Notes under the pieces: generated by a model
Seen by the model: only the letters and a program-made list of their open reading frames with translations
Told to the model about the DNA's origin: nothing
Databases searched by the model: none
Shown here: one piece after another, positions 1 to 20,000 of the stretch
Numbering within the stretch: position 1 is the first letter of the stretch
How the letters are laid out: each line of letters begins with the position of its first letter
Made by a program: the position numbers and the translations under genes
Assembly: GCA_964644695.1 (NCBI GenBank)
Contig: CAZXWN010000012.1
Span: forward strand, 58,326 to 78,325
DNA length: 20,000 bases
Source: an uncultured bacterium
Lineage (GTDB): Bacteria > UBP4 > UBA4092
Direction of reading: 5' to 3'

Positions 1-366
1 CGTTTCAGCAGGTTGAGTTTCTTCTTCAACAGGTGTTTCAACATTGATATCTTCAAGATCAATTCCTAACTTGGTTGCCCAAAAAATAACCGCATCAAGT
101 CGGGAAATATTCTTTGTTTTTGAATAAAGGTCTAACAGGTCACCACCATTAAATCCAGGACAGTGAGTAAATCCGCATTTGATAGTATTACGCCCAAGAG
201 TAATGGTGAGGCTTCGGAATAATGATTCATTATGGATGGGGCAGAAACAACGTATAGTATTACCATCGTCATGAATAGTATCGGTTCGATATCCGATATC
301 TTCCAAGACGTCATTGGCATTCATTTGCTGATTTAACTGGTCTTCAAACTTTCCCGCACTTTTCAT
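1..366 (-). CDS. CHC2-type (primase-like) zinc-finger domain protein, partial (runs off the window start)
   Basis: Hand translation from ATG at 366 is open to position 1: MKSAGKFEDQLNQQMNANDVLEDIGYRTDTIHDDGNTIRCFCPIHNESLFRSLTITLGRNTIKCGFTHCPGFNGGDLLDLYSKTKNISRLDAVIFWATKLGIDLEDINVETPVEEETQPAET. The CPIH..E...S / C..C / GD / AV..A..GI pattern matches the zf-CHC2 domain. It is absent from the ORF track because no stop codon lies in the window. Confidence 0.8.
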   Translation of the reverse strand, partial: MKSAGKFEDQLNQQMNANDVLEDIGYRTDTIHDDGNTIRCFCPIHNESLFRSLTITLGRNTIKCGFTHCPGFNGGDLLDLYSKTKNISRLDAVIFWATKLGIDLEDINVETPVEEETQPAET

Positions 367-390
367 GAATTATAAGGTAATCCCATATAC

Positions 391-747
391 TTATTTTTTC
401 TGAATGATTTGGTTGTTTTCCCCGCAGACAATGATTGTTGGGTGGTAATTGGGGTCATGCTTCATTTGTAAGAAAGTGAAAATAACTAATTTATCGCCTG
501 CCACACCATACCGGGCAGCCGCACCATTCAGGCATACCACACCGGACCCTCGTGCCCCTTTAATTAAATAAGTTTCGAATCGTTCTCCATTGGTGATGTT
601 GGCGACCAGGATTTTCTCATATTCAACCATGTCTGCGGCATCCATTAAGTCCTCATCCAGCATTAAACTGCCTTCATAAGTTAATTGGGTATCTGTCACC
701 CTGCAAGTGTGGACTTTTGATCGCAACATAATTCGTTCTAAGGACAT
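391..747 (-). CDS. panD: aspartate 1-decarboxylase
   Basis: SKVH, YEG|S autocleavage (pyruvoyl) site, NGERFETY and LNGAAAR motifs; 118 aa; AAGGAG upstream. Confidence 0.96.
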   Translation of the reverse strand: MSLERIMLRSKVHTCRVTDTQLTYEGSLMLDEDLMDAADMVEYEKILVANITNGERFETYLIKGARGSGVVCLNGAAARYGVAGDKLVIFTFLQMKHDPNYHPTIIVCGENNQIIQKK

Positions 748-784
748 GGGATATGAGACTCCTTTATTTAGGATTTAAGGCTTT

Positions 785-813
785 ATTATATCATTGGCGT
801 GTTTATTTATCAG
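785..813 (-). promoter_or_regulatory. putative sigma-70 promoter for panD (extended -10)
   Basis: Minus strand CTGATA (813-808), 17-nt spacer, TATAAT (790-785) preceded by TGn. Confidence 0.55.
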
Positions 814-1546
814 AATGAGAGTGAAAGTCTTGTTGTTTATCTGAATTGAGTAAAACTATGATTTCCTCATTTATTTGGTGGATAGTTTTCTCATCCGGGG
901 TTTCTGGAGAGTATTGATTCAACAAAGATTCGATTCTGCGTGCACACTGCGCTACAATCTCAAATCCATAAGTAGCGGCAGAACCCGCTAATTTATGTGT
1001 TTCCATAATCAGTTTTTTATACAGGTCATCGGATGGTTTTGTTTTGAAGGATTCCCATGTAATTTGTATTTGTTTGAATTTTTCGGGCAGTCGAAGCTTG
1101 TAACTATGATGTGCGGCCTGAAGTTTTTCCTGCATGGATGAATCGGGAGATGTTATTTGATTGGATTCCCAGATTTGATGGATTTGTTCCGGAAGAGTCA
1201 TGGGGTCAAATGGTTTGATTATGACATCCAAGGCTCCCATGTTTCGGTATTCATTCAGTTCTTTGGGGAGTACTTTGGCTGTTAGAAATACTACCGGTGT
1301 ATATCGTGTTGTATCCAGTTTTCGCAGTGCTGCTAGAGTGGTGGGGCCATCCATATCAGGCATCATTACATCCAGGATGATTATGTCCGGCTTAAACAGG
1401 GTGACCTTTTCGAGCGCTTCCAGACCCGAATTACATGTTTCAACGGTAAAGTGACCTACCAGCTCGAGTGACATTCTGATAATGTGTTGAATATCAGCAT
1501 CGTCTTCTACGCAAAGAATTCGTTTTGGTTTGTTTTTACTTGTCAT
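803..1546 (-). CDS. response regulator, receiver domain plus C-terminal Hpt domain
   Basis: REC motifs VEDD, LDVMMP (phospho-Asp), LTAK and KPF; C-terminal HKLAGSAATYG Hpt motif; no DNA-binding domain visible. Confidence 0.92.
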   Translation of the reverse strand: MTSKNKPKRILCVEDDADIQHIIRMSLELVGHFTVETCNSGLEALEKVTLFKPDIIILDVMMPDMDGPTTLAALRKLDTTRYTPVVFLTAKVLPKELNEYRNMGALDVIIKPFDPMTLPEQIHQIWESNQITSPDSSMQEKLQAAHHSYKLRLPEKFKQIQITWESFKTKPSDDLYKKLIMETHKLAGSAATYGFEIVAQCARRIESLLNQYSPETPDEKTIHQINEEIIVLLNSDKQQDFHSHSDK

Positions 1547-1563
1547 ATAAATAACACCCTGTA

Positions 1564-4500
1564 TTAACTGGTTTGTTTTGTTTCTGCAGAATGGTTGGGA
1601 TAGGGCAGAATAAAATAGAACTGAGTACCTTTCCCTGGTTCTGATTCATAACCTAATTGACCTTGATGATGGTCAATGATGGCCTTACATATACTCAACC
1701 CTAAACCAGTACCCCCTTGCTGTCGAGTATCAGACGAATCCGCCTGTGCAAATTTCGAAAAAATATGGGGACGGAACTCAAGAGGAATACCATTGCCATA
1801 ATCTTCAACTGTAACTCGGATTCCAACATCTGTTGAATCAACGATAATATTTATGGGTTTCCCAGGGGGTGAAAACTTGGCGGCGTTGGATAGAAGATTG
1901 GTCATGACCTGGTGAATCCTCTCTGGATCACCCATCACTGTATCTGAAACCACTCCAAGTTTATTAATGCATTTAAAAGATACCCCATATTTCACAGCTA
2001 ACGGTTGGTTGTTTTCCAGTGATTGTTTTACCAAGTTTGATAAAGGCATGGGAACAATATGGTACTGCATTTTCCCGGACTCTATTTTTTCTAAATCCAA
2101 TAAATCATTAATGAGTATCATTAATCGTTCACTGTTTCGACAGGCTCGAAGGAGTAGGTCCTGGGTAGAAGGATTTATGGTGCCTGTAACGCCCCCCATT
2201 ACTAATTTAAGGCTTCCGATAATAGATGTGAGCGGAGTACGGAGTTCGTGGCTTACGGTCGATATGAATTCATTTTTGAGCCGGTCAATTTTCTTCCGCT
2301 CCGTAATGTTTCGGATAATAACCAGAATTTCTTTTCCACTGGATACTACCAGTCGCGCCTCAAAATCAGAAGTTTTATGTCCTTTGGTTTGTTGATATTC
2401 AAACACCTGTATCTGGTGGTGGCGAAACGCTTTCAGTATATAGGATTGAATTTGTTCCACGATTGGTTGTGAAAACAAACTTAAGAGATGGTCACCGACA
2501 TGGTCTTTTTTGTTTGAGGAACCATGCGAACTCTTATAGTCCAGGATGATCCCATCCGAATTAATCCTCAGTATCATATCTGGAATGGCATTTATGAGTG
2601 CTCGATTTTTTTCTTCACTGTTCCGCAATGCCTCTTCCATCTGTTTTCGCTCAGTAATGTCCTCACTGATTGCTACGACATGCCGAATCCGGTTCTGATC
2701 ATCACGAACTGGAGAAATCGAAATGCTCTTCCAGTATGGCTCACCATTTTTTCTTTTCGTCTGGATCTCTCCGTGCCATTCTAAACCTGAATTGAGATTT
2801 TGAAGTAATTCAGTTAAATCCGGAAGGGAACTGTTTGTTCTAAAAAACTCAGACTGGGTTCCCACTAATTCGTATGAACTAAATCCTGAGATCTGGCAGA
2901 ATTTAGGATTTACATATTCCACATAACCCTGTGGATCCGTAATCATGACGGCTGCCGGACTCTGTTGCATGGCAGTGGATAAGGTTTGGATGCTTTCCTC
3001 AGTTTTCTTTCGCTCGGTTATATCTAGTGCTGTGCAGATAATGCCGAGTTTCCCGTTAATTTCTATCCGATTGGCGGAGAAATCTACCCAGCGAATCTCA
3101 CCGGTCTTGGATGAGAACATAAATTCCTGCCGGGGATAGGTGTCGTCGCTATACAGAAGGTCTGTTATTTGTTGTTGTAAAAGTTCCTGATGCTCTGGAT
3201 GTAGTATGTCATTCAGTGGTTTTCCGATAATATCATCTCGATTGTAACCCGTAATCTGAGTGAAAAAGGGATTCACATAGATGAGTTGATTGCTTTGAAT
3301 AATGAAGATGGCAACGGAAGCGGTTTCTGCTAACTGCCGGAATTTATTCTCACTTTCAACCAATGCCAGCTGGGCATTTTTGAGTGTCGTAATATCCCGT
3401 CCAATACTCTGGTATTCAGCAATGTGTTTATTATCGTCCAGGATAACTCGAGTGCTCCATGACAACCATCGTAATCCCTTCTCATGATGTTGAAGAGCAT
3501 ACTCAACCGTGTCTGTGGGATTTTCGGGAGAAAGTCCTGAATAATGTTGGATTAATTGTTTCCGGCTAGTAGGGTCTAATTCGGGGTGATATCTCTTACC
3601 GAGTAAAGATTCTTTTTCTACTCCAAAATATCGACAGAATCCCTCATTTACAAAAGTCAGATCACCACTTGTGTTTATCCGACAAATTAACTCGGTTTGT
3701 TCTTCAACGATGGCACGATACTGCTTCTCAGAAATCCGTAACTCAGATTCTATTTTTTGTCGTTGATTAAGTTCGTAGCGGAGCATCTGGTTTGTTTTTT
3801 CCAAGACGGTCGTTTGGTCTTCATAACGACGATTTAACTCACTGTGGGCCTGATGTTGAACGGTTTCCAGCCTTTTGTAATGGGTAATATCTTCAAGAAT
3901 TCCGTCGAAGAGAAGTTGTTCTTCTTCATTATAAAAACTCACCCCTGTCAGTTTCCCCACAAAATTACGGCCCTTCAGGGATACCAATGGAACTTCTTCG
4001 TTCTGTATAAATCCCTGTTTTTTTAGCTTCTCGATAATATGGATTCTATCTTTGGGATTTTTATAGATATGGCTGGGGGGGGTGTTTAACAGTTGCTCAC
4101 GCGTCTCTGCATCAAAAAATTTAAGCATTGCCTGGTTTACTTCCAGAAACTGGCCCGGCTGAGACTGGAGAGTTCTGAATACACCCACACTAAGATTGTT
4201 GATTAAAACATGGTAGGGGCCGGCCGGGTCATGGCTGGCAATCGGGCCTACCATAGAATCACTATCCTGGTTTATGTGAATGACCTTGCCAATACGGGTT
4301 TGTTGATTCGTTTGGGTAAGACTTATTTTGATATGGGGAGAACACTGGGCTGTTAAGATGAGAGTTTTGAATTCATTAATATTATGGATGGAGAGAAATT
4401 CCTGAGATGTACTATCCAGTAAATCTTTTAGAAAGAGCTTCTGACCAGGGTCTGATGTCAGTCCCAATAAAGATTGGGCTACAGAATCCATACATAATAT

Positions 4501-4578
4501 CGAAAGGTCTTCTCCGGTAATAAATACGCCCACAGGAGCTTCGGTTGTAGATGGGTCTGTAGGTATGTTTTTTGCCAT
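1564..4578 (-). CDS. soluble multi-PAS sensor histidine kinase
   Basis: About 5-6 PAS/PAC units ending in DIT/NIT; H-box SHELRTPL, N-box NLLSNAAKF, DYGNGI, GTGLGL; no obvious transmembrane segment. Confidence 0.95.
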   Translation of the reverse strand: MAKNIPTDPSTTEAPVGVFITGEDLSILCMDSVAQSLLGLTSDPGQKLFLKDLLDSTSQEFLSIHNINEFKTLILTAQCSPHIKISLTQTNQQTRIGKVIHINQDSDSMVGPIASHDPAGPYHVLINNLSVGVFRTLQSQPGQFLEVNQAMLKFFDAETREQLLNTPPSHIYKNPKDRIHIIEKLKKQGFIQNEEVPLVSLKGRNFVGKLTGVSFYNEEEQLLFDGILEDITHYKRLETVQHQAHSELNRRYEDQTTVLEKTNQMLRYELNQRQKIESELRISEKQYRAIVEEQTELICRINTSGDLTFVNEGFCRYFGVEKESLLGKRYHPELDPTSRKQLIQHYSGLSPENPTDTVEYALQHHEKGLRWLSWSTRVILDDNKHIAEYQSIGRDITTLKNAQLALVESENKFRQLAETASVAIFIIQSNQLIYVNPFFTQITGYNRDDIIGKPLNDILHPEHQELLQQQITDLLYSDDTYPRQEFMFSSKTGEIRWVDFSANRIEINGKLGIICTALDITERKKTEESIQTLSTAMQQSPAAVMITDPQGYVEYVNPKFCQISGFSSYELVGTQSEFFRTNSSLPDLTELLQNLNSGLEWHGEIQTKRKNGEPYWKSISISPVRDDQNRIRHVVAISEDITERKQMEEALRNSEEKNRALINAIPDMILRINSDGIILDYKSSHGSSNKKDHVGDHLLSLFSQPIVEQIQSYILKAFRHHQIQVFEYQQTKGHKTSDFEARLVVSSGKEILVIIRNITERKKIDRLKNEFISTVSHELRTPLTSIIGSLKLVMGGVTGTINPSTQDLLLRACRNSERLMILINDLLDLEKIESGKMQYHIVPMPLSNLVKQSLENNQPLAVKYGVSFKCINKLGVVSDTVMGDPERIHQVMTNLLSNAAKFSPPGKPINIIVDSTDVGIRVTVEDYGNGIPLEFRPHIFSKFAQADSSDTRQQGGTGLGLSICKAIIDHHQGQLGYESEPGKGTQFYFILPYPNHSAETKQTS

Positions 4579-4642
4579 CCCAATGAGTACCTGTTTTTCC
4601 TTCTGAATTTACCGATTGTGCATCATTAATGAGTCTATCAGT

Positions 4643-4671
4643 ATTTTAGGTCTCCATGAGACGAGGTGCAA
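4643..4671 (-). promoter_or_regulatory. putative sigma-70 promoter of the kinase / REC-Hpt pair
   Basis: Minus strand TTGCAC-N17-TAAAAT, located just downstream of the namZ terminator. Confidence 0.5.
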
Positions 4672-4683
4672 CTCTATATAAAT

Positions 4684-4711
4684 GAAAAAGAGGAGTTTTA
4701 ACTCCTCTTTT
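4684..4711 (-). terminator. intrinsic terminator after namZ
   Basis: Inverted repeat AAAAGAGGAGT-TTTA-ACTCCTCTTTT with A/T tails on both sides. Confidence 0.75.
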
Positions 4712-4736
4712 CTCAGGTATTCGAAGGGTAATGTGA

Positions 4737-5900
4737 TTAGTAGAGCAGGTAGGATTTCCTTTTTTGATTGAATTCGGTTAATCCTTGCTCCCATTGTTCA
4801 ATGACAGGTGTCATGGAGTGGCTTGAAGAAAATACTAAATCGTATTGATCTGTGCCCACTGCCTGATGGAACATCTTAAGCCGTTCTTCGGACACTTCCA
4901 TGATTTCCTTGTCTGGATATAGTTTCAAAAGGGTTGAGAAAAGATGGAATCCAACGGCAGTTGGTCTCAGGACTTTTTTATCTGTAATATGGATTTGGAC
5001 TCCTCCACAAGGTTCCCCGGTGAACTTGAAGAAATAGGGTCTAAATGTTAGCGGGCGGAAAAGTACTCCGGGCAGTTGTAATGCATTCATGGCTTCAGCC
5101 AATTCTTCAGCCTGAACAAATGGGGCTCCGACCACTTCAAAGGGAAGTGTGTATCCAACACCGGTTGATAAAGATAATAGTTCTCCAATAAATCCGGTCA
5201 TTACATAATGCCAACAGATGGATGCTTGCGGAATCATTGGAGAAGTGAGTACCCAGGGAAGACCTGTATCGGAGAACTCCATATCTCGATTCCATCCTTC
5301 CATGGGGATTACCGTTAAGTGACAGTTAATATTAAATTCTTTATTGAAGTACATTGCCAGTTCACCTACGGTCAATCCATGGGCAACCGGTATTGGGTAA
5401 AGTCCAATGAATGAAGAATATTTCGGATCCAGGATGGGCCCATCAATCATGTTACCTGTTATTGGATTGGGCCGGTCAAGAATAACGAACTCGATTCCTT
5501 TTTCACGGGCAGCTTCCATGGCATAGGCCATGGAATAGACGAAAGTATAATAACGCGCTCCGACATCCTGGATATCAAAAAGGAAGACATCAATATTTTC
5601 CAGCATTTCTGGAGTCGGGCGGCGGGTTTTACCGTACAGGCTGAAAATAGGAATTCCTGTTTTTTCATCGACGCCAGTTTCGACATGGTCGCCAGCAAAA
5701 ATGTCTCCGCGAATACCATGCTCTGGACCATATAAGGCTGTAATTTTGATGTCTGGATGTTGATGGAGTAGGTCTGCTGTTGACCGCAGTTGTGAATCTA
5801 CTCCCGTTGGATTCGTAATTAATCCAATTCTTTTCCCTTTATACTGATGAACATACTTTTCAAGGAACACATCAATCCCCGGTTTTACCAAAGGTTTCAT
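4737..5900 (-). CDS. namZ: exo-beta-N-acetylmuramidase NamZ family (DUF1343/YbbC)
   Basis: GLITNPTG, PEHG, FDIQDVGARYYT, LDRPNP, HGLTVGELA and WVLTSP motifs. Confidence 0.9.
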   Translation of the reverse strand: MKPLVKPGIDVFLEKYVHQYKGKRIGLITNPTGVDSQLRSTADLLHQHPDIKITALYGPEHGIRGDIFAGDHVETGVDEKTGIPIFSLYGKTRRPTPEMLENIDVFLFDIQDVGARYYTFVYSMAYAMEAAREKGIEFVILDRPNPITGNMIDGPILDPKYSSFIGLYPIPVAHGLTVGELAMYFNKEFNINCHLTVIPMEGWNRDMEFSDTGLPWVLTSPMIPQASICWHYVMTGFIGELLSLSTGVGYTLPFEVVGAPFVQAEELAEAMNALQLPGVLFRPLTFRPYFFKFTGEPCGGVQIHITDKKVLRPTAVGFHLFSTLLKLYPDKEIMEVSEERLKMFHQAVGTDQYDLVFSSSHSMTPVIEQWEQGLTEFNQKRKSYLLY

Positions 5901-6048
5901 AAAGCCCTCGCTATAATCAGAATTTAGTCCATTGCCATAGATTGTAACTGATTTTACGGAAAAATCCTGCCCTCTTTTGCTGATTGTGTTACGATTTTAA
6001 TAGATATGTTGGGAATTATTTACTCTGTTTTGCGAGGCTTTTTACATT

Positions 6049-7215
6049 ATGCATCGATTTGAACGAATTGACCGTTTACCCCCCTATGTTTTCAGTATTG
6101 TCGACCAGATAAAAATGGAATACCGACATAAAGGTCAAGATATCATTGACTTAGGCATGGGAAACCCAGATATGCCCACTCCCCCTCACATCGTAAAAAA
6201 GATGGAAGAAGCCATCCTTAAGGGGAGAAACCATCGTTACTCTGTTTCCCGGGGTATTCATAAACTCCGAGTCGCCATTTGTAACTGGTACAAACGAAAT
6301 TACGATGTAGATTTGGACCCAGAGACCGAAGCTATTGCAACGATCGGTTCTAAAGAAGGTCTGGCTCACCTGATGCTGGCAATTCTGAATCCTGGCGATT
6401 TGGCCATGATTCCTAACCCTTCTTACCCCATTCACCGATATAGTGTGGTCATTGCCGGCGGTAATGTCGTAAATGTTCCCATGACCCTTCATACCGATTT
6501 GGCTGAAAATATCATGGCAGCTTATCGGGAAACATGGATACGTCCTAAAGTCCTTCTTTTGAATTTCCCGCATAATCCGACAACAGCGACTGTTGATTTA
6601 GCCTTCTATGAAAAGGTCGTAGCCTTTGCCCGTGAAAACAATCTGATTATTGTTCAGGACTTAGCCTATGCTGACTTGTGCTTTGATGGATACAAGGCTC
6701 CAAGTATTATGCAGGTTCCTGGTGCTAAGGATGTTGCTGTAGAGTTCTTCACCTTGTCAAAGAGTTATAATATGCCCGGCTGGCGAATGGGTTTCATGGT
6801 TGGAAATAAAGAAATCGTGAAAGCACTCACCCGGATGAAAAGTTACCTGGACTATGGAACCTTTACTCCAATCCAAATTGCTGCAACAGTGGCCTTGGAT
6901 GGACCCCAACAGTGTGTGGATGATATTAGAGCTGTTTACCAGAAACGGCGCGATGTTCTGGTGAATGGTTTGAATAAGATTGGTTGGGAAGTTCCTTCTC
7001 CGAAAGCAACGATGTTTGTCTGGGCGAAGATTCCACCCAAATTCCAATCCATGGGTTCACTGGATTTCTGTAAATTCCTAATTAAGGAAGCCAATGTGGC
7101 GGTCTCTCCAGGCATTGGATTTGGTGAATTTGGTGATGATTATGTCCGTATGTCACTCGTTGAGAATGAAAAACGGATTCGCCAGGGTCTCCGCAGTATC
7201 AAAGAAATCCTTTAA
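6049..7215 (+). CDS. alaC: PLP-dependent class I/II aminotransferase, AlaC (YfdZ) type
   Basis: [48 protein letters not shown] (PLP lysine) and SYLDYG closely resemble E. coli AlaC. LL-DAP aminotransferase activity cannot be excluded. Confidence 0.8.
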
Positions 7216-7228
7216 TTACTGACGAAAA

Positions 7229-7945
7229 ATGAAAAAGCCGGTTGTATCCTCCCGGGGCCAGAAAAGTGCGACAGTTCACTCTAATCAAGTGAATGAGTCT
7301 TTTCTCCGGGAAGTGTACAATCGGCTTTTTACTATTTATGGGCCTCAACATTGGTGGCCCGGTGAAACACCCTTTGAAGTGTGTGTCGGAGTCATACTAA
7401 CCCAAAATACATCGTGGACCAATGTTGAAAAAGCCATCCATAAAATGAAGTCGGCCCGTTGTTTTAGTATCCAACATCTTATTGATATTCAACAGGATGA
7501 CTTGGCTGAAATGATTAGGTCTGCTGGATATTTCAACCAAAAGGCCAAAAAGCTTCAAATATTTGCCGGACATATTAAGACGCATTATCAGGGGCATCTC
7601 TCGCACCTGTTGCGAAAACCTGGGCCGGAATTAAGGAGCGAGTTGCTGAGTCTCTGGGGAATAGGGGATGAAACGGCCGACTCGATGGTACTCTATGCGG
7701 CGGGACATCCTTCATTTGTGGTAGATGCTTATACCCGCCGGATGTTCAGTCGGTTAGGATGTTGTTCTCCTGATGTTTCTTATGCGGATTTACAGTCAAT
7801 GTTTATGGCCCGGCTGGAACACGATACCCCCTTGTATAATGAATACCATGCTCTGATAGTCCGTTTTGGAAAAGAACAGTGTAAATCTAAACCTATTTGT
7901 GGGAATTGCCCTCTGTCAGATATCTGCCGTTTCCGACCTCATTAA
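7229..7945 (+). CDS. endonuclease III-related HhH-GPD DNA glycosylase with 4Fe-4S motif
   Basis: WWP, ILTQNTSWTNV, HhH motif LWGIGDETAD, VVDAY, HALIV and C-terminal C-x5-C-x2-C-x5-C. Glu occupies the position of the lyase Lys of canonical Nth. Confidence 0.88.
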   Translation: MKKPVVSSRGQKSATVHSNQVNESFLREVYNRLFTIYGPQHWWPGETPFEVCVGVILTQNTSWTNVEKAIHKMKSARCFSIQHLIDIQQDDLAEMIRSAGYFNQKAKKLQIFAGHIKTHYQGHLSHLLRKPGPELRSELLSLWGIGDETADSMVLYAAGHPSFVVDAYTRRMFSRLGCCSPDVSYADLQSMFMARLEHDTPLYNEYHALIVRFGKEQCKSKPICGNCPLSDICRFRPH

Positions 7946-8031
7946 TCAGTGTATTCCGTCCTCTCTCGTAACGAATCATCCACGGACCTGCTCCGAGCTG
8001 CTCCGTGGATTCCTCGAAATAACTCCATAAG

Positions 8032-8076
8032 AAAACCCCCGAAGGTCCGTTTGACTTTCGGGGGTTGTTTGTTTTT
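8032..8076. terminator. bidirectional intrinsic terminator between convergent genes
   Basis: AACCCCCGAAGGTC-cgttt-GACTTTCGGGGGTT with T-rich tracts on both strands. Confidence 0.8.
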
Positions 8077-8084
8077 AACTTGTT

Positions 8085-9275
8085 TTATTTAAGGGCTTTA
8101 AGGGGATCCAGTGGAACATTGTTTCGTCGGACTTCAAAATGAAGGTGAGGACCTGTGGATAATCCCGTGCTGCCAATTCCAGCAATCAATTGACCTGCAC
8201 TGACGGTATCACCTTTAGATACATCAATCCGGGATAAGTGACCATAATAGGAACTGTAACCATTCTCATGCTGAATAATGATAGTATTACCCATCAAACC
8301 ATACCGCCCTGCAAAAAGAACTTTTCCACTCTTTGTTGCATGAACGGGTGTTCCGGTAGATGCCGCAATATCAACACCACGGTGCATTCGAACACCACCG
8401 CCCATTGGGTGTTTTCTGTATCCGAATCGAGACGTTAATTTACCGTTTGCCGGATATTGGAAACCTGATGTTGTAGCGGCGATTCTGGAGTCCGCATCTT
8501 CCTCTATCTTGGCGGCATCTTCTTCAGATATCGTGACTTCATCCACAAAAGCCGTAGTCATCTTTATTACAGGTTTATTCTTGGCGGCTGTGGCCTTGGC
8601 GAGCATGACCGGTTCAGTTTTTAATGTACGAGTTGCTTTGACACCGGGCAGAAGCAGTTCCTGATTACGGGCTAACCGACTACTTTCCAGATTGTTATAT
8701 TTCTTGATAGATTCGACGGTTACACCATGTCTTTTCGCGATAGTAAATAAAGTATCACGTCTGGTGACTTTATAAAATATTCCATCAGTCACCGGGATTC
8801 GTAAGGTAGAACCGGACTTAAGTTCTGAAGTGTAAACTTTGGGATTGGCGGCTAGTAGAGTTTCCTGTCGGATTTTGTAGCGGCGGGCGACTTTTTCAAC
8901 GGTATCGCCTCTGCGAGCATGGTAAACCTTAAATACGGTTTTTGTGACAGGTTTTTTCGTGACGGCGGCCTGATCAGCCTCGGGTTTTTCTTCTGTGACA
9001 GATTCAGCAGGAGTATCAACCGAAGCGGCCGGCGTATCGAAAGCCAGCATTTCTGGTGCGTTATATTGAAGGGTTTCTTCTGTAGAGACTACAATGTAAT
9101 CCCCAATCAGCCACCCGGCAATCACAAAAACAAATACAACACCAATAATAAGTGTAATGTATTCATAGGGATCCCAAGAGTGTAGGCCAATGCGGGGTTT
9201 AGGTTCTTTTTTTAATGCGAAAACGTATTTTTTTAGAAAACGACGTTCCGCTTTATAGTTGCCTGATTTATTCAA
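8085..9275 (-). CDS. membrane-anchored LysM x2 + M23 family peptidoglycan endopeptidase
   Basis: N-terminal TM helix; two LysM repeats (RRGDTV..VA..Y and RRDTLF.IA..H); M23 zinc motifs HRGVD and GPHLHFE; TTG start with GGAGG about 7 nt upstream. Confidence 0.92.
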   Translation of the reverse strand: MNKSGNYKAERRFLKKYVFALKKEPKPRIGLHSWDPYEYITLIIGVVFVFVIAGWLIGDYIVVSTEETLQYNAPEMLAFDTPAASVDTPAESVTEEKPEADQAAVTKKPVTKTVFKVYHARRGDTVEKVARRYKIRQETLLAANPKVYTSELKSGSTLRIPVTDGIFYKVTRRDTLFTIAKRHGVTVESIKKYNNLESSRLARNQELLLPGVKATRTLKTEPVMLAKATAAKNKPVIKMTTAFVDEVTISEEDAAKIEEDADSRIAATTSGFQYPANGKLTSRFGYRKHPMGGGVRMHRGVDIAASTGTPVHATKSGKVLFAGRYGLMGNTIIIQHENGYSSYYGHLSRIDVSKGDTVSAGQLIAGIGSTGLSTGPHLHFEVRRNNVPLDPLKALK

Positions 9276-9323
9276 TAGTCATCCTCCCGTCATTGTTATC
9301 TGACAGTATCGATATTATGGTTC

Positions 9324-9352
9324 ATTATCTTTTACATTGGCGGTCATGTCAA
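9324..9352 (-). promoter_or_regulatory. putative sigma-70 promoter for the LysM-M23 gene
   Basis: Minus strand TTGACA-N17-GATAAT, about 50 nt upstream of the start. Confidence 0.65.
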
Positions 9353-9470
9353 CCCTAAAAAATATTTGTTAGATTTTGGGGGTTGGCTTTGTCTGCTTTA
9401 ATAGATAGCTGAATGGTAGTTTAGCTATCGTATTATTGTTAGAAAAAAATATGAGTGGAAATATATTTAA

Positions 9471-9479
9471 TGCTATACT
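9471..9479 (+). promoter_or_regulatory. putative extended -10 promoter for the S8 protease gene
   Basis: TG-c-TATACT in AT-rich context; -35 weak. Confidence 0.4.
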
Positions 9480-9649
9480 TACAAAATAAATAGGTGTGCT
9501 TGAACACTGAGAGGTCTGTCCAATTTATGTTTTTGGACAAATTAATATTTTATGTTAACTGAATTGATTAAAGAAAGGTTTGGAGAATGAACACTAAAAA
9601 TAGTCTGAACTCCAATCATGATATAAAGTGTGTTGAAGGGAGACCTGTC

Positions 9650-12600
9650 ATGCCGATGAACAGAAATATTCTTTGGATCGTAATCTCATTGATCTTGTCT
9701 TTAATGCTGGCCTCATATTCGAGTGCGGCTGGATATAAAGCCACGGAAGTAAGTGGTATCACCAAGAAATCAGGTGGACAGGCTTCAGCATCTACAGTGA
9801 AGATGACTTCGAAATTGCCTGTTGATGCGCATATTTCTGACCAGATTGTTATTGGCTATAAGTCGCAGATTACAAGCGCTGATTCACAAAGTATTGCGGC
9901 TACCTATAATGTGAAAATCCTCAAAACCTCTGAATTCAACAATTATCAGTTAGTTCAAATTCCTGAAGGTAAAACAGTTGAGGAAATGACGAAGGTCTTG
10001 AGTAAAGACTCTCGAATTGCTTATGCTGAACCTAATTATTTAATGGAAATATATGGATATAATCCCAACGATCCCTATGTCAATGACACAACTTTTATCG
10101 AAGGGGTATCCACTGGAATAGATCCTAATGAAATTGTCTGGAATTATTATTATAATGACAGCACAGGTCATTATAGAGAAGTCCATACCTATCAAGATTA
10201 TTTATATCGCTTAGGTCTTCTTGACTTGCCGGGCGTTGAGTCTCCTTTATTTAATATATATGGAGTTTATTCATTTACTGCTTCTGGTGAATCTTCCGCA
10301 GGAACCGCTCATCTCGATATTGATCCTGTATTCTCTGTTTACAGTGTTACCCGGGGTTCAAGCAGCGTAAAGGTTGCTGTGCTTGATAGTGGTATTGATA
10401 AAGACCATGAGGATTTAACTGGAAAAATTGAACGAACTTGGAACTATGTGGGTACAGCCAATGATGGAGATGCTCCAGACACAAATGGACATGGAACACA
10501 AGTGGCTGGCGTAATTGCCGCCAGTGGAAATAATGGAAAAGGTGTCCATGGAATTGCTCCCAATGTGAGACTTATTGCGCTTAAAGTAATGAGTGGTGAT
10601 ACTGGAAGTACTTATGATATTGCAGAAGCCATTACGGGTGCTGCTGAAAGATGGGGCGCTAACATAATAAATATGAGTTTTGGTGCCACTTTTAGCCAAT
10701 TTTCTCCTCCCTCGCACATGATTACGGCATTGGAAAAAGCAAAATCTGCCGGATGTCATTTAGTTGCCGCCATGGGAAATGACTCTCGTGATTTCTCTGC
10801 ACCAACATCTGGAAATATCCCTAATGGCCCATGGGTTTTCCCTGCCATGTACCCCGGTGTTATTGGTGTTGGTTCCTGGAATATGAGATATAACTATTCC
10901 AATGATACAGTTTATGAACCTATTATCCCAAGCTATACCAATAAGGGTTGGAGATATGTGACTCCTTCTTATGCCTTAATGTCTGCTTACACCTATGGTT
11001 ATGATTCAGTTACTTGGGGAATGTATACATCAACTAATAATAGATTGTTTAATTATGGACTCTTGTCAGTTTCTGGGAGCATAAAATTTGATGCTGGAGA
11101 TATTTTAGGCACTGATGTAATGGCCCCCGGTGGCGATGCGGATGACCACTTAATCGTAAGTACTTATCCATATGAAGCTGCTGCTTCAACGGCTACCAGT
11201 GACCGTTATGAAGGAATGCAAAGTACATCAATGGCCGCTGCGCAAGTTTCCGGGATGCTTGGATTACTTTTGTCGGCCAAAGGAACGAACTTAAGTCGAG
11301 ATTATGTTCGAAATGTTTTATATCAATCTTCTTTAAATCCTTATAGTATGGTCAGTAACAGACCTGTTACCTTTGGTGATTACACGACGATTACCGGGTA
11401 TGGTTTGCCTGTACCTGCTAGGATGATGGAAAATAGAGTTCTTGTTGTAGATTATATTATTAACGATGCTCCTTCTGTCGATGGCCGCGTTGGTAATGGT
11501 GATGGGTTACTGAATTCTTCTGAAACGGTTGATATTCAACTCGGAGTCTATAATGCAATAGGTGCAGATTTAATTGGGACCTATGGTGTTCTTTCTTCTA
11601 ATGATGCTAATGTGACTGTCATCCAGGCTACAGGTCAATATGGAACGATAACCTCTGGATCTCTTGCTTATAATACAACTGGTTATAGAATCTCTCTAGC
11701 TAGTGTTTCTGACCCCTATACAGCAAAGATGACTCTTTACCTGCACTATATGGCTGGGGGCGATGAGCGCATTATGGCAGTCCCCGTTGAAATCCCCGTT
11801 TCCTTCAATGCCGGAGTGAGCAATCTCAGATTACAATCGGTTGAAATAATTGATGACTCGTATCGGGGAGCTGTTGGTAATGGTGATGGTCGCGCAGAGC
11901 CAGGTGAGACAGTCTTAGTTAAGTTAAATGTCCTTAATTATGGGGCTCCAGTGAGTAATGCCTATGCTGAGTTATCAACTGTTCATCCTCAGGCTAATGT
12001 GTATTATTCACCCGCAGGGCTTTTCTCTAATGGAAGTACAACTATTCCATTAAATGCCTACGCTGAAAACTCACCCTATTTCCAATTAAAATTTAATAAC
12101 TATACCTATACAACTAAACAAGATGTCACACTTTATATCACTATCTATAGTGAAAGCAGCGCTGTAACCTACTCGTTCACATTTACCCTATACCCCAAAG
12201 TTGGTGGCATTTATCATCAGCTCCAGACAGAGAAAGTAAATGTGGAACAGCTGAGTCGGTGGAACTATGGTGTTAATGGATATTTGGGTGATTATAAGAC
12301 TATTTTGTCACCTTCTATATATGACAATTTAGATCAAAATTTAACCTTAAGTAATCCATTGATTAATAACACGGGATTTATCCTCACGAAGGCAAGTGGG
12401 GCTCCACTTACTTCTGAATTATATGTTCACAGTGCATTACCTCATAATATTGTGTATGATTCACACTATACCGGTAAATTAGATGCAATAAAAATCTATG
12501 GACCTCAAACTGAATATTACTCTGGATACTATATAAGTAGCACTTACTCAAATGCTACGATTTATGGTATGGCGAGCCTTTCTGCCAATGGGGGATACAC

Positions 12601-15600
12601 AATTTTTGATGATACAACTTACCGAACTACATACGACAGAATAACTTCAGCAAAAGATGATGAAGGGGTTCTGATATCAAGAGATGTCATTGGGCAGTCT
12701 TATACCTATGCCATGATGGAAACCCTCATCACTGCAACCGCCGTACAGGGTTTTTATGGTAATGAAGTTTATACACCAACGGGTGGCGTTCCTATTACTA
12801 AGAAAGAATGGCTTGATCGTTTCCCCATAGTGTTTGCACATGAAACGTCGTTATCTTTAGATCATTTCGAAATATATGACTATCGCGAGAGCGGTATTTC
12901 CAATGGTTTAATCGAACCCGGTGATTCTGTTAAGTTGAAACCGTTTATTAGGAATAACGCACCTTGGGGATTAGCCTATTCTTACATGCTGGCTGGTGAT
13001 ACTACAGCTGATCCACCAACAGAAGATGAAGTGATTGATTATCCCTTGATGGCTAGGCTGGTAGTGGACGATCCCTATATCACTGTATCCGTTCCCACTG
13101 TTATGTTTGATCCAACCAATGTTTATAATCCCAGTAAACAGACTTTTGTGACTGATGGGGGTGCCTTTGAGTTTACTGTATCACCTGGCATGCCTCAGAA
13201 CCATAAAATCTATTTTGAAGTTCAGGTTTTGGGTATAATTGACACTTCTATTCCATACCCGTACTTGGTCACGGACACAACTAATACAGATATTTTGAAA
13301 GCAGTGAGTGAATATACAACCTTCTACTGCCCTGGCTGGTTAGAGAGTGGTCAGCTGGTTGTATATGATGGAACAACATCGCAGGCTGGTACCAGCTTGA
13401 CAGATCCTCTTCAGTTTGTAGATAGAATGGTATCCAGAACTTATTGGACGAATAGTAATTTTGGACCTAATCCTAAGCATTTATTGAGCTGGAATGATGG
13501 TATCGCCAAGAATACTACGTATCTTGCGTACACAACAGCTATTTACAATAATGGTGATGGACTCATAAATCCGGGAGAGAATATTAGTTTGAATTTCTCT
13601 GTTTGGAACCGTAACTTTAATGATGAGGTCAATGGTATTACTGCATATTTAAGTACTACCGATGATGGTGTTTACATTACTGACAGTACTGTCCGGGTGG
13701 GTAGCTTATCTGGAAGAGAAATTGTTCGAGTGAATGATGCTTTTGGATTCTATACGCATTTGGATTTTCTGAAGCCATCAATCAAATTCCATATTACATT
13801 TAAAGATACTCAGGGACGGAGTTACGATAACAGCATTGATGTTCCGGTGAAAAAATCTTATCCTCCACAATTACCTGGTTTCCCTGTCGCTTTAGACCAG
13901 AGGATAACATCTTCTCCAACCATTGCGGATTTTGATTCTGATGGTATTGTAGAGGCCATTATTGGTCAACAGTCTGGTAAAGTATCTGCTTACAAAATTA
14001 CTTTCCCGAAATTTGAGATGGCAAATGATTCGACCTACAGTATGGTGCCCAACCCTGTTTGGCAAGTATCCTGTGGCATCCCGGTAAACATTTCTCCAGC
14101 TGTGGGTGATATTGATGGTAGCGGATCTAAAGCTGTTGTTGTTGTTGCCAGTGATGGTAACCTTTATGCGTGGAGTACCACAGGGCAAAGCTATGGAAAC
14201 TCTACAGGTCTTTTGGTTAACCTGCGTCAGAGTGGAAATACTTTATGGACACCTCCTGTCCTTGTTGATTTAGATTCCAGTAAGCCAGGTTTAGAGATTG
14301 TTGCTGGTGGAACTTATAGTGATGGCGCTACTATCAAGGGGCAGATCTTCGCTTTCAGTTCGGATGGGCAGCCTATCGGATTCTTTGGTTCCCAGTGGTC
14401 CAGAGATGGTCTGCTAAATGGACCTGTTTATGTGGCACCCGCAATTATCGAGGATGACCCTGCTGATCCCAAAGTGGTCGTTGCTTCCAGATTAGGTGAA
14501 GTGATTATCTACGGCAAGAATGGGTTGATGCAGCACCAGTACAATATCCCTGGTAATATTACTATTAATGCACCACCAGTAATTGTTGATATTGATCAAG
14601 ATGGTTCTAGTGATGTCGTTGTAAAATGTAGCGATGGTAATATTTGGGCTATCAGTGGTGATGGGACATTGAAGAATGGTTTCCCCGTTATGACAGGTGG
14701 TAGTGTTGCAACACCTCTGGCTGTTTATGATAGTAACTTCGATGGTTTCCCAGAGATTATCTGCGGTGGTACAGATGCCGTTTCATATGTATATTATGAT
14801 GCTTTGAGTACACTTGCTTATTCGAACGAAATGCCAATTTATGGGTTTGGAAAGACTAATATTGTTGCCCAGCCAGCTATGGTAGATATGGATCGTGATG
14901 AATATACGGAAATGGCTGTTACTGATGCCGAAGGCGCCCTGCAAGCATACCAAGTCGCTGTATCGGCAGACCCTGACAATGCAGGGCTTGTTAATTCCAT
15001 TCTGAATAACATTTATGCAACACCGACTTCCTTTGGTTTTATGAATAATTCTCCAGCTGTTGTGCGACTTGCAAACCCATACTCCCCGTCCATTGGTGGT
15101 GATCCAATGAACCATGTTGTTGTTGTGAATGGAAACAAGGGGAACGTTGGTTCTGTGTATGCATTCTTGGTGCAGTACGATTCAGACACAGCCAATTACT
15201 TCTGGCCACAGTTCCGCCGTGATGAACGTCATACAGGATTGTATATGGCTCCTTCCGTTCCATTGTCTAATCCGAATCTTCAGGTTATCCGTACTGATGT
15301 TGGATTGAATGTTTCCGGCGATGCCTTCTCGACTGGTGTTAAATCGAAAACATTGGTCCCGGGTGACACTGTCGATCTTTATGTTCTCTTGAGCAACTTG
15401 GGTCTTGGTAATGCGAAGTCCGTCGAAGGTGTTTTAAGCTGTAGTAATTCAGATATCACAATTACAAAGAATTCTTCAGCGTATGGCGATGTGGCTCCGG
15501 GTGCAATTGTGAAAAACCAGGAAGGATTCCGGGTAACCCTGAATTCCAACATGGCCATTCCTTCTTCCGGCAAAGTCATATTCAAACTGGCGGTTACCTT

Positions 15601-15706
15601 TGTCAATGATAAAGGTCAGGCTGATTCACTTTCTCTGAATGTTGTGGTGCCCGTGAGCTCGCAGCGTACTGATGAAACACCCGTGAAGAACTGGGAGCTT
15701 TACTAA
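9650..15706 (+). CDS. large secreted S8 (subtilisin-like) serine peptidase with prodomain, five Ig-like modules and FG-GAP/beta-propeller repeats
   Basis: Triad VLDSG / HGTQVAG / STSMA, oxyanion MGND and prodomain ending YAEPNY. The start is more likely ATG 9650 (AAGGGAG 7 nt upstream, followed by signal peptide MPMNRNILWIV...SSA) than 9587. Confidence 0.9.
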   Translation: MPMNRNILWIVISLILSLMLASYSSAAGYKATEVSGITKKSGGQASASTVKMTSKLPVDAHISDQIVIGYKSQITSADSQSIAATYNVKILKTSEFNNYQLVQIPEGKTVEEMTKVLSKDSRIAYAEPNYLMEIYGYNPNDPYVNDTTFIEGVSTGIDPNEIVWNYYYNDSTGHYREVHTYQDYLYRLGLLDLPGVESPLFNIYGVYSFTASGESSAGTAHLDIDPVFSVYSVTRGSSSVKVAVLDSGIDKDHEDLTGKIERTWNYVGTANDGDAPDTNGHGTQVAGVIAASGNNGKGVHGIAPNVRLIALKVMSGDTGSTYDIAEAITGAAERWGANIINMSFGATFSQFSPPSHMITALEKAKSAGCHLVAAMGNDSRDFSAPTSGNIPNGPWVFPAMYPGVIGVGSWNMRYNYSNDTVYEPIIPSYTNKGWRYVTPSYALMSAYTYGYDSVTWGMYTSTNNRLFNYGLLSVSGSIKFDAGDILGTDVMAPGGDADDHLIVSTYPYEAAASTATSDRYEGMQSTSMAAAQVSGMLGLLLSAKGTNLSRDYVRNVLYQSSLNPYSMVSNRPVTFGDYTTITGYGLPVPARMMENRVLVVDYIINDAPSVDGRVGNGDGLLNSSETVDIQLGVYNAIGADLIGTYGVLSSNDANVTVIQATGQYGTITSGSLAYNTTGYRISLASVSDPYTAKMTLYLHYMAGGDERIMAVPVEIPVSFNAGVSNLRLQSVEIIDDSYRGAVGNGDGRAEPGETVLVKLNVLNYGAPVSNAYAELSTVHPQANVYYSPAGLFSNGSTTIPLNAYAENSPYFQLKFNNYTYTTKQDVTLYITIYSESSAVTYSFTFTLYPKVGGIYHQLQTEKVNVEQLSRWNYGVNGYLGDYKTILSPSIYDNLDQNLTLSNPLINNTGFILTKASGAPLTSELYVHSALPHNIVYDSHYTGKLDAIKIYGPQTEYYSGYYISSTYSNATIYGMASLSANGGYTIFDDTTYRTTYDRITSAKDDEGVLISRDVIGQSYTYAMMETLITATAVQGFYGNEVYTPTGGVPITKKEWLDRFPIVFAHETSLSLDHFEIYDYRESGISNGLIEPGDSVKLKPFIRNNAPWGLAYSYMLAGDTTADPPTEDEVIDYPLMARLVVDDPYITVSVPTVMFDPTNVYNPSKQTFVTDGGAFEFTVSPGMPQNHKIYFEVQVLGIIDTSIPYPYLVTDTTNTDILKAVSEYTTFYCPGWLESGQLVVYDGTTSQAGTSLTDPLQFVDRMVSRTYWTNSNFGPNPKHLLSWNDGIAKNTTYLAYTTAIYNNGDGLINPGENISLNFSVWNRNFNDEVNGITAYLSTTDDGVYITDSTVRVGSLSGREIVRVNDAFGFYTHLDFLKPSIKFHITFKDTQGRSYDNSIDVPVKKSYPPQLPGFPVALDQRITSSPTIADFDSDGIVEAIIGQQSGKVSAYKITFPKFEMANDSTYSMVPNPVWQVSCGIPVNISPAVGDIDGSGSKAVVVVASDGNLYAWSTTGQSYGNSTGLLVNLRQSGNTLWTPPVLVDLDSSKPGLEIVAGGTYSDGATIKGQIFAFSSDGQPIGFFGSQWSRDGLLNGPVYVAPAIIEDDPADPKVVVASRLGEVIIYGKNGLMQHQYNIPGNITINAPPVIVDIDQDGSSDVVVKCSDGNIWAISGDGTLKNGFPVMTGGSVATPLAVYDSNFDGFPEIICGGTDAVSYVYYDALSTLAYSNEMPIYGFGKTNIVAQPAMVDMDRDEYTEMAVTDAEGALQAYQVAVSADPDNAGLVNSILNNIYATPTSFGFMNNSPAVVRLANPYSPSIGGDPMNHVVVVNGNKGNVGSVYAFLVQYDSDTANYFWPQFRRDERHTGLYMAPSVPLSNPNLQVIRTDVGLNVSGDAFSTGVKSKTLVPGDTVDLYVLLSNLGLGNAKSVEGVLSCSNSDITITKNSSAYGDVAPGAIVKNQEGFRVTLNSNMAIPSSGKVIFKLAVTFVNDKGQADSLSLNVVVPVSSQRTDETPVKNWELY

Positions 15707-15733
15707 AACTGTTCTATGAATAACTGATTCTTT

Positions 15734-15769
15734 ACCCCGGTTGGCATAAGTCAGCCGGGGTTTTGTTTT
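15734..15769 (+). terminator. intrinsic terminator after the S8 gene
   Basis: ACCCCGGTTGGC-ataa-GTCAGCCGGGGT followed by TTTGTTTT. Confidence 0.85.
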
Positions 15770-15829
15770 ATAATGAAAATGATTATGATGAATTGTAATT
15801 TCGCTTAGTTATTATCGTAAGGTGGATTT

Positions 15830-17413
15830 ATGTATCAAACTCAAGTATTGATTATCGGCAGTGGTATTGGTGGGTGTTCTGCAGCCATTCATTTAGCACG
15901 TGCGGGAATCAAAGTTATCATAGTGACGCCTGCTAAAGATATAAATGAATCTTCAACCTGGCACGCGCAGGGAGGAATTGTCACCTTAGGGGAAGACGAT
16001 TCAACGGAACTTTTATTTGATGATATTGTCCGGGCAGGGGACGGCCTTTGTAATCCAGAAGCTGTTCAAATCTTATCCGAATGGGGACCCCGATACGTTG
16101 AGAATTTCCTAATTAAGGATATAGGTGTTCCCTTTACTCCTGCAAATCACGGGAAACCTGGATTTGATATTACGATGGAGGCCGCGCATTCCAGACGCCG
16201 GATACTTCATGTGGTGGATGCCACAGGAAAAGCCATTGAAGAGCACTTGATGGATGCAGTTCGTAAGGAATCCAATATTACGGTTAAGTCTGAGTGTACT
16301 GCCGTTGACTTGATTACTCGAACTCACCATTCCGATAATCCCTTGGCTGTCTATGACGATTTGCGGGTAGGTGGGGCCTATGTCCTCAATAATAAAACCC
16401 GTAGCATTGAAATGATTCTCGCGACCAAAGTTATATTGGCAACCGGTGGACTTGGTCATATCTATCTTCATTCTACGAATCCCCAAGGTATCCGTGGCGA
16501 TGGTCTTGCCATGGCATATCGGGCCGGTGCCCAACTCATCAACATGGAATATATTCAATTCCATCCAACAGCGTTTTATCACCGGGACAGTCGCCGTTTT
16601 CTTATTTCCGAATCCGTTCGCGGTGAAGGTGCCTTATTAATGAACCGTGCTGGTAAATATTTCATGGATGAATACGACCCCGTTATGAAAGATCTTGCTC
16701 CACGCGATGTGGTTGCCAGATCTATCCATGAAGAGATGTTGAAGCAGTCAGATGACCATGTCTATCTTGATTTATCTCCCATCCAGAAAAAGGGAATAGA
16801 TATTGCCAAAAGATTCCCAACCATATATAACTGGTTACAGCAATATGGAATTGACATCACCCGGGAACCTATCCCAGTGGTTCCAGCCGCTCATTATTTC
16901 TGTGGCGGCGTAAAAGTGAATGGCTGGGGAGAAACTACCTTGGCTGGCCTCTATGCGGTGGGTGAAGTGAGTTGTACCGGCTTACATGGCGCCAACCGTC
17001 TGGCAAGTACTTCCCTGCTGGAGGGTCTGGTCTGGGGAATTCGTTCGGCAAAACATATCTATGAAAAATGTGGAAATGATTTTGATTTGCCTGAATGGGT
17101 AAAGACTGAAATTCCGCCATGGAAAGACCAGGGTTTGATGGAAGAAACGGATACCGCTCTGATTGTTCAGGACTGGATGACGCTTCGAACTACGATGTGG
17201 AATTATGCCGGTATAGTCAGAACTACCAAGCGGCTGGAACGCGCGCAATCTGACCTGGAATACCTGTTCCATCGGGTGGACCGCTTTTATAAGACAACCA
17301 AGCTAACGGATAATCTGGTGGGATTGCGTAATGCCATCCAGGTGGGTATTCAAGTTATTCGGTCGGCCTATCGAAATCCCGTATCACGGGGATGTCACTT
17401 CCGAAAATATTAA
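15830..17413 (+). CDS. nadB: L-aspartate oxidase
   Basis: GSGIGG FAD motif, AQGGI, EAAHSRRRILH, LATGG, QFHPT, LISESVRGEG, LAPRDVVAR, HYFCGG, GLHGANRLASTSLLE, SRGCHFR. Confidence 0.95.
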   Translation: MYQTQVLIIGSGIGGCSAAIHLARAGIKVIIVTPAKDINESSTWHAQGGIVTLGEDDSTELLFDDIVRAGDGLCNPEAVQILSEWGPRYVENFLIKDIGVPFTPANHGKPGFDITMEAAHSRRRILHVVDATGKAIEEHLMDAVRKESNITVKSECTAVDLITRTHHSDNPLAVYDDLRVGGAYVLNNKTRSIEMILATKVILATGGLGHIYLHSTNPQGIRGDGLAMAYRAGAQLINMEYIQFHPTAFYHRDSRRFLISESVRGEGALLMNRAGKYFMDEYDPVMKDLAPRDVVARSIHEEMLKQSDDHVYLDLSPIQKKGIDIAKRFPTIYNWLQQYGIDITREPIPVVPAAHYFCGGVKVNGWGETTLAGLYAVGEVSCTGLHGANRLASTSLLEGLVWGIRSAKHIYEKCGNDFDLPEWVKTEIPPWKDQGLMEETDTALIVQDWMTLRTTMWNYAGIVRTTKRLERAQSDLEYLFHRVDRFYKTTKLTDNLVGLRNAIQVGIQVIRSAYRNPVSRGCHFRKY

Positions 17414-17503
17414 ACAACCAGGGGCTGTCTTCCCCATGGGATAAACACCCCTTAGAATAAAGTAGTATAAATATCAACACTGATAGGAGCAGGTACCTCT
17501 GAT

Positions 17504-18610
17504 ATGGCTGAAAAAAAGAAGAAAACAGCTCAACCGATAGAGGAAAAACTCGCCCCGTTGCGGGAAGAAATTAATAATATTGATGAACAGATTCTGGAGG
17601 CCTTGGCCCGCAGAGCAGAATATGTCCTCAAGGTAGCGGAAGTTAAAAAGAATAACCGGGGTGCCTATTATGCTCCTCATCGGGAAAAGCAGATATATGC
17701 CCGCTTGTCGAAAATGAATAAAGGGAAATTCCCTGATGAAGCAGTCCATGCCATTTTCCGGGAAATTATGTCTGCTTCCATTGCCATGGAAAAGCCTCAA
17801 AAAATCGCCTACCTTGGACCAGAAGCCTCCTATACTCACATGGCCAGTTTACATAAGTTTGGGTCGCAGATGGAATTTGTGGCGATGGATTCTATTGAGG
17901 CTGTATTTACGGAAGTCGGCAAGGGGTGGGCGGATTATGGTGTCGTTCCCATTGAAAACTCAACGGAAGGTGTCATCAGTAATACCCTTGATATGTTTAT
18001 TGATTCCGAAATGAAAATCTGTTCTGAAATAGTGATGCCTATTTCCCATAATCTTATTTCTTTGGAATCTGACTTTAAGAAAATCAAAAAGGTATATTCC
18101 CGTGACAGTGCCCTGGCACAGTGTCATCAGTGGTTGGCTAACAATCTTCCCAATGCGGAGCTGGTTGCTGTCTCCAGCACTACGAGAGGCGTCCAGATGG
18201 CGAAACGGTCCAACAAGTCAGCGGCAATTTCCAGTGAACTGGCATCTTCCCTTTACAAAGTTCCCATTCAGGCAAAAGGCATCGAGGATATGACGGGGAA
18301 CCGAACACGATTTCTGGTTATCAGCCTGAAAGAAAGCGAACGATCTGGCGATGACAAAACCTCCCTCTTATTTTCCATAAAAGATAAAGTCGGTGCCCTG
18401 TATAATGCGTTGCGGCCTTTTTACAAATTAGGGATTAACATGACGCGGATTGAGTCTCGGCCCTCCCGAAGGAAGGCTTGGGATTATGTCTTCTTTGTTG
18501 ATATCCTGGGTTATAAAGATGATCCAAAATTAGCAAAGGCTCTCAGTGAGGTTTCCGAGCATTGTGCGTTCCTCAAAGTTCTTGGTTCTTACCCCATCAG
18601 TACCGAATAA
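17504..18610 (+). CDS. pheA: bifunctional chorismate mutase / prephenate dehydratase (P-protein)
   Basis: AroQ domain (LREEINNIDEQIL..L..R), PDT domain (YLGP, PIENSTEG, NRTRF), ACT domain (GAL, IESRP, FFVD, LGSYP). Confidence 0.95.
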   Translation: MAEKKKKTAQPIEEKLAPLREEINNIDEQILEALARRAEYVLKVAEVKKNNRGAYYAPHREKQIYARLSKMNKGKFPDEAVHAIFREIMSASIAMEKPQKIAYLGPEASYTHMASLHKFGSQMEFVAMDSIEAVFTEVGKGWADYGVVPIENSTEGVISNTLDMFIDSEMKICSEIVMPISHNLISLESDFKKIKKVYSRDSALAQCHQWLANNLPNAELVAVSSTTRGVQMAKRSNKSAAISSELASSLYKVPIQAKGIEDMTGNRTRFLVISLKESERSGDDKTSLLFSIKDKVGALYNALRPFYKLGINMTRIESRPSRRKAWDYVFFVDILGYKDDPKLAKALSEVSEHCAFLKVLGSYPISTE

Positions 18611-18661
18611 ATAGGGTCAAATAACCCCATCTAAATATTAAATGGGGTCTGAATACCCCAT
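18611..18661. promoter_or_regulatory. two tandem 20-bp palindromes, candidate upstream activator sites for a sigma-54 enhancer-binding protein
   Basis: ATAGGGT-caaata-ACCCCAT (18611-18630) and ATGGGGT-ctgaat-ACCCCAT (18642-18661), offset 31 bp. Confidence 0.55.
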
Positions 18662-18670
18662 ATAATAACC

Positions 18671-18706
18671 AAAAGCCCTTCCGATTTAAGGAAGGGCTTT
18701 TTTATT
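18671..18706 (+). terminator. intrinsic terminator after pheA
   Basis: AAAAGCCCTTCC-gatttaa-GGAAGGGCTTTT followed by TTATT. Confidence 0.88.
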
Positions 18707-18718
18707 AAAACATTGATT
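18706..18718 (-). promoter_or_regulatory. IHF-binding core consensus
   Basis: Minus strand AATCAA-tgtt-TTA fits WATCAA-N4-TTR exactly, and lies between the palindromes and the -24/-12 element. Confidence 0.5.
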
Positions 18719-18756
18719 ATATTGACGATACAGAAATTATTGCTTTATTCCAATGG

Positions 18757-18773
18757 TTGGCACGAATATTGCT
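18757..18773 (+). promoter_or_regulatory. sigma-54 (RpoN) -24/-12 promoter
   Basis: T-TGGCACG-aata-TTGCT is a perfect match to TGGCACG-N4-TTGCW; predicted +1 about 18784. Confidence 0.85.
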
Positions 18774-18783
18774 CTATATATAA

Positions 18784-18841
18784 GTAACATTTCACGGAGC
18801 AGTGTCCGTCCCCCCTTCGGATACCTGCTCCTTTTTCTTTT
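18784..18841 (+). ncRNA. putative sigma-54-dependent small RNA (single hairpin, C-rich loop, U-tail)
   Basis: GGAGCAG-TGTCCG (18796-18808) pairs with CGGATA-c-CTGCTCC (18818-18831); loop T-C6-TT; followed by TTTTTCTTTT; no ORF; starts about 12 nt after the -12 element. Confidence 0.6.
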
Positions 18842-19143
18842 ACCCCTATTTTGAGCACTCTCCCCTGACTCCCTAATCAATCCTCTACCACTACCTTTTA
18901 CAACTCCATTTCGTTCCTCAAAACCGACGATGAAGAAACGAAGAGGGTAGGTCCAAAAATCATTGATTGATATTGTTATGATTCACCGGGTTAATCTCCT
19001 CCATTGCGCTCCTATTGCACCAGGCATCCTTGACAAGGTGTAGTATAATCTCGAATGAGTGCAGAAAAGCAAAATTACTTCAAATAAAACTTGAAGATAA
19101 TACCGATAGGGATTCTACTTGGGTATCATGGAGGATGTAATTA

Positions 19144-19437
19144 ATGGAGTATTATTTTCTGGAAAATGGGGAAGAAATTCCAGCAAAAACCGGGGATATG
19201 ATGATGCACAACGATAAATACTGCTGTTGGATCATATTAATCCCAGCCTCTGAAAATTATATATGTGAGGATAGTGTATATATGTTTTGGTTTGATATAA
19301 AAACAAAGAAAATGGTTCTGCTGGAATATTGTAATGACCCTGAGTATTTTATGGAATCGTGTATAAAATTATTGGATGCTTCTCATCCAGACAATATTTG
19401 GAATCAATACTGGACGGGGTGGGAAAATTGTCTTTGA
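19144..19437 (+). CDS. hypothetical protein (97 aa), paralogue 1
   Basis: GGAGG at 19130-19134; shares motifs with the next ORF. Confidence 0.65.
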   Translation: MEYYFLENGEEIPAKTGDMMMHNDKYCCWIILIPASENYICEDSVYMFWFDIKTKKMVLLEYCNDPEYFMESCIKLLDASHPDNIWNQYWTGWENCL

Positions 19438-19685
19438 GATATCAAAATGGACTGGAAGTTATGGAAGGTGATTTGGTGACGGTGGATTTTCAAGATTGTT
19501 GCTGGGTTAGATACTTCAATGACGACACCATAACCGTTTATAAGTATGGGCCAACTGGAAGAACGATGGAGCCCTTCAGAAGAATGAAAGATACACAAGG
19601 TTTGTATATGTGTAAACGGGCAGATGACTACGATAATCCTTTTCAGGAATGGTTAACAAATAAAGAATGGCTGCCTGATGAATAA
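19428..19685 (+). CDS. hypothetical protein (~85 aa), paralogue 2
   Basis: Probable TTG start at 19428 (GGGGTG upstream, 10-nt overlap with the previous ORF) rather than 19359; NGxE..GD..CCW motif shared with the upstream ORF. Confidence 0.6.
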   Translation: MSLRYQNGLEVMEGDLVTVDFQDCCWVRYFNDDTITVYKYGPTGRTMEPFRRMKDTQGLYMCKRADDYDNPFQEWLTNKEWLPDE

Positions 19686-20000
19686 AAGCTACTGATGATA
19701 ATTGCTCTGAGGGAAAAAAGCAATAATGACATTTCAATGTTAAAAAACAAAAGGTAATGCCGACATGTCTTTCCCCCGGCATGGGCATTGCCTACTATGG
19801 AAACAAGGAAATCGATGCCATAAAAAATCAAATCTATAGGCATCAAAGTAGATGATATACCCTTGAAATGAGAAGTCCTGTTTTAGATTGTTAATCCCAT
19901 CACTACAAGAAAGTACTGATAAATTAGGGGTAAATGTAAGTAATGAAAAAAGTCATAAAAAGGTAGAAGAAAGTAGTTGAGGTTGGGAGTGGAAGCAGTA

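What the first reader, a model, noticed from the sequence alone, without database searches (positions are those of the whole stretch)
18611..18841. Complete enhancer-IHF-sigma54 promoter driving a tiny ORF-less RNA: candidate novel sigma-54 sRNA gene
Seen, in order: two 20-bp palindromes centred near -163 and -132, the pheA terminator that insulates the unit, an exact IHF core near -78 to -66, a perfect TGGCACG-N4-TTGCT, then a 13-bp hairpin with a U-C6-UU loop and a U-tract ending about 55 nt after the predicted +1. Established: UAS, then IHF, then -24/-12 is the textbook layout of bEBP-activated sigma-54 promoters. Sigma-54 sRNAs exist (Vibrio Qrr, Pseudomonas CrcZ), and C-rich loops act as anti-Shine-Dalgarno seeds (staphylococcal RNAIII, RsaE). 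Inference: this is a signal-controlled minimal sRNA whose terminator loop is also its seed. I do not recognise it as a named family.
Basis: partly seen in the sequence, partly recalled or inferred. Interest (0 to 1): 0.85.

Follow-up and report, generated by a model that had tools for sequence, protein, structure and literature searches.

The report
New sigma-54 small RNA family
Just after the pheA gene lies a tiny non-coding RNA gene with its own sigma-54 promoter and activator-binding sites; it is conserved across a small uncultured bacterial phylum and matches no described RNA family, though the general kind is known.

Summary
The window holds two 18-bp palindromes (18612-18629, 18643-18660), the pheA terminator, an IHF-like core, a perfect -24/-12 element (18758-18773) and a hairpin plus U-tract (18796-18841).

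Comparative evidence supports the reading as a free-standing small RNA gene.
- The whole cassette recurs in 5 of 5 genomes of the phylum and in one metagenome contig. That makes 7 copies, including a second copy in the window's own genome.
- All 7 keep GG-N10-GC, paired upstream palindromes 31-33 bp apart, the stem GAGCAG/CUGCUC, the unpaired loop motif UCCCCCUU and a U-tract.
- The next gene differs between loci and is convergent in 2 of 7, so this is not a leader.
- Rfam gives no match.
- rpoN, hfq, IHF-like genes and 8 enhancer-binding proteins are present.

Still open:
- No expression data could be obtained.
- The cognate activator is not identified.
- Targets are only hinted at. A rare GGGGG-type ribosome-binding site is retained in the HU, porin-like and sdhC genes.
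- The IHF match is at chance level and is not conserved in the second family.

Verdict: a well-supported new member of a known kind, the activator- and sigma-54-controlled sRNAs with a C-rich loop. Interest is moderate.

The parts
17504..18610 (+). pheA (chorismate mutase / prephenate dehydratase / ACT); conserved upstream neighbour of the RNA gene
   Evidence: Pfam CM_2+PDT+ACT. The same gene lies directly upstream in 5 of 7 copies.
18612..18629 (.). Upstream activator site 1, TAGGGT-N6-ACCCCA (presumed bEBP dimer site)
   Evidence: An aligned site is present in every copy.
18643..18660 (.). Upstream activator site 2, TGGGGT-N6-ACCCCA, 31 bp from site 1 and about 108 bp upstream of the -24 GG
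   Evidence: Unique exact match in the genome. The half-sites are unchanged in strain variants while the spacer and flanks vary.
18671..18701 (+). pheA intrinsic terminator (symmetric hairpin flanked by A and T runs)
   Evidence: 12 pairs, 6 GC. Not evident at the aligned place in the other genomes.
18706..18718 (-). IHF-like core WATCAANNNNTTR
   Evidence: Exact match, but 1.88 are expected per window. A TTGATT core recurs 45-57 bp upstream of the GG in the 4 pheA-linked copies of the window's family, read by eye. I saw none in G003 and did not inspect G000 copy 2 or G004.
18758..18773 (+). Sigma-54 promoter TGGCACG-N4-TTGCT (-24 GG at 18759-60, -12 GC at 18771-72)
   Evidence: GG-N10-GC is kept in 7 of 7 copies.
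18784..18841 (+). Predicted sRNA, about 53-58 nt: 12-nt A/U-rich 5' tail, one hairpin, U-tract
   Evidence: The +1 is inferred from the -12 spacing. Covariance-model scores are 71-78 bits. No Rfam match.
18796..18831 (+). Hairpin of 13 pairs with one bulged C; the lower stem GAGCAG/CUGCUC is invariant in the family
18809..18817 (+). Loop UCCCCCCUU carrying the family-wide motif UCCCCCUU (proposed anti-Shine-Dalgarno seed)
   Evidence: Present in 7 of 7 copies and unpaired in all 7 minimum-energy folds.
18832..18841 (+). U-tract of the intrinsic terminator (also a possible Hfq-binding 3' end)
   Evidence: A T-tract follows the stem in 7 of 7 copies. hfq is present.

Best explanation
This is a free-standing gene for a very small trans-acting regulatory RNA. 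It is about 55 nt in this family of genomes and about 63-67 nt in the sister family.

A response-regulator-type enhancer-binding protein probably binds as dimers to two 18-bp palindromes (consensus TGSGGT-N6-ACCSCA). The palindromes lie three helical turns apart and about 90-120 bp upstream. With looping through an A/T-rich, possibly IHF-bent spacer, the activator opens a sigma-54 -24/-12 promoter. Transcription starts near 18784 and ends at the RNA's only hairpin, which is an intrinsic terminator.

The invariant C-rich loop motif UCCCCCUU is the working surface. I propose that it pairs with G-rich ribosome-binding sites of the rare AAGGGGG type. This would block or alter translation of a small regulon, probably with Hfq held on the 3' U-tract. 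Candidate targets are the HU, porin-like and sdhC genes.

Shown: the sequence elements, their conservation, phasing and uniqueness, and the presence of rpoN, hfq and bEBP genes. Inferred: transcription, the activator's identity, loop-target pairing and the direction of regulation.

My odds: about 0.8 that this is a sigma-54-dependent independent small RNA gene, and about 0.45 that the loop acts by pairing with G-rich ribosome-binding sites. The confidence figure of 0.6 is for the statement as a whole.
For: 1. Conservation
- The cassette is found in 5 of 5 genomes of the phylum, plus one metagenome contig and a second copy in the own genome (G000:C5:73412-73477). That makes 7 copies.
- Outside the phylum, 6 of 146 genomes gave weak model hits. 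The 5 whose loci I read are plain terminators without a -24/-12 element; the sixth (G061) was not fetched or read.

2. Promoter
- 7 of 7 copies keep TGGYAYR-N4-TYGCT.
- The distance from the -12 C to the stem is 23-25 nt in the 5 copies of family f1 and 28-32 nt in the 2 of family f2.

3. Activator sites
- All 7 copies have two palindrome-like sites 31-33 bp apart.
- All other exact matches in the 5 genomes (11 places) lie inside long open frames. None has a good -24/-12 element nearby; one degenerate promoter-like match turned up in L215.

4. RNA structure
- All 7 fold as one hairpin, z from -4.1 to -7.8.
- On the 10-pair stem, 92.9% of cells pair.
- Two pairs show changes on both sides (GC/AU/UA and AU/GC/GU).
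- The covariation score is 0.229 against 0.114 in shuffles; 7 of 500 shuffles reach it.
- Slid controls pair in only 39-67% of cells.
- The upper stems of the two own-genome copies have different sequences, yet both pair.

5. Loop
- UCCCCCUU is invariant and unpaired in 7 of 7. The 5' tail is conserved only within f1.

6. Not a leader
- The next gene is convergent in 2 of 7 loci. In the rest it is unrelated between loci (unknown ORF, trxB-like, fn3 protein), except NamZ in both f2 genomes.

7. Machinery
- rpoN: 1 copy.
- 8 bEBPs, 7 of them with receiver domains.
- hfq present.
- IHF-alpha/beta-like genes present but below the equivalog cut-offs.

8. Strain variants
- One DNA contig spanning 18751-19009 shows no listed difference before 18864 and 15 after it. 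Changes in the enhancer region fall in spacers and flanks.

9. Targets
- GGGGG-type ribosome-binding sites are rare: 14 of 1928 crude ORFs.
- They are nevertheless retained in orthologues of HU (3 of 3), the porin-like gene (2 of 2 in f1, as a 12-mer) and sdhC (1 of 1).
Against: - No transcript evidence. No RNA run was available, and the laid runs are contigs that are probably DNA.
- The cognate bEBP is not identified. Seven of 8 have reciprocal-best orthologues in all 5 genomes, and none sits beside either copy.
- Covariation rests on 7 related sequences. Six of 10 pairs never vary. The alignment was fitted to the model. The metagenome copy was found with a pattern that fixed the lower stem.
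- In 5 of 7 loci a same-strand gene follows within about 60-300 nt, so some read-through function cannot be excluded.
- Target support is weak. Of the 10 G-rich-site genes inspected, 6 lose the motif in relatives and 1 keeps it only partly. Core pairings are only 7-10 bp. Strongly expressed genes may keep strong ribosome-binding sites for their own reasons.
- The IHF core is at chance level. I saw no such core in G003.
Confidence: 0.6

Rival explanations
1. It is a conditional 5' leader or attenuator. The sigma-54 promoter really serves the downstream gene, and the hairpin is a regulated terminator.
For: A same-strand gene follows in 5 of 7 loci: the ORF at 19144 in the window, a trxB-like gene after copy 2, an fn3 protein in G001 and NamZ in G003 and G004. 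In both f2 genomes the follower is the same gene.
Against: The next gene is convergent in G002 and in the metagenome contig. The followers are unrelated between f1 loci. I saw no alternative anti-terminator pairing in the 11-20 nt tail. The hairpin plus an 8-12 nt U-rich tract is a strong terminator in all 7 copies. The invariant loop motif has no role in this model.
Confidence: 0.12
2. It is a protein-binding or decoy RNA. The C-rich loop and the invariant GAGCAG/CUGCUC stem would be recognised by a protein, or would mimic the 16S anti-Shine-Dalgarno region to titrate a factor, rather than pair with mRNAs.
For: Six stem pairs are invariant across two families. That is more than a terminator needs and could mark a protein contact. 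The copy in this window has a loop of only 9 nt.
Against: CsrA is not found. There is one motif per RNA, whereas known sponges carry many. The loop is complementary to a rare, conserved class of ribosome-binding sites. No candidate binding protein is linked to the loci.
Confidence: 0.1
3. The RNA is made, but from an overlapping sigma-70-type promoter in the A/T-rich stretch after the -12 element, or from both promoters as at some known sRNA genes. The enhancer would then be modulatory or irrelevant.
For: TTGGCA resembles a -35 hexamer, and TATATA/TATAAG-like hexamers lie between -12 and +1.
Against: The sigma-70 scan found no such site on the + strand here. Spacings between the -35-like and -10-like hexamers are 10-16 bp and differ between copies. 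GG-N10-GC and the paired palindromes are what is conserved in 7 of 7.
Confidence: 0.05
4. It has no function of its own: a chance promoter-like match beside an ordinary terminator.
For: Single consensus matches are common. The IHF core is at chance level.
Against: The whole ordered cassette is conserved in 7 copies across two families, while the flanking intergenic DNA diverges. The palindrome is unique in the genome.
Confidence: 0.02

Closest known systems
Qrr sRNAs of Vibrio (LuxO/sigma-54-dependent; Rfam RF00378)
   Same: Small trans-acting RNAs driven by a sigma-54 promoter, with binding sites for a response-regulator bEBP upstream. There can be more than one paralogue per genome, and the activator seems devoted mainly to the sRNA genes. 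Source: PMC10162802, search listing (title and start of abstract) only; the rest is recalled.
   Different: No Rfam match. This RNA is about 55 nt with one hairpin; recalled Qrr RNAs are about 100 nt with four. The activator site motif differs. The conserved single-stranded element here is a C-rich terminator loop.
GlmY/GlmZ (GlrR/sigma-54 with IHF) and CrcZ (CbrB/sigma-54 with IHF)
   Same: The layout of enhancer, IHF site and -24/-12 element in front of a non-coding RNA gene. Sources: PMC4152352 and PMC8871633, search listings only; the layout details are recalled.
   Different: Those RNAs are much larger and act by decoy or protein sequestration. Neither Rfam family matches. The IHF site here is not above chance.
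C-rich (UCCC) loop sRNAs of low-GC bacteria: LhrC, RsaE/RoxS, RNAIII
   Same: An unpaired C-rich motif in a hairpin loop pairs with the G-rich ribosome-binding site. In LhrC4 the terminator loop itself carries a CUCCC motif and contributes to binding lapB mRNA (PMC4132741, passages read). I recall that LhrC is also multicopy and induced by a two-component system.
   Different: Those RNAs use sigma-A-type promoters and carry several motifs. Here there is one motif, in the only hairpin, under sigma-54 control, in a lineage that has outer-membrane genes. RsaE was not among the Rfam matches.
Non-coding RNAs in the sigma-54 regulome of Desulfovibrio vulgaris
   Same: Comparative genomics placed 4 non-coding RNAs under bEBP/sigma-54 control. 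[quoted passage not shown]
   Different: A different lineage. I did not compare sequences or structures, and that paper's supplements were not available to me.
NrsZ (Pseudomonas) and GlnZ (enterobacteria), RpoN-dependent sRNAs of the NtrC regulon
   Same: sRNAs that depend on sigma-54 (PMC9731577, passages read).
   Different: GlnZ is cut from an mRNA 3' UTR, and NrsZ is processed from a longer transcript (recalled). The present RNA has its own promoter directly in front and no link to ntrBC or glnA.

Membership tests
bEBP-activated sigma-54 promoter | GG and GC dinucleotides exactly 10 bp apart within TGGCAC-N5-TTGC | tested here: met
   TGGCACG-N4-TTGCT at 18758-18773, with 0.13 expected per window. 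Kept in 7 of 7 copies.
bEBP-activated sigma-54 promoter | Upstream activator sites (inverted repeats) about 80-150 bp upstream | tested here: met
   Two 18-bp palindromes lie 31-33 bp apart and about 90-120 bp upstream in all 7 copies. The exact site is unique in the genome. Protein binding itself was not tested.
bEBP-activated sigma-54 promoter | rpoN and at least one bEBP with a DNA-binding domain in the genome | tested here: met
   rpoN at 205 bits. Eight proteins carry Sigma54_activat; seven of them match HTH_8 at E <= 1e-5. The cognate one is unresolved.
bEBP-activated sigma-54 promoter | Transcription depends on sigma-54 and on ATP hydrolysis by the activator | not testable with these tools
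   No RNA data.
IHF-assisted enhancer looping | A conserved IHF site between enhancer and promoter, and IHF genes in the genome | tested here: inconclusive
   The exact core at 18706-18718 is at chance level. A TTGATT core recurs in the 4 pheA-linked f1 copies; I saw none in G003 and did not inspect G000 copy 2 or G004 (read by eye). IHF-alpha/beta-like proteins score below the equivalog cut-offs.
Any described RNA family (Rfam 15, including Qrr, GlmY/GlmZ, CrcZ, RsaE) | Covariance-model score at or above the family's gathering threshold | tested here: not met
   0 matches at gathering thresholds over the whole window. At E <= 10, the only hit overlapping 18784-18841 is a 14-bit match to a eukaryotic repeat. 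The other weak hits sit on the pheA terminator.
Hfq-type sRNA with intrinsic terminator | A GC-rich terminal hairpin followed by a U-tract, and hfq in the genome | tested here: met
   Hfq binding itself is not testable here.
C-rich-loop anti-Shine-Dalgarno sRNAs (works like LhrC or RsaE) | A conserved unpaired C-rich motif complementary to the ribosome-binding sites of conserved targets | tested here: inconclusive
   The motif is invariant and unpaired in 7 of 7. Of 10 candidate genes, 3 keep a complementary site in their orthologues, 1 partly and 6 do not. No pairing experiment exists.
5' leader / attenuator | A co-oriented, conserved downstream gene fed by the same promoter | tested here: not met
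   The next gene is convergent in 2 of 7 loci and unrelated in the others, except NamZ in the two f2 genomes.

The most novel reading that the evidence does not exclude
The RNA is a minimal anti-Shine-Dalgarno mimic. A single terminator hairpin carries a C5 loop that out-competes the ribosome only on a rare, conserved class of AAGGGGG-type ribosome-binding sites (HU, a major porin-like protein, succinate dehydrogenase, perhaps Pal). One dedicated two-component bEBP, whose only enhancer sites in the genome are at these RNA genes, would thereby switch nucleoid, envelope and respiratory proteins together throughout an uncultured phylum.
Probability: 0.2. Interest if true: 0.6.

Novelty: new member of a known kind. 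Interest (0 to 1): 0.45.

Why it matters
It gives a small, uncultured phylum from sludge and wastewater-type samples its first well-defined candidate riboregulator, with the regulatory cassette laid out: enhancer, sigma-54 promoter, RNA and terminator. The enhancer sites occur only at the RNA genes. The locus therefore offers a clean way to pair one of seven conserved response-regulator activators with its DNA site, and a single signal with a post-transcriptional output. With one hairpin and one motif, the RNA would also be a convenient minimal model for how a terminator loop can serve as a seed. It does not change how this class of regulators is understood.

Tried and rejected
- Public genome contigs. 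A scan with a 19-base hairpin pattern returned at least 120 hits, the number chance predicts, in unrelated taxa.
- Expression. No RNA holder was listed. The four runs laid (three labelled RNA but probably DNA) are contigs, which cannot show starts, ends or levels.
- Rfam weak hits at 18505-18785. These are rimP, Thr, Phe and PyrR leaders at 27-34 bits against thresholds of 47-55. They sit on the pheA terminator and were dismissed.
- Extra model hits. G004:C26, G001:C53 and 5 of the 6 hits outside the phylum are plain terminators without a -24/-12 element. The sixth outside hit (G061) was not fetched or read.
- Finding the cognate bEBP, four routes:
  - Phyletic pattern: 7 of 8 are present in all 5 genomes.
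  - Neighbourhood of both RNA copies: none present.
  - Promoter-like sites near each bEBP gene: 3 have none, which is not decisive.
  - Extra enhancer sites: the other 11 places with an exact match, in G001, G003 and G004, all lie inside open frames.
- Targets.
  - A 12-nt match of the copy-2 loop to the dapF ribosome-binding site is not conserved in 3 of 3 relatives.
  - The G-rich sites of metW, tmk, a B12/radical-SAM gene, a UvrD-type helicase and DJ-1 are also lost in relatives.
  - The pal-like gene upstream of rpoN keeps it only in G003.
- A MAFFT alignment of the 7 RNAs (A4) misplaced the second family's stem. It was replaced by a model-based alignment (A6).
- No 16S rRNA 3' end was found in the assembly with a universal primer motif, so the organism's anti-Shine-Dalgarno sequence could not be read.
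- Supplementary files of papers were not consulted. The non-coding RNA list in PMC4641369 may be relevant.
- Searches for prior reports found nothing describing this RNA. Because the lineage is unnamed here, a search by organism name was not possible.

Full report
**1. The observation**

Reading 18300-19400 confirms each element.
- pheA (CM_2+PDT+ACT) ends at 18610.
- Two 18-bp palindromes follow: TAGGGT-N6-ACCCCA at 18612-18629 and TGGGGT-N6-ACCCCA at 18643-18660.
- The exact palindrome occurs once in the 3.07-Mb genome, where 0.08 is expected. The neighbouring site is one of 4 one-mismatch matches.
- A symmetric terminator hairpin lies at 18671-18701.
- The minus strand of 18706-18718 matches the IHF core WATCAANNNNTTR. 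The window holds 2 such matches where 1.88 are expected, so this element alone carries no weight.
- TGGCACG-N4-TTGCT at 18758-18773 is the only match in the window, with 0.13 expected. It is one of 9 matches to a slightly looser pattern in the genome.
- Counting 12 nt from the -12 C puts +1 at 18784.
- The hairpin 18796-18831 has 13 pairs, one bulged C and the loop UCCCCCCUU. It folds at -20.9 kcal/mol with z = -6.55. A TTTTTCTTTT tract follows.
- The predicted RNA has no AUG.

**2. Is it a known RNA?**

Rfam 15 gives nothing at gathering thresholds over the whole window. At E <= 10 over 18500-19200 it gives only sub-threshold hits. Nearly all of them sit on the pheA terminator.

**3. Relatives**

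The window lies at the end of contig C12 of a 28-contig, 42% GC genome. Only five species-level genomes are held for its phylum, in two families: f1 (G000, G001, G002) and f2 (G003, G004).

How the copies were found:
- A DNA search found the promoter-to-terminator stretch at 78% identity in G001.
- A pattern search found it in G002.
- A metagenome scan found one more copy, L146.
- A covariance model built from four f1 sequences found a second copy in the window's own genome at C5:73412-73477. It also gave weak hits in both f2 genomes.
- A model rebuilt from all seven sequences scores the f2 copies at 57 and 48 bits.

Outside the phylum, 6 of 146 genomes gave weak hits. The 5 whose loci I read are ordinary terminators without a -24/-12 element; the sixth (G061) was not fetched. 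Two extra weak hits inside the phylum are of the same kind.

The family therefore has 7 copies: 6 in 5 of 5 genomes of the phylum, and 1 on a metagenome contig.

**4. What is conserved**

- Promoter: TGGYAYR-N4-TYGCT in 7 of 7. The -12 C lies 23-25 nt before the stem in the five f1 copies and 28-32 nt before it in the two f2 copies.
- Enhancer: two palindrome-like sites 31-33 bp apart, about 90-120 bp upstream of the GG, in 7 of 7.
  - The f1 copies read TGGGGT-N6-ACCCCA with some degenerate arms.
  - The f2 copies read TGCGGT-N6-ACCGCA and variants.
  - Copy 2 of the own genome has one good half-site per palindrome.
- RNA: the stem GAGCAG/CUGCUC, the loop motif UCCCCCUU and a U-tract are in all 7.
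  - All 7 fold as one hairpin with the motif unpaired, z from -4.1 to -7.8.
- The 5' tail (ACAUUUCAC) is conserved only inside f1. The loop motif is therefore the one single-stranded element conserved phylum-wide.
- Covariation on the model-fitted alignment:
  - 92.9% of 70 cells pair, against 39-67% when the partner column is slid.
  - 2 of 10 pairs change on both sides. The closing pair is GC in 4, AU in 2 and UA in 1. The ninth pair is AU, GC or GU.
  - 6 pairs never vary.
  - The covariation score is 0.229 against 0.114 in shuffles, and 7 of 500 shuffles reach it.
  - This is modest. It leans on an alignment fitted to the structure, and the metagenome copy was found with a pattern that fixed the lower stem.
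  - Beyond the modelled pairs, the two own-genome copies have upper stems of unrelated sequence that both pair.
- Strain-level contigs agree. One DNA contig spanning 18751-19009 shows its first listed difference at 18864 and 15 differences in all. Differences in the enhancer region fall at 18630, 18639, 18649 and 18663, which are spacers and flanks rather than half-sites. That table was truncated, so this is only a hint.

**5. Gene or leader?**

pheA lies directly upstream in 5 of 7 copies. The G003 contig starts too close to tell, and copy 2 lies elsewhere.

The gene after the RNA differs from locus to locus:
- an unknown 97-aa ORF 300 nt away in the window;
- a thioredoxin-reductase-like gene after copy 2;
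- an fn3 protein in G001;
- NamZ in G003 and G004;
- convergent genes in G002 (PHP domain) and in L146.

A promoter, an 11-20 nt tail and a strong terminator kept together in front of unrelated or convergent genes fit an independent small RNA gene. They do not fit an attenuator.

**6. Machinery**

- rpoN is present once.
- Eight proteins carry the sigma-54 interaction domain. Seven have a receiver domain and one has TPR repeats.
- hfq is present. CsrA was not found.
- Of four HU/IHF-family proteins, two look most like IHF alpha and beta but score below the equivalog cut-offs.

**7. The activator**

I could not identify it.
- Seven of the 8 bEBPs have reciprocal-best orthologues in all five genomes.
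- None lies near either RNA copy.
- Three have no promoter-like site within 6 kb.
- All other exact matches to the palindrome in the five genomes, 11 places, lie inside long open frames. None has a good sigma-54 promoter nearby; one degenerate promoter-like match was seen in L215.

The enhancer therefore appears to exist only at the RNA genes. This suggests an activator devoted to them.

**8. Targets**

The loop motif is complementary to AAGGGGGA.
- In a crude gene set, GGGGG in the ribosome-binding region is rare: 14 of 1928, against 150 for GGAGG.
- Forty-six sites with AAGGGGG or AGGGGGA lie just upstream of a possible start codon.
- I inspected the orthologues of 10 plausible genes, with these results:
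  - HU keeps the G-rich site in G001, G002 and G003. That is 3 of 3 orthologues at 62% identity or more. The best G004 hit, at 46% identity, lacks it.
  - A porin-like protein (Alginate_exp/Porin_4) keeps the 12-mer CCTTAAGGGGGA in G001 and G002. The distant f2 homologues lack it.
  - sdhC keeps it in G001, the only relative where the gene was found.
  - A Pal-like lipoprotein gene upstream of rpoN keeps it in G003 only.
  - dapF, metW, tmk, a B12-binding gene, a UvrD-type helicase and DJ-1 lose it.
- Predicted core duplexes are 7-10 bp.

This hints at a small regulon of abundant proteins. It is no more than a hint, because such genes may keep strong ribosome-binding sites for other reasons.

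**9. Comparison with known systems**

- Sigma-54/bEBP-dependent sRNAs are established:
  - Qrr (PMC10162802, listing);
  - GlmY/GlmZ (PMC4152352, listing);
  - CrcZ through CbrB (PMC8871633, listing);
  - NrsZ and GlnZ (PMC9731577, passages);
  - four non-coding RNAs in the Desulfovibrio vulgaris sigma-54 regulome (PMC4641369, passages).
- C-rich loop motifs that pair with ribosome-binding sites are established in low-GC bacteria. In LhrC4 the terminator loop contributes to binding (PMC4132741, passages).
- The present RNA combines the two ideas in a very small molecule. It matches none of these families by sequence or model.
- I file it as a new member of a known kind. Three literature searches turned up nothing describing it, but I could not search by organism name.

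**10. Verdict**

Expression, the activator and the targets remain open. Interest is moderate.

Noticed in passing
G000:C5:73412-73477 (L152 1507-1564), outside the window: A second copy of the RNA gene in the same genome. It has the promoter TGGCACG-N4-TCGCT, two degenerate enhancer sites 33 bp apart and the same loop UCCCCCCUU. Its closing pair is U-A instead of G-C, and its upper stem has an unrelated sequence. A thioredoxin-reductase-like gene starts about 70 nt after its terminator.
   Followed up: yes
whole genome G000 (script): GGGGG-type ribosome-binding sites are rare: 14 of 1928 crude ORFs. They are nevertheless retained across genera in front of the HU, porin-like and sdhC genes.
   Followed up: partly
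G000:C11 upstream of 64572 (minus strand); G001:C29 (L253); G002:C28 (L252): The 5' region of a porin-like gene keeps the 12-mer CCTTAAGGGGGA in three genera. In G000 the flanks AATCC and GGATT could also pair with each other across the ribosome-binding site.
   Followed up: partly
L152 1141-1161 (G000:C5, about 330 bp upstream of the copy-2 promoter): A palindrome, GAGGGTAATATTTACCCTC, resembles the enhancer half-sites. It could be a third site or a terminator of the upstream gene.
   Followed up: no
window 9587-15706 (+): A 2039-aa open reading frame was not analysed. Upstream at 803-4578 (-) lie a receiver+Hpt protein and a multi-PAS histidine kinase, with no evident link to the RNA gene.
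   Followed up: no
window 19144-19437 and 19359-19685 (+): Two overlapping ORFs of 97 and 108 aa in different frames have no Pfam match. They may be one gene with a frameshift, or two small genes. The contig ends at 20000.
   Followed up: no
G000:C1:609500-615000 (L237) and the matching loci in G001-G004: rpoN lies downstream of a 430-aa ORF, a Pal-like lipoprotein gene and a second lipoprotein gene in the four genomes where the region is complete, an arrangement I did not expect. The gene names were inferred by eye from N-terminal sequences, not from a family search.
   Followed up: partly
L150 60-190 (G003:C40, contig start): Two direct repeats of about 60 bp lie just upstream of the enhancer sites, at the very start of the contig.
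   Followed up: no
whole genome G000: No 16S rRNA 3' end was found with a universal primer motif, so the assembly probably lacks the rRNA operon.
   Followed up: partly
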